Virus record (IMG/VR): IMGVR_UViG_2802429248_000008
Coordinates: 1-26,841 of that record
Source of the DNA: a virus
Taxonomy: Duplodnaviria > Heunggongvirae > Uroviricota > Caudoviricetes
DNA length: 26,841 nt
Direction: 5' to 3' (one strand)
Shown here: piece after piece, positions 1-26,841 of the stretch
Position numbering within the stretch: position 1 is the first letter of the stretch
How the letters are laid out: each line of letters begins with the position of its first letter
Translations under genes and position numbers: made by a program
Notes under the pieces: generated by a model
Database searches by the model: none
What the model was told of the DNA's origin: nothing
Seen by the model: only the letters and a program-made list of their open reading frames with translations

Positions 1-57
1 GATATCCGTTCAGCTTCAGAATAATGCTGTTGATTTTACGGTGACTCAGCGGGAGTG

Positions 58-83
58 AAAAGAAAAAAGGCCGCAGAGCGGCC
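58..83 (-). terminator. Rho-independent terminator-like hairpin closing the int-proximal cargo operon
   Basis: Perfect 6-bp GC stem ggccgc/gcggcc with 3-nt loop at 69-83; on the minus strand it is followed by a TTTTTTCTTTT run (plus-strand A-run 58-68). Lies about 110 bp past the stop of the 193-663 gene. Confidence 0.5.
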
Positions 84-192
84 ATAATTACATTCAAAAA
101 TCAATAAGTTACACAATTATCAATAGCTTACAGACACACAAAAACACAGCCAACCACAGCAAGTAACAGGGATGTGGTCACTTTGTGGATCA

Positions 193-663
193 TCAGCCAA
201 CAAATTTAGCAACAAAATACGCGACCGCCGCCGTGAAAATGGTTGTGCACACTGGCACAATAATGCCACTCCAACGCCACTTCGTATTATCATCAACCTT
301 GTCAAACCGCCGATTCATCTCATCCATAATCTTGTCAAAGCGTTTATCCATCGCTTCGGTAAGCTCACCCTTCAGGCTGTTAATGTCTGATTTGAGCTGC
401 TCTTTCAGGTTAGCTGTATCAGATTTAAGCTCACCTTTCAGATTCGCAATATCGCATTTAAGCTCACCTTTCAGATTCGCAATATCGCATTCAAGATCAC
501 CTTTCAGATGTGCTATGTCTGCTTTGAGTTCACCTTTCACCTCACCAACATCGGCTTTAGTTGAGAGGTTTGTAGTGCGTTCAGCAAGTGTCGCAAGGTC
601 GTTTCTTGTTAGCGATAAATCACCTTCGAGCCGCTCAATTCGCCTTTCAAGTTTATCTGACAT
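193..663 (-). CDS. Coiled-coil protein with tandem 11-residue repeats and a C-terminal hydrophobic anchor
   Basis: ORF track 193..756 (minus). ATG at 663-661 (MSDKLERR...) follows GGAGG on the minus strand; the track's GTG at 756 gives a longer alternative. Repeats of the form DIANLKGELK; C-terminus IIVPVCTTIFTAAVAYFVAKFVG looks like a single TM helix. Confidence 0.55.
   Translation of the reverse strand: MSDKLERRIERLEGDLSLTRNDLATLAERTTNLSTKADVGEVKGELKADIAHLKGDLECDIANLKGELKCDIANLKGELKSDTANLKEQLKSDINSLKGELTEAMDKRFDKIMDEMNRRFDKVDDNTKWRWSGIIVPVCTTIFTAAVAYFVAKFVG
358..555. repeat. Six tandem 33-bp units inside the 193-663 CDS; units at 424-456 and 457-489 are identical
   Basis: Direct reading: tttaagctcacctttcagattcgcaatatcgca occurs twice back to back, flanked by four diverged 33-bp copies. 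In frame, encoding the 11-aa repeats. Confidence 0.85.
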
Positions 664-756
664 TCCGCCTCCATTATCACCGCCTCCCTCACCGAAAGAG
701 TTGCCAATGTCCTCACGAATAAGGGTTATGCCATGCTCACTTTTAGCATACGCCAC

Positions 757-1155
757 TCAGATTCCCTCCCAAACTATATATCCTTTGTCTCTTGCCCAAC
801 AAACAACTGTGTGGGCTGTATATGTGGATGTGAAGCCGCAATAAGAACATGACACTTCATACCGAGTATTGTAGATGTTAATGGGCTCGTTCTCCTTGTG
901 TATGGGAGTGACATATTCCCAATCATTCGAATCATCATAATCATCAAGCTCAGGGTCTGTGCCGTGAACAACCGTATGTGGAATAAACAAATCTGGGCGC
1001 CCACACGAGAGACAAGAGGTTCTGGCATCTCTATCTTTGAGGAATTGAATAAATAATTTGGGCGAAATCTGTTGCAGAACCTGCAAATGCCCACGTTCAT
1101 TATCATTAAGAGACCTGTCTGCATATGGAAAATCATCAAATTTAAGAGGCTTCAT
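757..1155 (-). CDS. Hypothetical zinc-ribbon-like protein, AT-rich cargo gene
   Basis: ORF track 757..1170 (minus). Preferred ATG at 1155-1153 (MKPLKF...) with GGAG about 9 nt upstream; overlaps the integrase stop by about 14 nt. Two CxxC pairs (CLSCG, CSYCG). Stop TGA is directly followed by the GTG of the next ORF. Confidence 0.5.
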   Translation of the reverse strand: MKPLKFDDFPYADRSLNDNERGHLQVLQQISPKLFIQFLKDRDARTSCLSCGRPDLFIPHTVVHGTDPELDDYDDSNDWEYVTPIHKENEPINIYNTRYEVSCSYCGFTSTYTAHTVVCWARDKGYIVWEGI

Positions 1156-2134
1156 ATAAGGCATCTCCAAGGGGATTAAATCTCACCGCATCCTGCAAGT
1201 AATCCGGCGCAAGATGGGCATAAATCATCGTTGTCTGAATCTTTGCGTGCCCCAGAATTTTCTGGAGCGTCAGAATATTGCCGCCGTTCATCATGAAATG
1301 ACTGGCGAAGGTGTGGCGCAGCGCATGAACAGCCTGGCCGTCGGGAACATCAGATGCGACCGTTTTGATGACATCGCGAACCAATGGATAATCCAGCGTC
1401 GGAAACACCAGTTTCCCGCCCCGTATTTTGATCTTTTCAAACAGGCTTTCAGAAATAGGAACGGTACGGTTTTTGCTGTTCTTCGTTTTTGAAAAAGTGA
1501 TTCGACAATGAAGAACACGGCGCTGCTCCAGTGCCGCTACCTCGCCCCATCGCGCCCCGGTCGACAGAAGGATTTCGACAGCCAGCCGTTCATCGGGATT
1601 TTCAGCCAGTGCATCCAGCAACTGAACACATTCAGACTTACTCAGATATCCCATTTCGCGCTCGTTAACCTTCATTCCTTTAAGGCCTTGAACGGGGTTA
1701 TCGTTAAGAAAATGGCCGGATGAGATGAGTGCGGTAAACATCGCGCTTAACGCCCCAATCTCTCGATTTATGGTGCTGGGCTGTATCCCCTGCTCTATCC
1801 TGGACACACGTAGCTCGGTGAGCATCGTTGTATTAAGTTTATGCACGCACGGGTCATCCATTGCCTCACTCAAGCGCAGCAATTTAAGGCGCGTGTTATG
1901 CCCTGACTTCATTAGCTGGCCGTGGTATTTCCACCACAAGTCAATAAGCACTGACAGCGGACGGCGATCAATGGAGTTTCCTTTCCACTCATTGTTATGC
2001 TGTTGCGCCAGCACCCACCGCTCATATAAAACTGCATCCGATTTCGTTTTAAATTTTTTACGAATGCGTTTGCCTTTACGCCCCTCCGGGCGCATGTCAA
2101 GAAGATACCCTCCCGGAATTGATTTTATGCTCAT
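1142..2134 (-). CDS. int: Tyrosine site-specific integrase, P2 Int family
   Basis: ORF track 1142..2284; start set at ATG 2134-2132 (MSIKSIPGGYLLDMRPEGRKGKRIRKKF...), which resembles the P2 Int N-terminus as recalled. C-terminal catalytic box HALRHTFASHF ... IQTTMIYAHL. Sits downstream of and co-directional with the repressor. Confidence 0.9.
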   Translation of the reverse strand: MSIKSIPGGYLLDMRPEGRKGKRIRKKFKTKSDAVLYERWVLAQQHNNEWKGNSIDRRPLSVLIDLWWKYHGQLMKSGHNTRLKLLRLSEAMDDPCVHKLNTTMLTELRVSRIEQGIQPSTINREIGALSAMFTALISSGHFLNDNPVQGLKGMKVNEREMGYLSKSECVQLLDALAENPDERLAVEILLSTGARWGEVAALEQRRVLHCRITFSKTKNSKNRTVPISESLFEKIKIRGGKLVFPTLDYPLVRDVIKTVASDVPDGQAVHALRHTFASHFMMNGGNILTLQKILGHAKIQTTMIYAHLAPDYLQDAVRFNPLGDALYEAS

Positions 2135-2183
2135 TCGTGAAACCCCAGCGTTACAAGACCACCATGCCCCCAGCGCTCCATGA

Positions 2184-2492
2184 TTAGCCGGGCTGTGTGC
2201 CAGTCTTGCGGGGTTTTTGAGAAGGCGATGTGCTTTTTGGCCCATCAGGGGAGAGAGACGGACTGATCTGCCCAGCAGCCTCATTTGTTTTTCCCGTCAT
2301 AAGCCAATTCATGTACTTAAAAAAGCGAGGGTGATTAACAATCTTGATAAGCACTTCGCCCCCTATGTTTTCAATCCGCCCCGTTTCATAACGACGCAAA
2401 GTGCCGATAGGCACATCAATCAGGCCGCAAAATTCTTCGCGCGTTAAATCCTCTGATTCACGAATCACTCTAATTTTTTCACCGATAAGCAT
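2184..2492 (-). CDS. C: Immunity repressor, XRE/Cro-C1-type HTH (P2 C-like)
   Basis: ORF track 2184..2528; ATG at 2492-2490 (MLIGEKIRVIRESEDLTREEFCGLIDVPIGTLRRYETG). HTH near the N-terminus, about 100 aa, divergent from a cox-like gene and just upstream of int, as in P2. Confidence 0.75.
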   Translation of the reverse strand: MLIGEKIRVIRESEDLTREEFCGLIDVPIGTLRRYETGRIENIGGEVLIKIVNHPRFFKYMNWLMTGKTNEAAGQISPSLSPDGPKSTSPSQKPRKTGTQPG

Positions 2493-2496
2493 TGAC

Positions 2497-2550
2497 AGTG
2501 TTCCTATAAGTACACTAAGCTTGCGCACAAGGTGTACTTATAAGTACACC
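2497..2550. promoter_or_regulatory. Immunity-switch operator: 20-bp perfect palindrome plus a degenerate upstream copy
   Basis: ggtgtacttataagtacacc at 2531-2550 is its own reverse complement. agtgttcctataagtacact at 2497-2516 matches it at 16 of 20 positions, centre-to-centre about 34 bp. A TTGACA hexamer sits at 2492-2497. Located between the divergent C and cox-like starts. Confidence 0.6.
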
Positions 2551-2588
2551 AAGTCACAAACAACCACAGATAGCGCAGGTTATCACAC

Positions 2589-2867
2589 ATGGCAAAAGTC
2601 CTGAACACACACGAACAGGCAGACTTTGAGCGTTTAGCAGCGTTCTATCCCTACCGCGATGAGCATGGGTTACCAGTACTTGAAGAAAGCCTGAAAGATT
2701 ACGCAAAGCGTACCAACCAAGCTGTTAACACAGTGAAAAGACAGGCTGACAGAGGTTCAATTCCCATCAACCAGGATGAAAAGAACTCAAGACGCACAGT
2801 AAATCTCTTCGCTCTTTTCCTGAAAACAATCAGGAGCGCAGAAAAATACGTGCAGATGACAAAATAA
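2589..2867 (+). CDS. Cox/Apl-like early regulator or excisionase (call by position only)
   Basis: 92-aa ORF, first gene of the rightward early operon, divergent from the repressor across the operator. No recognisable motif, so the call rests on synteny with P2 cox. Confidence 0.45.
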   Translation: MAKVLNTHEQADFERLAAFYPYRDEHGLPVLEESLKDYAKRTNQAVNTVKRQADRGSIPINQDEKNSRRTVNLFALFLKTIRSAEKYVQMTK

Positions 2868-2881
2868 CGAGGTGTCATTTT

Positions 2882-3220
2882 ATGCTGAAGCAACGCCGTA
2901 ATTTTCGTACCGGAACAGAACGCCACGCTAACCGTTTCACTACCAGTGCATCACGCAGCAACATCCGCTACAGCCTGAGTGATACACACGCAACGCCGGA
3001 TGGCTACCCAGTAAAACAAATCGGCGAGCACGCCTGGCTGATTGAGAAAGCTGGAATCGTGATCCACAAATGCCCACGCAATCCGTTTACCGGAAACCGC
3101 ATTTTTGCATTGAGCTGCGGCGACAATCAATTCGGGCAGGATTTCACATTATACGAAGCACTTCGCACGGTTGATCGTCTGCTTCGTGGGCAAAGTTTTA
3201 TTAAACAGGCTGATTTATAA
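2882..3220 (+). CDS. Hypothetical early protein
   Basis: 112-aa ORF, ATG 2882 preceded by GAGG; follows the cox-like gene by 14 nt. Confidence 0.5.
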   Translation: MLKQRRNFRTGTERHANRFTTSASRSNIRYSLSDTHATPDGYPVKQIGEHAWLIEKAGIVIHKCPRNPFTGNRIFALSCGDNQFGQDFTLYEALRTVDRLLRGQSFIKQADL

Positions 3221-3230
3221 CAGGTGCTTT

Positions 3231-3509
3231 ATGACCAAAGAGCATGCACAAGGTGTATTTATCCGTTTTATTGATTTTCGCGGTGAACTGTTATTACGCG
3301 CATCAGCCATTGACGGAGTTGTTCCATCCGAAAAAAACGCAGCTACTTACGTTTATCTGAACGGTACGCGCCTGACTGTGGAGCTTCCGTACCAGACCGT
3401 ACGAGAAATCATTAGCGAAGCTGAAAAGGCACGTCAGGTTAATGGCGATGAACCATATATCGAAATTATTTGTATGGATTCAGAAGCTGAAATCCAGAAG
3501 GCAGATTAA
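3231..3509 (+). CDS. Hypothetical early protein
   Basis: ATG 3231 preceded by AGGTG, in frame with track ORF 3171..3509; 92 aa. Confidence 0.5.
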   Translation: MTKEHAQGVFIRFIDFRGELLLRASAIDGVVPSEKNAATYVYLNGTRLTVELPYQTVREIISEAEKARQVNGDEPYIEIICMDSEAEIQKAD

Positions 3510-3519
3510 AGGGTGTGCG

Positions 3520-3762
3520 ATGGACAAAGAATATAAAGCTCTTGTCAATAAAGCACTTGAGCGTTTTTATTTTCGCCTAAACACATCAGGGGCCCAGGCA
3601 GAACACGCAGCCCATGATTCATTAGCAAGGGCAATCAGAAGCCTTTATGACGTGGCTTTTTACGCTGACGATTTGGATGCAATTAACGAACTTTCCGAAC
3701 TCATCTGTGCTGCAGAATGCGGAGAACACATTGAACCGTATAAACTGGGGAATATCGTATGA
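3520..3762 (+). CDS. Hypothetical early protein
   Basis: ATG 3520 preceded by GGGTG, in frame with track ORF 3442..3762; 80 aa. Confidence 0.5.
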   Translation: MDKEYKALVNKALERFYFRLNTSGAQAEHAAHDSLARAIRSLYDVAFYADDLDAINELSELICAAECGEHIEPYKLGNIV

Positions 3763-3896
3763 GCATATTTATGTCATGGCTTGTTCTGATTATTTCGGTG
3801 TTCTGCGCTATTGGCATTATGCGAATTATTCATTCAGTGAAAAAGATTGAGCGTTTTTCTCTGACGAATAACAGCACAAATAAAACACCAGATTAA
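3759..3896 (+). CDS. Small hydrophobic protein (45 aa, one predicted TM helix)
   Basis: Below the ORF-track size cutoff. ATG 3759 overlaps the upstream stop (ATGA). Translation MSIFMSWLVLIISVFCAIGIMRIIHSVKK... with stop TAA at 3894-3896. Confidence 0.3.
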   Translation: MSIFMSWLVLIISVFCAIGIMRIIHSVKKIERFSLTNNSTNKTPD

Positions 3897-3964
3897 ATAA
3901 GAAAACGTGAAAACCATCCGAATTAGCGGAGGCATTCACACACGTAAACAACGGAGATACAAAA

Positions 3965-4375
3965 ATGAACGCAAAAGAAAAAGGCATTGTAACTGCGCTA
4001 AAAAATATATCGAAGACCGCAAACAGAGCCATTCAGGATGCAACAAATGCAGGAATGATTGGGCCTGCCACCACGGCCATGATGATAGCAAGAGTAACCG
4101 CCGAAGCAGCCGAAATTATCGAAAAACAGGATGCTGAACTAACGGTTCTCAGAACACAACCAGTCACCGGACTGGATTTGTCTAACACCGGACGCCTTAT
4201 TTACACAATTGGCTCGGAGCTACAGCAATACACCATTATCGCCGGATTACAGGATAAATACCTGATCACTCCTCACCCCATAAGGGAATCAGAAATTCTG
4301 ACAAATCTCCGCCTGATAGAGCGTTCTCACGTCGCATTCATTGATGACGCACAGCGCACCGTATTTAACGCATAG
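3965..4375 (+). CDS. Hypothetical early protein
   Basis: 136-aa ORF, ATG 3965 preceded by GGAGA. Confidence 0.55.
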   Translation: MNAKEKGIVTALKNISKTANRAIQDATNAGMIGPATTAMMIARVTAEAAEIIEKQDAELTVLRTQPVTGLDLSNTGRLIYTIGSELQQYTIIAGLQDKYLITPHPIRESEILTNLRLIERSHVAFIDDAQRTVFNA

Positions 4376-4398
4376 GGTTACTGGACAAAGGGGGCGCA

Positions 4399-4602
4399 AT
4401 GGCAATTAAGCGATTTACCGTCGTTCGTTTCACTTCCAGAGGACGTGAATACGAAGTTGACGAACGGCTGATTAAAACGCTCGACCGTCACCGTTCGCAA
4501 CCTGACGCGCATCACATTTATCTCACTGACGACACTTACTTCTGCGCCACCAACGTGGTGCAGGTGAACCTTATCCGACAGGTACAGGAGTCACGCAGAT
4601 GA
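4399..4602 (+). CDS. Hypothetical small protein
   Basis: 67-aa ORF, ATG 4399 preceded by AAAGGGGG; stop overlaps the next start (ATGA). Confidence 0.5.
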   Translation: MAIKRFTVVRFTSRGREYEVDERLIKTLDRHRSQPDAHHIYLTDDTYFCATNVVQVNLIRQVQESRR

Positions 4603-4844
4603 CCATTCTGGACTACATCGCCGCCAATCCGGGTTGTAGCGGCGGAGAAATCGCCGCAGCACTGAATACCCCAACCACAGCCATTAATGCTGAGTTACGC
4701 CGACTCTGGCGCGACGGCTTAGTCATCAGAGAAGAACGCAAAACAGGCGGTCGGTTCTCTTACCAGGTAAACCCGATGCCGTTCGGGTGTGGCAATCCAC
4801 TTACTCACATGTTTAACCAGCTACTGAAGGAAGCCAGAGCATGA
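4599..4844 (+). CDS. Small winged-helix-like DNA-binding protein
   Basis: 81 aa; N-terminal MTILDYIAANPGCSGGEIAAALNTPTTAINAELRRLWRDGLV has an HTH-like pattern. Coupled by ATGA overlaps on both sides. Confidence 0.5.
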   Translation: MTILDYIAANPGCSGGEIAAALNTPTTAINAELRRLWRDGLVIREERKTGGRFSYQVNPMPFGCGNPLTHMFNQLLKEARA

Positions 4845-5140
4845 GCACCATCAACCACCAGGAACTACGCGAACTGGCGACTGACCTGCAACGAATGGCA
4901 ACGCATCAAAAATTACTGGCGTTTCGCGCAATGCTCTCGCCATCTTCCGTGCTGGCACTGCTGGATGAGCTGGAGCACGCCAGAACCATGGCTCCAGCCA
5001 TTCGCCTGACGCTCCATCATGAAATCGCTGATTTCTGCGCACCACTGGGTTCGCCTGGTGAACCAGAAACGCCGGAAGCAATGCAACGAGAGCTACTGCA
5101 ACGCATCGACAAGGTTTTTGATTTTTTCCTTAACCAGTAA
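4841..5140 (+). CDS. Hypothetical protein
   Basis: 99-aa ORF, ATGA-coupled to the upstream gene. Confidence 0.5.
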   Translation: MSTINHQELRELATDLQRMATHQKLLAFRAMLSPSSVLALLDELEHARTMAPAIRLTLHHEIADFCAPLGSPGEPETPEAMQRELLQRIDKVFDFFLNQ

Positions 5141-5151
5141 AGGACCGCGAT

Positions 5152-5355
5152 ATGAACAAAAAGACCTGGTTTCGCGCATACATGTGGGCGCTGGTATGCG
5201 TCCTCGTTTCTCTCATTCTGTATGCAGGACTACTCCCCCGAATGATTTCATCAGACAGCTCCTTCCTGGTATTGCTGGGCATTTTCATTGCCATGCTGTA
5301 CCCGGCAGGCGTTGTTCGCCTTTTCAGTAAGTACATCAAGGAAATCAAACAATGA
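5152..5355 (+). CDS. Small two-TM membrane protein, partner of the SPFH protein
   Basis: 67 aa with two hydrophobic segments (WALVCVLVSLILYAGLL and FLVLLGIFIAMLYPAGVV); AAAGGA RBS; stop overlaps the SPFH gene start (ATGA). Confidence 0.55.
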   Translation: MNKKTWFRAYMWALVCVLVSLILYAGLLPRMISSDSSFLVLLGIFIAMLYPAGVVRLFSKYIKEIKQ

Positions 5356-6182
5356 AGAAATTCAAACTCTTTCAGATTCTCCCGCTTTTTGCCGCCATCC
5401 TGCTGGTTGGCTGCGATCGCGTTGAGCCAGGTAATGTGGGCATCAAAGTCAACAAGCTGGGCGACGACAAAGGCGTTGGCGAAGTGGTTGGCGTTGGCCG
5501 CTACTGGACTGGCTGGAATACAGAGGTTTACATCTTCCCGACCTTCAAACAAATGAAGACCTACGATGAGCCGTTCAGCTTCCAGATGAGTGACGGCACA
5601 ACCATCGGCTATCACATCGGCGTGGCTTACAAGGTTGATCCATCCAAAGTTACCACAGTGTTTCAGACCTACCGCAAAGGCGTGGATGACATTACCGACA
5701 CTGACCTGCGCCAGAAGATCGCCGATGCACTCAACCGACTGGCCAGCAAAATGACCACCGATAAGTTTATCGACGGCGGTAAGTCTGAACTGCTGGATTC
5801 AGCACTTAAAGATATTCAGGAAGAGATGACCCCCATCGGCATTCAGGTCATGAGCCTCTCTTATGTCGGCAAACCGGAATATCCGCCAACCGTTATCGAC
5901 AGCATTAACGCCAAAGTCACGGCAAACCAGAAAACCCTGCAACGCGAACAGGAAGTCAAGCAACGCGAAGCTGAAGCCAACATGCTGCGCGCAGAAGCTG
6001 CCGGACAGGCCGATGCCATTCGCACAAAAGCCCAGGCTGAAGCCGACGCCATTCGTTTACGCGGCGAAGCTCTGCGCCAGAATCCCGGCGTCATGGAGCT
6101 GGAAGCGATTAACAAATGGAACGGCACGCTGCCGCAATACATGACCAGTAACACCGCTGTTCCGTTCGTTCCCGTGAAGTAA
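5352..6182 (+). CDS. SPFH/band-7 (prohibitin/HflKC-like) domain lipoprotein
   Basis: 276 aa; lipoprotein signal with lipobox LLVGC; band-7-like core followed by an Ala/Glu/Gln/Arg-rich coiled-coil (EQEVKQREAEANMLRAEAAGQADAIRTKAQAEADAIRLRGEALRQNP), the usual SPFH architecture. Confidence 0.8.
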   Translation: MKKFKLFQILPLFAAILLVGCDRVEPGNVGIKVNKLGDDKGVGEVVGVGRYWTGWNTEVYIFPTFKQMKTYDEPFSFQMSDGTTIGYHIGVAYKVDPSKVTTVFQTYRKGVDDITDTDLRQKIADALNRLASKMTTDKFIDGGKSELLDSALKDIQEEMTPIGIQVMSLSYVGKPEYPPTVIDSINAKVTANQKTLQREQEVKQREAEANMLRAEAAGQADAIRTKAQAEADAIRLRGEALRQNPGVMELEAINKWNGTLPQYMTSNTAVPFVPVK

Positions 6183-6237
6183 TGACACCCGGCCAGTGAA
6201 ACCGCTGGCCAATAAACAAAAAGCCAGAGGACAGAAC

Positions 6238-6384
6238 ATGCACAAAGCCTTTGAACGATGGATGCGTCAGCGTTACGGCAACCGCTACGACCTGACAAGA
6301 GATGCCGATGGCTACTACTGCCGCGAAATTGTGAAACGAATGTTTGAAGTGTGGTGCCACCACCGCGGTTTATACGCCGTGTAA
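6238..6384 (+). CDS. Hypothetical small protein (48 aa)
   Basis: ATG 6238 with GAGGA 7 nt upstream; the track's GTG 6196 start lies inside the hairpin ggccag...ctggcc at 6191-6210. Confidence 0.4.
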   Translation: MHKAFERWMRQRYGNRYDLTRDADGYYCREIVKRMFEVWCHHRGLYAV

Positions 6385-6411
6385 AGCACCACCGCTAACG
6401 AGGTAAAAAAT

Positions 6412-6972
6412 ATGCATAACTTCAAACTCAAACCAATGGGTACACCTGGTGTGGCTCCGGCACATGTAAAACCATGGACACAACAGGAAGATGAAATGCT
6501 TATCTCGCTTTATCCGGAGTGCAACACGCGCCAGATAACCGAACAAATTCAACGAACCCATGACGCAGTTATGCACCGACTTAGTTTTTTACGTGATCGT
6601 GGATTGATTGGTCGCAAGAAAAAGACTCTGAGTGCAAAGGAGATCGCCTTTCTCATTGAAAACCGCCACACCAGAACGGCGCAGGAACTGGCCGCCGAGG
6701 TGGGATGCACCCATCGCACCGTACAAGCGCACCTGAATAAACGTGGTTATAGCCTGCGAAAATGCGGAGAACTCCACCACCTGACCAGATACAGCGATCA
6801 CCTGGTGGAACTGGTGACTGAACTACGTGATGAGCAGCACATGACGTTCGCCATGATAGCAAAACACATTAATCACACACTGCAAATAAAAGTCACCACT
6901 CGTACAGCACGTTTTCTTTACGGTCGCCGCACCGCCGCCGACGCCGTGCTGTACGAGCTATTACCAAACTGA
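6412..6972 (+). CDS. Putative DNA-binding protein with three HTH-like repeats
   Basis: 186 aa, ATG 6412 preceded by GAGGT. Three segments of similar pattern (WTQQEDEMLISLYPECNTRQITEQIQRTHDAV; SAKEIAFLIENRHTRTAQELAAEVGCTHRTVQAHL; HLVELVTELRDEQHMTFAMIAKHINHTL). Function inferred from pattern only. Confidence 0.5.
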   Translation: MHNFKLKPMGTPGVAPAHVKPWTQQEDEMLISLYPECNTRQITEQIQRTHDAVMHRLSFLRDRGLIGRKKKTLSAKEIAFLIENRHTRTAQELAAEVGCTHRTVQAHLNKRGYSLRKCGELHHLTRYSDHLVELVTELRDEQHMTFAMIAKHINHTLQIKVTTRTARFLYGRRTAADAVLYELLPN

Positions 6973-7086
6973 GTAATCATCATGCACACACAAAAAAACC
7001 GCTTGCCATGCCGCAATCAGTCAGGTTACATTTCCGCTGCACCTCATAAAACGGGTGCCGGGATTCTCAACCTGCTGACAAACGAA

Positions 7087-7118
7087 GCGCACAACCGCGC
7101 CAGCGGTTTTTTTGTGCG
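7087..7118 (+). terminator. Terminator-like hairpin with a 7-T run
   Basis: Inner stem ccgc/gcgg (7095-7106) followed by TTTTTTT (7107-7113); outer arms cgcacaa/ttgtgcg (7088-7094 and 7112-7118). About 115 bp past the 6412-6972 gene. Confidence 0.45.
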
Positions 7119-7168
7119 TACTGTATTGCCACGTCTTTTTCGCATCAGAATTATGGTGGGGCGTACGG

Positions 7169-7200
7169 GGCCGACTTCGGTCGGGCCGGTTTCTTCGTTT
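7169..7200 (+). terminator. Second terminator-like hairpin with UUCG loop and U-rich tail
   Basis: ggccgac-ttcg-gtcgggcc at 7169-7187, then ggtttcttcgttt. Preceded by TTGCCA (7126-7131), a 17-nt spacer and AATTAT (7149-7154), a plausible promoter. Confidence 0.45.
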
Positions 7201-7295
7201 GCCGGTGTTGAGAACCCCGTACGTCTCGCCACCCCGAGATTCTCAACTCTGGTTGGTGAGTATCCAAAAACTCACAAACGAAGAGGCCAAACACC

Positions 7296-7526
7296 ATGGC
7301 AAACCGCAAACAGCACCGCGCTATCGCGGAGCGTCGTCACATCCAGACTGAAATCAACCGCAGACTTTTCCGCGCATCACGCGTCGCGCAGATCATGCAC
7401 ATCAATATGCTGCATGAGCGCAGCCACGCGCTATCGAACATCTATTCAGCCTCTATTTTCAGCTATCTGGCGGATGATCTGCGCGAGCTTCAGCGGCTCA
7501 TCCTGCAGCAAAACAAACTCCATTAA
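7296..7526 (+). CDS. Hypothetical protein, first gene after the noncoding junction
   Basis: 76-aa ORF, ATG 7296 with AAGAGG 9 nt upstream. Confidence 0.45.
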   Translation: MANRKQHRAIAERRHIQTEINRRLFRASRVAQIMHINMLHERSHALSNIYSASIFSYLADDLRELQRLILQQNKLH

Positions 7527-7598
7527 TTCTGGTTCCGGGCCTTTCCTGCACCTTGCGGCGGGAGGCCTTCGCACATCTGTAACAAGAGGATTGCCGCA

Positions 7599-7964
7599 AT
7601 GATTCTCGCCAACGACTTTCTTGAATACCTGCTCAACACAGAGCGCGATCTTGCCGTTCGCGTGCGTGACCGTTATGACATGTACCTGAAATCCCTGCCT
7701 GTACCGCAGCTCGCTGACGGAAAGATTGTTATTGATGGCCGCTACATGATTGACAGCCACGAGGGAAATTACAGGCTTTACCGCATTGAAGGCGGCACCC
7801 CGTCCGTTATTGGCATTTACCAGCGCCCATCCTCTGCGATCGTCGATGTGATTGCAGACAGCATCCGCATCACACATCGCTATGCCGACACAGAAGACAC
7901 CGTGCTGGAAATTCAGCGGCTGGCTGCCGTTTGCCGTGACACCCTGAACGGTATGACGAAGTAA
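7599..7964 (+). CDS. Hypothetical protein directly upstream of replication gene A
   Basis: 121-aa ORF, ATG 7599 with AAGAGGA RBS. Confidence 0.5.
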   Translation: MILANDFLEYLLNTERDLAVRVRDRYDMYLKSLPVPQLADGKIVIDGRYMIDSHEGNYRLYRIEGGTPSVIGIYQRPSSAIVDVIADSIRITHRYADTEDTVLEIQRLAAVCRDTLNGMTK

Positions 7965-7970
7965 ATCAGT

Positions 7971-10793
7971 ATGACGACAGAGTACATCAGGGACTGGCAA
8001 CAACCGCGCCACGCAGTAGGGCGTGAAGGAACGGGGATCCCCGCACCTGAATCCGCGCTTTCCTCCTGGCTGGATGCCTACCGGGCAGAGAACGAGCGCC
8101 GCCAGGAAAAGGCTGATGCGGTGTTCTCCGCCACGCCACTGGGCAACCTGATTAATAAAAGCCTGGACGCACAGGAAAAACAGGACAAAACCATCACTCT
8201 GGCAGGAGAAGCCAGAAGACAGGCACGCGGCGCGGTGGATGAAGCCATGGCCTCGCTGCGCCTGCTGCCGTCCTATCTGCGCGATCCGCTTATTCGCCAC
8301 CTCTCCTTCCTGCGCAAAAAACAGGAAGCCGATCGCCGGAAAGGCAAAAAGAGCTGGCAGGCAGAACGCTATGCACGCGGAACCCTGCGCAAGATATTCG
8401 ATCGCATTAACCGTGCCGACAGTCGCTGGCTGACACCGGGTTATCGCTCCCTTGCCGGACGCGAACGCCTGGACGATTTGCTTTACCTGCCGCAGCTCAA
8501 CAAACACCAGATACAGACGCTGGCCACCATGACGGCGGCGATGTTCAGCAGCACCTTCGAAAAACTCTGCGATGGCTTTGGCGCGACTGATGGTGAGCTG
8601 ACCATGGAGGTGGCACTGAAGGCGTATCAGATGCTGGCCCGCATGGCGTTACACCTGCACACCGTGCCGCCGCATTACGAAGCGCTGACAACAGACAAAG
8701 ACCGGAGGAACGAACCGGACACGGAGCTGCTGCCGGGCGCAATCCTTCGTCTGACCTGTGCGGAATGGTGGAAACGCAAACTGTGGCTGTTACGTTGCGA
8801 GTGGCGGGAAGAACAACTCCGTGCCGCCTGTCTGGTTTCCAGAAAAACATCGCCCTATCTGAGCCAGGACGCGTTAAGCGAGTTTCGCGCACAGCGCGAG
8901 AAAACACGCGATTTTCTGAAAAGTTTCATGCTGGAAAACGAAGACGGGTTCACGATTGATCTCGAGACAGTGTATTACGCGGGAGTAAGTAACCCGGTTC
9001 ACCGTAAGGCAGAAATGATGGCCACCATGAAGGGGCTGGAACTTCTGGCCGAAGCCCGTGGCGACAAAGCGGTGTTTCTGACTGTCACCTGCCCGTCAAA
9101 ATACCACGCCACAACAGAGAACGGTCATCCGAACCCCAGATGGAACGGGGCCACCATGCGCGACTCCAGCGATTACCTAGTTAACACGTTTTTTGCGGCG
9201 GTCCGCAAAAAACTGAACCGCGACGGTCTTCGCTGGTATGGCATCCGCACGGTGGAGCCTCACCATGACGGCACTGTGCACTGGCATATGATGGTCTTTG
9301 CACATCCGGAAGAAATCGACAGCATCGTGGCCATCACCCGCGATATTGCCATTCAGGAAGACCGCCACGAGCTGGGCAATGATATTACTCCGCGCTTTAA
9401 GGTGGAGTATGTCGACGGCTCAAAAGGCACACCGACCAGCTATATCGCCACCTACATCGGAAAAAACCTGGACAGCCGCGCCGTGGATGGCATCGACCCG
9501 AAAACGGGCAAGCCACGCGTTGACCACGAAACCGGAAAATCAATGGCCGAGAGCGTGGAGCGCGCCATCGGCTGGGCGCGCCTTCACCGCGTCCGCCAGT
9601 TCCAGTTCTTTGGCATCCCCTCCCGTCAGGTGTGGCGTGAACTGCGCCGCCTTGCCAGCCAGATGGCACGCAACCCGGAAGGCCCGCAACGGCTGAAGGA
9701 TGACGCAATGGATGCGGTACTCGCTGCCGCTGATGCCGGGTGTTTTGCCTCCTACATTGAAAAACAGGGTGGCGTACTTGTTCCACGCAAGGACTACCTG
9801 ATTCGCACCGCCTACGACCTCGCAGATGAGCTGAACGATTACGGCGAACAGGGCGTACAGATTTACGGGATCTGGTCACCACTCATCGGGGAATCCTCCC
9901 GTGTGTGCACGCACCCGGATAACTGGAAGCTGGTAAGACGTAAACCGGAACAGGAAGGTAGCGCCCACGAAAATGGTTTTGACCTTCAGGGCGGCCCTGC
10001 CGCCCCTTGGACCCGTGGCAATAACTGTCCCCGTGTACAGGAAACGGACAACAACGGGACAGAACAGCCGGAAGAACGGCCAGCACCGTGGCCGCAGCTT
10101 CCTGACGGCATTGAAGTGAACGAATGGATGCGCTCACTGAAACGGCACGAACGCCGGGCGCTGATGCGTTCGCTTCGTGACAAACAGGCAAAAAACAGCA
10201 GTGATGAAATGCAGAGCTGGACACAGAGCCGCAAACAGCAGCGGCCTTTGCCTGATAACCACGAATTACTCGCTAGAGAATGGCGGGAGTCTGCTGAATC
10301 TCTCGGCCTGCATATCGGTGAACAACAAATGCAGCACCTGTTACGGGGCGGCAGTCTGTACGTTGACGGCAGCATCATTGCACCGCAGGGATTTGAAATT
10401 GTACGCAAACCGGATACCCGCCCGGACAGCCGAATCACGCAGCTCTGGCAGCGCCTGAGCCGTAATCACGGTGTAAGCAGCACGGAGATCCGCCATAACC
10501 CGGTCGCCAGCTATCTGGCACAGCTGGGGGCATCAGACCCTGAAGCCGCCGCACGCCTGGCATCCACACTTCAGCAGGACCAGAACACCATGAAAACACC
10601 CGTTACCGTGCTTTCTGACATGCTGCGCGCCATCCGCGACGCAGAGCACGCACAGAGAATCAGTGAAACCACTGAACGCGCCCACCGCAAAGCAGACCTG
10701 CTGCGGGGTGGCCTGACCAGTGGAAACAAAAAACAGACAGAAACGGGACTCACGAATCCCGTAAATGAGCAAAAAACGCGCAGCGATATATGA
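7971..10793 (+). CDS. A: Rolling-circle replication initiator (P2 gpA family, HUH endonuclease), 940 aa with a long C-terminal extension
   Basis: HUH motif HHDGTVHWHMMVFAH and paired active-site tyrosines in SYIATYIGKN, characteristic of P2 A/phiX174 gpA-type initiators. About 290 C-terminal residues are low-complexity and Gln/Arg/Glu-rich. Confidence 0.85.
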   Translation: MTTEYIRDWQQPRHAVGREGTGIPAPESALSSWLDAYRAENERRQEKADAVFSATPLGNLINKSLDAQEKQDKTITLAGEARRQARGAVDEAMASLRLLPSYLRDPLIRHLSFLRKKQEADRRKGKKSWQAERYARGTLRKIFDRINRADSRWLTPGYRSLAGRERLDDLLYLPQLNKHQIQTLATMTAAMFSSTFEKLCDGFGATDGELTMEVALKAYQMLARMALHLHTVPPHYEALTTDKDRRNEPDTELLPGAILRLTCAEWWKRKLWLLRCEWREEQLRAACLVSRKTSPYLSQDALSEFRAQREKTRDFLKSFMLENEDGFTIDLETVYYAGVSNPVHRKAEMMATMKGLELLAEARGDKAVFLTVTCPSKYHATTENGHPNPRWNGATMRDSSDYLVNTFFAAVRKKLNRDGLRWYGIRTVEPHHDGTVHWHMMVFAHPEEIDSIVAITRDIAIQEDRHELGNDITPRFKVEYVDGSKGTPTSYIATYIGKNLDSRAVDGIDPKTGKPRVDHETGKSMAESVERAIGWARLHRVRQFQFFGIPSRQVWRELRRLASQMARNPEGPQRLKDDAMDAVLAAADAGCFASYIEKQGGVLVPRKDYLIRTAYDLADELNDYGEQGVQIYGIWSPLIGESSRVCTHPDNWKLVRRKPEQEGSAHENGFDLQGGPAAPWTRGNNCPRVQETDNNGTEQPEERPAPWPQLPDGIEVNEWMRSLKRHERRALMRSLRDKQAKNSSDEMQSWTQSRKQQRPLPDNHELLAREWRESAESLGLHIGEQQMQHLLRGGSLYVDGSIIAPQGFEIVRKPDTRPDSRITQLWQRLSRNHGVSSTEIRHNPVASYLAQLGASDPEAAARLASTLQQDQNTMKTPVTVLSDMLRAIRDAEHAQRISETTERAHRKADLLRGGLTSGNKKQTETGLTNPVNEQKTRSDI

Positions 10794-10838
10794 AGCGCGC
10801 ACAAAACAGGCAAAAACGGGATTTCAGAATCCCGTAAA
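10741..10838. promoter_or_regulatory. Two 25-bp imperfect dyad repeats flanking the parM upstream region (candidate parC centromere/operator, or A-associated site)
   Basis: aaacgggactcacgaatcccgtaaa (10741-10765, inside the 3' end of A) and aaacgggatttcagaatcccgtaaa (10814-10838). Each has inverted acggga/tcccgt arms; the second forms a perfect 8-bp stem (acgggatt/aatcccgt). AT-rich stretch and RBS follow before parM. Confidence 0.5.
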
Positions 10839-10869
10839 CGATTAATTAATCAACATAAGGAAAAGCGAC

Positions 10870-11829
10870 ATGAAAATTTGTATCGACGACGGCTCCACCA
10901 ACATCAAGCTGGCATGGACTGAGAACAGCGAACGCCGCAACGCCATCAGCCCGAACAGCTTCAAGTCGGAATGGTCTGCGCCGTTCGGTGGCTCGCAGCC
11001 TGCGAACTACATGCTTGATGGCGTGCGCTATGGTTTTGATCCGGTCAGCGATCGCTTTGTCCAGACGACCGACACGCAATACCAGTACAGCGATGTGAAT
11101 GTAATCGCCATTCACCACGCGCTGGTCAAATCAGGCATCACACCACAGGAGGTGGATGTGGTTGTCACCCTGCCACTGAGCGAGTATTTCGACACAAACG
11201 CACAGCCGGACATGGCCAACATCAACCGCAAAAAAGCGAACGTTATGCGCCCGGTGGAGTACCAGAACGGTGAGGCATTCACTATCCGTAACGTGCGGGT
11301 TATGCCTGAATCCATTCCGGCTGGCTTTAAAGCACTGGCTGACATGAGTCCGTTTGAATCCCTGCTGATTGTGGATTTAGGCGGAACCACGCTGGATGTG
11401 GCAAAGGTTCAGGGACAACTGGCAGGTATCAGCCAGGTGTTTTGCGATCCACACGTAGGCGTTTCCCTGATGGCCGATGCCGTACTGTCGGTGATGGCCA
11501 CTAACGGTATGCGTACCAGTCACCACATCGCCAATACCATTATCGAACATCGCCATGATGAAGCCTGGCTGCGCCAGCACATCCACAATGACGCGCATTA
11601 CAACAGCCTGATGGCGGTTATTCGTGAAAAGGAAGAAACACTGAAACAACGCGTGATCCGCGCGCTGGCGGGTTTTTCGGGTTACGGGCGGGTGATGGTT
11701 GTCGGTGGAGGGGCGGAGATTGTGGCACCCGCTATCCGCGAAGCCTGCGGAGTTAATGCGACTTTCATCGCGGACGGGGTGCCACAGTTTGCTCTGGTTA
11801 ATGGGCTGTACGCAATGGACAAGGAGTAA
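10870..11829 (+). CDS. parM: ParM/StbA-family actin-like partition ATPase
   Basis: 319 aa. N-terminal MKICIDDGSTNIKLAW, plus HHAL, NRKKAN, VMPESIPAG, LLIVDLGGTTLD, VGGGAEI and LVNGLY, co-linear with plasmid R1 ParM as I recall it. Confidence 0.88.
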   Translation: MKICIDDGSTNIKLAWTENSERRNAISPNSFKSEWSAPFGGSQPANYMLDGVRYGFDPVSDRFVQTTDTQYQYSDVNVIAIHHALVKSGITPQEVDVVVTLPLSEYFDTNAQPDMANINRKKANVMRPVEYQNGEAFTIRNVRVMPESIPAGFKALADMSPFESLLIVDLGGTTLDVAKVQGQLAGISQVFCDPHVGVSLMADAVLSVMATNGMRTSHHIANTIIEHRHDEAWLRQHIHNDAHYNSLMAVIREKEETLKQRVIRALAGFSGYGRVMVVGGGAEIVAPAIREACGVNATFIADGVPQFALVNGLYAMDKE

Positions 11830-11833
11830 ACCA

Positions 11834-12145
11834 ATGACGACACCAACCAGACGGATAAGTTTCTATCTGAAGCCCGCCGCCGTCAAGAACGAAGGCGAAG
11901 CATGCGCCTGGCTGGACAGCCTTACACCAGAAGCCCGCAAAAGCGGCCAACGCGTGGCTTTTCTGGCCGGGCTGGCACTTCTGAAAATGAATCCGGCAGA
12001 GGCTTACCGACTGGCTGCATGGGCTGACGATGAGGCGTTATCGGTGACACAAACCAGGACAGAACGCCCCGTGTCACAGCCAGTACCAACCGCACAGATA
12101 ACCAGTCAGATGGCAGGGAATATCCGGGCATTATTTCCTGAATGA
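11834..12145 (+). CDS. parR: ParR-like centromere-binding adaptor
   Basis: 103 aa, AAGGAG RBS, starts 4 nt after the parM stop. RRISFYLKP...DSLTPEARKSGQRVAFLAGLALLKMNP parallels the R1 ParR N-terminal region (RTIAFKLNP...DSIPQGERSRLNRAALTAGLALY) from memory. Confidence 0.7.
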   Translation: MTTPTRRISFYLKPAAVKNEGEACAWLDSLTPEARKSGQRVAFLAGLALLKMNPAEAYRLAAWADDEALSVTQTRTERPVSQPVPTAQITSQMAGNIRALFPE

Positions 12146-12205
12146 CGAATTTGACGGCTTTTAATTTTATCGGGGTGCACTGTCGCCCCGCACGAGGAAA
12201 ACACG

Positions 12206-12730
12206 ATGAAAAAATACGAATACATGCTAATGAAAGAAGCACTGCGGGCTGGTCTGGCTCCCTGTCCTGTATCCGTAGAAGCTGTTGTTGGGAACACGAT
12301 TTTCCGAACGCTGCGAAATCGCGTATCCGTGAAGATGATTCACCAACCACCCAAATCTACCAGCATGATCTATCTGCCGCTGCCCGAGGCTATCAAACTT
12401 ATGCGTTCGCTGAAATTTGCGATTTGGATGCAGACACAGCTCAACAAAGCGGTGCAAAACACCTTCGTTAAGAAACTGATGCCGGAGCTTGCTGCCAGAT
12501 GTGCAAAATGTACCAGACCAGCACTTCAATTTGATCTGTCATTGATTCAACAAGCTACGGAGGCAGAACTGTACCGCCTGTCACCTCTCCATGATGCTCA
12601 CACGGAAGCCTCAGAAATGTTCCGGCTCATGTTTCAATTTAATTTTGCCGTTCGACGCACACGCGTTCAGGTCAATCGCATGATGCAGGCGCAGGAAGAG
12701 CTGACGCAACACAAAGGAGGCAACCAGTGA
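12206..12730 (+). CDS. Hypothetical protein (174 aa), hotspot cargo
   Basis: ATG 12206 with GAGGAAAA RBS; stop overlaps the next gene's GTG start (GTGA). No recognisable motif. Confidence 0.5.
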   Translation: MKKYEYMLMKEALRAGLAPCPVSVEAVVGNTIFRTLRNRVSVKMIHQPPKSTSMIYLPLPEAIKLMRSLKFAIWMQTQLNKAVQNTFVKKLMPELAARCAKCTRPALQFDLSLIQQATEAELYRLSPLHDAHTEASEMFRLMFQFNFAVRRTRVQVNRMMQAQEELTQHKGGNQ

Positions 12731-13317
12731 GCAAGATTGACTATCAGGCATTACGCGAACGTTATTCACCTGCGCCAGTACCGAAATGCCCTATTTGCGG
12801 CGAGGAAATGTCAATTCAGCGAATATCTGGAGCACAGGTTGTTTATGCCTGCTCCGGTTATGGTGATGATGGAGATTTCAAAATTGGTCGAACTCTTGCC
12901 GACGAACATTATGAAAAATCACGCGTAACAGTGTTGGATGTCGGGGATCCTGAAGTATTGGCGCTACTTGATTGGCTGGAAACTAAAGACAACCGAATCG
13001 CTGAACTGGAAAAAATCGCCACTGACTATGCACTTAAATTCCAGAAAGCACAGGACGCATTAAAGTATGCCGCTTTGCTGCATAGCCGGACGGCGCAACA
13101 AACCAATAATTTTGCAGTATCGCTTCCGGACATAAGCGAATATTTCATTAATGACGTATTTCAGCCCTTGCGATACGAGCGGGATGTTGAAAGAGCCATC
13201 ATAAAGGCTGGCGGAAAAGCATTGTGGCAGGAGAAACACGAGGACAGAACGCATCAGTCCTGCGATGTAAATTGTGGATGGTTTAGCCCACTGACGACAG
13301 ATAAAAATAACACCTGA
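12727..13317 (+). CDS. Hypothetical protein with N-terminal zinc-ribbon-like motif and central coiled-coil (196 aa)
   Basis: GTG 12727 with AAGGAGG 9 nt upstream. CPICGEEM...YACSGYG cysteine cluster; coiled-coil segment LALLDWLETKDNRIAELEKIATDYALKFQKAQDALKYAALL; N-terminal IDYQALRE is reminiscent of Ead/Ea22-like prophage proteins (weak recollection). Confidence 0.5.
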   Translation: MSKIDYQALRERYSPAPVPKCPICGEEMSIQRISGAQVVYACSGYGDDGDFKIGRTLADEHYEKSRVTVLDVGDPEVLALLDWLETKDNRIAELEKIATDYALKFQKAQDALKYAALLHSRTAQQTNNFAVSLPDISEYFINDVFQPLRYERDVERAIIKAGGKALWQEKHEDRTHQSCDVNCGWFSPLTTDKNNT

Positions 13318-13756
13318 TCCCCCTCAAACCAGGGCGATAATCGCGCATCGCCCTGCTGCACAATAGCGCACAAATTTGCACAATTTTTTTGAAAGACTTT
13401 TTACCCTTCCGGCCCGCATGGTGGCTGGATCCGTCAAGGATCCGTGCGTGCACAAAAAAACGCGTTTTTTCTGCGCGCAGGTGACGGGGGAACAGCCCGC
13501 GTTTCAGGGGGTAAATAGCATTCCCTGAACGATGTCGCAGAGATACAACAGAATGGCTGTATTTCTCACGCTGAGCGTGAAAAAGACGTGAGGGCTTTTG
13601 ATTTGATGGGGTGAAAGGTAAGGCCGTCAAAATCGCACTGAGACGGCGAGAACATGCAGCCAACGCGGTGGGATTGCGTAAGAGTCTGGCTGTCGATGAT
13701 GGCAATAAGCAGGAAAGCGTCGTGAAATTATCTGATTGATACAGGAGCTGGAGAGT

Positions 13757-13781
13757 CGGGGCATAAATTTTTTATGCCCCG
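13757..13781. other. Perfect 11-bp stem hairpin just past the portal gene stop
   Basis: cggggcataaa-ttt-tttatgccccg; no U-run on either strand, so not a canonical terminator. Confidence 0.5.
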
Positions 13782-13807
13782 GCGAAGCAGCAGACAAGCG
13801 AAGCGCG

Positions 13808-14854
13808 TCAGGATGTGGGCTGGGTGTCCAGCAGTGCATAAGGGTTAAAGCGGATCACCTCTTCGCCAAGCCAGTCATTGATGTGCTTCATGGCCTCCAT
13901 GACGGGCATCAGCTCGTTAATTGCGTAAACCCGCGCGGCCTTCTCCACATCACCAAACGCACTTTTTTCGCCCGGCATCGCCCCCATCAGTTGCGGCGGA
14001 ACGCGGTGCGCAGCCAGCACATCATCACGGGATGCCGCCTTGACATTCATGAACTCATCCTTTGCGGTGATCTGCTGGAACGGCAAAATTTGCACCCCCT
14101 CTTTGCCCCCGTTGGGCGCATGAATGAGCACGTTTTTAAACGCACCACCACCACGTGCACCCTGTAACGTTTCTTTCAGGGAGTCCATGCTTTCGCGGTT
14201 TACCTGCGCTGCACCGATGTAGATGATGCACCCGGCGTGGGATCCGTTGTCGTAATACAGTTTTCTGAACATGTCCGCCGAATGAGACAGGCTGGCCGAG
14301 AGTAATGCGCCGAGATATTCCGGCATGCCGTAAATTTCCTGGTTAATGTCCGGATTCATCAGGTGGCACACTTTGCCAGGGCGAAACTGGAACGCGTCCT
14401 TGCCATCCTGCACATACCACCATGATTCAAGATCGCTTCCGCGTCGCATGTATTTCGCCAGTGCGTGCCGTAATTTAAGCGGTTCGCCGAGCATATTGCT
14501 TCGAAGCTCAAGGAATGCGTTACCGAACACAAACCAGTCCAGCGCCAGCGCCGAGAAATCCTGCCGGGAAAGCAGCGGGTGCGGAATATAGCAACCGAGC
14601 AATACATTGCGCTTAAAGTAAAGCGCAGACTGATGCCAGGACGTTTGCCGGGCAGCTCTTGCCAGACCGTACCAGTCCACCGGGGTTTCATACCACCGCC
14701 CGTTATCAGCACAGTACATATTGTCCAGCAGGTCATGCCCGGTCAGGCGATAAGGACCATCAAATGTGAATGCACTGAGCGATGATTCTTTCCTGAGCGC
14801 ATCAGCGAGATCAATGCGTGAACTCATGCGCACTTTTTTATTTTTTCTGCTCAT
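13808..14854 (-). CDS. Q: Portal protein (P2 gpQ family)
   Basis: 348 aa, translationally coupled to the terminase (ATGA overlap at 14854). Size and position match P2 Q; called from synteny and overall resemblance. Confidence 0.85.
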   Translation of the reverse strand: MSRKNKKVRMSSRIDLADALRKESSLSAFTFDGPYRLTGHDLLDNMYCADNGRWYETPVDWYGLARAARQTSWHQSALYFKRNVLLGCYIPHPLLSRQDFSALALDWFVFGNAFLELRSNMLGEPLKLRHALAKYMRRGSDLESWWYVQDGKDAFQFRPGKVCHLMNPDINQEIYGMPEYLGALLSASLSHSADMFRKLYYDNGSHAGCIIYIGAAQVNRESMDSLKETLQGARGGGAFKNVLIHAPNGGKEGVQILPFQQITAKDEFMNVKAASRDDVLAAHRVPPQLMGAMPGEKSAFGDVEKAARVYAINELMPVMEAMKHINDWLGEEVIRFNPYALLDTQPTS

Positions 14855-16605
14855 CAGAACTCCATAACCGTGAAACGCTCGTTTTCTCCTTCGCCGCCAA
14901 TCGGTTCGTTAATGACAGCAAGCATGGTCGCCCACGCAAGGTCGCCGTGGCTGATCCCCCTCGCGCGGTCCGTTTCGTAAGTGATAAAGCCGCCCGGTGT
15001 TTTCACCTTACGCACGGCGTTAAAGGCCGCGACCAGTTCGCGTTCGGCGCGATCGTATTCCCACCGCCCGGCACGCATTATTTGCAGCATTTTCAGTACC
15101 AGCGACCGTTTTGATGACAGCGTGAAGGTGTACGGAATAGCAGCAGGGAAAAACCGTTTCACTATCTGATAAACAGCCTCCCCGTTCCCGCCCGTCACAT
15201 CAATGCCGATGTGTTCCACGTTGTAGCGACACGTGAACTCTTCAATGACTCTGGCCTGTTCTTCAAACTCCAGCCCCTGAACGCGTCGCGTCTCCACCGT
15301 TCGAAAACGGCCACCAGGAACAGCCGGAGGAACCACCACGGACACAGCGCCGCTGTCGCCGTTGCCACTGCTGCCGTTTGCGTCATACCCAATCCATACC
15401 GGACGATTTCCCATCGGGCGGGGAGCAAAAGGTTTCCAGTCTTTCCAGTCGTCGTATCCGTCAACGCCGCAGCCAATCAGGATATTCAGGTTAAATGCCG
15501 ATTCCCCTTCGCGGACAAACTCACACATGTAGAGATTGAGGAACTCGTCTTCGGTGTTTTCATCGCGGATTTCGTCAATATCGGTGTGTTTCCAGCCGTG
15601 ATTAACCACATCTTCCAGCGTGACAATCTGCCGCCATGTCCGGTCAGGGCAGATAAGTCCGTTATGCAGCGTTTTCCAGTCCACAGAAAAACGCTGGCGT
15701 TTATGCGAGGCCTTTTTCTCGTTCCAGCGGTCGCCGTTCCAGTAGGCGTATGCCTCGTGCGTTTCGGTGGATGGCGTGGAGAAGTAGGTGCGCCGCAGTC
15801 CGCTGAGGGTTGCCATAGCGCCAGCCACCTTGCGCAGTTCAGCAAAGCGACTGACCCAGAAAAATTCATCAAAATAAAAATTGCCCGTATAGGACTGTGC
15901 CGACGCAGCAGAAGTGCCGAGAAAATGCAGCTCTGCGCCGTTGGAGAGGATGATTTTATCGCCCCCTTTCAGCTCCACATCAACTTCAGCCGCGGCCTTC
16001 TGAATAATGCTTTTAAACTGGAACGCCTGACGACGCGACGCAGACAAAAAAATCTGGTTACGCTGGTAAGGTTGCGCCACATCGTCACGCAGCGCCATCA
16101 GCAGTGCTTCCTGTGCAAAATACCAGGTCGCCCCAATCTGTCGGGATTTCAGGATCATCCTGTTACGTATCCCGGCTTCCCTGCAAAGGGTCAGGGAGTC
16201 AAACCAGCCCCGCTGATGCCACTCCAGCCTGCTGATGATTTTTTCCCGCAGTGCGGCAATCTGTTCCGGCGTGAAATGATTTTTGAGTTTTTTCGCCCGG
16301 CCTTTCTTTCCTGCGGCCATCACATCCGGCTGGCCATCATGCAGCTTTTTAAGCTGCCGGGTCAGCAGGTCTATTTCCTTAAAGTCACCGCCTGTTTTAT
16401 TCTGTTTTTCAGTAAGCTGGATGAGGCGCGCATCAATGGACTGCGTGACACGCTGCACGGGTGGCGTTTCATCCCACTGGTCGCGTTTTTTCCACGCATA
16501 AATCGTGTTCGGGTTTATTCCCATCAGACGTGATATTTCTGCGGGCGGATAACCCTGCCAGTAAAGTTGCCGCGCACGCTGGCGCACAAAAGCGTCCTGA
16601 ATCAT
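14854..16605 (-). CDS. P: Terminase large (ATPase) subunit (P2 gpP family)
   Basis: 583 aa; N-terminal HTH-like segment (YPPAEISRLMGINPNTIYAWKKRDQW), Walker A-like KSRQIGATWYFAQEA and a nuclease-type C-terminal half. Divergent from O across a 154-bp region. Confidence 0.9.
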   Translation of the reverse strand: MIQDAFVRQRARQLYWQGYPPAEISRLMGINPNTIYAWKKRDQWDETPPVQRVTQSIDARLIQLTEKQNKTGGDFKEIDLLTRQLKKLHDGQPDVMAAGKKGRAKKLKNHFTPEQIAALREKIISRLEWHQRGWFDSLTLCREAGIRNRMILKSRQIGATWYFAQEALLMALRDDVAQPYQRNQIFLSASRRQAFQFKSIIQKAAAEVDVELKGGDKIILSNGAELHFLGTSAASAQSYTGNFYFDEFFWVSRFAELRKVAGAMATLSGLRRTYFSTPSTETHEAYAYWNGDRWNEKKASHKRQRFSVDWKTLHNGLICPDRTWRQIVTLEDVVNHGWKHTDIDEIRDENTEDEFLNLYMCEFVREGESAFNLNILIGCGVDGYDDWKDWKPFAPRPMGNRPVWIGYDANGSSGNGDSGAVSVVVPPAVPGGRFRTVETRRVQGLEFEEQARVIEEFTCRYNVEHIGIDVTGGNGEAVYQIVKRFFPAAIPYTFTLSSKRSLVLKMLQIMRAGRWEYDRAERELVAAFNAVRKVKTPGGFITYETDRARGISHGDLAWATMLAVINEPIGGEGENERFTVMEF

Positions 16606-16759
16606 TGCTCCCCCTGAGTAATTACAGGAAGATTACCCGCGCGCGAAACCGTTCTCCTTAACCCCCTGTTCTGGCCGTTTTCTTACAACAAAAGCCCTTT
16701 GTATCAGCCTGTTACGCTTTGCCATCATGACTGAAGAACCAGTCAGAGGGGCAAAAACT
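16606..16759. promoter_or_regulatory. Divergent late-promoter region between P/Q (leftward) and O-N-M (rightward)
   Basis: Only inter-operon gap between the divergent packaging and head operons. Partial TGT...ACA dyads (tgttctggccgttttcttacaaca, 16667-16690) are present, but the canonical Ogr TGT-N12-ACA spacing was not found. Confidence 0.4.
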
Positions 16760-17596
16760 ATGGCTAATGAAAAAAAGACATCCCGCAAAAAGTTTCGCGT
16801 GGCTGTCTCCGGATCAACTGTTGATGGCCGCGAAATCAGTCCGGTACATCTGCGTGAAGCCGCCGAGAACTTCAACCCGGATGTTTACGCTGCCCGCGTG
16901 AACGTTGAGCACTATCTCTCGCCATGCCCGTCAAGCGAATTTTCCGCAATGGGCGATGTCACCGCGCTGAGTACGGAAGATATTACGGAAGGCCCGCTGG
17001 CCGGACGTACTGCGCTGTATGCAGAAATCGAACCGACCGAGCGCATGAAGCAGCTTGTCGCTGACGGCAAGAAAATCTATTCCAGTATCGAACTGCACCC
17101 GCAGTTCTCCGTTAACGGGCGCGCCTATCTGGTCGGGCTGGCGATGACCGACACCCCGGCAAGCCTGGGCACTGAGCGCCTGAAATTCACGGCACAGCAA
17201 CGTCAGGCGGTGATGACGTTCAACAGTGTCCAGGGTGAAGCACCGCTTATCTCCGAAGCCATCGAGTCTGAAATCATCGAAATGGCAGAACAACGCCAGG
17301 AAGAAGGCACACAGTGGTTTAACCGCGTAATGGGGATTATTGGCCGTGGCCGCAAAGCGGATGACGCCAGTTTCTCCCGCATTCAGGAAGCGGTGGAAGG
17401 CGTCGCAACGTCACAGGCCGACATTATCGACCGTTTTAATGCACTGGATACCCGCCATCAGCAGGACAGCCAGAAAATCACTTCACTGACCACAGAGCTG
17501 GCAGCACTGAAGGAAAAACTGCGCACGCAGGACGGCGATCCGCAGAACCGGTTCACCGCAACGGGCGCAGCCTCCGACCAGCTGGCTGACTTCTGA
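16760..17596 (+). CDS. O: Capsid scaffolding protein (P2 gpO family)
   Basis: ATG 16760 in frame with track ORF 16727..17596; 278 aa, N-terminal RKKFRVAVSGSTVDGREISPVHLREAAENFNP resembles the P2 O N-terminus as recalled. Confidence 0.8.
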   Translation: MANEKKTSRKKFRVAVSGSTVDGREISPVHLREAAENFNPDVYAARVNVEHYLSPCPSSEFSAMGDVTALSTEDITEGPLAGRTALYAEIEPTERMKQLVADGKKIYSSIELHPQFSVNGRAYLVGLAMTDTPASLGTERLKFTAQQRQAVMTFNSVQGEAPLISEAIESEIIEMAEQRQEEGTQWFNRVMGIIGRGRKADDASFSRIQEAVEGVATSQADIIDRFNALDTRHQQDSQKITSLTTELAALKEKLRTQDGDPQNRFTATGAASDQLADF

Positions 17597-17619
17597 TAAG
17601 ACAAAGGAGCAAATTTTTT

Positions 17620-18672
17620 ATGAATCTGGTGATGTCAGATATTACCCGCAACAAGCTGGGTTGCTATATGGCGCAGCAGGCGTCGCTTAACAATATCCCG
17701 GTTTCCGCACTGGTATCGCGATTTACCGTGGAACCCTCGGTACAGCAGCGTTTTGAAAACGCCTCAAAGGAAAGCACCGAATTTACAAAAAGAATTAACG
17801 TGATCGGCGTGACCGACCAGAAAGGCGAAAAAATCCTCCTGGATACCACCGGGCCGATTGCGCGCACGAATACCAGTTATGACGGCACAAAACGCCGTAA
17901 CCCGAATAACGTGGTTGATCTGAAAAAACGCAAATACCAGTGCGAACAGGTGAACTACGACACGTTTATTTCATATCCGCAGCTTGATGCCTGGGCGGCA
18001 CACCCTGATTTTCAGTCCCGCATCAGCGCACAGATTGCCCGACAGGTGGCACTTGACCGCATCATGATCGGTTTCAACGGCACGTCTCACGCGGATGAGT
18101 CTAACTTCAGCACCAACAAGTTGCTTCAGGACGTTAACGTGGGCTGGCTGGAGCACATCAGAACCGACGCCAGCGAACGCGTTATGAATGACGTGACGCT
18201 GACCTCCCGTAACATGGACAACACCGTGGCGCACGCGGGTAAGTATGCGAACGCTGATGCACTGGTACAGGACGCGCGCTCATCCCTGCTGGATGAATGG
18301 CACAAGGAAGCTGACGACCTCGTGGTGATTATGGGGCGCAACCTGTTTAACTCGCTGCGTCTGCCCGTGCTGAACAGCATCAGCGGCCAGAATCCCAATG
18401 CGGAATTACTCGCCGGGCAGCTCATTCTGTCATCGCGCACCATTGGCGGGCTGGGCGTGTTCCTTGCGCCGTTCTTCCCGGATTCAACGATGCTGATCAC
18501 CTCGTTCAACAACCTGTCGATTTACTGGCAGAAAGGTTCAATGCGTCGTCTGATGAAAGACGAACCGGAATACAACCGCATCGCCACCTACCAGTCCATC
18601 AATGACGCTTATGTCGTTGAAGACTATGGCAAGTGCGCGATGGTCACTGGCCTGAAGTTCGCCGACAGCTAA
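17620..18672 (+). CDS. N: Major capsid protein (P2 gpN family)
   Basis: 350 aa, AAGGAG RBS, between scaffold and small terminase; co-linear with P2 N in segments such as FTVEPSV, DxxGxxIxxxxTSYDG, YVVEDY. Confidence 0.9.
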   Translation: MNLVMSDITRNKLGCYMAQQASLNNIPVSALVSRFTVEPSVQQRFENASKESTEFTKRINVIGVTDQKGEKILLDTTGPIARTNTSYDGTKRRNPNNVVDLKKRKYQCEQVNYDTFISYPQLDAWAAHPDFQSRISAQIARQVALDRIMIGFNGTSHADESNFSTNKLLQDVNVGWLEHIRTDASERVMNDVTLTSRNMDNTVAHAGKYANADALVQDARSSLLDEWHKEADDLVVIMGRNLFNSLRLPVLNSISGQNPNAELLAGQLILSSRTIGGLGVFLAPFFPDSTMLITSFNNLSIYWQKGSMRRLMKDEPEYNRIATYQSINDAYVVEDYGKCAMVTGLKFADS

Positions 18673-18681
18673 TCAACTCAC

Positions 18682-18700
18682 GGCGGGCATCATGCCCGCC
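18682..18700 (+). other. GC-rich hairpin 10 nt after the major capsid stop
   Basis: ggcgggca-tca-tgcccgcc, perfect 8-bp stem with 3-nt loop, no U-run; candidate RNA-stability or attenuation element. Confidence 0.5.
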
Positions 18701-18717
18701 TGTAACGGAGAGAAAAA

Positions 18718-19518
18718 ATGATTACTCCTGCACAGCAACACTGGCAGAACGTGATGGCACAGCGCGCAGGCCGGGCGAATGAAGGCGTGGACCACGCCGC
18801 GCGTACCGCGCATGAAGAGGTGCTGTATCGTCTGCGTCTGGCACAGGCCCGGCTTAAGGGCGTACAGGCAAGAAGCGCGAAAGCCGCCATCAAAAAAGAG
18901 TTGTTGCCGGATTTTTCCGGCTGGATTGAGGGAACGCTGGAGGCTGACGGCGGGCAGCAGGACGAAGTGATTGCCACGCTGATGGTGTGGGCGATTGACT
19001 GCGGCGATCTTCCGCTTGCGCTGCGTATTGGTGCGTATGTGGTCCGTCACAACCTCATCATGCCGGATAACTTTGGCCGTACTGCTGCCACGGTACTGAC
19101 CGAAGAAATCTGCAACCCGGTATTGACGCAGGCCGGGACGGATGCCGACGCGGATTTGTCCACCTTTATCGAACCACTGGACACACTTTGGGAAATTGTC
19201 GCCAACCAGGATATGCCGGACGAAGTGCGCGCCAAATTATGCAAGGCGTGCGCATTTGCCCGCCGTGGCCTGAGCGATGCGGACAGCATGGCCTCATCAC
19301 TGAAGCTGCTGCGCGAAGCGATGCACCTGAACCCGAACGCAGGTGTGAAACGCGAGATTGCAACCCTTTCCCGCGCCCTGAAGAAAGCTGATTCCGCAGC
19401 CGCACCAGAAGATGCCAGCACACCGCAGACGCAGGACGAAAGCAGCAAAAGTAAAAAGACAACGCGGAAGCCTGCAACACGAAAAAACACCGCGACGCAG
19501 AAGGCGAAGCGCGGTTAA
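18718..19518 (+). CDS. M: Terminase small (endonuclease) subunit (P2 gpM family)
   Basis: 266 aa, GGAGAG RBS, position after N as in P2; basic Lys/Arg-rich C-terminal tail. Confidence 0.8.
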   Translation: MITPAQQHWQNVMAQRAGRANEGVDHAARTAHEEVLYRLRLAQARLKGVQARSAKAAIKKELLPDFSGWIEGTLEADGGQQDEVIATLMVWAIDCGDLPLALRIGAYVVRHNLIMPDNFGRTAATVLTEEICNPVLTQAGTDADADLSTFIEPLDTLWEIVANQDMPDEVRAKLCKACAFARRGLSDADSMASSLKLLREAMHLNPNAGVKREIATLSRALKKADSAAAPEDASTPQTQDESSKSKKTTRKPATRKNTATQKAKRG

Positions 19519-19533
19519 CGACTGACCCCGTCA

Positions 19534-19606
19534 GCGGGCGGCGTGCGCGGTGTTCCGGTTTGACTCCGTGACCGTTTACACCGCGCACCCACCGCCCGAT
19601 TTTTTC
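19534..19606 (+). terminator. Long imperfect hairpin plus T-run between M and L
   Basis: Arms gcgggcggcgtgcgcggtgt (19534-19553) and acaccgcgcacccaccgcccg (19578-19598), about 24-nt loop, then attttttc (19599-19606). Confidence 0.5.
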
Positions 19607-19619
19607 AGGAGTGAACCCC

Positions 19620-20114
19620 ATGAGTATGGTTGCCAGAACCAACCCCGGACCCGCAGAGGACGACATCACCGATACCGATGATGGTGATACCCGTATTTCA
19701 GCGGGCGCATTCTGGCCGGATATTGTGCTGCGTGAGCTGCGTCTGGCGATACGACTGTCGGGCCGTGTGACCACCTCCCGCCTGCTGCATACCGCCACCG
19801 GGGCCGTGGCACACGTTACCCGCGAGCTGGAAGCGTGGCAGCAGGAACAACAGGCGGCTGGCCATCAGACGCTGGCCGATGTTCCGGCACCCGTAATTAA
19901 CGGAGAAAGCGTCAATCTCTGGCACTGGCGCAATGCCGTTTATACCGCCACACGCGCCCTGATTCTGGAGCGTTACCGCGATGCGGACACAACGGATAAG
20001 GGCGACCGCCGCGCGGACGCACTGGATATACAGACATCGGATTTGTGGCGCGATGTGAGCTGGGCCATCTCTGACATTCTGCGCCGCCCGCGAATCTTTG
20101 CGGAGCTGTGCTGA
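19620..20114 (+). CDS. L: Head completion/stabilisation protein (P2 gpL family)
   Basis: ATG 19620 with AGGAG 9 nt upstream (track ORF starts at GTG 19611); 164 aa; stop overlaps the X start (TGATG). Confidence 0.8.
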   Translation: MSMVARTNPGPAEDDITDTDDGDTRISAGAFWPDIVLRELRLAIRLSGRVTTSRLLHTATGAVAHVTRELEAWQQEQQAAGHQTLADVPAPVINGESVNLWHWRNAVYTATRALILERYRDADTTDKGDRRADALDIQTSDLWRDVSWAISDILRRPRIFAELC

Positions 20115-20314
20115 TGAAAGTGAAGGCACTGGAAGGCGACACCGTGGATTCGCTCTGTTTCCGGTACTACGGCACGACGCAGGGCGTCACCGAAAAGGTG
20201 CTGGATGCCAACCCCGGACTCTGTCAGCAGGTATTTCTGGACGCCGGGCAGGACGTGGAGATGCCGGAGCCGGAGAAGAAGAAACGAGAAATGATTCAGT
20301 TGTGGGGGGAGTAG
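20114..20314 (+). CDS. X: Tail protein X (LysM-like)
   Basis: 66 aa, MKVKALEGDTVDSLCFRYYGTTQGVTEKVLDANPGL parallels P2 gpX as recalled. Confidence 0.75.
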   Translation: MKVKALEGDTVDSLCFRYYGTTQGVTEKVLDANPGLCQQVFLDAGQDVEMPEPEKKKREMIQLWGE

Positions 20315-20316
20315 CA

Positions 20317-20640
20317 GTGAGCACCATTCAAACAGGGATCACAGAGCAGGTTATTGCGTGGCTCTTTGACCACCTGCCAACGGTGTATGCAGTAGGCGCG
20401 GCAGTCAGCATTTCCGCGCTGATGAGTCTTTATGACGGACGAACACTGGTTCAGACCGTAACGGGATCGCTGGCGTGCGGCGTTCTTGCTATGGCCGTGG
20501 CCGGGTCGTTGCGCTTCTTCGGGTTTCCTGAAGATGCCGTGACGTTTATCGGCGCATCAATCGGTTTTATGGGGGCAGAGAAAGCACGCGACAAGGTTAT
20601 TGCGGCCTTTAATCGCAGGGTGAAGGAGAAGGACGAATGA
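20317..20640 (+). CDS. Holin (membrane protein at the head of the lysis cassette)
   Basis: GTG 20317 with GGGGGAG upstream; 107 aa with hydrophobic segments and a charged C-terminal tail (RRVKEKDE); directly precedes the endolysin. Start codon is uncertain. Confidence 0.55.
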   Translation: MSTIQTGITEQVIAWLFDHLPTVYAVGAAVSISALMSLYDGRTLVQTVTGSLACGVLAMAVAGSLRFFGFPEDAVTFIGASIGFMGAEKARDKVIAAFNRRVKEKDE

Positions 20641-21029
20641 GCAACACATTTAAATTCAGCAGCCGGAGCGAAAAGAATTTGCAGGGCGTAAATCCTGATC
20701 TGGTGAAAGTGACCCGACGGGCACTGGAAATCTCGGAAGTGGATTTTGGTATCACCGAAGGGTTGCGCAGCCGTTACCGCCAGAAGCAACTGGTGGCCAC
20801 GGGTAAGAGCCAGACCATGAACAGCCGCCACCTTACGGGACATGCCGTGGATGTTGTGGCTTATATCGGCAGCCAGGTGTCATGGGAATGGCCGCTGTAC
20901 GAAAAAATCGCAGCAGCATTCAGACAGGCCAGCCGGGAACTGAATATTCCGGTGGAATGGGGCGGCGACTGGAAGACCCTGAAAGACGGACCGCATTTTC
21001 AGTTACCACACGGAGCCTATCCGGCATGA
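20637..21029 (+). CDS. Endolysin, peptidase M15-type L-alanyl-D-glutamate peptidase
   Basis: 130 aa; zinc-ligand pattern SRHLTGHAVDV (His-x6-Asp) and a later DGPHFQL His, as in M15 endolysins. This is not the lysozyme found at this position in P2. Confidence 0.8.
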   Translation: MSNTFKFSSRSEKNLQGVNPDLVKVTRRALEISEVDFGITEGLRSRYRQKQLVATGKSQTMNSRHLTGHAVDVVAYIGSQVSWEWPLYEKIAAAFRQASRELNIPVEWGGDWKTLKDGPHFQLPHGAYPA

Positions 21030-21433
21030 AGCTCTGGCCCACGCTTGGCGTCGCTTTCCTTCTGATTGCCGGATGGGGAACATCCATGCGTCTGTCGTGG
21101 TCGCTGGGCCGGGAGAACGCCAGAAATGAAGCGCAGGCCAGCACCCTGAAAAGTACCGCCGACACCCTGAATATCATCAGCGCCGGGGTACAGGATATGC
21201 AGCAGGTGCTGGCGCAACTCCGCGTGGAAAATCAGCAACGCAATCAGGACGGAGAGGCAAGACGTGAACAGCTACGCAACGATATTGCAAAAGATGAATG
21301 CGCCCACGCTTTGCCTGACGCTCGTTTTACTGACAGGCTGCGCAGGCACGCAGAACGCGCCACTGCCAGCGCCGTCAGTCCGGCTTATACCGCAGACGCT
21401 GACCATACCGGTAACGCCTCCCCCATTCCCTGA
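21026..21433 (+). CDS. i-spanin (Rz/LysB-like)
   Basis: ATG 21026 overlapping the endolysin stop; N-terminal TM segment (LWPTLGVAFLLIAGW) then a coiled-coil periplasmic domain. Confidence 0.7.
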   Translation: MKLWPTLGVAFLLIAGWGTSMRLSWSLGRENARNEAQASTLKSTADTLNIISAGVQDMQQVLAQLRVENQQRNQDGEARREQLRNDIAKDECAHALPDARFTDRLRRHAERATASAVSPAYTADADHTGNASPIP

Positions 21434-21584
21434 CACTCCCACATGGGGAAATCTCGGTATATGGGGCGACCGCCTTCTGGATGCACTGGAAACCTGTAAC
21501 GCGGATAAACGGGCCATTGAATTACTGGAACAGCGCAGGCTGCAACGACTGAACAACGAGGATAACAACCATGCTGAAAACTGA
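21264..21584 (+). CDS. o-spanin (Rz1/LysC-like) lipoprotein, overlapping the i-spanin in another frame
   Basis: Lipobox LLTGC, Pro-rich mature region; starts inside the i-spanin gene (alternative ATG at 21294). Confidence 0.65.
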   Translation: MNSYATILQKMNAPTLCLTLVLLTGCAGTQNAPLPAPSVRLIPQTLTIPVTPPPFPDTPTWGNLGIWGDRLLDALETCNADKRAIELLEQRRLQRLNNEDNNHAEN

Positions 21585-22038
21585 TTCCCTGCGTGAAGCC
21601 ATGACCCGTTCATGCCGATGGTGTCAGGCTAACCCGGAAAAATTCACCATTTTCGTGGAGAGCGGCAACATTGAAACGACCGGAGAAACTCCCTCGTTTG
21701 TTTACCGCTATCAGATAGTGATGTTTGTCATGGATTACGCCGGGGAGCTGGACGACCTCACGCTGCCGCTACTGGCGTGGTTATCCGAAAATCAGCCGCA
21801 GTTGTTGCTCAATCCGGAGCGTAATCAGGACATCAAATTTTCCGCCGTTATCAATGACGATGACAGCGCCGATCTCCTGTTTACGCTCCCTCTGCGGGAA
21901 CGCGTTCGCATCACGCGCAGCAGTCAGGGCACGCCGCAGGCAGAACACCTGCCGGAGCCAAAACCCCGCCTGCCATCTTCCGAAGGCGACTGGTCGCATG
22001 TATTCCAGGATGTGACGTGGGGTGAAAGCGATGGATAA
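21571..22038 (+). CDS. R: Tail completion protein (P2 gpR family)
   Basis: 155 aa, GAGGA RBS, N-terminus MLKTDSLREAMTRS resembles P2 R as recalled; position before S/V. Confidence 0.8.
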   Translation: MLKTDSLREAMTRSCRWCQANPEKFTIFVESGNIETTGETPSFVYRYQIVMFVMDYAGELDDLTLPLLAWLSENQPQLLLNPERNQDIKFSAVINDDDSADLLFTLPLRERVRITRSSQGTPQAEHLPEPKPRLPSSEGDWSHVFQDVTWGESDG

Positions 22039-22666
22039 GGCATTCATCCGCGTGGATGAAACCTTTGAGGCTATCCGCGACAGCCTGAATCAGCAGGCCA
22101 TCAATAACATCGCCAGAAAGCTGGCACAGGATTTACGTCGCGCCCAGCAGGCACGTATCCGGTCACAGAAAGCGCCGGACGGGACCGCATGGACACCACG
22201 CAGACGCCGCGTAACCCGGATACAGGAGCGTATTCGCTTTATCTGGAATAACGAAGCACGCACGCTGAAAAACTGGCATCACGACACGGGGAAATACGGG
22301 CGAACCATTACCGGGTGGGATGAGGATAAAAACAATATCCGCACGTTTTACCGGGATGACATCGACCGTTTTCTGGAAATACGCACCCGGCGCATCAACC
22401 AGGACAGCACAAAGCGCGTCCCCATGTTCGTAAAACTGCGCACCGCCCGCTACCTGAAAGCCCGTGCAGATGCTTCCGGTGTGACGGTGGGTTACAGCGG
22501 CGTGGCCGCACGTATTGCACGCGTTCATCAGTTCGGTGAGCGCGATCAGGTTGCGCCGGGCATTTTCACCGATTACCCGGTACGTGAGCTGCTGGGCATC
22601 AGTCAGGCAGATGAACGCCTGATTTATAACACGGTGCTGGGCCGGATTGCGGAGGCTGTACGGTGA
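22031..22666 (+). CDS. S: Tail completion / virion morphogenesis protein (P2 gpS-like)
   Basis: ATG 22031 overlaps the R stop by 8 nt; 211 aa, longer than P2 S as I recall it; called by position. Confidence 0.65.
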   Translation: MDKAFIRVDETFEAIRDSLNQQAINNIARKLAQDLRRAQQARIRSQKAPDGTAWTPRRRRVTRIQERIRFIWNNEARTLKNWHHDTGKYGRTITGWDEDKNNIRTFYRDDIDRFLEIRTRRINQDSTKRVPMFVKLRTARYLKARADASGVTVGYSGVAARIARVHQFGERDQVAPGIFTDYPVRELLGISQADERLIYNTVLGRIAEAVR

Positions 22667-23244
22667 GCGCAGAACTCATGCGGCTGCTGAGCAACATCAT
22701 CCGCACCGGGATCATCTCTGAAGTTGATGAGGAATCCTGGCGCGTGCGCGTTCGCAGCGGCGAACTGGAAACAGGCTGGTTGCGCTGGAACACCACGCGC
22801 GCGGGGGCCTTCAATGTGTGGCTGCCGCCATCACCAGGCGAACAGGTGGTCATTGCCTGCATTGGCGGCAACCCGGAAACCGCCATGATAATCGGCAGCC
22901 TGTGGAGTGATGCCAATCCGGCACCCGGCAAAAGCCTGAAAGAAATCGTGATCAGCGCGCCGGACGGCGCGGTGTTCCGCTACGACGCGGACGCAGGCGC
23001 ACTGAGTGCCAGCGGCATGAAAACGGCCACTTTGCAGGCATCCGTCAGCGTGAAACTGGATACACCCGTCGTGGAATGCACAAACCTTCTGAAAACAGCC
23101 GAGATTGACGTCACAAAAGGGGGAAAGATGAGCGGCAATATCACGCACAGCGGCGGCGACTTCACCTCAAACGGCATCACAGTGCATACGCATAAACACG
23201 GTGGCGTTAAAGGTGGCAGCGATTCGACAGGAGGCCCGCAGTGA
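22663..23244 (+). CDS. V: Baseplate spike/assembly protein (P2 gpV family)
   Basis: GTG 22663 with GGAGG 7 nt upstream; LRxxIRTGII ... WLPPSPGEQV ... VHTHKHGG segments parallel P2 gpV. Confidence 0.85.
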   Translation: MSAELMRLLSNIIRTGIISEVDEESWRVRVRSGELETGWLRWNTTRAGAFNVWLPPSPGEQVVIACIGGNPETAMIIGSLWSDANPAPGKSLKEIVISAPDGAVFRYDADAGALSASGMKTATLQASVSVKLDTPVVECTNLLKTAEIDVTKGGKMSGNITHSGGDFTSNGITVHTHKHGGVKGGSDSTGGPQ

Positions 23245-23591
23245 CAACCCGCTACACAGGAATGAACCCGGACGGGACGGGAAACCTGAACGATATGGAG
23301 CACCTGAAACAGTCAGTCAGGGACATCCTGACCACCCCGCTGGCAAGCCGGGTTATGCGACGGGAATATGGCAGCCTTGTGCCTGATTTGATTGACGAAC
23401 CCATGAATAACACCACGCGTCTGCAATGCATGAGTGCCGCCGTGATTGCGCTGACACGATGGGAACCCCGCATTGCCCTGGATGCCATCGACGTTGTCTG
23501 GAAAGCGGGAGGCCGCGCCGGGGTGACGCTGTCGGGCACTGTCATGCAGACCATGCAGAATGTTGAATTAACCATCGCGCTGAGGGAGTAA
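23241..23591 (+). CDS. W: Baseplate wedge protein (P2 gpW / gp25-like)
   Basis: GTG 23241 with AGGAGG 7 nt upstream; 116 aa; position and size match P2 W. Confidence 0.8.
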   Translation: MTTRYTGMNPDGTGNLNDMEHLKQSVRDILTTPLASRVMRREYGSLVPDLIDEPMNNTTRLQCMSAAVIALTRWEPRIALDAIDVVWKAGGRAGVTLSGTVMQTMQNVELTIALRE

Positions 23592-23593
23592 TC

Positions 23594-24490
23594 ATGCCTG
23601 CCGTTGACCTTTCCCAGTTACCGGAACCCGCCATCATCGCGGAGCCTGATTTTGAGGCAATTCTGGTTGATACAAAGGCCATGATGATTGCGGCTTATCC
23701 CGCCGAACAGCGTGAAGCCGTCTCCGCCGCGCTGGAGCTGGAATCGGAGCCCCTGAACGTTATCGCCCAGACAACAGCGTTTCGTGAAATGCTGTTACGC
23801 CAGCGGGTCAATGAGGGTGCACGCGCCTGCATGCTAAGCCACAGCGCCGGGACAGACCTGGACAACCTCGCGGGCAATATGAACACAAAGCGCCTGGTTA
23901 TCACTCCGGCAACGGATACCACCGACGCGGTGATGGAAAGTGACACCTCGCTGAGACTGCGGGCGCAACGGGCGTATGACGGTCTGAGTGTTGCTGGCCC
24001 GTCAGGTGCATACGAGTATTTTGCACGCAGCGCCAGCGGTCTGGTGCGTGATGCGCGGGCTATCAGTCCGTCTCCGGCAAATGTGACGGTTTCCATCCTG
24101 TCCACTGAAGGCGACGGCACAGCAACGGAGGCGTTGCTTAATACCGTTCGCGCCGTTCTGAATGCAGAGGATACCCGCCCGGTGGCCGACCGCCTGACCG
24201 TACAGAGCGCCAGAATCGTGACATGGCGGCTGAATGCAAAGCTGTACTTTTACCCCGGCCCGGAATCCGAACCTATTCTGGCTGCGGCTGAATCGTCGTT
24301 CAGGAAGTGGCTGGCTGAACAGGGGCTTATCGGTCAGGACGTGGCGCTGTCCGCCATTGCTGCCGCACTTCATGTGCACGGCGTGCAACGCGTGGAGATA
24401 ATCGAACCCACACAGAATATGGCCATCAGCGACATACAGGCGGCGCGCTGTGAGTCATTCACCATCAGCGAAGGTGGGCGCAATGAGTAA
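23594..24490 (+). CDS. J: Baseplate assembly protein (P2 gpJ family)
   Basis: 298 aa, follows W by 3 nt; size and order match P2 J. Confidence 0.85.
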   Translation: MPAVDLSQLPEPAIIAEPDFEAILVDTKAMMIAAYPAEQREAVSAALELESEPLNVIAQTTAFREMLLRQRVNEGARACMLSHSAGTDLDNLAGNMNTKRLVITPATDTTDAVMESDTSLRLRAQRAYDGLSVAGPSGAYEYFARSASGLVRDARAISPSPANVTVSILSTEGDGTATEALLNTVRAVLNAEDTRPVADRLTVQSARIVTWRLNAKLYFYPGPESEPILAAAESSFRKWLAEQGLIGQDVALSAIAAALHVHGVQRVEIIEPTQNMAISDIQAARCESFTISEGGRNE

Positions 24491-25010
24491 TTCGTTGTTA
24501 CCACCATCAGCCAGCAATTTCATGCGTTGTGCCGAAGCCGTCGGAACACGCATTACAGACATTCCGGTAGACCTCAACACGCTGTGGTCACCGGATACCT
24601 GCCCGGTACATCTGCTGCCTTATCTCGCCTGGGCGTTTTCCGTTGACCGCTGGGATCGCAACTGGCCGGAAGAGACAAAGCGACAGGTGATTCGTGATGC
24701 ATGGCTGATACACCGACACAAAGGAACCATCAGCGCCCTGCGACGAGCCATTGAACCGCTGGGATACCTCATTCGCGTGTCTGAGTGGTGGGAGTTCGAC
24801 GGCGAACCCGGAACATTCAAGGTTGATGTTGGCACGCTGGACAGTGGTGTGACCGAGGAAATGTATCTGGAAATGGAACGGCTGATTGCCGATGCCAAAC
24901 CCGCAAGTCGCCACCTTATCGGCCTGAACATTATCCAGGACATTCCCGGCTATCTGTATACAGGCGGTGTGGTCTGTGATGGTGATGTTATTACTGTTTA
25001 TCCCGGATAA
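24483..25010 (+). CDS. I: Baseplate protein (P2 gpI family)
   Basis: ATG 24483 overlapping the J stop (ATGAGTAA); N-terminal MSNSLLPP resembles P2 I; 175 aa. Confidence 0.8.
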   Translation: MSNSLLPPSASNFMRCAEAVGTRITDIPVDLNTLWSPDTCPVHLLPYLAWAFSVDRWDRNWPEETKRQVIRDAWLIHRHKGTISALRRAIEPLGYLIRVSEWWEFDGEPGTFKVDVGTLDSGVTEEMYLEMERLIADAKPASRHLIGLNIIQDIPGYLYTGGVVCDGDVITVYPG

Positions 25011-25020
25011 GTGAGAAACA

Positions 25021-26841
25021 ATGAGCACGAAATTTAAAACCGTTATCACTACTGCCGGAGCCGCGAAGCTGGCAGCCGCCACTGTTCCCGGCGGGAAAAA
25101 AGTAAACCTGTCTGCAATGGCCGTGGGTGACGGTAATGGCAAATTGCCGGTGCCGGATGCCGGTCAGACGAAACTGGTGCATGAGGTCTGGCGTCACGCC
25201 CTGAATAAAGTCAGCGTGGATAATAAGAATAAAAACTATATCGTGGCTGAACTGGTTGTTCCGCCAGAAGTGGGCGGCTTCTGGATGCGTGAGCTTGGTC
25301 TGTATGACGATGCCGGAACACTGATTGCGGTCGCCAACATGGCGGAAAGCTATAAGCCTGAACTGGCTGAAGGCTCCGGACGTGCGCAGACCTGCCGCAT
25401 GGTCATTATTGTCAGTAACGTGGCGTCCGTTGAGCTGAGTATTGATGCCAGCACAGTGATGGCGACGCAGGATTACGTCGATGACAAAATCGCAGAGCAT
25501 GAGCAGTCCCGCCGCCATCCTGACGCCACGCTGACAGAAAAAGGTTTTACTCAGTTAAGCAGTGCAACAAACAGCACCAGTGAGTCATTGGCAGCAACGC
25601 CAAAAGCGGTCAAGGCAGCAAATGACAACGCAAATTCACGTCTGGCGAAAAATCAGAATGGTGCAGATATCCAGGATAAATCAGCTTTTCTGGACAATGT
25701 TGGCGTTACCAGCCTGACGTTTATGAAAAACAATGGCGAAATGCCGGTTGATGCTGATCTGAATACGTTTGGTCCTGTTAAGGCTTATTCAGGTATCTGG
25801 TCTAAAGCTACATCCACTAACGCGACGGCTGCTAAAAATTTCCCTGAAGACGGTGCAGTCGGTGTACTGGAGGTATTCAATGGCGGTAATTTTTCAGGAA
25901 TGCAGCGTTATACCACCAGAACAGGCAATGTTTATATGCGCAACCTTTCTGGCACATGGAATGGTTCAGACGGTCCGTGGAGTTACTGGCGTCAGGTTCA
26001 GTCTGCAACACGCCCCCTGAGCACAACCATTGACCTGAACACGCTCGGAGGCGCAGAGCATCTTGGTTTATGGCGAAACAGTAGTGGCTCAATCGCTTCA
26101 TTTGACCGCAACTATCCGGAAGAAGGAAGTTATGGTCAGGGACTCCTTGAAGTTCTTGAAGGTGGTGGTTACTCGCGAACGCAGCGTTACACGACCCGCC
26201 GTGGAAATGTTTATGTTCGCTGTCTTTCGGCCTCGTGGGATGCAGAGAACCCACAGTGGGAGCCGTGGTCAAGAGTGGGCTACCAGTCAGAAAGCCGTTA
26301 TTACGACGGTGATTTGAATGATGTAACCTCACCAGGTATTTACAGCGTTACAGGTAAAGCGACCAATGGTCCAATACTGGACGGAAACGGCGTGACAGTC
26401 CTCGGTATTCTGGAAGTGTTGAGGCGCTTTGATGGTGTTAACGTATGGCAGCGTTATACAACTGCCGGAACAGGTACAACCCTTAAAGGTCGCACGTTTG
26501 AGCGCGTTTTTACCGGCAGCTCATGGAGCGAATGGCGGGAAGTTTACACATCTTATTCACTTCCCCTGAATCTGGGTATCGGTGGCGCAGTAGCAAAACT
26601 CACCAGCCTGGACTGGCAGACATACGATTTTGTGCCGGGCAGTCTGATAACCGTTCGGCTGGATAACATGACCAATATTCCCGACGGTATGGACTGGGGC
26701 GTCATTGATGGCAACCTGATAAACATCTCAGTCGGTCCGAGTGATGATTCCGGTACGGGGCGCTCAATGCATGTATGGCGCAGCACCGTAAGTAAAGCGA
26801 ACTACCGCTTTTTTATGGTGCGTATTTCAGGAAATCCGGGA
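25021..26841 (+). CDS. H: Tail fibre protein (P2 gpH family), 5' partial, runs off the window
   Basis: ATG 25021; open frame of 607 codons with no stop to the window end. N-terminal ~150 aa (MSTKFKTVITTAGAAKLAAATVPGGKKVNLSAMAVGDGNGKLP...) is typical of the conserved baseplate-attachment domain of P2-like tail fibres; distal part has three internal repeats. Confidence 0.85.
   Translation, partial: MSTKFKTVITTAGAAKLAAATVPGGKKVNLSAMAVGDGNGKLPVPDAGQTKLVHEVWRHALNKVSVDNKNKNYIVAELVVPPEVGGFWMRELGLYDDAGTLIAVANMAESYKPELAEGSGRAQTCRMVIIVSNVASVELSIDASTVMATQDYVDDKIAEHEQSRRHPDATLTEKGFTQLSSATNSTSESLAATPKAVKAANDNANSRLAKNQNGADIQDKSAFLDNVGVTSLTFMKNNGEMPVDADLNTFGPVKAYSGIWSKATSTNATAAKNFPEDGAVGVLEVFNGGNFSGMQRYTTRTGNVYMRNLSGTWNGSDGPWSYWRQVQSATRPLSTTIDLNTLGGAEHLGLWRNSSGSIASFDRNYPEEGSYGQGLLEVLEGGGYSRTQRYTTRRGNVYVRCLSASWDAENPQWEPWSRVGYQSESRYYDGDLNDVTSPGIYSVTGKATNGPILDGNGVTVLGILEVLRRFDGVNVWQRYTTAGTGTTLKGRTFERVFTGSSWSEWREVYTSYSLPLNLGIGGAVAKLTSLDWQTYDFVPGSLITVRLDNMTNIPDGMDWGVIDGNLINISVGPSDDSGTGRSMHVWRSTVSKANYRFFMVRISGNPG

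Follow-up and report, generated by a model that had tools for sequence, protein, structure and literature searches.

Phage genes that bear comparison with the pair presented here include rexA-rexB of phage lambda, glo of Vibrio phage K139, and the old, tin, and fun genes of P2. The bacterial members of the DUF1640 family are not known to have an assigned function. In DUF1640/CCDC90 proteins the stalk opens with a beta-layer motif, [aliphatic]-[A/S]-T-K-x-[D/E] (eLife 2016, PMC4786415). The Bdr proteins of Borrelia are inner-membrane proteins made during infection, and their function is not established (PMC10016077). In P2-like phages, the space between int and att was reported in 2026 as a minor defense hotspot (Nucleic Acids Res 2026, PMC13586616), and a "third hotspot" has been placed between a tail protein and CI (bioRxiv 10.1101/2024.10.15.618418). 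The literature search returned no description of the two-gene cassette presented here. It also returned no functional study of DUF1640/CCDC90 proteins in a phage or prophage, or of a two-gene defense system composed of a zinc-ribbon and a coiled-coil protein.

The window, which is the whole stretch of DNA analyzed here, is 26,841 nucleotides in length. Its left end carries four genes on the minus strand in the order C-int-A-B. The C-type immunity repressor (2184 to 2495) contains an HTH domain (Pfam HTH_3; phrog_147 at 3e-30) and is presumed to be the first gene of a lysogenic operon C-int-A-B. The int gene (1142 to 2134) encodes a P2-like tyrosine integrase (Pfam Int_N, 2e-28; Phage_integrase, 9e-20; phrog_1). 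Two further ORFs follow int on the same strand, as the first-pass annotation had described. ORF-A (757 to 1155) encodes 132 amino acids, and ORF-B (193 to 756) begins with GTG and encodes 187 amino acids. The int stop codon (TAA) occupies positions 1144-1142 and the ORF-A start codon (ATG) positions 1155-1153, 14 nucleotides within int, which agrees with the overlap between the two genes that had been claimed. There is no gap between ORF-A and ORF-B, the GTG of ORF-B lying directly 3' of the ORF-A TGA. This gene order agrees with that of annotated E. coli lysogens, and a separately assembled 32-kb record of a related element also has int-A-B. A megablast search of positions 1-2300 against phage records returned only an 8% match, inside int.

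The boundary of the prophage can be placed using the alignment of attL, attB, and attR. The three sites are identical across the att core (attL copy, 57 to 83). Positions 1 to 56, to the left of the core, align with E. coli lysogens and with empty sites and are host flank from upstream of btuC, whose ATG is immediately left of base 1. All 5424 E. coli genomes that match this flank do so at only about 85% identity. Divergence from attB begins at position 84. Because the crossover core is 57-83, the DNA from position 84 onward is phage DNA and both ORFs are inside the prophage. The possibility that A and B are conserved host genes flanking attL, which had been named as an outcome that would refute the annotation, is ruled out by this alignment. 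Nor was int seen to adjoin attL directly in any of the examined sibling prophages at this att site, a comparison that had also been proposed. The phage arm of att (P' arm, 84 to 192) is 34.9% GC and contains a 19-bp repeat in two tandem copies (95-113 and 114-132), both containing a match to the IHF consensus. The sequence WATCAANNNNTTR has only two matches in the whole window, at 99-111 and 118-130.

The att core and the host ihfA terminator have one and the same sequence, which on the minus strand reads GGCCGCTCTGCGGCC and then a T-run. On this strand the core forms a hairpin with a stem at 83-69 that contains 6 G-C pairs and is followed by TTTTTTCTTT. This hairpin was scored as terminator-like and has a folding energy of −13.4 kcal/mol (z = −3.6). 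The terminator hairpin proposed for the end of the operon is therefore present on the minus strand. It is not private to the operon, being the att core and thus a duplicate of the ihfA terminator. A promoter-like site was also found on the minus strand at 61 to 33. Since the core coincides with the ihfA terminator and lies only 57-83 nucleotides upstream of btuC, automated prophage boundaries may wrongly take btuC as phage cargo, which is a practical caution for annotation.

The scan for terminator-like sites found none on the minus strand from position 2700 to 84, that is, between C and the att core. The promoter scan matched no internal promoter, a null result that is uninformative because the same scan missed even Pc. 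Co-transcription of A and B with C and int is supported by the anatomy of the locus, the support being anatomical throughout. In a P2-like Salmonella prophage, the repressor and the integrase are transcribed under all tested conditions (10.1101/787010). The stretch 750-1170, earlier picked out as AT-richer, is 42.3% GC, and the region 84-1141 is 43.1% GC, compared with 53.2% for the window. Both are among the lowest 1-2% of equal-sized windows.

ORF-A encodes a soluble protein of PHROG family 4293 with two conserved CxxC knuckles (CxxC...CxxCG), one of the features by which a zinc ribbon is recognized. Every homologue begins with MKPLKFDD. The four cysteines (C48, C51, C103, and C106) do not vary across 42 diverse family members, which share a mean column identity of 28%, and the "zinc-ribbon-like" label given in the first-pass annotation holds for this reason. 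The two CxxC pairs flank beta strands, in likeness to zinc-ribbon proteins of the TFIIS or NrdR type. The AF2 model has a pLDDT of 81. Foldseek gave weak matches only, mostly to TFIIS-like ribbons, and the structure searches identified no fold relative. The PDB sequence search returned nothing significant. ORF-A has no informative match in Pfam or NCBIfam and no match in PADLOC-DB 2.0. It has no relative in the GTDB representative genomes and is absent from plasmid records.

ORF-B is composed of (N-terminus to C-terminus) a peptide of 24 residues (1-24), a Gly-rich linker, a conserved helix with the sequence LERRIERLEGD, the beta-layer motif LSTKAD, a hendecad coiled coil, and a membrane anchor. 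In the AF2 monomer model, residues 1-31 are disordered (pLDDT < 50) and are followed by helices at 32-61 and 67-152 and a terminal helix at 156-186, with no folded N-terminal head predicted. Hydrophobicity peaks in the 19-mer spanning residues 165-183, with a Kyte-Doolittle value of 2.14. This segment and the long predicted helices bear out the description of the second ORF as a coiled-coil, membrane-anchored protein. The beta-layer motif (L64-S65-T66-K67-A68-D69) is at the start of the stalk. Residues T66, K67, and D69 are invariant, and the AF2 model has a helix break at 62-66. A 33-nucleotide tandem repeat with 4.2 copies was identified by Tandem Repeats Finder at 402 to 539 on the minus strand and encodes 11-amino-acid units (DIANLKGELKx). 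The copy number of this repeat varies by strain, and length variants are present in the alignment of ORF-B proteins (A3). ORF-B is 187 amino acids long in the window and 176 in TUM1880.

ORF-B scores 28.1 bits against PF07798, under the Pfam gathering cutoff of 33.5, and because of this it is termed DUF1640-like here and is not filed as a member. Many close homologues have a precomputed PF07798 match, and near-identical proteins are named DUF1640 or CCDC90 family by NCBI. The matches in PADLOC-DB 2.0 are to the coiled-coil parts of ZorA, LmuB, and LeoBC only, at about 1e-5 or weaker, and the searches of PADLOC, Pfam, and NCBIfam gave ORF-B coiled-coil noise only. ORF-B has two potential start codons. 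The GTG is preceded by a Shine-Dalgarno sequence (GGGAGGG) 8 nucleotides to its 5' side, and in each lineage the upstream frame lacks a stop codon, which would happen by chance with a probability of 0.07-0.17. The alternative internal start, M32 (ATG at 663), has a strong Shine-Dalgarno sequence of its own and is often picked by PGAP. The N-terminal peptide may therefore be missing from some or all of the B protein.

ORF-A is followed by ORF-B in the window and at 21 of the 22 scanned loci. At the one exception (locus L015), the contig stops 16 bases after A. At every locus B starts directly after the A stop, the B start codon either adjoining or overlapping it. The pairing extends to further A alleles of 109-145 amino acids. 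A broad alignment (A4) is too diverse to serve for scanning loci. In lysogeny operons, the pair is placed in three layouts. The window has C-int-A-B, other phages have C-A-B-int with the pair between C and int, and the non-P2 Enterobacter phage ENT1 has cI-A-B, where cI encodes HTH and S24 domains. The pair is also present at the edge of another prophage and alone in a Rahnella chromosome. These last two placements indicate that A-B is independent of P2 functions.

The cargo of this site differs between closely related phages. The phage att arm is common to 306 E. coli genomes, just 14 of which have this type of cargo, and in O26:H11 the same int-att slot holds an unrelated gene of 131 amino acids. 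At least four distinct A-B allele pairs exist in sequenced E. coli strains, in a cassette of about 1 kb. When the window is compared with the O103:H2 and SE11 prophages, the integrases are 98-99% identical and the A proteins only 24-28%. Between the window and O103:H2, ORF-B is 98% identical after the Gly linker, while its N-terminal peptide is just 23% identical. As the core of B is nearly identical while A and the N-terminal peptide diverge, the unit of exchange is A together with the N-terminal peptide of B. This linkage could stem from recombination at the repetitive DNA of the Gly codons instead of physical contact between the proteins. The suggestion that the two genes constitute a moron is supported, and it fits the low GC content, the swapping of alleles beside integrases that are 98-99% identical, and the report of a hotspot between int and att.

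We tentatively favor reading A-B as an accessory cassette of two genes between int and attP that is self-contained and spreads horizontally, and whose protein complex would protect the lysogen against other phages. The pair is placed in an operon that lysogens would keep switched on, and for this reason a new phage-exclusion or defense module would be its most likely identity. ORF-A lacks a PADLOC match, an informative Pfam or NCBIfam match, and a fold match, and ORF-B has only coiled-coil noise in PADLOC, so it is position and evolutionary pattern that argue for the antiviral role. In the lysogen, the distal part of the C-int transcript would supply both proteins constitutively in small amounts, and transcription would stop at the hairpin of the att core. 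Translation would be coupled through the overlap of the int stop with the A start and the abutment of the A stop and the B start. B is predicted to be held in the inner membrane by its C-terminal tail, with a cytoplasmic stalk of the DUF1640 type that is probably trimeric and varies in length. Its flexible N-terminal peptide, behind the Gly linker, would dock the soluble A protein, which would act as the specificity subunit. The complex would then most likely guard the lysogen against other phages, either by an entry block at the membrane or by B-mediated abortive infection. As a single-pass tail-anchored protein, B is not an obvious pore former.

A bolder version of this proposal is possible, if doubtful. 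The pair may represent a new class of prophage-encoded immunity, in which a trimeric tail-anchored DUF1640 stalk, with its length set by the gain and loss of 11-amino-acid repeats, uses the docking peptide to keep an interchangeable zinc-ribbon sensor at a fixed distance below the inner membrane, the complex detecting or blocking incoming phage genomes. If true, bacterial DUF1640/Bdr-type proteins would gain their first known function, and the MCUR1/CCDC90B architecture a tractable E. coli model. The strict pairing, the translational coupling, and the co-swapping of A and the N-terminal peptide yield falsifiable hypotheses on how bacteria use DUF1640-type stalks.

The same features of B can be read as those of a membrane-tethered scaffold similar to MCUR1/CCDC90B or Borrelia Bdr, in which case the pair would be a lysogenic-conversion factor that alters host physiology and is not directed against phages. 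The Pfam score and the NCBI naming of near-identical proteins fit this reading, as does the resemblance of B to the Bdr proteins of Borrelia cp32 prophages, and STEC as well as other pathogenic E. coli are among the carriers. We consider it unlikely, since fast swapping of cassettes in otherwise identical phages and a location at a defense hotspot are more typical of conflict systems, and no secretion signal or virulence-family match was found (Pfam, NCBIfam).

Small, tightly coupled genes at the edge of a mobile element could also be a toxin-antitoxin-like addiction module, with B as a membrane-damaging toxin and A as its cytoplasmic antidote, or the reverse. Such a stabilizer would penalize loss of the prophage and would not act on other phages. 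A Hok/Gef gene is located across att from the cassette in the TUM1880 lysogen, B has weak holin- and spanin-like PHROG matches, and the pair is able to stand alone in a chromosome. Against these points, no toxin-antitoxin family was matched in Pfam, NCBIfam, or PADLOC, and a coiled-coil stalk about 120 residues long and variable in repeat number is atypical of small membrane toxins. That A has diversified so extremely while the core of B has hardly changed suits target recognition better than it suits an antidote. An addiction function is thus distinctly unlikely.

The overlap of A with the 3' end of int, and the constant presence of the pair in the immunity and integration operon of P2-like phages, would be expected of a role in the phage life cycle, either in integration and excision or in the choice between lysis and lysogeny, for example by modulating Int or tethering the genome to the membrane. 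This role is very unlikely, however, because siblings with integrases 98-99% identical have very different alleles or an unrelated gene, and because the pair is found without a nearby integrase and behind cI in a lambdoid-type phage. On the established P2 map, classical P2 is not known to have the pair.

It is highly improbable that read-through of an in-frame stop joins A and B into a single polypeptide, with the zinc ribbon as its head and the DUF1640 stalk behind. In favor of this reading, the two share a frame with a single stop between them (TGA GTG or TAA GTG) in three diverged lineages, and B is without the N-terminal head of eukaryotic DUF1640 proteins. Against it, the frames of A and B differ in the L002 and L005 lineages, where the genes overlap in the ATGA manner, and TAA lends itself poorly to read-through. 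All 76 representatives of the ORF-A family are 180 amino acids or shorter, so that no natural fusion occurs among them, and the B GTG has its own Shine-Dalgarno sequence.

As an accessory cassette, A-B is alike in position to the cargo of the int-att hotspot of P2-like phages, being inside the att-delimited element, downstream of int, and variable in content. Surveys of these hotspots count the systems recognized by DefenseFinder or PADLOC, whereas A-B is recognized by neither PADLOC nor Pfam. This cargo is absent from current defense catalogues, and the pair moves between phage types.

Lambda rexA-rexB (cI-rexA-rexB) is likewise a repressor-adjacent pair with one predicted cytoplasmic member and one membrane member. 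In ENT1, A-B is located exactly behind a cI-type repressor. RexA and RexB have no sequence relation to A-B, with no Rex family among the Pfam matches (E up to 1). B is a predicted single-pass tail-anchored coiled coil and is not polytopic.

B shares the beta-layer motif and the C-terminal anchor with the DUF1640/CCDC90 proteins (PF07798), which include human MCUR1 and CCDC90B as well as prokaryotic members. It differs from them in having a disordered peptide of 31 residues in place of a folded head and in being always paired with a separate zinc-ribbon gene. The Bdr proteins, which are encoded by Borrelia cp32 prophages and linear plasmids, resemble B in being prophage- or plasmid-borne, in their variable tandem repeats, and in having a hydrophobic anchor at the C-terminus. 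No A-like partner gene is present beside the one bdr locus examined. B and Bdr are matched by tblastn at 3e-8 and by hhalign at 94.8% with E = 5e-8, the anchor included, a signal that is partly coiled-coil composition; the two are no more than 26-30% identical, and part of this identity falls in low-complexity coiled coil. DUF1640, including human MCUR1/CCDC90B, is probably related to Borrelia Bdr.

The window opens on its left with 2.6 kb that form the lysogeny end of a P2-like prophage, where the minus-strand gene order is C, int, ORF-A, and ORF-B. C, at 2184-2495, encodes a P2 C-type HTH repressor (phrog_147, 3e-30), and int, at 1142-2134, a tyrosine integrase (Int_N 2e-28, Phage_integrase 9e-20). 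ORF-A (757-1155) and ORF-B (193-756) encode proteins of 132 and 187 aa. The int gene ends with TAA at 1144-1142, a 14-nucleotide overlap with ORF-A, whose ATG is at 1155-1153 and whose N-terminus, MKPLKFDD, is common to every homologue. The ORF-A TGA is followed with zero gap by the ORF-B GTG (756-754), which has GGGAGGG upstream. GC content is 43.1% for 84-1141 and 42.3% for 750-1170, against 53.2% for the window, and both values are in the lowest 1-2% among equal-sized windows. The first-pass annotation had described AT-rich cargo with an ORF-A start overlapping the int stop. Its observation is confirmed in all particulars, and its interpretation, a moron operon behind int, also holds except for the terminator. 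A second low-GC patch (3700-4000, 37% GC) is present among the early genes, with small ORFs overlapped and no Pfam match nearby.

The att core, the crossover sequence shared by attL, attB, and attR, was mapped by aligning the window with the attL of one lysogen, an empty site, and the attR of the same lysogen. The core is GAAAGAAAAAAGGCCGCAGAGCGGCC at 57-83. To its left the sequence is that of the host, upstream of btuC, and phage DNA runs rightward from base 84; ORF-A and ORF-B are therefore phage-borne. The alternative raised earlier, that they are host genes flanking attL outside the prophage, is ruled out by this alignment, in which both lie on the prophage side of the core. At least 80% of 1-2300 is matched at 94-97% identity in 15 complete E. 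coli genomes, and prophage DNA lies between btuC and ihfA in the E. coli lysogens whose flanks were read. A related Klebsiella element on a separate 32-kb record also contains int-A-B, as expected if the pair moves with phage DNA.

A minus-strand terminator-like hairpin is present at 83-69 (six G-C pairs, then TTTTTTCTTT), with a folding energy of −13.4 kcal/mol and z = −3.6. The hairpin at which the operon had been said to end thus exists, but it is not the operon's own terminator. It is the att core, a copy of the ihfA terminator found at both prophage ends.

The phage arm (P' arm, 84-192) is 109 bp long with 34.9% GC and two tandem 19-bp repeats. The IHF consensus WATCAANNNNTTR has only two matches in the 26.8-kb window, in tandem at 99-111 and 118-130 of this arm. 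Worth recording is that these sites adjoin the gene for IHF-alpha (ihfA). The integration target is the ihfA terminator, 57-83 nucleotides upstream of the btuC start codon, and a promoter-like site on the minus strand (61..33) extends into the core. Read-through into btuCED in the lysogen would thus come from the phage cargo operon, not from ihfA. The BtuC permease is listed as an auxiliary metabolic gene of P2-like viruses in a 2026 survey (PMC13100340); because these phages integrate right beside btuC, this listing may reflect a prophage boundary drawn too far, not genuine cargo. The host flank (1-56) is only ~85% identical (43/56) to its counterpart in all 5424 E. coli genomes that match, unlike the prophage, which has 94-97% identity to E. 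coli prophages. From sequence, the host probably belongs to a different Escherichia or enterobacterial lineage; an exact 31-mer of the flank had no match in the GTDB representatives.

The classical P2 hotspot (10870-13317), between gpA (7971-10793) and the portal gene, contains a plasmid-type segregation pair. This is composed of ParM/StbA (10870-11829, Pfam 7.7e-82) and a StbB-like protein (within 11699-12145, PF10784 4e-24), and an Ead/Ea22-like protein is at 12727-13317. None of the three has a PADLOC match. Such a partition system may point to plasmid-like maintenance of this P2-like phage.

ORF-A belongs to a rare family: clustering at 90% identity gives 9 clusters, and searching 1.8 billion proteins with a profile gives 76 representatives at 50% identity. 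No members were found in GTDB species representatives or on plasmids. C48, C51, C103, C106, G107, and W120 are invariant in 42 diverse members (28% mean column identity), and by its sequence ORF-A is a predicted four-Cys zinc ribbon, as had been proposed. The AF2 model (pLDDT 81) has two helices, a small sheet, and a C-terminal helix. Foldseek gave no significant structural relative in the PDB (E ≥ 0.56) or BFVD (best E = 6.7e-3, the rest weak and mostly TFIIS-like ribbons). ORF-A has no match in Pfam, NCBIfam, or PADLOC, and matches PHROG 4293 (function unknown) at 1.6e-29.

ORF-B was described from an alignment of its homologues and an AF2 model. The first 31 residues are disordered, with a run of Gly at their end, and a strongly conserved LERRIERLEGD helix comes next. 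The helix breaks exactly at L64-S65-T66-K67-A68-D69. The long helix (67-152) and terminal hydrophobic helix (156-186; best Kyte-Doolittle 19-mer 165-183) agree with the coiled-coil, membrane-anchored protein of the first-pass annotation. A 33-nucleotide tandem repeat (402-539) encodes 11-aa units, and its copy number varies among near-identical alleles (the window protein has 187 aa, that of E. coli TUM1880 176 aa); close homologues are 123-192 aa long. The PGAP start is often M32, which has its own GGAGG. Because the frame is open from the ORF-A stop in every lineage (chance 0.07-0.17 per lineage, six diverged lineages) and one homologue lacks M32, the long form is probably made; a second, shorter isoform is possible.

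The window and 21 of the 22 profile-scanned loci have the order int, A, B, the exception being a contig that ends 16 bases past A. The B start directly follows or overlaps the A stop. Behind each of the more distant A alleles (117-166 aa) is a B-like protein (109-145 aa) with a common plan of N-peptide, Gly run, LExRVxxLE helix, ATKxD motif, and C-terminal anchor. A and B form one cassette. The window shares the arrangement C-int-A-B-att with prophages of E. coli, Klebsiella, and Salmonella, and C-A-B-int is present in Citrobacter braakii and Raoultella P2-like prophages. In the 48-kb Enterobacter phage ENT1 the pair comes immediately after a cI-type repressor (HTH+S24). In another prophage type it sits at the junction with the host, beside tail-fibre genes, and it stands alone in a Rahnella chromosome. 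One Raoultella-type P2-like element has an enlarged lysogenic operon (L032, 3678-6780) of C, a Flk_N-domain protein, a DUF8087 protein, A, B, and int; more cargo can therefore stack in one transcription unit.

The prophages of the window, O103:H2 12009, and SE11 share an att site and have Int proteins 98-99% identical. Their A proteins are just 24-28% identical, still homologous (hhalign 98.8%). Between the window and O103:H2, B is 98% identical past the Gly linker and only 23% in the N-peptide; the exchanged unit is therefore A plus the N-peptide of B. O26:H11 has an unrelated 131-aa gene in the same slot, and this cargo type is present in only 14 of 306 E. coli genomes with the common phage arm.

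The gene overlaps, the lack of any minus-strand terminator-like site found ahead of the att core, and the recurrence of the cassette in repressor operons point to expression of A-B in the lysogen from the C promoter. The repressor and integrase of a P2-like Salmonella prophage were transcribed in all conditions (10.1101/787010). A 2026 study describes the int-att interval as a minor defence hotspot in P2-like phages, with 3% of their recognised defence systems (PMC13586616), and an earlier preprint placed a third hotspot between CI and a tail gene (10.1101/2024.10.15.618418). A literature search found no description of the A-B cassette, which is uncharacterised prophage accessory cargo in a recognised hotspot.

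The best-supported reading is that A-B may be a prophage-expressed exclusion or abortive-infection module. B would be a tail-anchored stalk presenting A via its N-terminal peptide; we infer A-B contact and B trimerisation as parts of this model. That the pair instead acts as a conversion factor for host physiology is unlikely. An addiction module is rather less likely still, with in its favor a Hok/Gef toxin gene across att, between ogr and attR of E. coli TUM1880 (L004 3248-3388); this phage group therefore has cargo on both sides of attP, the attR end lying beyond the window. A role in integration is improbable. A and B are in one frame, separated by a single stop codon with GTG right behind it (TGA GTG or TAA GTG; 754-759 in the window), in three diverged lineages, and the junction in other lineages is an ATGA-type overlap; a stop-codon read-through fusion is very improbable.

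The cassette is easily tested and worth study for its tie to the functionally obscure DUF1640/Bdr architecture. The LSTKAD of ORF-B agrees with the beta-layer motif [aliphatic]-A-T-K-x-[DE], described by Hartmann et al. at the stalk start of prokaryotic and mitochondrial DUF1640 membrane proteins (PMC4786415). NCBI names near-identical proteins as DUF1640 or CCDC90 family. ORF-B is called DUF1640-like here, not a member, because its Pfam CCDC90-like score of 28.1 bits is below the cutoff of 33.5. Borrelia cp32 prophages encode the Bdr proteins, which sit in the inner membrane and have no known function (PMC10016077). ORF-B resembles the Bdr proteins, in part through coiled-coil composition, by tblastn (3e-8) and by hhalign (94.8% probability, E = 5e-8), with the membrane anchor included.

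Follow-up and report, generated by a model that had tools for sequence, protein, structure and literature searches.

What does a run of closely similar 33-bp units encode near the left end of a P2-like prophage, and how does the number of these units change? The question arose with a stretch of 26,841 nucleotides, the whole of which we call the window (IMG/VR record IMGVR_UViG_2802429248_000008). It is a prophage of the P2 family and comes closest to Escherichia phage P88 (Xuanwuvirus), with 96% identity from position 2918 onward. For the left end, where the units lie, the phage collection offers nothing close: among the phage matches listed, none starts before ~2903. The reading that we prefer, and to which we give a probability of roughly three in four, is that the array forms the stalk of a tail-anchored protein of the inner membrane, cargo of P88-like prophages, that this stalk gains and loses whole units, and that it belongs to a membrane spacer or scaffold.

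At the level of DNA, TRF finds an array of period 33 at 402-539 (4.2 copies, 83% matches, score 162), and a repeat search returns five overlapping 66-nt copies over 360-557 at a spacing of exactly 33 nt, which makes six units. In codon register on the minus strand, these six tandem units (361-558) read in order as KADVGEVKGEL (526-558), KADIAHLKGDL (493-525), ECDIANLKGEL (460-492), KCDIANLKGEL (427-459), KSDTANLKEQL (394-426) and KSDINSLKGEL (361-393), with the consensus K-[SAC]-D-[IVTL]-A-x-[LV]-K-G-E-[LFI]. This is, with a shift of 3 nt, the array of six in-frame repeats that a preliminary description of the same DNA had placed at 358-555; the peptide DIANLKGELK quoted there is a translation of the minus strand. 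When the window is compared with itself at a lag of 33, the longest run of matches is 36 nt, against maximum runs of 6-10 nt in 20 shuffles of the window, and it delimits a perfect tandem block of 69 bp (423-491), made of two units plus 3 nt. The two units described as identical, 424-456 and 457-489, are so, and both lie inside this block; the copies on either side are diverged, as had been said, with 19-25 of 33 nt in common between diverged units taken in pairs. Next to the array, at 295-360, a second kind of 33-bp unit, not mentioned in the preliminary description, is present in two diverged copies (TEAMDKRFDKI and MDEMNRRFDKV, 23 of 33 nt alike), which prolong the same hendecad helix.

The array sits within a minus-strand gene (193-756, stop codon at 193-195) coding for a 187-residue DUF1640/CCDC90-like tail-anchored protein. 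Its GTG start codon (754-756) comes directly after the TGA stop of an upstream gene, orfX, and is preceded, 7 nt upstream, by GGGAGGG. The choice of strand had to be secured, for an open reading frame of the plus strand (185-844, 219 aa) runs unbroken across the whole gene in the window, and evidence that the true frame is on the other strand had been named in the preliminary description as what would overturn it. The two frames coincide in their third codon positions, so that substitution patterns cannot separate the strands, and the conservation of stop codons was used in their place. Among ten homologous loci, the minus-strand frame has no internal stop in any, while the plus-strand frame is interrupted by one to three stops in five. 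Family matches, transmembrane helix and ribosome-binding site exist for the minus-strand product alone, and a search of Rfam gave no match in the array, so that the idea of a plus-strand gene, or of a non-coding DNA or RNA element, has a negligible probability: judged from these sequences, the minus strand is the coding strand of the array and coding by the plus strand is excluded. The position of the start codon is a more delicate matter. An ATG at 661-663 on the minus strand (M32, MSDKLERR...), with GGAGG upstream, would yield a short form of 156 residues; many homologue records sourced from NCBI begin there, with lengths of 112, 123, 134, 145 or 156 aa, and homology to loci having the other subtype of orfX starts ~21 nt upstream of this ATG, at window position 684. 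The in-frame extension upstream of M32 is nevertheless open in all nine loci examined, and N-terminal extensions of type A, though heavily diverged, keep a common G-[IVL]-T-[LP]-[IL] motif as well as a Gly-rich linker. For these two reasons the long form, with its GTG start, is tentatively favoured over the short one.

The anatomy of the product can be read from a monomer model by AlphaFold2, for which 35 homologues were supplied; its pLDDT averages 71 and exceeds 90 within the repeats. Residues 1-31 are modelled as disordered, then come a helix (32-63), a break at S64-T65-K66, a continuous helix (67-152) that holds all eight hendecads, a short break, and a last helix (156-186). Over residues 67-154 the hydrophobic period is 3.65-3.68 residues, the value for hendecads being 11/3 = 3.67; hardly any power is seen at 3.5, the value for heptads. 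This peak was reached in 3 of 1000 shuffles, and the 11-residue periodicity noticed at the outset is real. A consensus derived from 49 distinct units of homologues has hydrophobic residues at positions 4, 7 and 11, the 3-4-4 spacing of a hendecad core. Each 33-bp unit stands for one hendecad, 11 residues in three helical turns, with its core at these three positions. The end of the protein is a membrane anchor, as had been claimed: a hydrophobic helix (~G164-F185, encoded at 202-267 on the minus strand) follows a conserved K-W-R-W, falls within the last helix of the model, and aligns with the transmembrane end of the Pfam family PF07798; W160, P168 and V169 are invariant among homologues. No signal peptide is present, the N-terminal domain being a charged stretch of 150 residues. 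A Foldseek comparison of the model with the PDB gave no match, as expected of a model that is one long helix.

The homologues are named in RefSeq as 'DUF1640 domain-containing' or 'CCDC90 family' proteins, and the DUF1640/CCDC90-like family includes human MCUR1 and CCDC90B as well as Put6 and Put7 of yeast. The window protein matches PF07798 from residue 63 to residue 179, on profile positions 41-170, with 28.1 bits (E 2.2e-6), less than the gathering threshold of 33.5 bits. By sequence it is a relative of DUF1640, though short of membership by Pfam's own cutoff; 28 of 35 close relatives match the same profile at E<0.01, the best at 6e-8. Positions 1-40 of the profile, which correspond to the N-terminal head of DUF1640 proteins, are unmatched in the window protein, where the head is replaced by a disordered and variable peptide of ~30 residues, a Gly-rich linker and a 32-residue helix. 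When profiles are aligned with each other by hhalign, the enterobacterial family meets the canonical, head-bearing DUF1640 family with a probability of 99.7% (E 8e-26), and the canonical profile in turn finds PDB chain 6h9l_A (E 2.7e-11; three chains, with 11-mers such as ATKEDIEALRK), a prokaryotic DUF1640/CCDC90-like member; these similarities, as well as that to the Bdr proteins considered below, lie largely in the repeats, and their scores may be inflated or reflect convergence. The link to 6H9L was made via canonical DUF1640 proteins because, when the PDB was searched directly by phmmer or by profile, neither the window protein nor its family had more than non-significant matches (E 0.035-0.9).

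What the window protein has in common with DUF1640 proteins is a beta-layer motif (A/S-T-K-x-D) that opens the stalk, the coiled-coil stalk itself, and a single C-terminal transmembrane helix after it, here at residues 164-185; prokaryotic members also display ELKxDIAxLxG-type hendecads. What sets the window gene apart from its DUF1640 kin, besides the missing head, is that it is borne by a prophage and coupled to a partner gene for a Cys4 protein. In DUF1640 membrane proteins the stalk opens with the beta-layer consensus, [aliphatic]-A-T-K-[polar]-[DE] (Hartmann et al., 2016; PMC4786415). In the window protein its counterpart is L63-S-T-K-A-D68 (553-570, minus strand), with S in place of A and with A at the position described as polar; residues T66 and K67 of the motif are invariant in 35 homologues, and the break in the modelled helix (residues 64-66) coincides with it. 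The stalk would open right after this motif, as in the DUF1640/CCDC90-like family. Proteins Tcar0761 and OMP100 (PMC4786415) provide another point of comparison, with the same A-T-K-x-D class of motif and with short-period tandem repeats, which form a trimeric fibre. There the motif recurs every 9 residues and the helix is broken each time, whereas the window protein has S-T-K in the first unit only; its later units lack the two extra residues and are predicted to make one continuous helix of plain hendecads. The best PDB profile matches of the family, all non-significant, are to alpha-beta coiled-coil constructs (7o92, 5apz, 5apt and 7oah).

A period of 11/3 is also that of helices which lie on surfaces, in apolipoproteins, alpha-synuclein, perilipins and LEA proteins. 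The main alternative to a stalk is that the 11-mers form such an amphipathic helix on a membrane or lipid surface, the protein being a lipid- or membrane-remodelling factor. Ranked by E-value, the best Pfam match of the window protein is indeed Apolipoprotein A1/A4/E (PF01442, 6.7e-7), a profile matched by 25 of 35 relatives, but the score is 29.6 bits where the gathering threshold is 90. The canonical DUF1640 profile itself matches apolipoprotein A-IV and A-I chains (E 3.5e-5 to 9e-3), and a straight 11/3 hydrophobic stripe would suit a flat surface as well as a coiled coil. The stripe is narrow, however, with 3 of 11 positions hydrophobic, as is typical of a coiled-coil core, and the proline punctuation of the 11/22-mers of apolipoproteins is missing, no proline being found in residues 32-155. 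Furthermore, 6h9l, nearest among the solved relatives, comprises three chains, and the array begins at a beta-layer motif, beta-layers being a feature of trimeric coiled coils (PMC4786415). Between the amphipathic helix and the coiled coil, both of which the preliminary description had evoked, homology to DUF1640 and the beta-layer motif favour the coiled coil, and the lipid-binding helix is unlikely. The stalk, by homology, would most likely be a parallel, trimeric and nearly straight coiled coil. We infer, again by homology, that it projects into the cytoplasm from the single C-terminal transmembrane helix: the protein has no signal peptide, its N-terminal domain is a charged stretch of 150 residues, and its yeast relatives face the mitochondrial matrix (PMC7519068), an orientation equivalent to a cytoplasmic one for the window protein.

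Beyond the enterobacteria, there is an echo in Borrelia. When plasmids were searched by tblastn, 20 of 23 records were Borrelia genes for a 'Bdr family repetitive protein', with E down to 3e-8 and with alignments that span the repeats and the K-W...transmembrane end; a blastp comparison with three fetched Bdr sequences gave E 8e-16, a value that holds for that tiny set only. [quoted passage not shown] Their layout, with central 11-residue tandem repeats and a C-terminal hydrophobic anchor, is present in the window protein, and their repeats comprise runs of identical units, such as DLKSDIMSVKS three times over. Like the window gene, bdr genes reside on replicons of prophage type (cp32 prophage plasmids, linear plasmids), and on cp33 of B. 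turcica bdr is preceded by integrase and a small ORF and followed by portal. The differences are of two kinds. In NCBIfam, Bdr proteins are defined by an N-terminal domain, NF040499 (Bdr_N_group1), which scores 80-88 bits with two Bdr proteins and has no match at E<=1 in the window protein; and Borrelia is of another phylum, with another type of phage and with large families of bdr paralogues in each genome, against one copy per prophage here. Taking together the PF07798, hhalign and tblastn matches, and the fact that the Bdr protein of B. turcica exceeds the PF07798 threshold, the window protein is placed as a headless relative within one DUF1640/Bdr superfamily, with due weight given to the repeat-borne nature of the similarity.

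Does the number of units change? The preliminary description had suggested that it may vary between isolates, and had held that an invariant number across many homologues would tell against this. A search of 5.8 billion proteins led to 72 clusters, whose members added 64 sequences; a scan of genome contigs with the protein yielded a single locus, in Salmonella enterica s1, so that the statistics of copy number are drawn from the protein clusters and from E. coli RefSeq. More than 100 enterobacterial homologues were compared, and in every lineage checked the fixed anchors on either side of the array are separated by whole 11-residue units, numbering 2, 3, 4, 5, 6 or 7; the number does vary, and invariance was not found. 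In the KADIA-type lineage the distance from T-K-A-D... to ...EAMDKRFDK is 22, 33, 44, 55, 66 or 77 residues, and gaps within the stalk in the multiple alignment are of 11, 22 or 33 residues only. Whole-unit steps are also seen in a Klebsiella lineage, and the units of the second kind behave in the same way, with gaps or insertions of 11 residues among homologues. Distant metagenomic DUF1640 proteins show pairwise differences of 11 or 22 residues, prokaryotic members of that family likewise differing by whole units (P0063/P0053, P0062/P0056, P0067/P0059). Different units have been expanded in different lineages: Salmonella has a series with STDLAQVKGGL once, twice and three times (P0033, P0038, P0124), KADIAHLKGEL is found three times in E. 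coli (P0023/P0025), and SADLAQVKGGL four times in P0026/P0121.

The window array itself can be placed in such a series. That of Salmonella enterica s1 is identical to it, while Shigella sonnei (P0075/P0080) has the window array minus the duplicated unit, hence five units. In E. coli the DNA is ~97% identical to that of the window but for one clean gap of 33 bp; of 39 complete genomes of this species that carry the gene, 35 have the same span, 33 bp shorter than that of the window. The perfect block at 423-491 marks a recent duplication of one unit, by which the six-unit allele of the window arose from the common five-unit allele. Replication slippage or unequal recombination is the process that we propose for adding or removing whole units, the units being tandem and partly identical. 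One could go further and see here a fast contingency locus, where units are switched at high frequency within a strain in order to vary a surface or interaction property: identical tandem units are substrates for slippage, and identical units have been expanded independently in several lineages. The distribution of alleles speaks against it, however, with a constant span in those 35 E. coli genomes, which cover many serotypes, and with five units in all of the most abundant protein clusters, found on hundreds of contigs. The substrate is short in the window, where only two units are identical, and a unit length that is a multiple of 3 does not allow on/off switching. High-frequency switching is therefore highly improbable; five units being the usual state, change in unit number is occasional, and hypervariability is not seen. 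We searched the literature for work on stalk length and the number of hendecad repeats, without finding any.

Why should alleles differ in this manner and in no other? In a coiled coil a hendecad makes three turns, and 11 residues at 0.15 nm each amount to ~1.6 nm. Each gain or loss of a unit would shift the length of the stalk by about this distance, and would leave its register, and its rotational phase with respect to the anchor, unchanged. Mutation by unit lengths and selection for an intact core would each lead to whole-unit alleles only.

The surroundings of the gene are those of prophage cargo. On the minus strand one finds, in order, an HTH repressor (2184-2528), a P2-family tyrosine integrase (1142-2284; Pfam Int_N and Phage_integrase), orfX (757-1155), the DUF1640-like gene, and, ~110 nt downstream of the latter, a hairpin resembling an intrinsic terminator (GGCCGC-TCT-GCGGCC at 69-83, minus strand, then a T-run). 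This hairpin is a consensus match, the count of terminator-like sites in the region showing no excess over shuffles, and both terminator and operon structure are to be taken as consensus-level inferences. The true integrase gene is probably shorter than its listed ORF, with a later start, since homologues have 312-325 residues. Its 3' end is overlapped by orfX, which codes for a 132-residue Cys4 protein (CxxC...CxxC; phrog_4293) for which neither an annotated relative nor a matching fold was found. We found orfX upstream of the DUF1640-like gene in seven loci examined (the window, L004, L007, L010, L011, L012 and L018), and the match of locus L002 to window positions 3-2290 is continuous across it. 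It comes in two distantly related subtypes, of 132 and ~166 residues, and in every subtype the long-form start of the DUF1640-like gene abuts or overlaps the orfX stop, which suggests that translation of the two genes is coupled. The variable N-terminal peptide of the DUF1640-like protein is always of the subtype that corresponds to that of orfX, a concordance that may come from physical linkage alone. As the two genes are in frame and one stop apart in the window, L002, L007 and L018, their fusion by stop-codon readthrough was considered, and rejected since L010 and the type-2 loci have them in different frames. The whole module, from repressor to integrase, orfX, DUF1640-like gene and att, adjoins btuC in E. 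coli, Salmonella and Citrobacter and dadX in Klebsiella, and is also found, with late genes next to it, in an episomal P2-like element of Klebsiella. Present at two att sites and in an episomal element, the module thus travels with the phage. In E. coli SK1144 the prophage at the btuC site has an unrelated gene in its place.

This location bears on two further ideas about what the protein does. A small protein with an N-terminal coiled coil and a C-terminal transmembrane helix could be a lysis accessory of the XhlA or holin-partner type, helping holin or endolysin, and there are faint signs of this kind: weak PHROG matches to a holin family (phrog_689) and a haemolysin family (phrog_1193), matches of 2 of 35 relatives to Pfam XhlA (PF10779) at ~1e-3, and a score of 32.5 bits, against a cutoff of 34.7, for the B. 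turcica Bdr protein on XhlA. The window protein itself, by contrast, has no XhlA match at E<=1, its gene is on the repressor-integrase strand beside att, away from the late genes of a P2-type genome, and its constant partner looks like a cytoplasmic Cys4 protein, neither holin nor endolysin. A role in lysis is thus very unlikely. The other idea is defence, for the pair lies between integrase and att, as does accessory or defence cargo of P2-like phages (Rousset, 2022, PMC9122126; NAR, 2026, PMC13586616), and the int-att interval of these phages is a minor defence hotspot, with 3% of P2 systems (PMC13586616). As a difference from that cargo, the pair has no match in PADLOC-DB 2.0 beyond coiled-coil noise: the DUF1640-like protein gives only low-scoring coiled-coil matches to segments of LeoBC, ZorA and LmuB, and orfX has no match in it. 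PADLOC applied to the cargo genes between gpA and gpQ gave nothing specific. A defence role for the gene pair is a guess from position alone.

We prefer to see the DUF1640-like protein as a membrane-anchored spacer or scaffold within an accessory module, most likely, with exclusion or defence as a possible use. It would probably be made together with orfX from the repressor-integrase strand, in the lysogen, by analogy with P2, which transcribes C and int from one promoter. Our best guess is that it works with orfX as a partner, in an interaction between phages or between phage and host. A bolder version, to which we give little weight, would have orfX and the headless DUF1640-like protein form a hitherto undescribed two-gene exclusion or defence module in the int-att spot, expressed in the lysogen, with an anchored stalk that fixes a distance and is tuned in steps of 1.6 nm as hendecads are gained or lost, the same principle explaining the repeat variation of Bdr proteins.

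To be sure, much of this is otherwise ordinary, an annotated family with a predictable repeat polymorphism, and the gene family, hendecad stalks, beta-layers and Bdr repeat variation were already known. What may be new is the series of whole-unit alleles in enterobacterial prophages, the lack of a head in a protein whose gene is coupled to that of a Cys4 protein in the cargo spot between int and att, and the direct link in sequence to Borrelia bdr, which places genes of enterobacterial P2-like prophages and bdr genes in one prophage-borne lineage. The DUF1640/CCDC90/Bdr family has members in phages, bacteria and mitochondria. Here nature provides, in a small protein, an allelic series of 2-7 units that differ in whole hendecads only, and it does so in hosts, E. 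coli and Salmonella, that are genetically tractable, so that both the relevance of stalk length and the function of the family are directly testable.

Immediately upstream of the gene for the DUF1640/CCDC90-like tail-anchored protein (193-756, minus strand) lies orfX, which codes for a Cys4 protein and comes in two distant subtypes. In loci carrying the other subtype (L001 and L004), alignment with the window is confined to two stretches, one from 684 downward and one from 1165 upward; the latter shows 99% identity in the integrase. The mosaic breakpoint, at about 684-685, falls within the codons of a Gly-rich linker. Since only the sequences below 684 and above 1165 align, orfX and the N-terminal peptide of its neighbour are exchanged as a single cassette. 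Within this cassette the TGA stop of orfX is followed at once by the in-frame GTG of the long form (754-759, minus strand), and the same in-frame stop-start junction is found in three of the compared loci, L002, L007 and L018. From the sequence, this arrangement fits coupling of the two genes by termination and reinitiation. The in-frame layout might also evoke a fusion of the two products made by readthrough, but this is unlikely: the two genes occupy different frames in the type-2 loci as well as in L010.

Further down the protein, the hendecad-coding repeats vary in their turn. Comparison of the window with homologues including P0017, P0023 and P0031 shows this for the second type of 33-bp unit (MDKRFDKI / MNRRFDKV), which the window has twice (295-360, minus strand), some homologues once and the homologous protein P0031 three times. 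The transmembrane helix of some alleles also has four extra residues (IAIF). The duplicated unit (427-492, minus strand) carries a cysteine, present as C90 and C101, which lie on one helix face because they are 11 residues apart; among 49 distinct units, 8 have Cys as their second residue.

The entire gene is also spanned on the plus strand by an antisense ORF of 219 residues (185-844), open throughout. Its third codon positions coincide with those of the genuine frame on the minus strand, and half the homologous loci have stops in it. This ORF is a trap for gene prediction and equally for tests that rely on codon position. In APSE-1, the annotation shows the DUF1640 gene P47 (L017 3390-3962) overlapping P48, a 'putative tail fibre protein' encoded antisense to it, which is probably the same artefact.

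Elsewhere, at its gpA-portal cargo hotspot (10870-13317, plus strand), the P2-like prophage has a ParM/StbB-type partition pair, ParM (10870-11829) and Plasmid_stab_B (within 11699-12145), along with an Ead/Ea22-like gene at 12727-13317; these cargo genes had no matches in PADLOC. In the early region, the plus strand has two neighbouring Rfam matches above gathering score, one to the Hfq-binding RNA isrK (7039-7113, 62 bits) and one to C4 antisense RNA (7149-7236, 79 bits).

The 94 nucleotides directly downstream of the DUF1640-like gene (100-193; L003 3001-3094) are matched at about 93% in 302 of 5426 E. coli genomes, including prophages that lack this gene, and are probably a conserved phage end adjoining att. 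The cargo has 42-45% GC, less than the 49-53% of the integrase. The order of integrase, orfX and DUF1640-like gene recalls that of Borrelia turcica cp33, a cp32-like prophage plasmid where integrase, a small ORF, bdr (the Borrelia direct repeat gene) and portal follow one another (L014 18-3390).

Follow-up and report, generated by a model that had tools for sequence, protein, structure and literature searches.

Why does a phage of Escherichia coli carry a gene for an SPFH/Band-7 lipoprotein that overlaps with the gene for a small membrane protein, and what might the two products do together? The locus is found at positions 5152-6182 of the window, which is the whole stretch of viral DNA analysed here (26,841 nt). 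Most bacterial members of the SPFH family and, judging from the literature searched, apparently all of its phage members still await a known function, and the literature searches yielded no experimental or functional work on an SPFH protein from a phage. The window phage is a P88-like phage of E. coli (Xuanwuvirus, P2-like) and its gene pair corresponds to gp11/gp12 of P88 (NC_026014), with a nucleotide identity of 97.6%. Both genes have been annotated already, as 'membrane protein' and as 'lipoprotein / SPFH domain protein' for P88 gp11/gp12 and in PHROGs 1130 and 200, but they were left unlinked, and it is the conserved pairing of partner and SPFH gene that is new here.

The two genes and their products

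The pair is part of a tightly packed array of same-strand genes, which has a Cox-like gene (2589) at one end and the replication gene A (7971) at the other, and all features of the pair described below are located on the plus strand. An Ead/Ea22-like gene lies immediately 5' of the pair, with its stop codon TAA at 5138-5140. On the basis of synteny the pair appears to belong to the early genes downstream of Cox. Consensus scans of the window, phiP27 and RCS47 revealed nothing above chance that would resemble a dedicated promoter or terminator of the cassette, and such scans can neither show nor rule out a dedicated cassette promoter. Base composition does not support the idea that the cassette is a foreign moron, as its GC content of 0.48-0.55 falls within the range of the neighbouring genes (0.40-0.60 across the stretch).

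The second gene of the pair (5352-6182) encodes a protein of 276 aa, the equivalent of P88 gp12, which matches PHROG 200 'lipoprotein' with an E value of 2e-112. A profile search with Pfam identified the SPFH (Band 7) domain PF01145 at residues 23-209 (5418-5978; E 5.7e-31, 108.4 bits against a gathering cutoff of 23.6). In front of this domain the N-terminus MKKFKLFQILPLFAAILLVG|C21-D22 reads as a lipoprotein signal peptide (5352-5414), in which MKKFK is followed by the h region and by L18-V19-G20-C21, a layout that fits the lipobox pattern [LVI][ASTVI][GAS]C; the codons of Cys21 and Asp22 are found at 5412-5414 and 5415-5417. Both residues reach a conservation of at least 90% in a set of 16 close relatives, and C21 does so in a set of 62 diverse relatives as well. 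An Asp after the lipidated Cys is the classical residue for inner-membrane retention according to the +2 rule of E. coli, and following this rule Asp22 predicts that the SPFH protein is a lipoprotein retained in the inner membrane. Many distant relatives carry a Ser, Thr or Gly at the +2 position, so that retention by the E. coli rule is not universal.

The AF2 model of the SPFH protein as a monomer (pLDDT 87.4) shows the SPFH fold with a beta-rich SPFH1 and an alpha/beta SPFH2 part, followed by a long Ala/Glu-rich helix that DSSP assigns to residues 179-243 and 245-255 (5886-6116). Foldseek aligned this model over its full length to HflK/C, prohibitin, erlin, stomatin, flotillin and QmcA with a probability of 1.0 and E values down to 5e-14, the identity in these structural alignments being 13-18% (HflK/C, prohibitin). 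In sequence the protein is nearest to prohibitin, with prohibitin-1 (E 6e-10) followed by HflK (2e-7) and QmcA (4e-7) as best matches among solved structures, and in fold it matches all cage-forming SPFH proteins. As the likeness to HflK/C and prohibitin does not go beyond the level of the superfamily, a client of the phage protein cannot be read from homology. The original prediction had likened the arrangement to HflK/C-type pairs, but orthology of the SPFH protein with HflK or HflC has to be rejected, since the NCBIfam models TIGR01933 and TIGR01932 gave scores of only 23.5 and 25.7 bits, far below their cutoffs of 159.4 and 134.4. Going by the model and its full-length alignment to cage-forming SPFH proteins, the long helix is the counterpart of the helices that make up the coiled-coil wall in SPFH cages; in P0111 and P0119 it carries an 11-residue insertion variant. 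It is followed by a conserved C-terminal tail with the motif K-W-N-G-x-L-P ... P-F (6114-6179), in which W256 and G258 never vary among 55 representatives of 34-61% identity and P261 hardly does. This tail shows low pLDDT in the monomer model (49-71) and is a candidate for a cap or oligomerisation segment.

The first gene (5152-5355) encodes a two-TM inner-membrane protein of 67 aa, the equivalent of P88 gp11. A putative Shine-Dalgarno sequence AAGGA is located at 5140-5144, right at the stop of the Ead/Ea22-like gene and 7 nt before the ATG, and another AAGGA read as Shine-Dalgarno sequence for the SPFH gene lies within the partner CDS at 5338-5342, 9 nt before the second ATG. The small ORF is a genuine gene, as it matches PHROG 1130 'membrane protein' (E 1.3e-22), shows a low dN/dS of 0.12-0.32 (in four pairs with synonymous differences) and has been retained in relatives: of 93 close loci, 90 have a two-TM ORF of 55-78 aa that abuts or overlaps the SPFH start. 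The three unpaired loci are explained by two IS1 insertions and one truncation. Hydropathy windows predict TM helices at about residues 9-29 (5176-5238) and 38-58 (5263-5325), connected by a short loop P29-R-M-I-S-S-D-S-S37 (5236-5262) that is predicted to be periplasmic. Positively charged residues are present at both termini (K3, K4 and R8; R56, K60, K63 and K66) and the predicted topology is N-in/C-in. The loop conforms to the family motif P-x-[LFM]-[IVM]-S-[SA], and its residues P29, I32 and S33 as well as G43, A47 and P51 of TM helix 2 are invariant in the partner alignment.

In a profile search the partner matched no Pfam family. The original prediction had compared the arrangement to NfeD-SPFH pairs, and this part of it does not stand: PF01957 was not matched at E<=1 by any of 11 diverse sequences (the window protein and 10 partners or fusion N-termini), and a protein of 67 aa with two TM helices, having only about 9 residues after the second one, is too short to leave space for the soluble NfeD domain. 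A role of the partner as class II lysis holin was likewise rejected, because the phage has a separate lysis cassette (holin/anti-holin, endolysin and DUF2570) at 20317-21430, about 15 kb away from the partner, which lies among early genes; size and shape of a two-TM protein alone are not diagnostic of a holin.

Conserved pairing, natural fusions and known SPFH systems

Partner and SPFH gene share the ATGA at 5352-5355, with the partner stop TGA at 5353-5355 and the SPFH start ATG at 5352-5354. Together with the SPFH domain, the lipoprotein signature, the two TM segments of the small protein and the placement in the early operon, this overlap had been described in the original prediction, and these observations held up in our analysis, the placement on the basis of synteny. 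The same 4-nt overlap is present in 63 of 93 related loci (window counted), most of the others showing a 20-nt overlap or a 2-nt gap, and it is also found in distant prophages. The overlap of stop and start codons is kept across lineages, and from this gene arrangement the pair is probably translationally coupled.

Among distant relatives with 40-48% identity, all six sampled loci (from Vibrio, Nevskia, Epibacterium, Dyella, Cohaesibacter and one phage contig) possess a two-TM ORF of 62-75 aa upstream of the SPFH gene. Five of these loci have a (pro)phage setting and one is chromosomal, namely the stand-alone pair of Dyella, whose surroundings do not look like a prophage, indicating that the module is not intrinsically a phage function. 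The loop motif recurs in the partners from all five genera, and fused proteins carry it in their N-terminal portion; it is the same in five of the six distant partners, with Nevskia showing only the looser form P-V-L-M-S-S. Many representatives of 330-390 aa are in fact natural fusions consisting of the two-TM domain, a linker, a lipobox-like third TM and the SPFH domain. The two-TM domain is C-terminal instead in the fusion P0149, and the charged linker of the fusion P0155 fits an N-in/C-in topology with a periplasmic SPFH domain. The conserved adjacency and the fusions strongly support the view that the small protein is dedicated to the SPFH protein as its operon partner, in line with the operon pair suggested originally, and the fusions indicate how the parts of the cassette fit together.

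HflK and HflC of E. coli, which form a cage around FtsH, have the same SPFH1-SPFH2-coiled-coil architecture as the phage protein (Foldseek probability 1.0) and are likewise encoded by an adjacent gene pair. They are also periplasmic at the inner membrane, as is predicted for the phage protein from its signal peptide, the periplasmic side being established for the SPFH domain of HflK/C. In contrast, HflK/HflC are two SPFH paralogues anchored by an N-terminal TM helix, whereas the phage system combines one SPFH subunit, anchored by a predicted lipid modification, with a hairpin protein that does not belong to the SPFH family. The SPFH-NfeD operons (QmcA-YbbJ, YqiK-YqiJ, FloA-NfeD, PH1511-PH1510) likewise have a small membrane protein encoded beside the SPFH protein and occasionally fused to it. 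For QmcA-YbbJ a 1:1 partner inside the cage is known (8z5g). Nevertheless the phage cassette differs from these operons in several respects, as its partner has no NfeD domain, the partner gene comes first and with overlapping codons, and the SPFH subunit is a lipoprotein predicted to be periplasmic, while the SPFH domain faces the cytoplasm in SPFH-NfeD systems. The phage family can be regarded as a compact and portable two-gene version of an SPFH system, having a dedicated non-NfeD partner and a predicted lipid anchor that replaces the TM helix. A further group to be compared is SPFH4, a prokaryotic prohibitin-like group with predicted periplasmic orientation for which no conserved operon partner was found (Hinderhofer et al. 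2009, PMC2636767). Prohibitin-1 as best solved match, the name 'prohibitin family protein' given by NCBI to some relatives and the predicted periplasmic orientation resemble SPFH4, but the phage family has a conserved partner, a comparison that is based on the published description of SPFH4.

Distribution and mobility of the cassette

The cassette was found in P2-like, P1-like and phiP27/Stx-type phages, and it is missing from the same slot in the related Xuanwuviruses 520873 and PhiR44_2. The part encoding the mature SPFH protein shows 82-98% nucleotide identity among P88-like, phiP27-like and P1-like phages. From this patchy presence and the nucleotide identity across lineages it follows that the cassette is mobile accessory cargo. 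In P1-like phages it takes the place of tciABC within the C1-controlled ban operon, and in phiP27 it is located in the early-left arm, adjoining xis/int. The cassette therefore appears, from its gene neighbourhoods, to sit in early and repressor-controlled regions in the three lineages examined.

Complete E. coli genomes carry the cassette in 715 of 5426 cases (about 13%), about half of the matches being plasmid-borne, and these plasmid-borne copies are probably P1-like phage-plasmids. Stx-converting phages are among the carriers as well. With such an occurrence in E. coli genomes, Stx phages and plasmids, any effect that the cassette has on proteolysis at the membrane, on superinfection or on the integrity of the envelope would be widespread. 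A scan of genome contigs yielded only 11 species representatives, and the close family is thus sporadic; its wider distribution, which includes marine and soil bacteria, was taken from protein searches.

A proposed function and its alternatives

We propose that the two genes are a self-contained accessory cassette for building a two-subunit SPFH complex at the periplasmic face of the inner membrane, a reading in which our confidence is evenly balanced. The 67-aa protein would insert into the membrane as an N-in/C-in helical hairpin with its conserved loop P-x-L/M-I/V-S-S/A facing the periplasm. The 276-aa protein would be exported and lipid-modified at Cys21, and in enterobacteria the Asp at +2 would hold it in the inner membrane. 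Extrapolating from the monomer model and by analogy with other SPFH proteins, it could then form a ring or cage by oligomerising via the long coiled-coil helix and the conserved C-terminal tail. Within this cage the hairpin protein would be the integral-membrane subunit, probably in 1:1 stoichiometry, and would stand in for the N-terminal TM helices or the NfeD protein of other SPFH systems. Transcription would take place together with the phage early genes, that is with the Cox operon in the window, with the early-left arm in phiP27 and with the ban operon of P1-like phages. In lytic development the complex would act on the host inner membrane, where it would enclose a patch of membrane together with client proteins.

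Prohibitin, HflK/C and QmcA all partner FtsH-type proteases. As these are the closest characterised relatives, an FtsH-like protease may be the leading candidate for the client, or otherwise another inner-membrane protein exposed to the periplasm. Against an FtsH-like client it has to be said that P2-like and P1-like phages are not known to have an FtsH-dependent regulator. The original prediction had drawn on the logic of lambda, in which HflKC and FtsH act on CII, and this cannot be transferred directly to a P2-like phage with a C/Cox switch, nor to a cassette that is also carried by P1-like and phiP27/Stx-type phages. A bolder version of the proposed complex would be a portable two-component SPFH cage of phages, a previously unrecognised class in which a periplasmic, lipid-anchored and prohibitin-like shell gates a holin-shaped two-TM subunit or captures FtsH of the host. 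We regard it as quite improbable, but if it were true, phages of unrelated lineages would own a portable switch controlling proteolysis or the integrity of the inner membrane, which may exclude competitors or stabilise short-lived phage regulators in early lytic development.

An alternative that we consider unlikely is exclusion or abortive infection at the level of the envelope. Here the complex would block DNA entry or envelope steps of a second phage, or the SPFH cage would restrain the two-TM protein, which has the shape of a class II holin, until superinfection triggers depolarisation. An exclusion of a second phage during lytic growth is known from Imm and Sp of T4. The predicted envelope location would suit such a function, and so would the genetics of the cassette, being accessory cargo in a variable slot, missing or replaced in otherwise similar phages, and common to unrelated temperate phage lineages in a nearly unchanged form. 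In P1-like phages it stands in for tciABC, to which homology-based annotation assigns resistance to tellurite/colicin, and the size, the two-TM N-in/C-in layout and the charged C-terminus of the partner are typical of small membrane effectors. However, neither protein had a significant match among the defence models of PADLOC-DB v2 (none for the SPFH protein and a chance-level E of 0.0078 over 21 residues for the partner), and a link of SPFH proteins to anti-phage function was not found in the literature. Classical prophage defence acts in lysogens, but the cassette, apparently located in repressor-controlled early operons and with no dedicated promoter detected, is probably silent there. The fused proteins of many relatives are also awkward for an effector that has to be released.

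It is rather doubtful that the cassette serves a general protection of the membrane without any specific client, whereby the cage would steady the inner membrane and its proteins, keep up the proton-motive force and avert premature lysis during phage replication. Analogous roles have been proposed for flotillin-NfeD and PspA-type systems, and papers such as PMC11222466 and PMC10434171 link bacterial SPFH proteins to the stabilisation of unfolded membrane proteins and to stress tolerance. The presumed early lytic timing would fit, and the stand-alone chromosomal pair of Dyella suggests a housekeeping-type membrane role that was borrowed by phages. On the other hand, closely related phages can dispense with the cassette, and its predicted periplasmic orientation is unlike that of the cytoplasm-facing flotillin and QmcA, for which the chaperone-like role was described.

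Triacylated lipoproteins in general activate TLR2. It is very improbable that the SPFH protein is a lysogenic-conversion lipoprotein acting on the animal host of the bacterium, for which one could cite the HflK/C-like prophage protein PM0222 of Pasteurella multocida, a virulence factor reported in outer-membrane vesicles and triggering TLR1/2 signalling (PMC9872710), as well as the presence of the cassette in Stx-converting phages and the 715 of 5426 complete E. coli genomes, since Asp at +2 predicts inner-membrane retention and not surface exposure, the placement resembles an early operon, members of the family are found in bacteria from sea and soil too, and the TLR2 phenotype is unspecific.

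These results finally bear on the annotation of both genes. The label 'serine protease', which the SPFH protein carries in several records, has to be corrected, as Band_7 is the only Pfam family for which the protein exceeds the gathering score. Several reference records of phages lack an entry for the partner gene, which is present, yet unannotated, in phiP27 and the P1-like RCS47.

The SPFH pair and its gene neighbourhood

The pair consists of two ORFs read from the + strand, a 67-aa partner gene (5152..5355) and a 276-aa SPFH gene (5352..6182), each preceded by a Shine-Dalgarno AAGGA (5140-5144 and 5338-5342, both +), with the TGA stop of the former and the ATG start of the latter overlapping as ATGA at 5352-5355. 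The SPFH protein starts with a lipoprotein signal peptide (MKKFKLFQILPLFAAILLVG-C21-D22) with the lipobox LVGC and an Asp at +2, and its residues 23-209 hit the Pfam Band_7/SPFH profile (E 5.7e-31; 108 bits, cutoff 23.6); it also matches PHROG 200 ‘lipoprotein’ (E 2e-112). The partner shows two hydrophobic segments with positively charged ends and a short intervening loop PRMISSDSS, which fits a predicted N-in/C-in hairpin, and has PHROG 1130 ‘membrane protein’ as its sole match (E 1.3e-22). For the four pairs having synonymous differences, dN/dS of the partner ORF was 0.12-0.32. Thus, the overlapping genes for a small membrane protein and an SPFH lipoprotein described in the original prediction were confirmed by ORFs, lipobox, domain match and hydrophobic segments. 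A function of the partner as phage lysis holin could be ruled out, a holin-endolysin-DUF2570 cassette being located at 20317-21430. The GC content of the SPFH cassette is unremarkable.

Escherichia phage P88, a P2-like Xuanwuvirus of the Peduoviridae, shares ~96% identity with the window across 78% of the first 25 kb of the window, and its gp11 (‘membrane protein’) and gp12 (‘lipoprotein’) are the counterparts of the SPFH pair. In the GenBank record gp12 is named ‘SPFH domain protein’ with a ‘serine protease’ note, a label also found in many other phage records; we rejected this identity, as no protease family matched the SPFH protein at the Pfam cutoff. Upstream of the pair a C-like HTH repressor gene (2184-2525, −) is followed by a Cox-like gene (2589-2864), DUF4761 and DUF4754 genes, two genes of unknown function, a MarR-type wHTH gene (4599-4841) and an Ead/Ea22-like gene (4841-5137), all on the + strand except the repressor and with tiny gaps or overlaps between them. 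A 62-aa ORF, an HTH regulator gene (6412-6969, PHROG 323) and the replication endonuclease gene A (7971-10793) lie downstream. What speaks for the proposed early-operon placement is synteny with P2 and P88, which suggests that the pair belongs to the early (Cox) transcription unit; a consensus scan of the + strand at 1392-7003 found no promoter.

Between the pair and gene A we also detected an isrK Hfq-binding sRNA (7039-7113, +; Rfam 62 bits) and a C4 antisense RNA (7149-7236, +; 79 bits), both above the gathering score and directly followed by a ‘derepression protein’ gene (7296-7526). Together they make up an antisense-RNA immunity element, P1/P7-immI-like or P4-like, within a P2-like phage, and a terminator-like hairpin at 7093-7108 is the isrK 3' end. 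Downstream of the replication gene we noted, as in P88, one gene for a ParM-type plasmid segregation protein and one for partition (10870-11829, +), which is unusual for a P2-like phage carrying an integrase.

Conserved pairing and natural fusions

The main new result is the conserved pairing of a two-TM ORF with the SPFH gene. In the records of phiP27 (NC_003356) and the P1-like RCS47 (NC_042128) the SPFH gene alone is annotated, and in both we found an unannotated two-TM ORF immediately 5' of it, encoding 62 aa in phiP27 (2759-2947 of that locus, with an ATGA overlap as in the window) and 78 aa in RCS47 (2730-2966, with a 20-nt overlap). Their identity to the window partner is merely 22-45%, the residues common to all three being Y10, Y24, P29, I32, S33, V40, G43, A47 and P51. 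The script-based scan covered 93 loci, namely the window, P88, phiP27, RCS47, 80 IMG/VR contigs and nine of 11 species-representative genome loci, the other two being left out as their SPFH start was not recognisable. Of these, 90 have a two-TM ORF that overlaps or abuts the start of the SPFH gene; the three exceptions are one truncation and two IS1 insertions, in Shigella flexneri and an E. coli chromosome. In the latter two (L085 4449-4972 and L086) IS1 lies directly 5' of the SPFH gene in place of the partner gene, and the orphan gene probably sits in a decaying prophage.

A distant sample at 40-48% identity (Vibrio parahaemolyticus, Nevskia ramosa, Epibacterium ulvae, Dyella halodurans, Cohaesibacter sp. 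and one uncultured phage contig) showed a two-TM ORF of 62-75 aa upstream of the SPFH gene in 6/6 loci, overlapping its start by 1-14 nt in four. The loop motif is P-x-[LFM]-[IVM]-S-[SA] in five of the six partners, Nevskia having merely the looser form P-V-L-M-S-S. The Dyella module (L103 6796-7870) stands by itself in a chromosomal setting that does not appear prophage-like, next to genes for a BlaI-like regulator, FtsX permeases, hemerythrin and ribonucleotide reductase, with a TIR-TPR gene ~7 kb off. A contig labelled ‘MAG: archaeon’ (L094 5001-5252) encodes an SPFH lipoprotein fragment with 65% identity over 82 residues and a bacterial-type lipobox, and is probably bacterial or phage DNA binned into an archaeal MAG.

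Exhaustive HMMER searching of 1.84 billion representatives yielded 2906 relatives with E<=1e-3, of which 221 reached E<=1e-30. Many top-scoring ones are fusions of 330-390 aa (e.g. P0144, P0150, P0155, P0156, P0159, P0169, P0188 and P0192), in which a two-TM domain containing this loop motif stands at the N-terminus and the SPFH domain comes last, separated by a linker and then a third hydrophobic segment that ends in a lipobox-like Cys; P0149 has its two-TM domain at the C-terminus instead. The linker between TM2 and TM3 of P0155 is highly charged, as would fit a position in the cytoplasm, which agrees with the predicted hairpin and a periplasmic SPFH domain. Because fusions occur in both orders and adjacency is conserved, there is strong comparative evidence that partner and SPFH protein act as one working unit, probably with a 1:1 stoichiometry. 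The 20-nt gene overlap of P1-like phages such as RCS47 includes an A7 run (AATGAAAAAAACG), and loss of one A would fit the apparent in-frame fusion P0001 (347 aa, 8 member sequences), which may reflect a sequencing error, mutation or slippage.

A putative two-subunit SPFH complex

The closest solved chains by sequence are prohibitin-1 (E 6e-10), HflK (2e-7) and QmcA (4e-7). An AlphaFold2 model from 62 sequences (pLDDT 87.4) shows a signal helix, a beta-rich SPFH1, an alpha/beta SPFH2, a ~75-residue helix (179-255) and a low-confidence tail, which is strongly conserved among 55 diverse representatives (W256 and G258 invariant, P261 nearly so). Foldseek gave full-length alignments of the model, at probability 1.0, to HflK/HflC, prohibitin, erlin, stomatin, flotillin and QmcA, all of which form membrane cages. 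SPFH proteins are commonly carried by phages and giant viruses. By description the family resembles the prohibitin-like SPFH4 subfamily, which is predicted to face the periplasm, yet neither NfeD nor any other operon partner was found for SPFH4 (Hinderhofer et al. 2009, PMC2636767), whereas the present family has one.

The original analogy to bacterial SPFH-partner operons was right in spirit, as judged from adjacency and fusions, and its specific identities failed: a Pfam search assigned no family to the partner, NfeD in particular being without a match, and the SPFH protein scored far under the cutoffs of the HflK and HflC NCBIfam equivalog models. PADLOC gave zero matches for the SPFH protein. 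The findings are best explained by a two-subunit complex at the inner membrane, on its periplasmic side, in which the lipid-anchored SPFH protein would form the shell and the hairpin partner the transmembrane subunit, and both would be expressed together with the early genes.

Neither our computations nor the literature showed a role of such a complex for the phage. We rank sequestration of an inner-membrane client first among four possibilities, with an FtsH-type protease as leading candidate by analogy with prohibitin, HflK/C and QmcA; the lambda CII/FtsH logic invoked originally is not directly transferable to a P2-like phage with a C/Cox switch. Second comes an envelope-level exclusion or abortive infection, and third a non-specific membrane protection. 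A host-directed lipoprotein, comparable to the Pasteurella prophage protein PM0222 (PMC9872710), ranks last.

A mobile accessory cassette

Comparison of loci indicates that the cassette is accessory and mobile. Among Xuanwuviruses, phage 520873 has no SPFH pair and an empty slot, and in PhiR44_2 this position is taken by an ORF of 205 aa that is unrelated to the pair. The stretch from the Ead/Ea22-like gene to the replication gene (window 5152-7296) is a variable cargo slot in these phages, containing in the window the pair, the 62-aa ORF and the HTH regulator (6412-6969). Between window, phiP27 and RCS47 the sequence coding for the mature SPFH protein shows 82-98% nucleotide identity, and identity falls sharply to about 0.4-0.6 upstream of the Cys21 codon, in partner and signal peptide (step at window 5409-5422). 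Hence a near-identical periplasmic body is joined to diverged ‘membrane heads’, and the step at the lipobox Cys codon is a mosaic or recombination joint.

Both genes were already known from their annotation in P88 and PHROGs; we found no prior description of the fusions, of a conserved partner other than NfeD, of the predicted lipid-anchored periplasmic orientation or of the mobility among three phage lineages. RCS47-type phages carry the pair (L003 2730-3774) where P1 has tciA-tciB-tciC (L102 14234-14930), inside the C1-controlled ban operon, so that pair and tciABC appear to be alternative cargo. The position shared by the pair and the TerB-like tciABC in P1-like phage-plasmids lies between upl and the tRNA/ban genes. 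In phiP27 and Stx2 phages the pair is found near xis/int. A match was present in 715 of 5426 complete E. coli genomes, with about half of the matching places on plasmids.

Follow-up and report, generated by a model that had tools for sequence, protein, structure and literature searches.

The antisense-RNA mechanism of bacteriophages P1/P7 and P4 was established in the 1990s, and the RNA families concerned are represented in Rfam. The immI region of P1 and P7 runs from the promoters P1c4 and P2c4 through a1 b1, c4 and a2 b2 to icd and ant1/2; in the P1 model, the a' and b' segments of the C4 RNA pair with both a1b1 and a2b2, and a competitor role has been proposed for a1/b1 (PMC2864571, supplement 1). 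Specificity differences between P1 and P7 result in heteroimmunity (PMC12197685). In the satellite phage P4, the CI RNA acts together with seqA and seqC, and IsrK is a homologue of seqA (PMC4825925); the Rho-dependent terminator timm lies directly downstream of seqC at 8365-8209 (PMC3177188). A further relative is the isrK - orf45 (STnc1160) - anrP region of the lambdoid phage Gifsy-1 in Salmonella, where an isrK-family RNA, transcribed from a promoter of its own and ended by a leaky terminator, is followed by a processed stable RNA, and an ORF is translated through the region and coupled to the next gene (PMC4825925). IsrK supplied in trans raised anrP translation more than 100-fold, and both Hfq binding and trans-activation of the read-through mRNA are known from Salmonella experiments only (PMC4825925).

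Here, the junction at positions 7003-7286 of a 26,841-nt stretch of viral DNA (the window, taken at its full length) is identified as what is very probably the RNA-immunity module of a P88-like (Xuanwuvirus, P2-family) prophage. Homology of the junction to the immunity region of P4 (PLE - seqA - CI RNA - seqC) can be proposed with high confidence, and homology to immI of P1/P7 (a1b1 - c4 - a2b2) is held just as firmly. An antisense-RNA switch of this kind is already known from P4 and P1; the instance described here is unannotated and widespread. Its features are as follows.

6982..7602, + strand: eta-like overlapping reading frame of 206 codons, recognised by open-frame conservation
7003..7032, + strand: PLE-like constitutive promoter of predicted activity (-35 TTGCCA at 7003-7008, 18-nt spacer, -10 TACATT at 7027-7032)
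7039..7113, + strand: isrK/seqA-type leader RNA (Rfam RF01394)
7126..7154, + strand: a second promoter-like sequence, TTGCCA-N17-AATTAT (9/12 match), probably non-functional for the C4 RNA
7149..7236, + strand: C4/CI-type antisense RNA gene (Rfam RF01695), the counterpart of P4 CI and P1 C4 RNA
7240..7286, + strand: downstream target (seqC in P4, a2-b2 in P1), recognised by exact complementarity and covariation
7296..7526, + strand: gene for a 76-aa 'derepression protein', a P4 epsilon homologue and putative anti-repressor, predicted to be the first regulated gene
7599..7964, + strand: orf121, distal gene of the putatively regulated block
7971..10793, + strand: replication endonuclease gpA (Pfam Phage_GPA, 432.7 bits)

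The hairpins, hexamers and 8-mer and 10-mer repeats that an earlier sequence-only reading had listed for this junction are all present where it had placed them, and two of its broader suggestions, short structured RNAs and an attenuator-type control ahead of the block ending in replication gene A, are supported respectively by two Rfam families above their gathering scores and by the combination of Rfam matches, covariation and a P4 immunity/alpha-like architecture. The upstream RNA matches the isrK model at 62.0 bits against a gathering score of 50 and over model positions 1-77 of 77, and the seqA region of P4 scores 60.8 bits on the same model. It begins with a hairpin at 7039-7058 and a second hairpin at 7059-7074, the loop of which holds a1 (UUCUCAAC, 7064-7071); in the 3' part, b1 (CAAACGAAG, 7079-7087) precedes an intrinsic terminator. 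The latter lies within GCGCACAACCGCGCCAGCGGTTTTTTTGTGCG (7087-7118), where a terminator scan placed a stem at 7093-7108 and a T-run (the U-run of the RNA) at 7107-7113, and it is invariant or nearly so among 41 related leaders. The alternative fold of 7039-7113 still ends in the stem and U-run, hence no clear anti-terminator for the isrK terminator is apparent. Meanwhile, the c4-a1b1 model (RF03163), which matches P1 (51.0 bits) and two P4-like metagenome contigs, gave no match in 6800-7500 even at E <= 10, and the leader is therefore filed under isrK. Despite the absent match, 7039-7087 covers the same two hairpins as the c4-a1b1 layout, in which a1 sits in the loop of the second hairpin and b1 follows immediately 3' (PMC2864571, supplement 1); it is the isrK model, which adds the terminator, that matches.

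The leader is preceded by a putative constitutive promoter at 7003-7032 that matched 9/12 consensus positions in a consensus scan, has a predicted start near 7039 and is positioned like PLE of P4 and the annotated P1 promoter P1c4. Its -35 hexamer is kept in 40/41 related leaders, and all 41 keep the -10 hexamer and the spacer length; in more distant prophages the sequence of the spacer varies. A predicted promoter of its own and a predicted Rho-independent terminator, both features of the isrK family, were thus each found by scan and kept in 40-41 of the 41 leaders. The sequence-only reading had instead named TTGCCA-N17-AATTAT as a candidate promoter. This motif does exist at 7126-7154 with a 9/12 consensus match, but as the promoter of the second RNA it fares poorly, because its -10 coincides with the 5' leader of the C4 RNA, which is conserved (AATTAT directly before GG, 41/41), so that a start about 7 nt downstream would land within the closing stem, and because its -35 reads TTGCCA in only 24/41 relatives (TCGCCA in 15/41).

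The second RNA matches the C4 model at 79.2 bits against a gathering score of 45, over model positions 1-87 of 87. A 17-bp closing stem (7154-7170 with 7215-7231) encloses a UUCG hairpin (CCGAC-UUCG-GUCGG, 7171-7184) and a second hairpin (7185-7206) whose loop exposes b' (UCUUCGUUUG, 7192-7201), and a single-stranded junction exposes a' (GUUGAGAA, 7207-7214). The 88-nt sequence 7149-7236 is strongly structured in silico, with a folding energy of -48.6 kcal/mol (z = -4.67; 0/200 shuffles as good) and a minimum free energy (MFE) structure identical to that of the Rfam model. Across the 41 sequences, the internal helices are 96.1% paired with five compensatory pairs, the closing stem being paired at 99.9% and the two inner hairpins at 100%. 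Thus, of the 'two terminator-like hairpins' proposed earlier, the one at 7093-7113 holds, whereas the UUCG hairpin, listed there at 7169-7200, makes up helix P2 within the closing stem of the C4-type RNA, and the supposed U-rich tail forms the loop of the hairpin that follows in that RNA. By homology with P1, where the annotated C4 RNA starts and ends at the homologous GGUGGGG...GCCACC, the mature RNA is predicted to span about 7155-7233 (approximately 79 nt). Features compatible with RNase P processing, namely U at -1, G+1 paired with C, a helix of 16-17 bp and a 3' ACC tail, are invariant or nearly so in the relatives, and their layout is identical to that of the annotated P1 C4 RNA.

The two exposed segments are complementary to sites on either side of the RNA: a' to a1 (7064-7071) and a2 (7240-7247), and b' to b1 (7079-7087) and b2 (7275-7284). 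The downstream target consists of a2 (UUCUCAAC, 7240-7247), a local hairpin core (7256-7275) and b2 (CAAACGAAGA, 7275-7284), which can be extended by two G-U pairs to 7286 and then covers the Shine-Dalgarno sequence GAGG (7283-7286) of the gene at 7296. The repeats noticed earlier, an inverted repeat formed by GTTGAGAA (7207-7214) and its perfect reverse complement TTCTCAAC (7240-7247) and a 10-mer direct repeat GATTCTCAAC at 7062-7071 and 7238-7247, make up one of the two sets of pairing sites. TTCTCAAC occurs three times in the whole 26.8-kb window, always in the junction and in the orientations +, -, + (0.87 copies expected; 6/100 shuffles reach three). The other set, which had been overlooked, is a triplet of CAAACGAAG at 7079, 7193 (minus strand) and 7275; its three copies in the window are likewise confined to the junction and oriented +, -, + (0.33 expected; 1/100 shuffles).

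Comparative loci were drawn from IMG/VR and from contigs encoding relatives, a scan of genome contigs having given only six loci, and covariation was assessed on 41 distinct leaders out of 86 related loci. Variation among these leaders is concentrated in the six a/b blocks, which are nearly the sole variable positions. Between the C4 RNA and the downstream sites, 94.6% of cells are paired and 10/18 pairs show compensatory change, a level reached by 0/500 shuffles, and slid controls gave 37-50%; between the upstream sites and the C4 RNA, the corresponding values are 96.3% and 11/17, with slid controls at 27-56%. G-U pairs replace Watson-Crick pairs in some relatives, for example at one pair with UA in 24 and UG in 13 leaders, and because such wobbles make sense at the RNA level only, the repeats are read as RNA-RNA pairing sites. 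The earlier suggestion of an operator does not fit, since one copy is always present as the reverse complement inside the C4 RNA and all three copies vary in concert. Eleven b-types and five a-types were distinguished, with 17 combinations observed. Cognate duplexes average -26 to -28 kcal/mol vs -15.5 +/- 4.3 kcal/mol for non-cognate ones, the cognate target ranked best in 15/16 (upstream) and 16/16 (downstream) cases, and the duplex with the downstream target including the Shine-Dalgarno sequence reaches -27.5 kcal/mol.

The first gene beyond the target encodes a protein that matches Pfam PF25738 (Derepression) at 31.2 bits against a cut-off of 27, is assigned to PHROG 3688 and shares 34% identity over 50 aa with P4 epsilon (BLASTP, E = 1e-8). 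Every related P2-like prophage that was examined has the derepression gene, the small ORF and gpA in this order, and spacing together with the analogy to P4 suggests that derepression, orf121 and gpA are co-transcribed. No significant similarity was found between orf121 and orf151 of P4 (E = 0.18). The composition of 7230-7430 (C 30-38%, G 18-24%) fits a Rho entry site but is not diagnostic of one.

The likeness to P4 extends from the order of elements (promoter - seqA - CI - seqC - epsilon - ... - replication gene) to details of the RNAs. The P4 CI RNA matches Rfam C4, P4 seqA matches isrK, and epsilon, orf151, orf106 and alpha follow. In both elements two exposed RNA segments pair with one upstream and one downstream pair of sites, the downstream b site extends into the first gene's Shine-Dalgarno sequence (in P4, GUGAGAA-hairpin-UUCACAGGAGG-AUG of kil), an epsilon homologue lies downstream, a replication gene closes the block, and the RNA is crossed in the same register by an open frame. 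In contrast to the P4 satellite, the window is that of a complete P2-family phage, which also encodes portal, terminase, GPO scaffold, P2-type capsid and baseplate J; its first regulated gene would be the epsilon-like gene itself, without an intervening kil-like gene; terminator and second RNA are 35 nt apart, against about 107 nt in P4; and the pairing sequences differ. As the replication gene is the rolling-circle gpA and not the primase-helicase alpha, and orf121 is not detectably like orf151, the analogy with the P4 alpha operon is architectural only.

P1 provides the closest parallel to the RNA itself, the C4 RNAs being homologous and nearly identical in their 5' part (AAUUAU followed by GGUGGGGCGU). 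P1 matches the C4 and c4-a1b1 models at its annotated c4, a1/b1 and a2/b2 features. In both, a' lies in the junction and b' in a hairpin loop, a2 comes right after the RNA, and b2 abuts GAGGCC and a start codon; the target is an anti-repressor operon in P1 and a putative one here. The differences are that the first gene of P1 is icd, that its anti-repressor Ant is unrelated to epsilon and its operon has no replication gene, that its leader matches c4-a1b1 and not isrK, and that the frame across P1 C4 is closed by a stop in b'. With Gifsy-1 the junction shares the isrK-family RNA with its own predicted promoter and terminator, a predicted processed RNA downstream, an open frame across the region (here frame conservation only), a putative anti-repressor output and predicted pairing in cis of the middle of IsrK with downstream RNA. 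Gifsy-1 differs in that its demonstrated activity is activation by the short RNA in trans and in that AnrP, followed by the antiterminator AntQ, takes the place of an epsilon-like protein and gpA as output.

These comparisons allow a model to be proposed, which leans on homology where it has transcripts ending at 7113, the C4-type RNA being processed and the downstream genes repressed, and in which promoter use and Rho-dependent polarity are predicted steps. Transcription would initiate near 7039 from the constitutive promoter at 7003-7032, and most transcripts would end at the intrinsic terminator to yield the isrK/seqA-type RNA of about 75 nt (7039-7113). Read-through transcripts would carry the C4/CI-type RNA, to be excised as the stable RNA of about 79 nt (7155-7233), its 5' end probably being cut by RNase P between AAUUAU and GG. 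Loop b' and junction a' may then pair with b2 and a2 (7240-7286) and mask the ribosome-binding site of the epsilon-like gene at 7296; the untranslated transcript would be expected to undergo Rho termination, so that orf121 and replication gene A stay off. Furthermore, as a' and b' can also pair with a1 and b1, the isrK-type leader might serve either as a second target on the nascent transcript, as in the P4 model, or as a competitor that frees a2/b2, in line with the P1 proposal and the Gifsy-1 finding. The a and b sequences, which differ between otherwise near-identical prophages, would set immunity specificity.

The sequence-only reading had held that there is no convincing ORF in the junction, a view that needs a caveat. 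The dismissed frame at 6982-7602 crosses both RNA genes and, in another frame, the entire derepression gene, and terminates at an ATGA that overlaps the start codon of orf121. It is open in 39-40 of the 41 leaders, that is in essentially all relatives, and in 9/9 more divergent prophages, and in each case stops 3-13 nt past the start codon of the following gene. By frame, the leader contains 123, 58 and 1 stop triplets, and the variable blocks contain 30 distinct stop contexts, none of which falls in this frame. In P4, the eta frame passes through the CI RNA in that register, likewise without a stop. Selection on the overlap inside the derepression gene was also considered and is weak evidence on its own, as frame +1 survives random synonymous recoding without a stop in 11-14% of trials; stronger evidence for the frame comes from its conserved end point and from the absence of stops in the variable blocks. 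It is probably a translated read-through frame for transcripts arriving from upstream, judging from sequence conservation. The 206-aa product resembles that of the P4 eta frame only over 23 residues, which are those encoded by the C4 RNA. As this likeness is confined to the C4-encoded residues, and orf121 and orf151 are not similar, only the RNA module and epsilon are shared with P4.

That the region is a plain protein-coding gene, labelled 'ash family protein' or 'hypothetical protein' in RefSeq and GenBank, with RNA-family matches that are incidental, is highly improbable. RefSeq does have an 'ash family protein' pseudogene over the region, the ORF at 6982-7602 gives a weak match to Pfam Phage_ASH (20.9 bits, below the cut-off of 26) and its frame stays open in relatives, but a constraint on protein alone would not predict compensatory changes that keep RNA helices and long-range pairings, nor does it sit well with a likeness to the eta product limited to the C4-encoded residues. 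In addition, the CDS annotated over the region in P88 lies on the opposite strand, so the annotations contradict each other. Forti et al. (1999) reportedly found an open frame and a functional RNA side by side in P4 (eta/kil over cI). The arrangement envisaged by the sequence-only reading, with two independent terminators, a promoter between them and repeats acting as operators for a phage DNA-binding regulator, is likewise very improbable. The hexamers and both hairpins are real and a multi-HTH gene lies immediately upstream; against this, the second hairpin is enclosed in the 17-bp stem of a full-length C4 match, the candidate -10 is a conserved RNA leader with a -35 that is not conserved, the repeats covary as base-pairing partners with G-U wobbles included, and the closest E. 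coli prophages have the complete leader although they lack the multi-HTH gene.

A positive control of the Gifsy-1 IsrK type deserves more weight, although it is thought unlikely to be the main function. The short RNA would act in trans to open an inactive structure and activate anti-repressor translation, with read-through transcripts or the C4-type RNA as its target, and the module would be mainly an induction trigger and not an immunity repressor. The isrK match at 62 bits favours this, as does the presence in the short RNA of a1 and b1, which are fully complementary to a'/b' and could therefore titrate the C4-type RNA. Furthermore, folding the 272-nt leader without processing gives an MFE structure that resembles the translationally inactive 'structure A' of Gifsy-1 and, as a point against the model above, has the C4 fold disrupted by cis pairing of a1/b1 with a'/b'. 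On the other hand, the P4 homologue seqA is, as cited in PMC4825925, a target required for termination and not an activator, and a2/b2 covary with a'/b' as tightly as a1/b1 do, with b2 covering the Shine-Dalgarno sequence, which points to direct repression by the C4-type RNA. The two modes of control are compatible with each other, the question being which RNA dominates.

The module is present in 1184/5426 complete E. coli genomes as well as in the active phages P88 and PhiSM, and a tandem pair of modules occurs in one E. coli prophage. Annotation in these records is 'hypothetical protein', 'ash family protein' pseudogene, a CDS on the wrong strand or none, and never RNA, and searches of the accessible literature returned no description of the module in P88-like/Xuanwuvirus phages. 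A more far-reaching proposal, advanced tentatively and on balance doubtful, is that P2-family prophages possess a second, purely RNA-based immunity layer built from reassorting loop/target blocks, combined with dual coding of the same 320 nt. With at least 11 x 5 types in 17 combinations, specificity may be set by two short, independently reassorting loop/target blocks, and the 320 nt may be dual-coded by a conserved eta-like frame running through both RNA genes and the epsilon-like gene. Transcripts from the early promoter, which is repressed by C (encoded at 2184-2528 on the minus strand), would then evade the switch by being translated through it, whereas those from the internal promoter would remain under RNA control. 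If this is true, superinfection immunity would be decided by the module and not solely by the C repressor, and the module might also decide on cross-talk with those P4-like satellites in which the RNA family recurs.

The mechanism is known from P1/P7 and P4 and no new principle is involved. Nevertheless, P2-like prophages gain a testable RNA-immunity layer ahead of the replication gene, and the immunity/epsilon module of the P4 satellite is linked to its helper phage family. Furthermore, the a/b types constitute a natural set of orthogonal antisense-RNA/target pairs, with duplex energies of about -27 kcal/mol for cognate and about -15 kcal/mol for non-cognate combinations.

Exactly two Rfam matches above curated thresholds were found in a scan of the whole window, and both lie inside the 6973-7295 junction: an isrK-type RNA and a C4-type antisense RNA. 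The earlier proposal of a structured RNA or attenuator at this position was right, as borne out by these matches and by the covariation of the pairing sites.

Features of the RNA module and its surroundings (window coordinates)
1142-2528 (-), integrase and C-like repressor; the early operon is on the + strand
6982-7602 (+), overlapping ORF of 206 codons, spanning both RNA genes and, in another frame, the entire derepression gene
7039-7113 (+), isrK (RF01394), full-length, 62.0 bits against a Rfam threshold of 50
7064-7071, a1, in the loop of the second isrK hairpin, complementary to a'
7079-7087, b1, complementary to b'
7149-7236 (+), C4 antisense RNA (RF01695), full-length, 79.2 bits against a Rfam threshold of 45
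7192-7201, b' (UCUUCGUUUG), C4 hairpin loop, complementary to b1 and b2
7207-7214, a' (GUUGAGAA), C4 junction segment, complementary to a1 and a2
7240-7247, a2, complementary to a'
7275-7284, b2, complementary to b'
7296-7526, derepression protein of 76 aa, directly behind the RNA module, Pfam 'Derepression' 31.2 bits against 27
7599-7964, orf121, behind the derepression gene
7971-10793, rolling-circle replication protein gpA, behind orf121, 432.7 bits

The sequence strings quoted in the sequence-only reading are all where it had placed them, but only the first of its two terminator-like hairpins is one. In the 7-T hairpin the terminator scan finds a stem at 7093-7108 and a T-run at 7107-7113; this is the isrK-type RNA's terminator. 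The UUCG hairpin belongs to the C4-type RNA as the first of its two inner hairpins, and its U-rich 'tail' is the loop of the second. A 17-bp stem (7154-7170 with 7215-7231) encloses the whole C4 element, and in-silico folding of 7149-7236, a check suggested by that reading, returned a structure identical to that of Rfam (-48.6 kcal/mol, z = -4.67); no match of the element to the c4-a1b1 model was obtained in the Rfam covariance search. The MFE fold of the unprocessed leader (7039-7310, +; -107.1 kcal/mol, z = -4.46) gives up the C4 fold in favour of cis pairing between a1/b1 and a'/b', an arrangement similar to the inactive structure reported for Gifsy-1. At 7247-7285 a local hairpin is predicted to sequester the SD partly even without antisense RNA.

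Over its 26.8 kb the window contains the 8-mer TTCTCAAC three times (7064 +, 7207 -, 7240 +), against a chance expectation of 0.87, and a second motif missed previously, CAAACGAAG, lies at 7079 (+), 7193 (-) and 7275 (+) (expectation 0.33). Both motifs run +, -, +, so that the junction has two sets of three short sequences, each with an inverted middle copy, labelled here with the a/b nomenclature of the annotated P1 record. The b'/b2 duplex reaches 7286 with two G-U pairs and so covers the SD GAGG of the gene starting at 7296. These repeats had been read as an operator; they are instead RNA-RNA pairing sites.

Relatives of the downstream protein led to 86 loci with the same leader, from which 41 distinct leaders were aligned (mean identity 89%), and the high-entropy columns fall nearly all in the six a/b blocks. 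Between C4 and the downstream sites 94.6% of cells are paired, with 10 of 18 pairs changed on both sides (slid controls 37-50%); between the upstream sites and C4 the figures are 96.3% and 11 of 17 (slid controls 27-56%), and none of 500 shuffles reached either value. The internal C4 helices are 96.1% paired with 5 compensatory pairs. In some leaders G-U wobbles stand in place of Watson-Crick pairs (UA:24, UG:13 at one pair), which argues for pairing at the RNA level and not for a DNA operator. The mean energy predicted for cognate duplexes is -26.4 kcal/mol with the upstream and -28.0 kcal/mol with the downstream sites, compared with about -15.5 +/- 4.3 kcal/mol when the partners are non-cognate, and the best target is the cognate for 15/16 (upstream) and 16/16 (downstream) C4 variants. 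The 41 leaders comprise 11 specificity types for the loop-paired b site and 5 for the junction-paired a site, in 17 combinations, and a and b reassort relative to each other. Such a pattern marks classes of heteroimmune specificity, of the kind known from P1 vs P7. In one E. coli prophage (GCA_900448625.1) the complete module is present twice in tandem (3747-4222 and 4576-5050 of that locus), each copy with isrK, C4 and derepression gene, the second derepression gene without a gene call; the copies differ in a/b specificity (UUUCCACC/CAAACGAAG and UUCGCAGC/CUAGCAAAG).

The window is a whole prophage of the P2 family, of P88 / Xuanwuvirus type, and encodes portal, terminase, GPO scaffold, P2-type capsid and baseplate. 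The 76-aa protein is homologous to P4 epsilon (E = 1e-8), and more divergent E. coli prophages keep the order derepression gene, small ORF, gpA behind a ~320-nt gap without a called gene; all of them have isrK plus C4. The multi-HTH gene (6412-6972, +) adjoining the module is absent from the closest E. coli prophages, which cover only 87% of 5000-11000; Citrobacter phage PhiSM and further P2-like prophages of E. coli have it, as a 184-aa gene. It is therefore a mosaic insertion, placed directly 5' of the RNA module.

By sequence, the element is a member of two RNA families, C4/CI and isrK/seqA. Both Rfam models also find P4: isrK hits seqA and C4 hits CI. In P1 the arrangement is the same, with a2 directly after C4 and b2 abutting GAGGCC and the icd start codon. 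P4 shares it too: seqA holds GUGAGAA and UUCACAGG, CI RNA holds UUCUCAC and CCUGUGAA, and seqC runs GUGAGAA, hairpin, UUCACAGGAGG, AUG of kil. The P4 gene order, CI - (kil) - epsilon - orf151 - orf106 - alpha, is also that of the window. Unlike in P4, the element is not in a P4-like satellite, and its replication gene and orf121 are unrelated to their P4 counterparts.

By analogy the element would work like the P4 immunity region. A consensus scan found two promoter-like sites, TTGCCA-N18-TACATT (7003-7032) and TTGCCA-N17-AATTAT (7126-7154); the latter, previously proposed as the promoter, is not upheld as one, and the former is conserved across 40-41 of the 41 leaders and occupies the place that PLE has in P4 and P1c4 in P1. 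As in P4, P1 and Gifsy-1, transcription would start near 7039 and mostly end at 7113, read-through transcripts being processed into a stable C4-type RNA of ~79 nt. RNase P probably makes its 5' end at AAUUAU|GG, since the annotated P1 C4 RNA has an identical layout and the AAUUAU leader and 3' ACC tail are invariant. By pairing with a2/b2 this RNA would keep the epsilon-like gene from being translated, and Rho-dependent polarity would then shut off orf121 and gpA as well. P4 has timm directly behind seqC (PMC3177188); at the matching position the window's base composition shows only a C-over-G bias. The upstream a1/b1 may be either a second target needed for termination, as is the upstream copy in P4 (cited in PMC4825925), or a competitor relieving repression; the latter role has been proposed for a1/b1 in P1 (PMC2864571 supplement 1), and Gifsy-1 IsrK has been shown to have it (PMC4825925).

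The junction had been said to hold no convincing ORF. The 6982-7602 frame is indeed Arg/Ser-rich and looks unlike a protein, but 39-40 of the 41 leaders and 9/9 more divergent prophages keep it open, and it always ends 3-13 nt past the next gene's start codon (in the window, ATGA on that of orf121). Stop triplets in the leaders number 123 : 58 : 1 over the three frames, and of the 30 distinct contexts with a stop that occur in the variable a/b blocks, none is in this frame. Inside the derepression gene its openness is weak evidence, as random synonymous recoding leaves it open in 11-14% of trials. The frame resembles P4 eta/kil and Gifsy-1 orf45, and P4 eta is open in the same register across CI RNA. 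The analogy with translation on transcripts entering from upstream goes back to the P4 eta case reportedly described by Forti et al. 1999. Gifsy-1 orf45 is the analogue for a translated frame (PMC4825925). On these parallels, chances are about even that the frame is translated on transcripts entering from an upstream early promoter; if so, ribosomes would be carried across the switch to orf121 and gpA. The multi-HTH stop codon is in the same frame, 9 nt before the ORF's ATG. Residues 16-87, encoded by the isrK and C4 stretch, weakly match Pfam Phage_ASH (20.9 bits, below the cut-off of 26), a family that may largely reflect translated RNA genes.

The leader is present in 1184 of 5426 complete E. 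coli genomes, where the annotation gives a hypothetical protein, an 'ash family protein' pseudogene or nothing; the P88 record has a CDS on the other strand over the RNA genes. Such calls include a RefSeq 'ash family protein' pseudogene (L002, a related locus, 2237-2503) and P88's minus-strand hypothetical protein SF19_gp13 (L001, another, 5033-5221 (-), corresponding to window 7044-7232 (-)). A prophage region in an assembly labelled Vagococcus sp. (Firmicutes; NZ_JBQPOM010000071.1) is enterobacterial and P2-like, with an 87% identical derepression gene and the window's a/b type; that assembly seems likely to be contaminated or mislabelled. Shiga-toxin-converting lambdoid phages carry an isrK and C4 pair 70-75% identical (Stx phage PA2, locus L092, 2500-2687, and 147 other phage records) before a different regulated cargo: a 215-aa hypothetical gene, kil and recT. 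In the E. coli collection the leader occurs at 14 places on plasmid records, and a diverged leader is found on non-mobilizable plasmids of about 50 kb in Klebsiella and Enterobacter. Behind gpA lies a plasmid segregation gene of the ParM actin-like type (10870-11829, +), and a partition-protein gene is next to it in P88; taken with the P4-like immunity module, these genes hint at a possible plasmid-prophage state.

The RNA families, their wide prophage spread and the mechanism have long been known (PMC2864571, PMC4825925), and a literature search found no paper describing the module in P88-like phages. The module in P88-like prophages is a new, common and unannotated instance of a known RNA switch.

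Follow-up and report, generated by a model that had tools for sequence, protein, structure and literature searches.

The closest described systems are the parMRC (stbAB) loci of plasmids R1 and R100, in which upstream repeats are followed by parM and then by parR. Actin-type loci are also known from elements that integrate. The srpMRC locus of the SXT/R391 ICEs is an actin-type partition locus in an integrated element whose circular form replicates; its expression is coupled to that of the mobility genes and is not constitutive, and the locus was shown to stabilise the excised SXT/R391 as well as a test plasmid (PMC4489591). In the Corynebacterium prophage CGP3 the AlpAC/alpS system combines an actin-like filament protein with an adaptor, which binds upstream of its own operon; AlpA and AlpC are induced early and act on circular CGP3 DNA, and CGP3 does not replicate efficiently without them (PMC4446434). 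According to Rousset et al. (2022), roughly one P2-like phage in four has a putative partition system in the hotspot between gpA and gpQ, a slot that is a hotspot of anti-phage systems; the authors guessed that the role of the system is plasmid maintenance (PMC9122126). The literature that we searched contained no experiments or functional study on this cassette in P88-like or P2-like phages.

Here we analyzed such a cassette in a stretch of viral DNA of 26,841 nucleotides (the window). Its sequence identifies the element as a P88-like (genus Xuanwuvirus) P2-family prophage of E. coli. The window contains P2-type genes for integrase, repressor, A, portal, terminase and capsid in a P2-type order; the cassette together with the end of A is 94.7-98.4% identical on the nucleotide level to P88-like phage records. 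Gene A (7971-10793, plus strand) encodes a 940-aa rolling-circle replication initiator (Pfam Phage_GPA, 1e-129). It is followed on the same strand by parM, its immediate downstream neighbour, then by parR and two small ORFs, after which comes the portal gene on the opposite strand. An earlier note on this DNA had placed the cassette in the accessory slot between A and cos of a P2-like prophage, and this gene order bears it out.

The parM gene (10870-11829, plus strand) encodes a 319-aa actin-like segregation ATPase with Pfam and PDB matches over its full length. The Pfam matches are to StbA_N (E 7.7e-82) and the ParM C-terminal domain (1.4e-68), and the protein aligns end to end with R1 ParM (PDB 1mwk, E 2e-92; residues 2-316 against 2-318), with 46.5% identity over the full length. 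The segments DDGSTNIK, MPESIPAG, DLGGTTLD and GGGAE align with R1 ParM; in this alignment the phosphate 1, catalytic Glu, phosphate 2 and adenosine motifs are all intact, which confirms the ATPase that the earlier note had recognized by its phosphate and adenosine motifs. An NCBIfam search gave no passing match for ParM. With PRK13917, the ParM equivalog, the score was 20.5 bits where the cut-off is 417, so the protein belongs to a different ParM subfamily. The gene is under strong purifying selection (dN/dS 0.03-0.16). The StbA-type ParM of D6, a P1-like phage-plasmid, is 47.5% identical to the ParM studied here and is the only other ParM of this family from a cultured phage among 50,697 phage records; unlike the P88-like element, which integrates, D6 is a plasmid prophage of 91 kb. 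SrpM and SrpR are distant relatives of ParM and ParR, and their host element is conjugative and not a phage. The AlpAC system belongs to another actin-like family in a Gram-positive host, and it is reported to serve efficient replication and not segregation.

The stop codon of parM (TAA, 11827-11829) is separated by 4 nt from the ATG of parR at 11834. As the earlier note had proposed, parR (11834-12145, plus strand) encodes a 103-aa ParR-like adaptor, which matches Pfam Plasmid_stab_B (1.6e-24). Profile searches thus found a partition family for both proteins, StbA_N for ParM and Plasmid_stab_B for ParR, and all profile and alignment tests back the identity of a complete parMRC-type cassette. 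A PDB search with the single ParR sequence gave no match; a profile of the ParR family found the ParR of pB171 (2jd3) at 4.3e-15. The AlphaFold2 model of the ParR monomer (mean pLDDT 57, pTM 0.28) was judged too poor for a fold search.

The ParR of R1/R100 is in the same Pfam family and shares the conserved N-terminal strand and the C-terminal N-x-x-x-L/F tip; the phage ParR is shorter and lacks a helix found in other ParRs. The N-terminal DNA-binding domain (residues 1-67) is conserved, a hypervariable linker follows (residues 68-95), and conservation returns in the C-terminal tip NIRALFPE. Among 33 alleles ParR is highly polymorphic, with the variation in the linker and not in the DNA-binding strand; N96, I97, F101 and P102 of the tip are invariant, and N96 remains so in an alignment that includes the ParRs of plasmids, ICEs and R100. 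Conservation of the DNA-binding domain and the tip, with a linker free to vary between them, is what one would expect of a protein for which both DNA binding and ParM capture are important. The divergence of parR alleles was also considered as specificity switching, but this was rejected since neither parC nor the N-terminal strand of ParR changes between these alleles, the variation lying in the linker.

Two parC-like direct repeats of 42 nt precede parM on the plus strand, the first at 10727-10768 and the second at 10800-10841. They are 81% identical and 73 bp apart, and each contains the dyad ACGGGA-N8-TCCCGT (10743-10762 and 10816-10835), of which these are the only two exact matches in the window. 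The first repeat lies within the last codons of gene A, whose 3' end overlaps it, and the second ends 28 nt before the start of parM. The two dyad repeats that the earlier note had seen upstream are therefore present, and they are longer than the 25 bp it claimed. Five E. coli copies with divergent parR alleles have nearly invariant repeats. A relative in Plesiomonas has two repeat copies 72 bp apart, the first of them also overlapping the end of A, and repeats occur upstream in four of five phage lineages, with none seen in the Hafnia copy. The gene order (repeats, parM, parR) is that of R1/R100, but there the host is a plasmid and here it is an integrating phage, and the first repeat of the phage cassette, unlike those of R1/R100, is inside a coding region. 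The parC of R1 consists of ten direct 11-bp iterons. The presence of only two clear sites here, against ten in R1, weighs against a partition function.

The dyads also score as intrinsic terminators on the minus strand. The reading that they serve mainly as such was rejected on three grounds: the similarity spans 42 nt and thus extends beyond the stems; the Plesiomonas counterparts keep two copies at a 72-bp spacing but form weak hairpins; and the portal operon already has a terminator-like site downstream (13333-13313).

The leader of the phage cassette has AAAAC-rich repeats and the motif CATAAGGA in common with the parM leader of R1/R100. Within this motif sits AAGGA (10857-10861, plus strand), which we read as the Shine-Dalgarno sequence of parM from the sequence and its comparison with R100. 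The promoter region appears to differ. R100 has the promoter TTGATT-16-TAAACT, whereas a consensus scan found no comparable one between the phage repeats. The strict scan found no sigma-70-like site within 10400-13800, and the best match in a relaxed scan of the cassette was 7/12. The best matches were likewise no higher than 7/12 in the E. coli, Plesiomonas, Serratia and Enterobacter copies, but 8-9/12 in the copies of R100, ICEs and plasmid-like elements. An autoregulated promoter embedded in parC was not detected by this consensus scan, a method that can miss real promoters. A terminator-like site on the plus strand between A and parM was also not found. As judged from sequence, the phage copies, unlike the plasmid copies, have no recognizable promoter of their own and follow A without a terminator. 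Since the cassette lies on the same strand after A, with no terminator and no recognizable promoter, it probably shares its expression with the early replication operon. The Hafnia phage copy differs in having an 8/12 match and no upstream repeats, an observation that speaks against partition by the mechanism proposed below.

The cassette occurs in 1303 of 5426 complete E. coli genomes (24%), and parM is full length in 1279 of these carriers (98%). The cassette is 95-100% identical to annotated genes of phage P88, PhiSM and the Sakai prophage Sp13, which are already called ParM or partition protein (stbA in Sp13), and it falls into PHROG families 691 and 2515, both named 'partition protein'. 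P88, Citrobacter phage PhiSM, Xuanwuvirus P884B11 and Sp13 carry the cassette at the same position after A, and they differ from the present copy only in the parR allele and the downstream hotspot cargo. Sp13 is defective and makes no particles, and its cassette is still intact. Furthermore, P2-like prophages of Plesiomonas, Hafnia, Serratia and Enterobacter have parM-parR in the same place, with A on one side and the portal gene on the other. The ParMs of these prophages have 53-62% identity and form two subclades, both recovered in 200/200 bootstrap replicates. That all phage-borne ParMs share one origin could not be established, as the union of the two subclades was found in 91/200 replicates. 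Truncated or frameshifted copies also exist, for example in phage 503458, in which ParM is split into 4 pieces, and in the protein clusters P0006, P0009 and P0017. P2, 186 and most other P2-like phages are without the cassette, which counts against partition as its function.

The earlier note had called a type II segregation system in an integrating element unexpected. This does not hold: the cassette is annotated in P88, PhiSM and Sp13, named in PHROG and present in nearly a quarter of E. coli genomes; Rousset et al. had reported such systems with the same guess of plasmid maintenance (PMC9122126); and the srpMRC of SXT/R391 (PMC4489591) and the AlpAC of CGP3 (PMC4446434) are precedents in integrating elements. 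The cassette is thus a real and correct re-discovery of something already annotated and published, neither new nor very unexpected. The present analysis adds the selection on parM, the conservation pattern of ParR, the same slot in four other genera and the promoter contrast with plasmid copies.

The most likely role of the cassette is to partition or position the transient circular phage genome; a filament system repurposed for positioning, as the earlier note had suggested, is possible. We lean, with a little more confidence than doubt, towards a genuine and functional type II ParM/ParR/parC module, fixed in the P88-like backbone, that partitions this circle. ParR would bind as a dimer to the two repeats with dyads, one on either side of the stop codon of gene A, and its conserved C-terminal tip would capture ATP-ParM filaments at their ends. 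Growing between a pair of ParR-parC complexes, the filaments could then push sister DNA circles apart. The substrate would be the extrachromosomal phage circle and not the integrated prophage; such a circle should exist after infection before integration, and after excision during replication by protein A. The benefit would be that each daughter cell gets a copy in these transient episomal phases, and abortive lysogeny and loss after spontaneous excision would likely be reduced. In favour of such a module are the Pfam and PDB matches, the intact nucleotide-binding motifs, the selection on parM, the conservation pattern of ParR, the near-identity of the repeats, the position kept across genera and the expression context. 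The partition of a transient circle is supported by Sp13, a cassette carrier whose circles are present in untreated cells and rise about 30-fold after mitomycin C (PMC2669165), and by the precedents of srpMRC (PMC4489591) and AlpAC (PMC4446434) in integrating elements.

We tentatively consider a further reading, to which we give somewhat less than even credence. The cassette may be a long-conserved extension of the replication module, and not hotspot cargo, which is expressed with A and segregates the monomer circles that A generates. This reading would apply to two P2-like phage lineages in at least five enterobacterial genera.

Packaging in P2-type phages starts from monomeric circles, and many separate circles therefore exist. 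The many circles that P2-type replication yields are in a cell bound to lyse; partition would give no inheritance benefit there, which counts against the main reading. The circles could instead be the substrate of a lytic-cycle organiser, in which filaments like those of AlpAC move or spread the replicating circles and raise the efficiency of replication or packaging, with no role in inheritance by daughter cells. Besides the many circles, a location as the last part of the early replication operon, with no recognizable promoter of its own, fits expression during replication, and in CGP3 efficient replication requires AlpA and AlpC, which are induced early (PMC4446434). However, ParM is close to plasmid-partition ParMs, such as that of R1, and not to AlpC; most P2-like phages replicate well without the cassette; and Sp13 keeps it intact even though it makes no particles. 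We regard this role as rather unlikely.

It is improbable that the cassette keeps the prophage as a stable low-copy plasmid in lysogens, the first option of the earlier note and the guess of Rousset et al. In its favour are the relationship to the ParM of the true phage-plasmid D6 and the record pZ1323PEC0009-2, a complete P88-like genome of 34,461 bp deposited as a circular plasmid, which stands outside the complete-genome collection used for the counts. This lone circular record could, however, be replicating phage DNA from spontaneous induction, and the other small 'plasmid' match, of 26.8 kb from Shigella boydii, is in fact a linear, IS-riddled prophage fragment. In the complete E. coli genomes 1441 of 1443 copies are chromosomal, which largely refutes this explanation, and genes for an integrase and a repressor are present in the window. 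An episomal lifestyle as the steady state is contradicted by the same data.

Slightly less probable still is cargo for lysogenic conversion, in which ParR/parC or ParM would interfere, by partition incompatibility or by exclusion, with plasmids or phages that enter the cell, as other genes of the gpA-gpQ hotspot do. Anti-phage systems are known to gather in this slot (PMC9122126) and ParR is highly polymorphic, but its variation is in the linker and spares the DNA-binding strand. PADLOC models gave no match to ParM, ParR or the two downstream ORFs, so the exclusion role raised in the earlier note finds no support. Cross-reaction with IncF plasmids is unlikely, because parC and the ParR tip are unlike those of R1/R100, and the cassette stays beside A across deep divergence, unlike hotspot cargo. 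Finally, some broken copies would fit an inert plasmid-derived remnant, but this is very improbable: the low dN/dS contradicts it, and the full-length parM in 98% of carrier genomes, the intact ParM motifs and the position kept across genera speak against it.

About a quarter of E. coli genomes thus have a chromosomal actin-like partition module inside a P2-like prophage. If this module partitions the phage circle, an integrating phage would gain a segregation step in its life cycle, the knowledge gained on SXT/R391 and CGP3 would extend to a very common family of enterobacterial phages, and the boundary between prophage and plasmid would blur further. If the cassette is in addition a conserved extension of the replication module, a cell that divides before integration or after spontaneous excision would hand the phage on to each daughter; as a quarter of E. 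coli genomes carry the cassette, the life cycle of temperate phages would then include a stage that is widespread and unrecognized.

The parM gene (10870-11829, plus strand) encodes a protein of 319 amino acids with the Pfam domains StbA_N (E 7.7e-82) and ParM C-terminal (1.4e-68). Residues 2 to 316 align with the ParM of plasmid R1, for which a crystal structure exists (1mwk, E 2e-92); the two proteins are 46.5% identical. The phosphate-1 (DDGSTNIK), catalytic (MPESIPAG), phosphate-2 (DLGGTTLD) and adenosine (GGGAE) motifs are all kept. A gap of 4 nt separates the stop codon of parM from the first ATG of parR (11834-12145, plus strand), which is at 11834. The parR product has 103 amino acids and matches Plasmid_stab_B (1.6e-24). 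As a single-sequence query ParR found no match among solved structures; a profile of the window ParR and seven relatives matched the ParR of pB171 (2jd3) at E 4.3e-15. PHROGs families 691 and 2515 are both named 'partition protein', and the window ParR matches the 103-position profile of the latter end to end. The earlier note had recognised a parMRC-type cassette of these two reading frames from the sequence alone. Its description was accurate and its identification right: both proteins have significant profile matches and the nucleotide-binding residues are conserved on alignment.

The element belongs to the P2 family and is P88-like (Xuanwuvirus). The cassette together with the end of gene A is 94.7-98.4% identical to P88, PhiR44_2, Citrobacter phage PhiSM, Xuanwuvirus P884B11, Chuche and others, and 99.9% identical to chromosomal prophages of E. 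coli. The tyrosine integrase (1142-2284) and the repressor (2184-2528) are encoded on the minus strand. The plus-strand early genes run unbroken from about 2589 via A (7971-10793, plus strand, 940 aa; Phage_GPA 1e-129), parM and parR to 13317, beyond which the portal and terminase genes lie on the minus strand. The Pfam GPA domain spans only residues 179-503 of the A protein, leaving long N- and C-terminal regions outside it; in other P2-like phages with parMR the A proteins are 785 to 946 aa long. The early operon also contains, at 5352-6182, a gene for a protein of the SPFH/Band 7 family (E 5.7e-31). Downstream of parR the hotspot cargo is a 174-aa ORF (12206-12730), the product of which had no match in Pfam, PHROG or PADLOC; it overlaps by 4 nt the gene for an Ead/Ea22-like protein (12727-13317; 1e-32 range). 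A nearly identical prophage carries a YafO-family toxin gene at this cargo place instead.

The cassette is already annotated and published. In E. coli prophages PGAP names its products 'plasmid segregation protein ParM' and 'plasmid partitioning/stability family protein', and in the Sakai prophage Sp13 the annotation reads stbA / plasmid partition protein. The accessory slot after gene A, the gpA-gpQ hotspot, was surveyed in P2-like phages of E. coli by Rousset et al. 2022 (PMC9122126). No functional study of the phage cassette was found in the literature searched.

Two parC-like direct repeats of 42 nt, 81% identical and 73 bp apart, precede parM; the first (10727-10768) falls within the final codons of gene A, and the second is at 10800-10841. 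Each contains one exact copy of the dyad ACGGGA-N8-TCCCGT (10743-10762 and 10816-10835), and these are the only exact matches in the window. The two upstream repeats of the earlier note are real, albeit 42 nt long rather than the 25 bp it had given. On the minus strand both dyads also score as intrinsic terminators, with an 8-bp stem, a 4-nt loop and a T-rich tail, and they might in addition block antisense transcription entering the early operon. The parC of plasmid R100 is different: there a core that contains a TTGATT-16-TAAACT promoter is flanked by ten A/C-rich 11-bp iterons. In the phage region only two sites are clear. An AAAAC motif is common to the R100 iterons and the phage upstream region, and nowhere in the window except at 10725-10840 do four AAAAC fall within 116 nt. 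Upstream of parM, five NAAAC[AG][GC] motifs are phased at 10.5 bp (R 0.92, p about 0.015), a post hoc result with n = 5 and only a hint.

A strict scan found no sigma-70-like promoter at the phage cassette. With relaxed settings the phage copies of E. coli, Serratia and Enterobacter gave 7/12 at best, the Plesiomonas copy had no qualifying match, and the R100, ICE and plasmid-like copies reached 8-9/12. The scan for plus-strand terminators found none between A and parM. From these consensus scans we infer that read-through from the early replication operon probably accounts for most transcription of the phage cassette.

Below 90% identity, the nearest relatives of the window ParM are from Plesiomonas (62%), Hafnia (62% by BLASTP, 61.3% by MAFFT), Serratia (58%) and Enterobacter (53%). 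In all four genera a Plasmid_stab_B gene comes after parM, and the pair occupies the interval from A to the portal gene in a P2-like prophage. Neighbour-joining placed the phage-borne ParMs in two subclades, both with a bootstrap of 200/200; the union of the two reaches just 91/200, and either one ancient acquisition or two are possible. Among 50,697 phage records the ParM family is encoded only by P88-like phages and by the P1-like phage-plasmid D6, whose ParM is 47.5% identical to that of the window; P2 and 186 are thus without it. Repeats occur upstream of parM in four of the five phage lineages. E. coli and Plesiomonas have two direct copies 72-73 bp apart, the first of which overlaps the end of A in both, and Serratia and Enterobacter have one long inverted repeat pair. 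No repeats were detected upstream of the Hafnia parM, so that a centromere, if any, would be elsewhere. The Hafnia relative has an extra 167-aa ORF between A and parM (L009 7453-8001).

Two ParM relatives fall outside the phage groups, one in an ICE-like and one in a plasmid-like region. These chromosomal ParM-ParR pairs of Dickeya (L007 8001-9373) and Mangrovibacter (L008 8001-9361) are about 50% identical to the window's; one is surrounded by an ICE-like region with TraG and TraU, the other by Rep3, ParAB and UmuDC, as in an integrated plasmid.

Pairwise dN/dS of parM is 0.03-0.16 in five E. coli copies, which speaks for a functional cassette. The adjoining parR is far more polymorphic (window 11834-12145; loci L012, L013 and L014): in about half of the genomes it is just 60-80% identical at the DNA level, and in the protein database ParR falls into dozens of clusters at 52 to 96% identity. 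Residues 1-67 are conserved, with a nearly invariant N-terminal strand RRISFYLKP, residues 68-95 are hypervariable, and N96, I97, F101 and P102 of the C-terminal tip are invariant. An alignment with plasmid, ICE and R100 ParRs also shows N96 conserved, together with a hydrophobic residue four or five places after it; in R1 work by Gayathri and colleagues this tip region reportedly is the ParM-binding peptide. Between allele classes dS jumps about ten-fold, from 0.06-0.10 in parM to 0.75-0.88 in the N-terminal domain of parR, which indicates a recombination breakpoint near codon 18 of parR. Judged from the sequences, the recombination boundary of the variable gpA-gpQ hotspot seems to fall inside parR. 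The parC repeats are almost unchanged between E. coli copies with different parR allele classes, which argues against the alleles being new centromere specificities.

In the role that we favour, at slightly better than even confidence, the cassette would serve partition during episomal phases. ParR would bind the parC-like repeats, its tip would capture ParM filaments, and the growing filaments would separate sister circles of the phage genome. With nearly all copies integrated, the substrate would be the transient phage circle and not a stable plasmid. Such circles are known: Sp13, which carries the cassette, yields circular DNA in untreated cells, with a ~30-fold rise after mitomycin C, and forms circles even though it is without most morphogenetic genes (PMC2669165). 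Integrating elements offer two experimentally supported precedents for actin-type systems. Excised SXT/R391 is stabilised by srpMRC, as is a test plasmid (PMC4489591); AlpAC connects the circular DNA of CGP3 with filaments, and efficient replication depends on it (PMC4446434). A purely lytic role, in which the filaments organise phage replication, is a doubtful but possible alternative. We prefer partition for two reasons, namely that the window ParM is closely related to true partition ParMs and that a particle-defective prophage keeps the cassette intact, although the data do not decide between the two readings.

The earlier note had also considered a plasmid-like lifestyle. Full-length parM (96.8-100% identity) is found in 1279 of the 1303 carriers among 5426 complete E. 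coli genomes (24% carry it), and 1441 of its 1443 places are chromosomal. This distribution contradicts such a lifestyle and makes a stable phage-plasmid unlikely. In the plasmid collection, near-identical matches were prophages within large plasmids or mis-assigned replicons, with the exception of pZ1323PEC0009-2 (NZ_CP148288.1), a 34,461-bp circular record comprising an entire P88-like genome with int, A, parMR and structural genes. It was deposited as a plasmid, the E. coli isolate having come from a cat, and could represent either a genuine episome or phage DNA that was replicating after spontaneous induction. A 26.8-kb Shigella 'plasmid' was rejected as an episome, since it is a linear, IS-riddled prophage fragment. 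In Plesiomonas shigelloides the P2-like parMR prophage is its own phage-sized contig (WEKF01000002.1, 32,167 bp), ending about 140 bp past the integrase gene, at the expected att site; this suggests that the sequenced culture had either a mixture of excised and integrated prophage or an episome.

A function in exclusion or incompatibility is likewise unlikely, given that PADLOC returned no match, and an inert passenger is the least likely of all. The question raised, which is directly testable, is how a partition system benefits an integrating phage that is found in a quarter of E. coli genomes.

Follow-up and report, generated by a model that had tools for sequence, protein, structure and literature searches.

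A P2-family prophage of E. coli carries, in the short spacer between its major capsid gene N and its small terminase gene M, a GC-rich stem-loop that sequence comparison identifies as real, not a product of chance, and conserved in related phages; its pairing and position are kept and its sequence is not. The N-M hairpin most likely helps to keep the capsid message far more abundant than the message downstream of it, a familiar form of operon tuning. It is an element of an ordinary kind, and we infer its precise mechanism.

Accounts of the late operons of P2-family phages usually list four Ogr/B-activated transcription units and say little on how high-copy and low-copy proteins are dosed from one promoter. 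The capsid, sheath and tube proteins of these phages are needed in hundreds of copies, and the terminase and tail assembly factors in few.

The stem-loop between the capsid and small terminase genes

The window, by which we mean the whole stretch of DNA analysed (26,841 nt), is a P88-like (Xuanwuvirus) prophage that is 97-99% identical around its N-M junction to Escherichia phage P88 and other Xuanwuvirus records. Junctions of the window type were found in 1059 of 5426 complete E. coli genomes, O157:H7 and O104:H4 strains among them, with a median of one copy per genome carrying it. The features considered here are collected in Table 1. The gene names N and M, which the original prediction had assigned, are right by the Pfam matches of the two ORFs (Phage_cap_P2 and Phage_term_smal). 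Gene O opens the late O operon and would form the upstream part of the abundant O-N sub-transcript proposed below. On the same strand, M is followed by L, X, the lysis genes and the tail genes; the large terminase and portal genes are divergent, on the minus strand. The ORF list begins L at a GTG (19611), but its start is most likely the ATG at 19620, since AGGAG precedes that codon and P88 annotates the equivalent ATG. A scan of the N-M region for sigma-70-like promoters found none, and the P2 late-promoter dyad TGT-N12-ACA had no match in the N-M or M-L spacers; the same pattern also missed the region upstream of O, which makes its silence in the two spacers uninformative. Near the 3' end of N, 33 nt are 100% identical to an annotated CRISPR array of E. 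coli GmM066, and that stretch of the array is probably a spacer targeting the capsid gene.

Table 1. Coordinates of the features discussed, in the window and in related records.
Feature	Record	Position	Strand	Basis
Gene O, capsid scaffold/protease	window	16727..17596	+	Pfam PF05929 Phage_GPO, E = 6.5e-91
Gene N, P2-family major capsid protein	window	17620..18672	+	Pfam PF05125 Phage_cap_P2, E = 6.4e-119
Segment of N identical to a CRISPR array	window	18613-18645
CRISPR array segment, E. coli GmM066	NZ_CM183652.1	4375635-4375667		annotation
N stop codon TAA	window	18670-18672	+	sequence, ORF list
N-M intercistronic spacer, 45 nt	window	18673..18717	+	sequence and ORF list
Stem-loop	window	18682..18700	+	sequence, folding, comparison with relatives
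5' arm of stem	window	18682-18689	+
Loop	window	18690-18692	+
3' arm of stem	window	18693-18700	+
TAA in frame with N	window	18703-18705	+
M Shine-Dalgarno GGAGAG	window	18706..18711	+	read from sequence
Gene M, terminase small subunit	window	18718..19518	+	Pfam PF05944 Phage_term_smal, E = 1.1e-36
M-L spacer with second structured element	window	19519..19619	+	folding, covariation
Long bipartite stem of M-L spacer	window	19538-19599	+
AGGAG upstream of L	window	19608-19612	+
Gene L	window	19611/19620-20114	+	Pfam Phage_GPL
AT-rich palindrome	window	2531-2550
isrK	window	7039-7113	+	Rfam, 62 bits
C4 antisense RNA	window	7149-7236	+	Rfam, 79 bits
P1/P7-type C4 immunity RNA module	window	7039-7236	+
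Replication gene	window	7971-10793
Hairpin within replication gene	window	9188-9213
Hairpin just past replication gene	window	10816-10835
Perfect hairpin	window	13330-13355
11-bp palindromic hairpin	window	13757-13781
Portal gene	window	13808-14854	-
FII-E spacer, P88, 54 nt	L167	31425-31478	-
FII-E hairpin junction, P2	L411	15065-15120	-
FII-E hairpin junction, 186	L492	15899-15959
M-L element, P2	L081	3322-3423
M-L element, 186	L082	3323-3414
N-M junction with hairpin deleted, Erwinia psidii prophage	L092	2554-2583
Small-terminase region, Klebsiella phage ST16-OXA48phi5.4	L494	17673-18566		RefSeq
Relocated small-terminase arrangement, phiE094	L495	6330-6411 and 101-790
N-L spacer, Vibrio phage 1F53_PE003	L410	3539-3659

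The stem joins GGCGGGCA to TGCCCGCC across a TCA loop by eight perfect Watson-Crick pairs, seven G-C and one A-U, the last closing the 3-nt loop. The perfect 8-bp GC hairpin predicted after the capsid gene is thereby confirmed, "GC" being slightly generous. Nine nucleotides (TCAACTCAC) separate the N stop from the stem and 17 (TGTAACGGAGAGAAAAA) separate the stem from the M start codon; the predicted distances of 10 and 18 nt are the same ones counted inclusively. The Shine-Dalgarno (SD) sequence of M lies 5 nt past the stem and 6 nt ahead of the ATG. RNAfold placed the 8-bp stem in both the minimum free energy and the centroid structure, with a dG of -15.3 kcal/mol for the hairpin alone, and its 71-nt context gave z = -2.66, a fold equalled by 2 of 200 shuffles. 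The ORF list holds no in-frame M start upstream of 18718, and the hairpin is therefore non-coding in the window phage. Nothing in Rfam overlaps the N-M spacer, whether the gathering score or a limit of E = 10 is applied. In Klebsiella phage ST16-OXA48phi5.4, the RefSeq small-terminase CDS begins further upstream and includes the hairpin; this annotated start is probably too early, since no SD precedes its ATG and a strong AGGAG stands before the conserved M(L/I)TPAQ start 36 nt further on.

Within the window taken alone, the hairpin is weak evidence, because perfect GC-rich stems of at least 8 bp arose 0.39 times per dinucleotide shuffle of the 26.8 kb, with one or more in 27% of shuffles. Chance becomes untenable because the hairpin sits in a 45-nt spacer and, above all, because of the comparative data.

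Pairing and position are conserved among relatives

We compared 80 species-level GTDB prophage loci, collected by capsid alignment, with six reference phages and about 240 further IMG/VR loci. Among the close relatives (79 IMG/VR loci with capsids 97-100% identical), the stem is unchanged save for one terminal G-to-A and the flanking bases vary; the entire stem-loop is identical to that of the window in 76, an identity that is uninformative by itself at this distance.

More distant loci fall into two groups by the length of the N-M gap. In P2, 186, most Pseudomonas, Halomonas, Burkholderia-type and other relatives, the gap is at most 12 nt and holds no hairpin. In an Enterobacterales clade with capsids at least 48% identical to that of the window, which includes Xuanwuvirus, Senquatrovirus and Reipivirus, the spacer measures 39-66 nt. 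An uninterrupted GC stem with a dG of -10 or lower was present in 27 of the 33 species-level loci having a spacer of at least 30 nt, and four more carried bulged hairpins (dG -13.7 to -26); the only two lacking a hairpin are AT-rich Photorhabdus prophages. Six lineages outside the clade, whose long N-M spacers are independent, also bear a hairpin there.

The hairpins themselves are diverse. Over 404 loci we catalogued 65 distinct variants in several unrelated stem families, namely GGCGGG/CCCGCC, GGCCAGC/GCTGGCC, GTGCCGGA/TCCGGCAC, ACGGGCGCA/TGCGCCCGT and GCCGGGGGA/TCCCCGGC, and within a family the loop drifts freely (TTCG, TTAG, TTTG, TGCG, TTAA). The conserved stem is 6-11 bp long, with a dG of -10 to -23. 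At least one clean compensatory change is present, from C-G to U-A, distinguishing GGCGGGGG/CCCCCGCC in locus L358 from GGTGGGGG/CCCCCACC in L359. Single-site stem variants, counted as a test of which strand is under selection, comprised six changes of the G-U type versus four of the A-C type, too even a split to point to either strand. Alignment of 12 N-M spacers with MAFFT, followed by RNAalifold, gave no structure, loop-length differences having misaligned the stems; we therefore relied on cataloguing the hairpins and on folding each sequence against its own shuffles. By this measure, 16 of 21 distinct species-level spacers folded better than 95% of their dinucleotide shuffles (median z -2.5). 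Position is conserved as well: the N stop and the hairpin are 4-29 nt apart (mean 10.2, sd 4.4), and the hairpin and the M start 11-20 nt (mean 16.3, sd 2.5), which is the tighter of the two distances.

In an Erwinia psidii prophage (L092), the hairpin has been cleanly deleted between two GGGG runs, leaving a 24-nt spacer with an intact SD, while its close relatives L103, L105 and L112 retain it; the hairpin is therefore dispensable, at least for carriage as a prophage.

Two IMG/VR sequences (L040 and L070) end within the hairpin loop (...GGCGGGCATCA) despite longer contigs, possibly through a break in the stored data or an assembly break at the palindrome. The small-terminase gene of phiE094 lies elsewhere in the genome rather than between N and L. 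In Vibrio phage 1F53_PE003, N is followed directly by L, across a 121-nt spacer with a long hairpin.

A comparable hairpin follows the tail tube gene

A scan of the intergenic regions of P88 revealed a further U-poor GC hairpin, AGGCGGCGC/AGT/GCGTCGCCT, in the spacer between the tail tube gene FII and gene E, a junction that falls beyond the window. A G-U pair makes it more stable as the sense strand (dG -15.1) than as the antisense strand (-10.6), and such a pair favouring the sense strand is found in the FII hairpins of both P88 and Klebsiella phage phi5.4. Positional equivalents of unrelated sequence occur in P2, 186, Klebsiella phi5.4, phiE094 and Smp131; SEN4 has none. This comparison was made on whole phage records, as a tail-tube alignment scan of viral contigs gave only relatives that are 97-100% identical.

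The curated record of phage 186 annotates its tail-tube hairpin as "tI; partial terminator of pJ transcript". The tI element, the P2 FII hairpin and the window hairpin are alike in form: the stem is GC-rich and 8-12 bp long, the loop has 3 nt and the U-tail is poor. Phage 186 belongs to the same virus family, with the same operon logic, and tI likewise stands directly past a gene for a very abundant structural protein and before low-copy genes. It differs in that its junction is that of the tail tube (gene I, the homologue of P2 FII) with E and not of capsid with small terminase, in its unrelated sequence and in a slightly better U-tail (UAUUA); its activity is known here from the annotation. 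Between the capsid and small-terminase genes of 186, in contrast to the window, there is no hairpin. U-poor hairpins thus appear to be placed where the demand for protein falls from hundreds of copies to few, past the tube gene and, in one clade, also past the capsid gene. The FII parallel is the strongest contextual support for the idea of uncoupling at the RNA level, and tI is the closest known relative of the N-M hairpin.

A proposed barrier to exonucleases at the end of the O-N message

Capsid protein N is needed in far more copies than the small terminase M. Stable stems are known to stall PNPase and RNase II during mRNA decay in E. coli, and in operons such as malEFG, pap and puf the segments differ in stability because of hairpins between the cistrons. 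The reading that we prefer, and to which we would give an even chance, is that the N-M hairpin defines the 3' end of an O-N sub-transcript, mainly as a barrier to 3'-to-5' exonucleases and possibly with minor leaky termination. On this view it would work in cis, as a stem-loop within the polycistronic late RNA (O-N-M-L and onward), and would mark the 3' end of the abundant O-N part. Transcription from the late promoter upstream of O would run through the N-M spacer; endonucleolytic cleavage and then 3'-to-5' exonucleases would clear the RNA downstream of the hairpin; and the U-less GC stem would halt the exonucleases, such that the O-N mRNA outlives M and the later segments. Where a lineage has a few U residues past its stem, some weak intrinsic termination could contribute as well. 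Expression would then step down between N, required in hundreds of copies per virion, and M, for which the need is catalytic. RNA 3' ends at the stem, a difference in stability and an effect on protein ratios would be the expected signs.

Similar elements are known from bacterial operons. The hairpins of malE-malF (REP), papB-papA and Rhodobacter pufBA-LMX block 3'-to-5' exonucleases, and as a result the upstream segment accumulates; this stabilisation has been demonstrated. Like the window hairpin, these are stable stem-loops without a U-run just downstream of the higher-expressed cistron. For the window hairpin, in contrast, stabilisation is what its form suggests, and REP elements further differ in being multi-copy genomic repeats of about 35 nt with a consensus of their own, whereas the window hairpin is a 19-nt, single-copy element of one phage junction. 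A barrier to decay requires no U-tract, and the window has a stable stem-loop just 3' of the more highly expressed cistron, with pairing that is conserved while sequence and loop drift. An RNA-level element at the N-M boundary fits because structure is conserved without sequence, because the U-tail is not conserved and because an equivalent hairpin follows the tail tube gene.

Against a decay barrier, the only annotated precedent in the family, tI, is described as a partial terminator and not as a stabiliser; P2 and 186 manage without any N-M hairpin; the Erwinia psidii prophage has lost it; and the lower variation in the gap between hairpin and M start might instead reflect a function at the ribosome-binding site of M. 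Our literature search turned up nothing published on the N-M hairpin, on the transcript ends of P88-, SEN4- or Reipivirus-type phages or on experiments with 186 tI. The original prediction held that the structure acts as an RNA processing or stability determinant uncoupling capsid expression from the downstream genes. Its direction, with M and the genes beyond it below N, is supported, while the specific mechanism that it named is one we can only infer. A decay barrier, a leaky terminator and a translational effect all predict less M than N.

The stem is conserved and the U-tail is not

The hairpin might instead be a leaky intrinsic terminator of the 186 tI type, at which some polymerases stop, giving a short O-N transcript and reduced read-through to M and beyond. 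Placement and the form of stem and loop match this type, and the 186 hairpin is annotated as a partial terminator. By a d'Aubenton-Carafa-style tail score, the window hairpin reaches 1.39, tI 1.84, the P2 FII hairpin 1.73 and the full terminator tW of 186 3.88, and TTT or TTTT follows the N-M hairpins of SEN4, L097, L126 and L135. Yet the window tail is weaker, and several members of the clade have no U at all. The sequence 3' of the window stem, UGUAACGG, contains two non-adjacent U residues only, and the terminator scan does not call the hairpin, in agreement with the predicted absence of a U-run. Clade-wide, mostly 0-3 T residues occur in the 8 nt past the stem, and tail scores among relatives range from 0.02 to 1.97; in the Klebsiella Reipivirus type (0.02) and the L103 type (0.54), the SD begins right after the stem. 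A "terminated" band of the Northern type, moreover, would look the same for termination and for processing followed by protection. We consider leaky termination as the main function rather unlikely, and weak termination possible in the lineages with TTT or TTTT tails.

A canonical Rho-independent terminator was also considered and rejected: the GC-rich stem-loop is present (8 bp with seven G-C pairs), but a U-tract of about five or more U in 8 nt is missing from the tail, and the hairpin does not end a transcription unit, M starting shortly downstream and being followed by late genes of the same strand.

A counterpart past a capsid gene is T-phi of phage T7, a leaky terminator after major capsid gene 10 that lets transcription pass partially into the downstream late genes. 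Like the window hairpin it is a stem-loop immediately past the major capsid gene, and it brings mRNA dosage into line with the stoichiometry of the proteins. It differs as a genuine terminator with a U-run that acts on T7 RNA polymerase in an unrelated phage, whereas the window hairpin lacks a U-run and its target would be the host polymerase or host RNases. Inefficient terminators are used by T7, and leaky terminators occur in phage operons generally (PMC9163698). In the N-M clade the stem is conserved and the U-tail is not, which suggests that selection sees the stem and not a terminator as a whole; the conserved mechanism is therefore more likely one that needs the hairpin only, be it a barrier to exonucleases or an effect on translation.

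Possible effects on translation and other readings

A translational effect is the other hairpin-only mechanism. The hairpin, 0-8 nt upstream of the M SD, could block re-initiation or scanning by ribosomes arriving from N and limit the standby site, so that M would be translated at a low rate and without dependence on N. In favour of this, the gap between hairpin and M start varies little from one unrelated stem family to another, M is required in far fewer copies than N, and in the hairpin-less P2 and 186 the two genes are 3-4 nt apart with the M SD inside N, an arrangement typical of coupling. However, compaction of the spacer alone would give the same distances, and FII hairpins do not all abut an SD. 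Partition-function folding also speaks against this reading, as the M SD was mostly paired with positions +7 to +10 of M whether the hairpin was present, mutated or deleted. The unpaired probability was 0.07-0.21 against 0.03-0.10 for the G residues, and the pairing hints, as far as modelling goes, at intrinsically weak translation of M; a role of the hairpin in freeing the M SD is unsupported by the same calculation. We regard a translational function as unlikely, and return to the exonuclease barrier as the preferred reading.

The hairpin could also have no function of its own, as a neutral palindrome, the remnant of a terminator from an old junction, a protein site at the DNA level or a REP-like mobile element. 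It is absent from P2, 186 and most Peduoviridae, deleted in L092 and missing from the two Photorhabdus prophages, and a single hairpin of this kind is, as the shuffles of the window indicate, not rare by chance. What makes this very unlikely is that different stems are kept at the same place in many lineages, with free loops and compensatory change, and that most distinct spacers fold better than their shuffles. The window holds one copy of the hairpin, and of 120 IMG/VR matches to its exact 19-mer, 118 sit at an N-M junction; because of this, and because E. coli genomes have a median of one such junction, it is not a dispersed repeat. A REP/BIME-type repeat was accordingly rejected, the element being single-copy and of one context. 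Nor is it a mosaic breakpoint, because similarity with Klebsiella phages runs straight across the junction.

A structure promoting stop read-through or frameshifting at the end of N has a negligible chance of being the explanation and was rejected on sequence grounds: although the stem begins 9 nt past the stop, a spacing known for some recoding stimulators, no slippery heptamer precedes the stop, a ribosome reading through it would meet an in-frame TAA after just 10 more codons, and among relatives the stop-to-hairpin spacing is variable (4-29 nt) and the stop codon either TAA or TGA.

A second structured element between M and L

The 101-nt M-L spacer, just upstream of the head-completion gene L, contains a small hairpin (CTGACCCCGTCAG), a long bipartite stem and then ATTTTTT. 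Its fold (dG -53.7, z = -4.9) was equalled by 0 of 200 shuffles. The architecture is common to most P2-like lineages sampled, including P2, 186, Halomonas, Pseudomonas, Burkholderiales and Mannheimia, and was located at about 200 loci besides those of P2 and 186, with one copy per genome. In a MAFFT alignment of 57 diverse spacers, RNAalifold found a 6-bp outer helix and a 7-bp inner helix with compensatory changes in 11 of 13 pairs. Paired cells amounted to 97.7%, compared with 38-54% when partners were slid, and the covariation score of 0.69, against about 0.1, was reached by 0 of 500 shuffles.

The outer helix reads RGGCGG/CCGCCY, the inner helix covaries fully and the apex is variable. Between them, a 1x3 internal loop, situated just ahead of the L SD, has invariant GGC on its 5' side and CACC on its 3' side. 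In 56 of the 57 sequences, the long stem has a 4-6 bp hairpin with a C-rich loop ahead of it. The element is absent in HP2, where M and L overlap, and in phiE094, where M is relocated; it is divergent in SW3 and Vibrio 1F53_PE003. Rfam gave no match at gathering score or at E up to 10, the curated 186 record has no annotation of it, and our literature search found no paper on it. It might be a site for processing of the RNase III type, an operator for L bound by a protein, or an attenuator/antiterminator.

The M-L element and the N-M hairpin bracket the small-terminase gene. A tentative and rather doubtful proposal is that the N-M hairpin is one half of an RNA bracket around M, the other half being the M-L element, an apparently undescribed structured RNA. 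If the M-L element were a specific processing or protein-binding site, the late O operon would be cut into O-N, M and L-onward segments that are dosed separately. M would then be a selectively unstable segment with the N-M hairpin as its upstream boundary, and the bracket would amount to an undescribed post-transcriptional layer of late gene control in the P2 family. The M-L element is potentially of greater interest than the N-M hairpin.

Other structured features of the window

A scan of the window for perfect hairpins of at least 8 bp gave 10 hits on six distinct hairpins, against 3.2 hits expected from shuffles. One is an 11-bp palindromic hairpin, CGGGGCATAAA TTT TTTATGCCCCG, just downstream of the portal gene; its P88 counterpart is flanked by a longer stem (dG -27 on the plus strand and -21 on the minus strand), and it looks like a bidirectional terminator ending the Q-P operon. 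Others are GTTTTTTGCGGCGGTCCGCAAAAAAC within the replication gene, ACGGGATTTCAGAATCCCGT just past it and CAGGGCGAT...ATCGCCCTG (13330-13355); an AT-rich palindrome, GGTGTACTTATAAGTACACC, lies near the integrase/repressor end. On the plus strand, C4 antisense RNA and isrK are the only Rfam matches above gathering score in the window, and together they form a P1/P7-type C4 immunity RNA module within this P2-family prophage.

Implications for late gene expression in P2-family phages

The N-M hairpin changes no concept, since leaky terminators and stabiliser hairpins past capsid genes are well known. Roughly a fifth of complete E. coli genomes carry this type of prophage, and the hairpin is a compact natural part that could serve for tuning expression in synthetic operons. 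For the family itself, U-poor GC hairpins at two boundaries between high-copy and low-copy genes (N|M and FII|E), with pairing that appears to be under selection, offer a testable answer to how proteins needed in very different amounts may be dosed from one late promoter.
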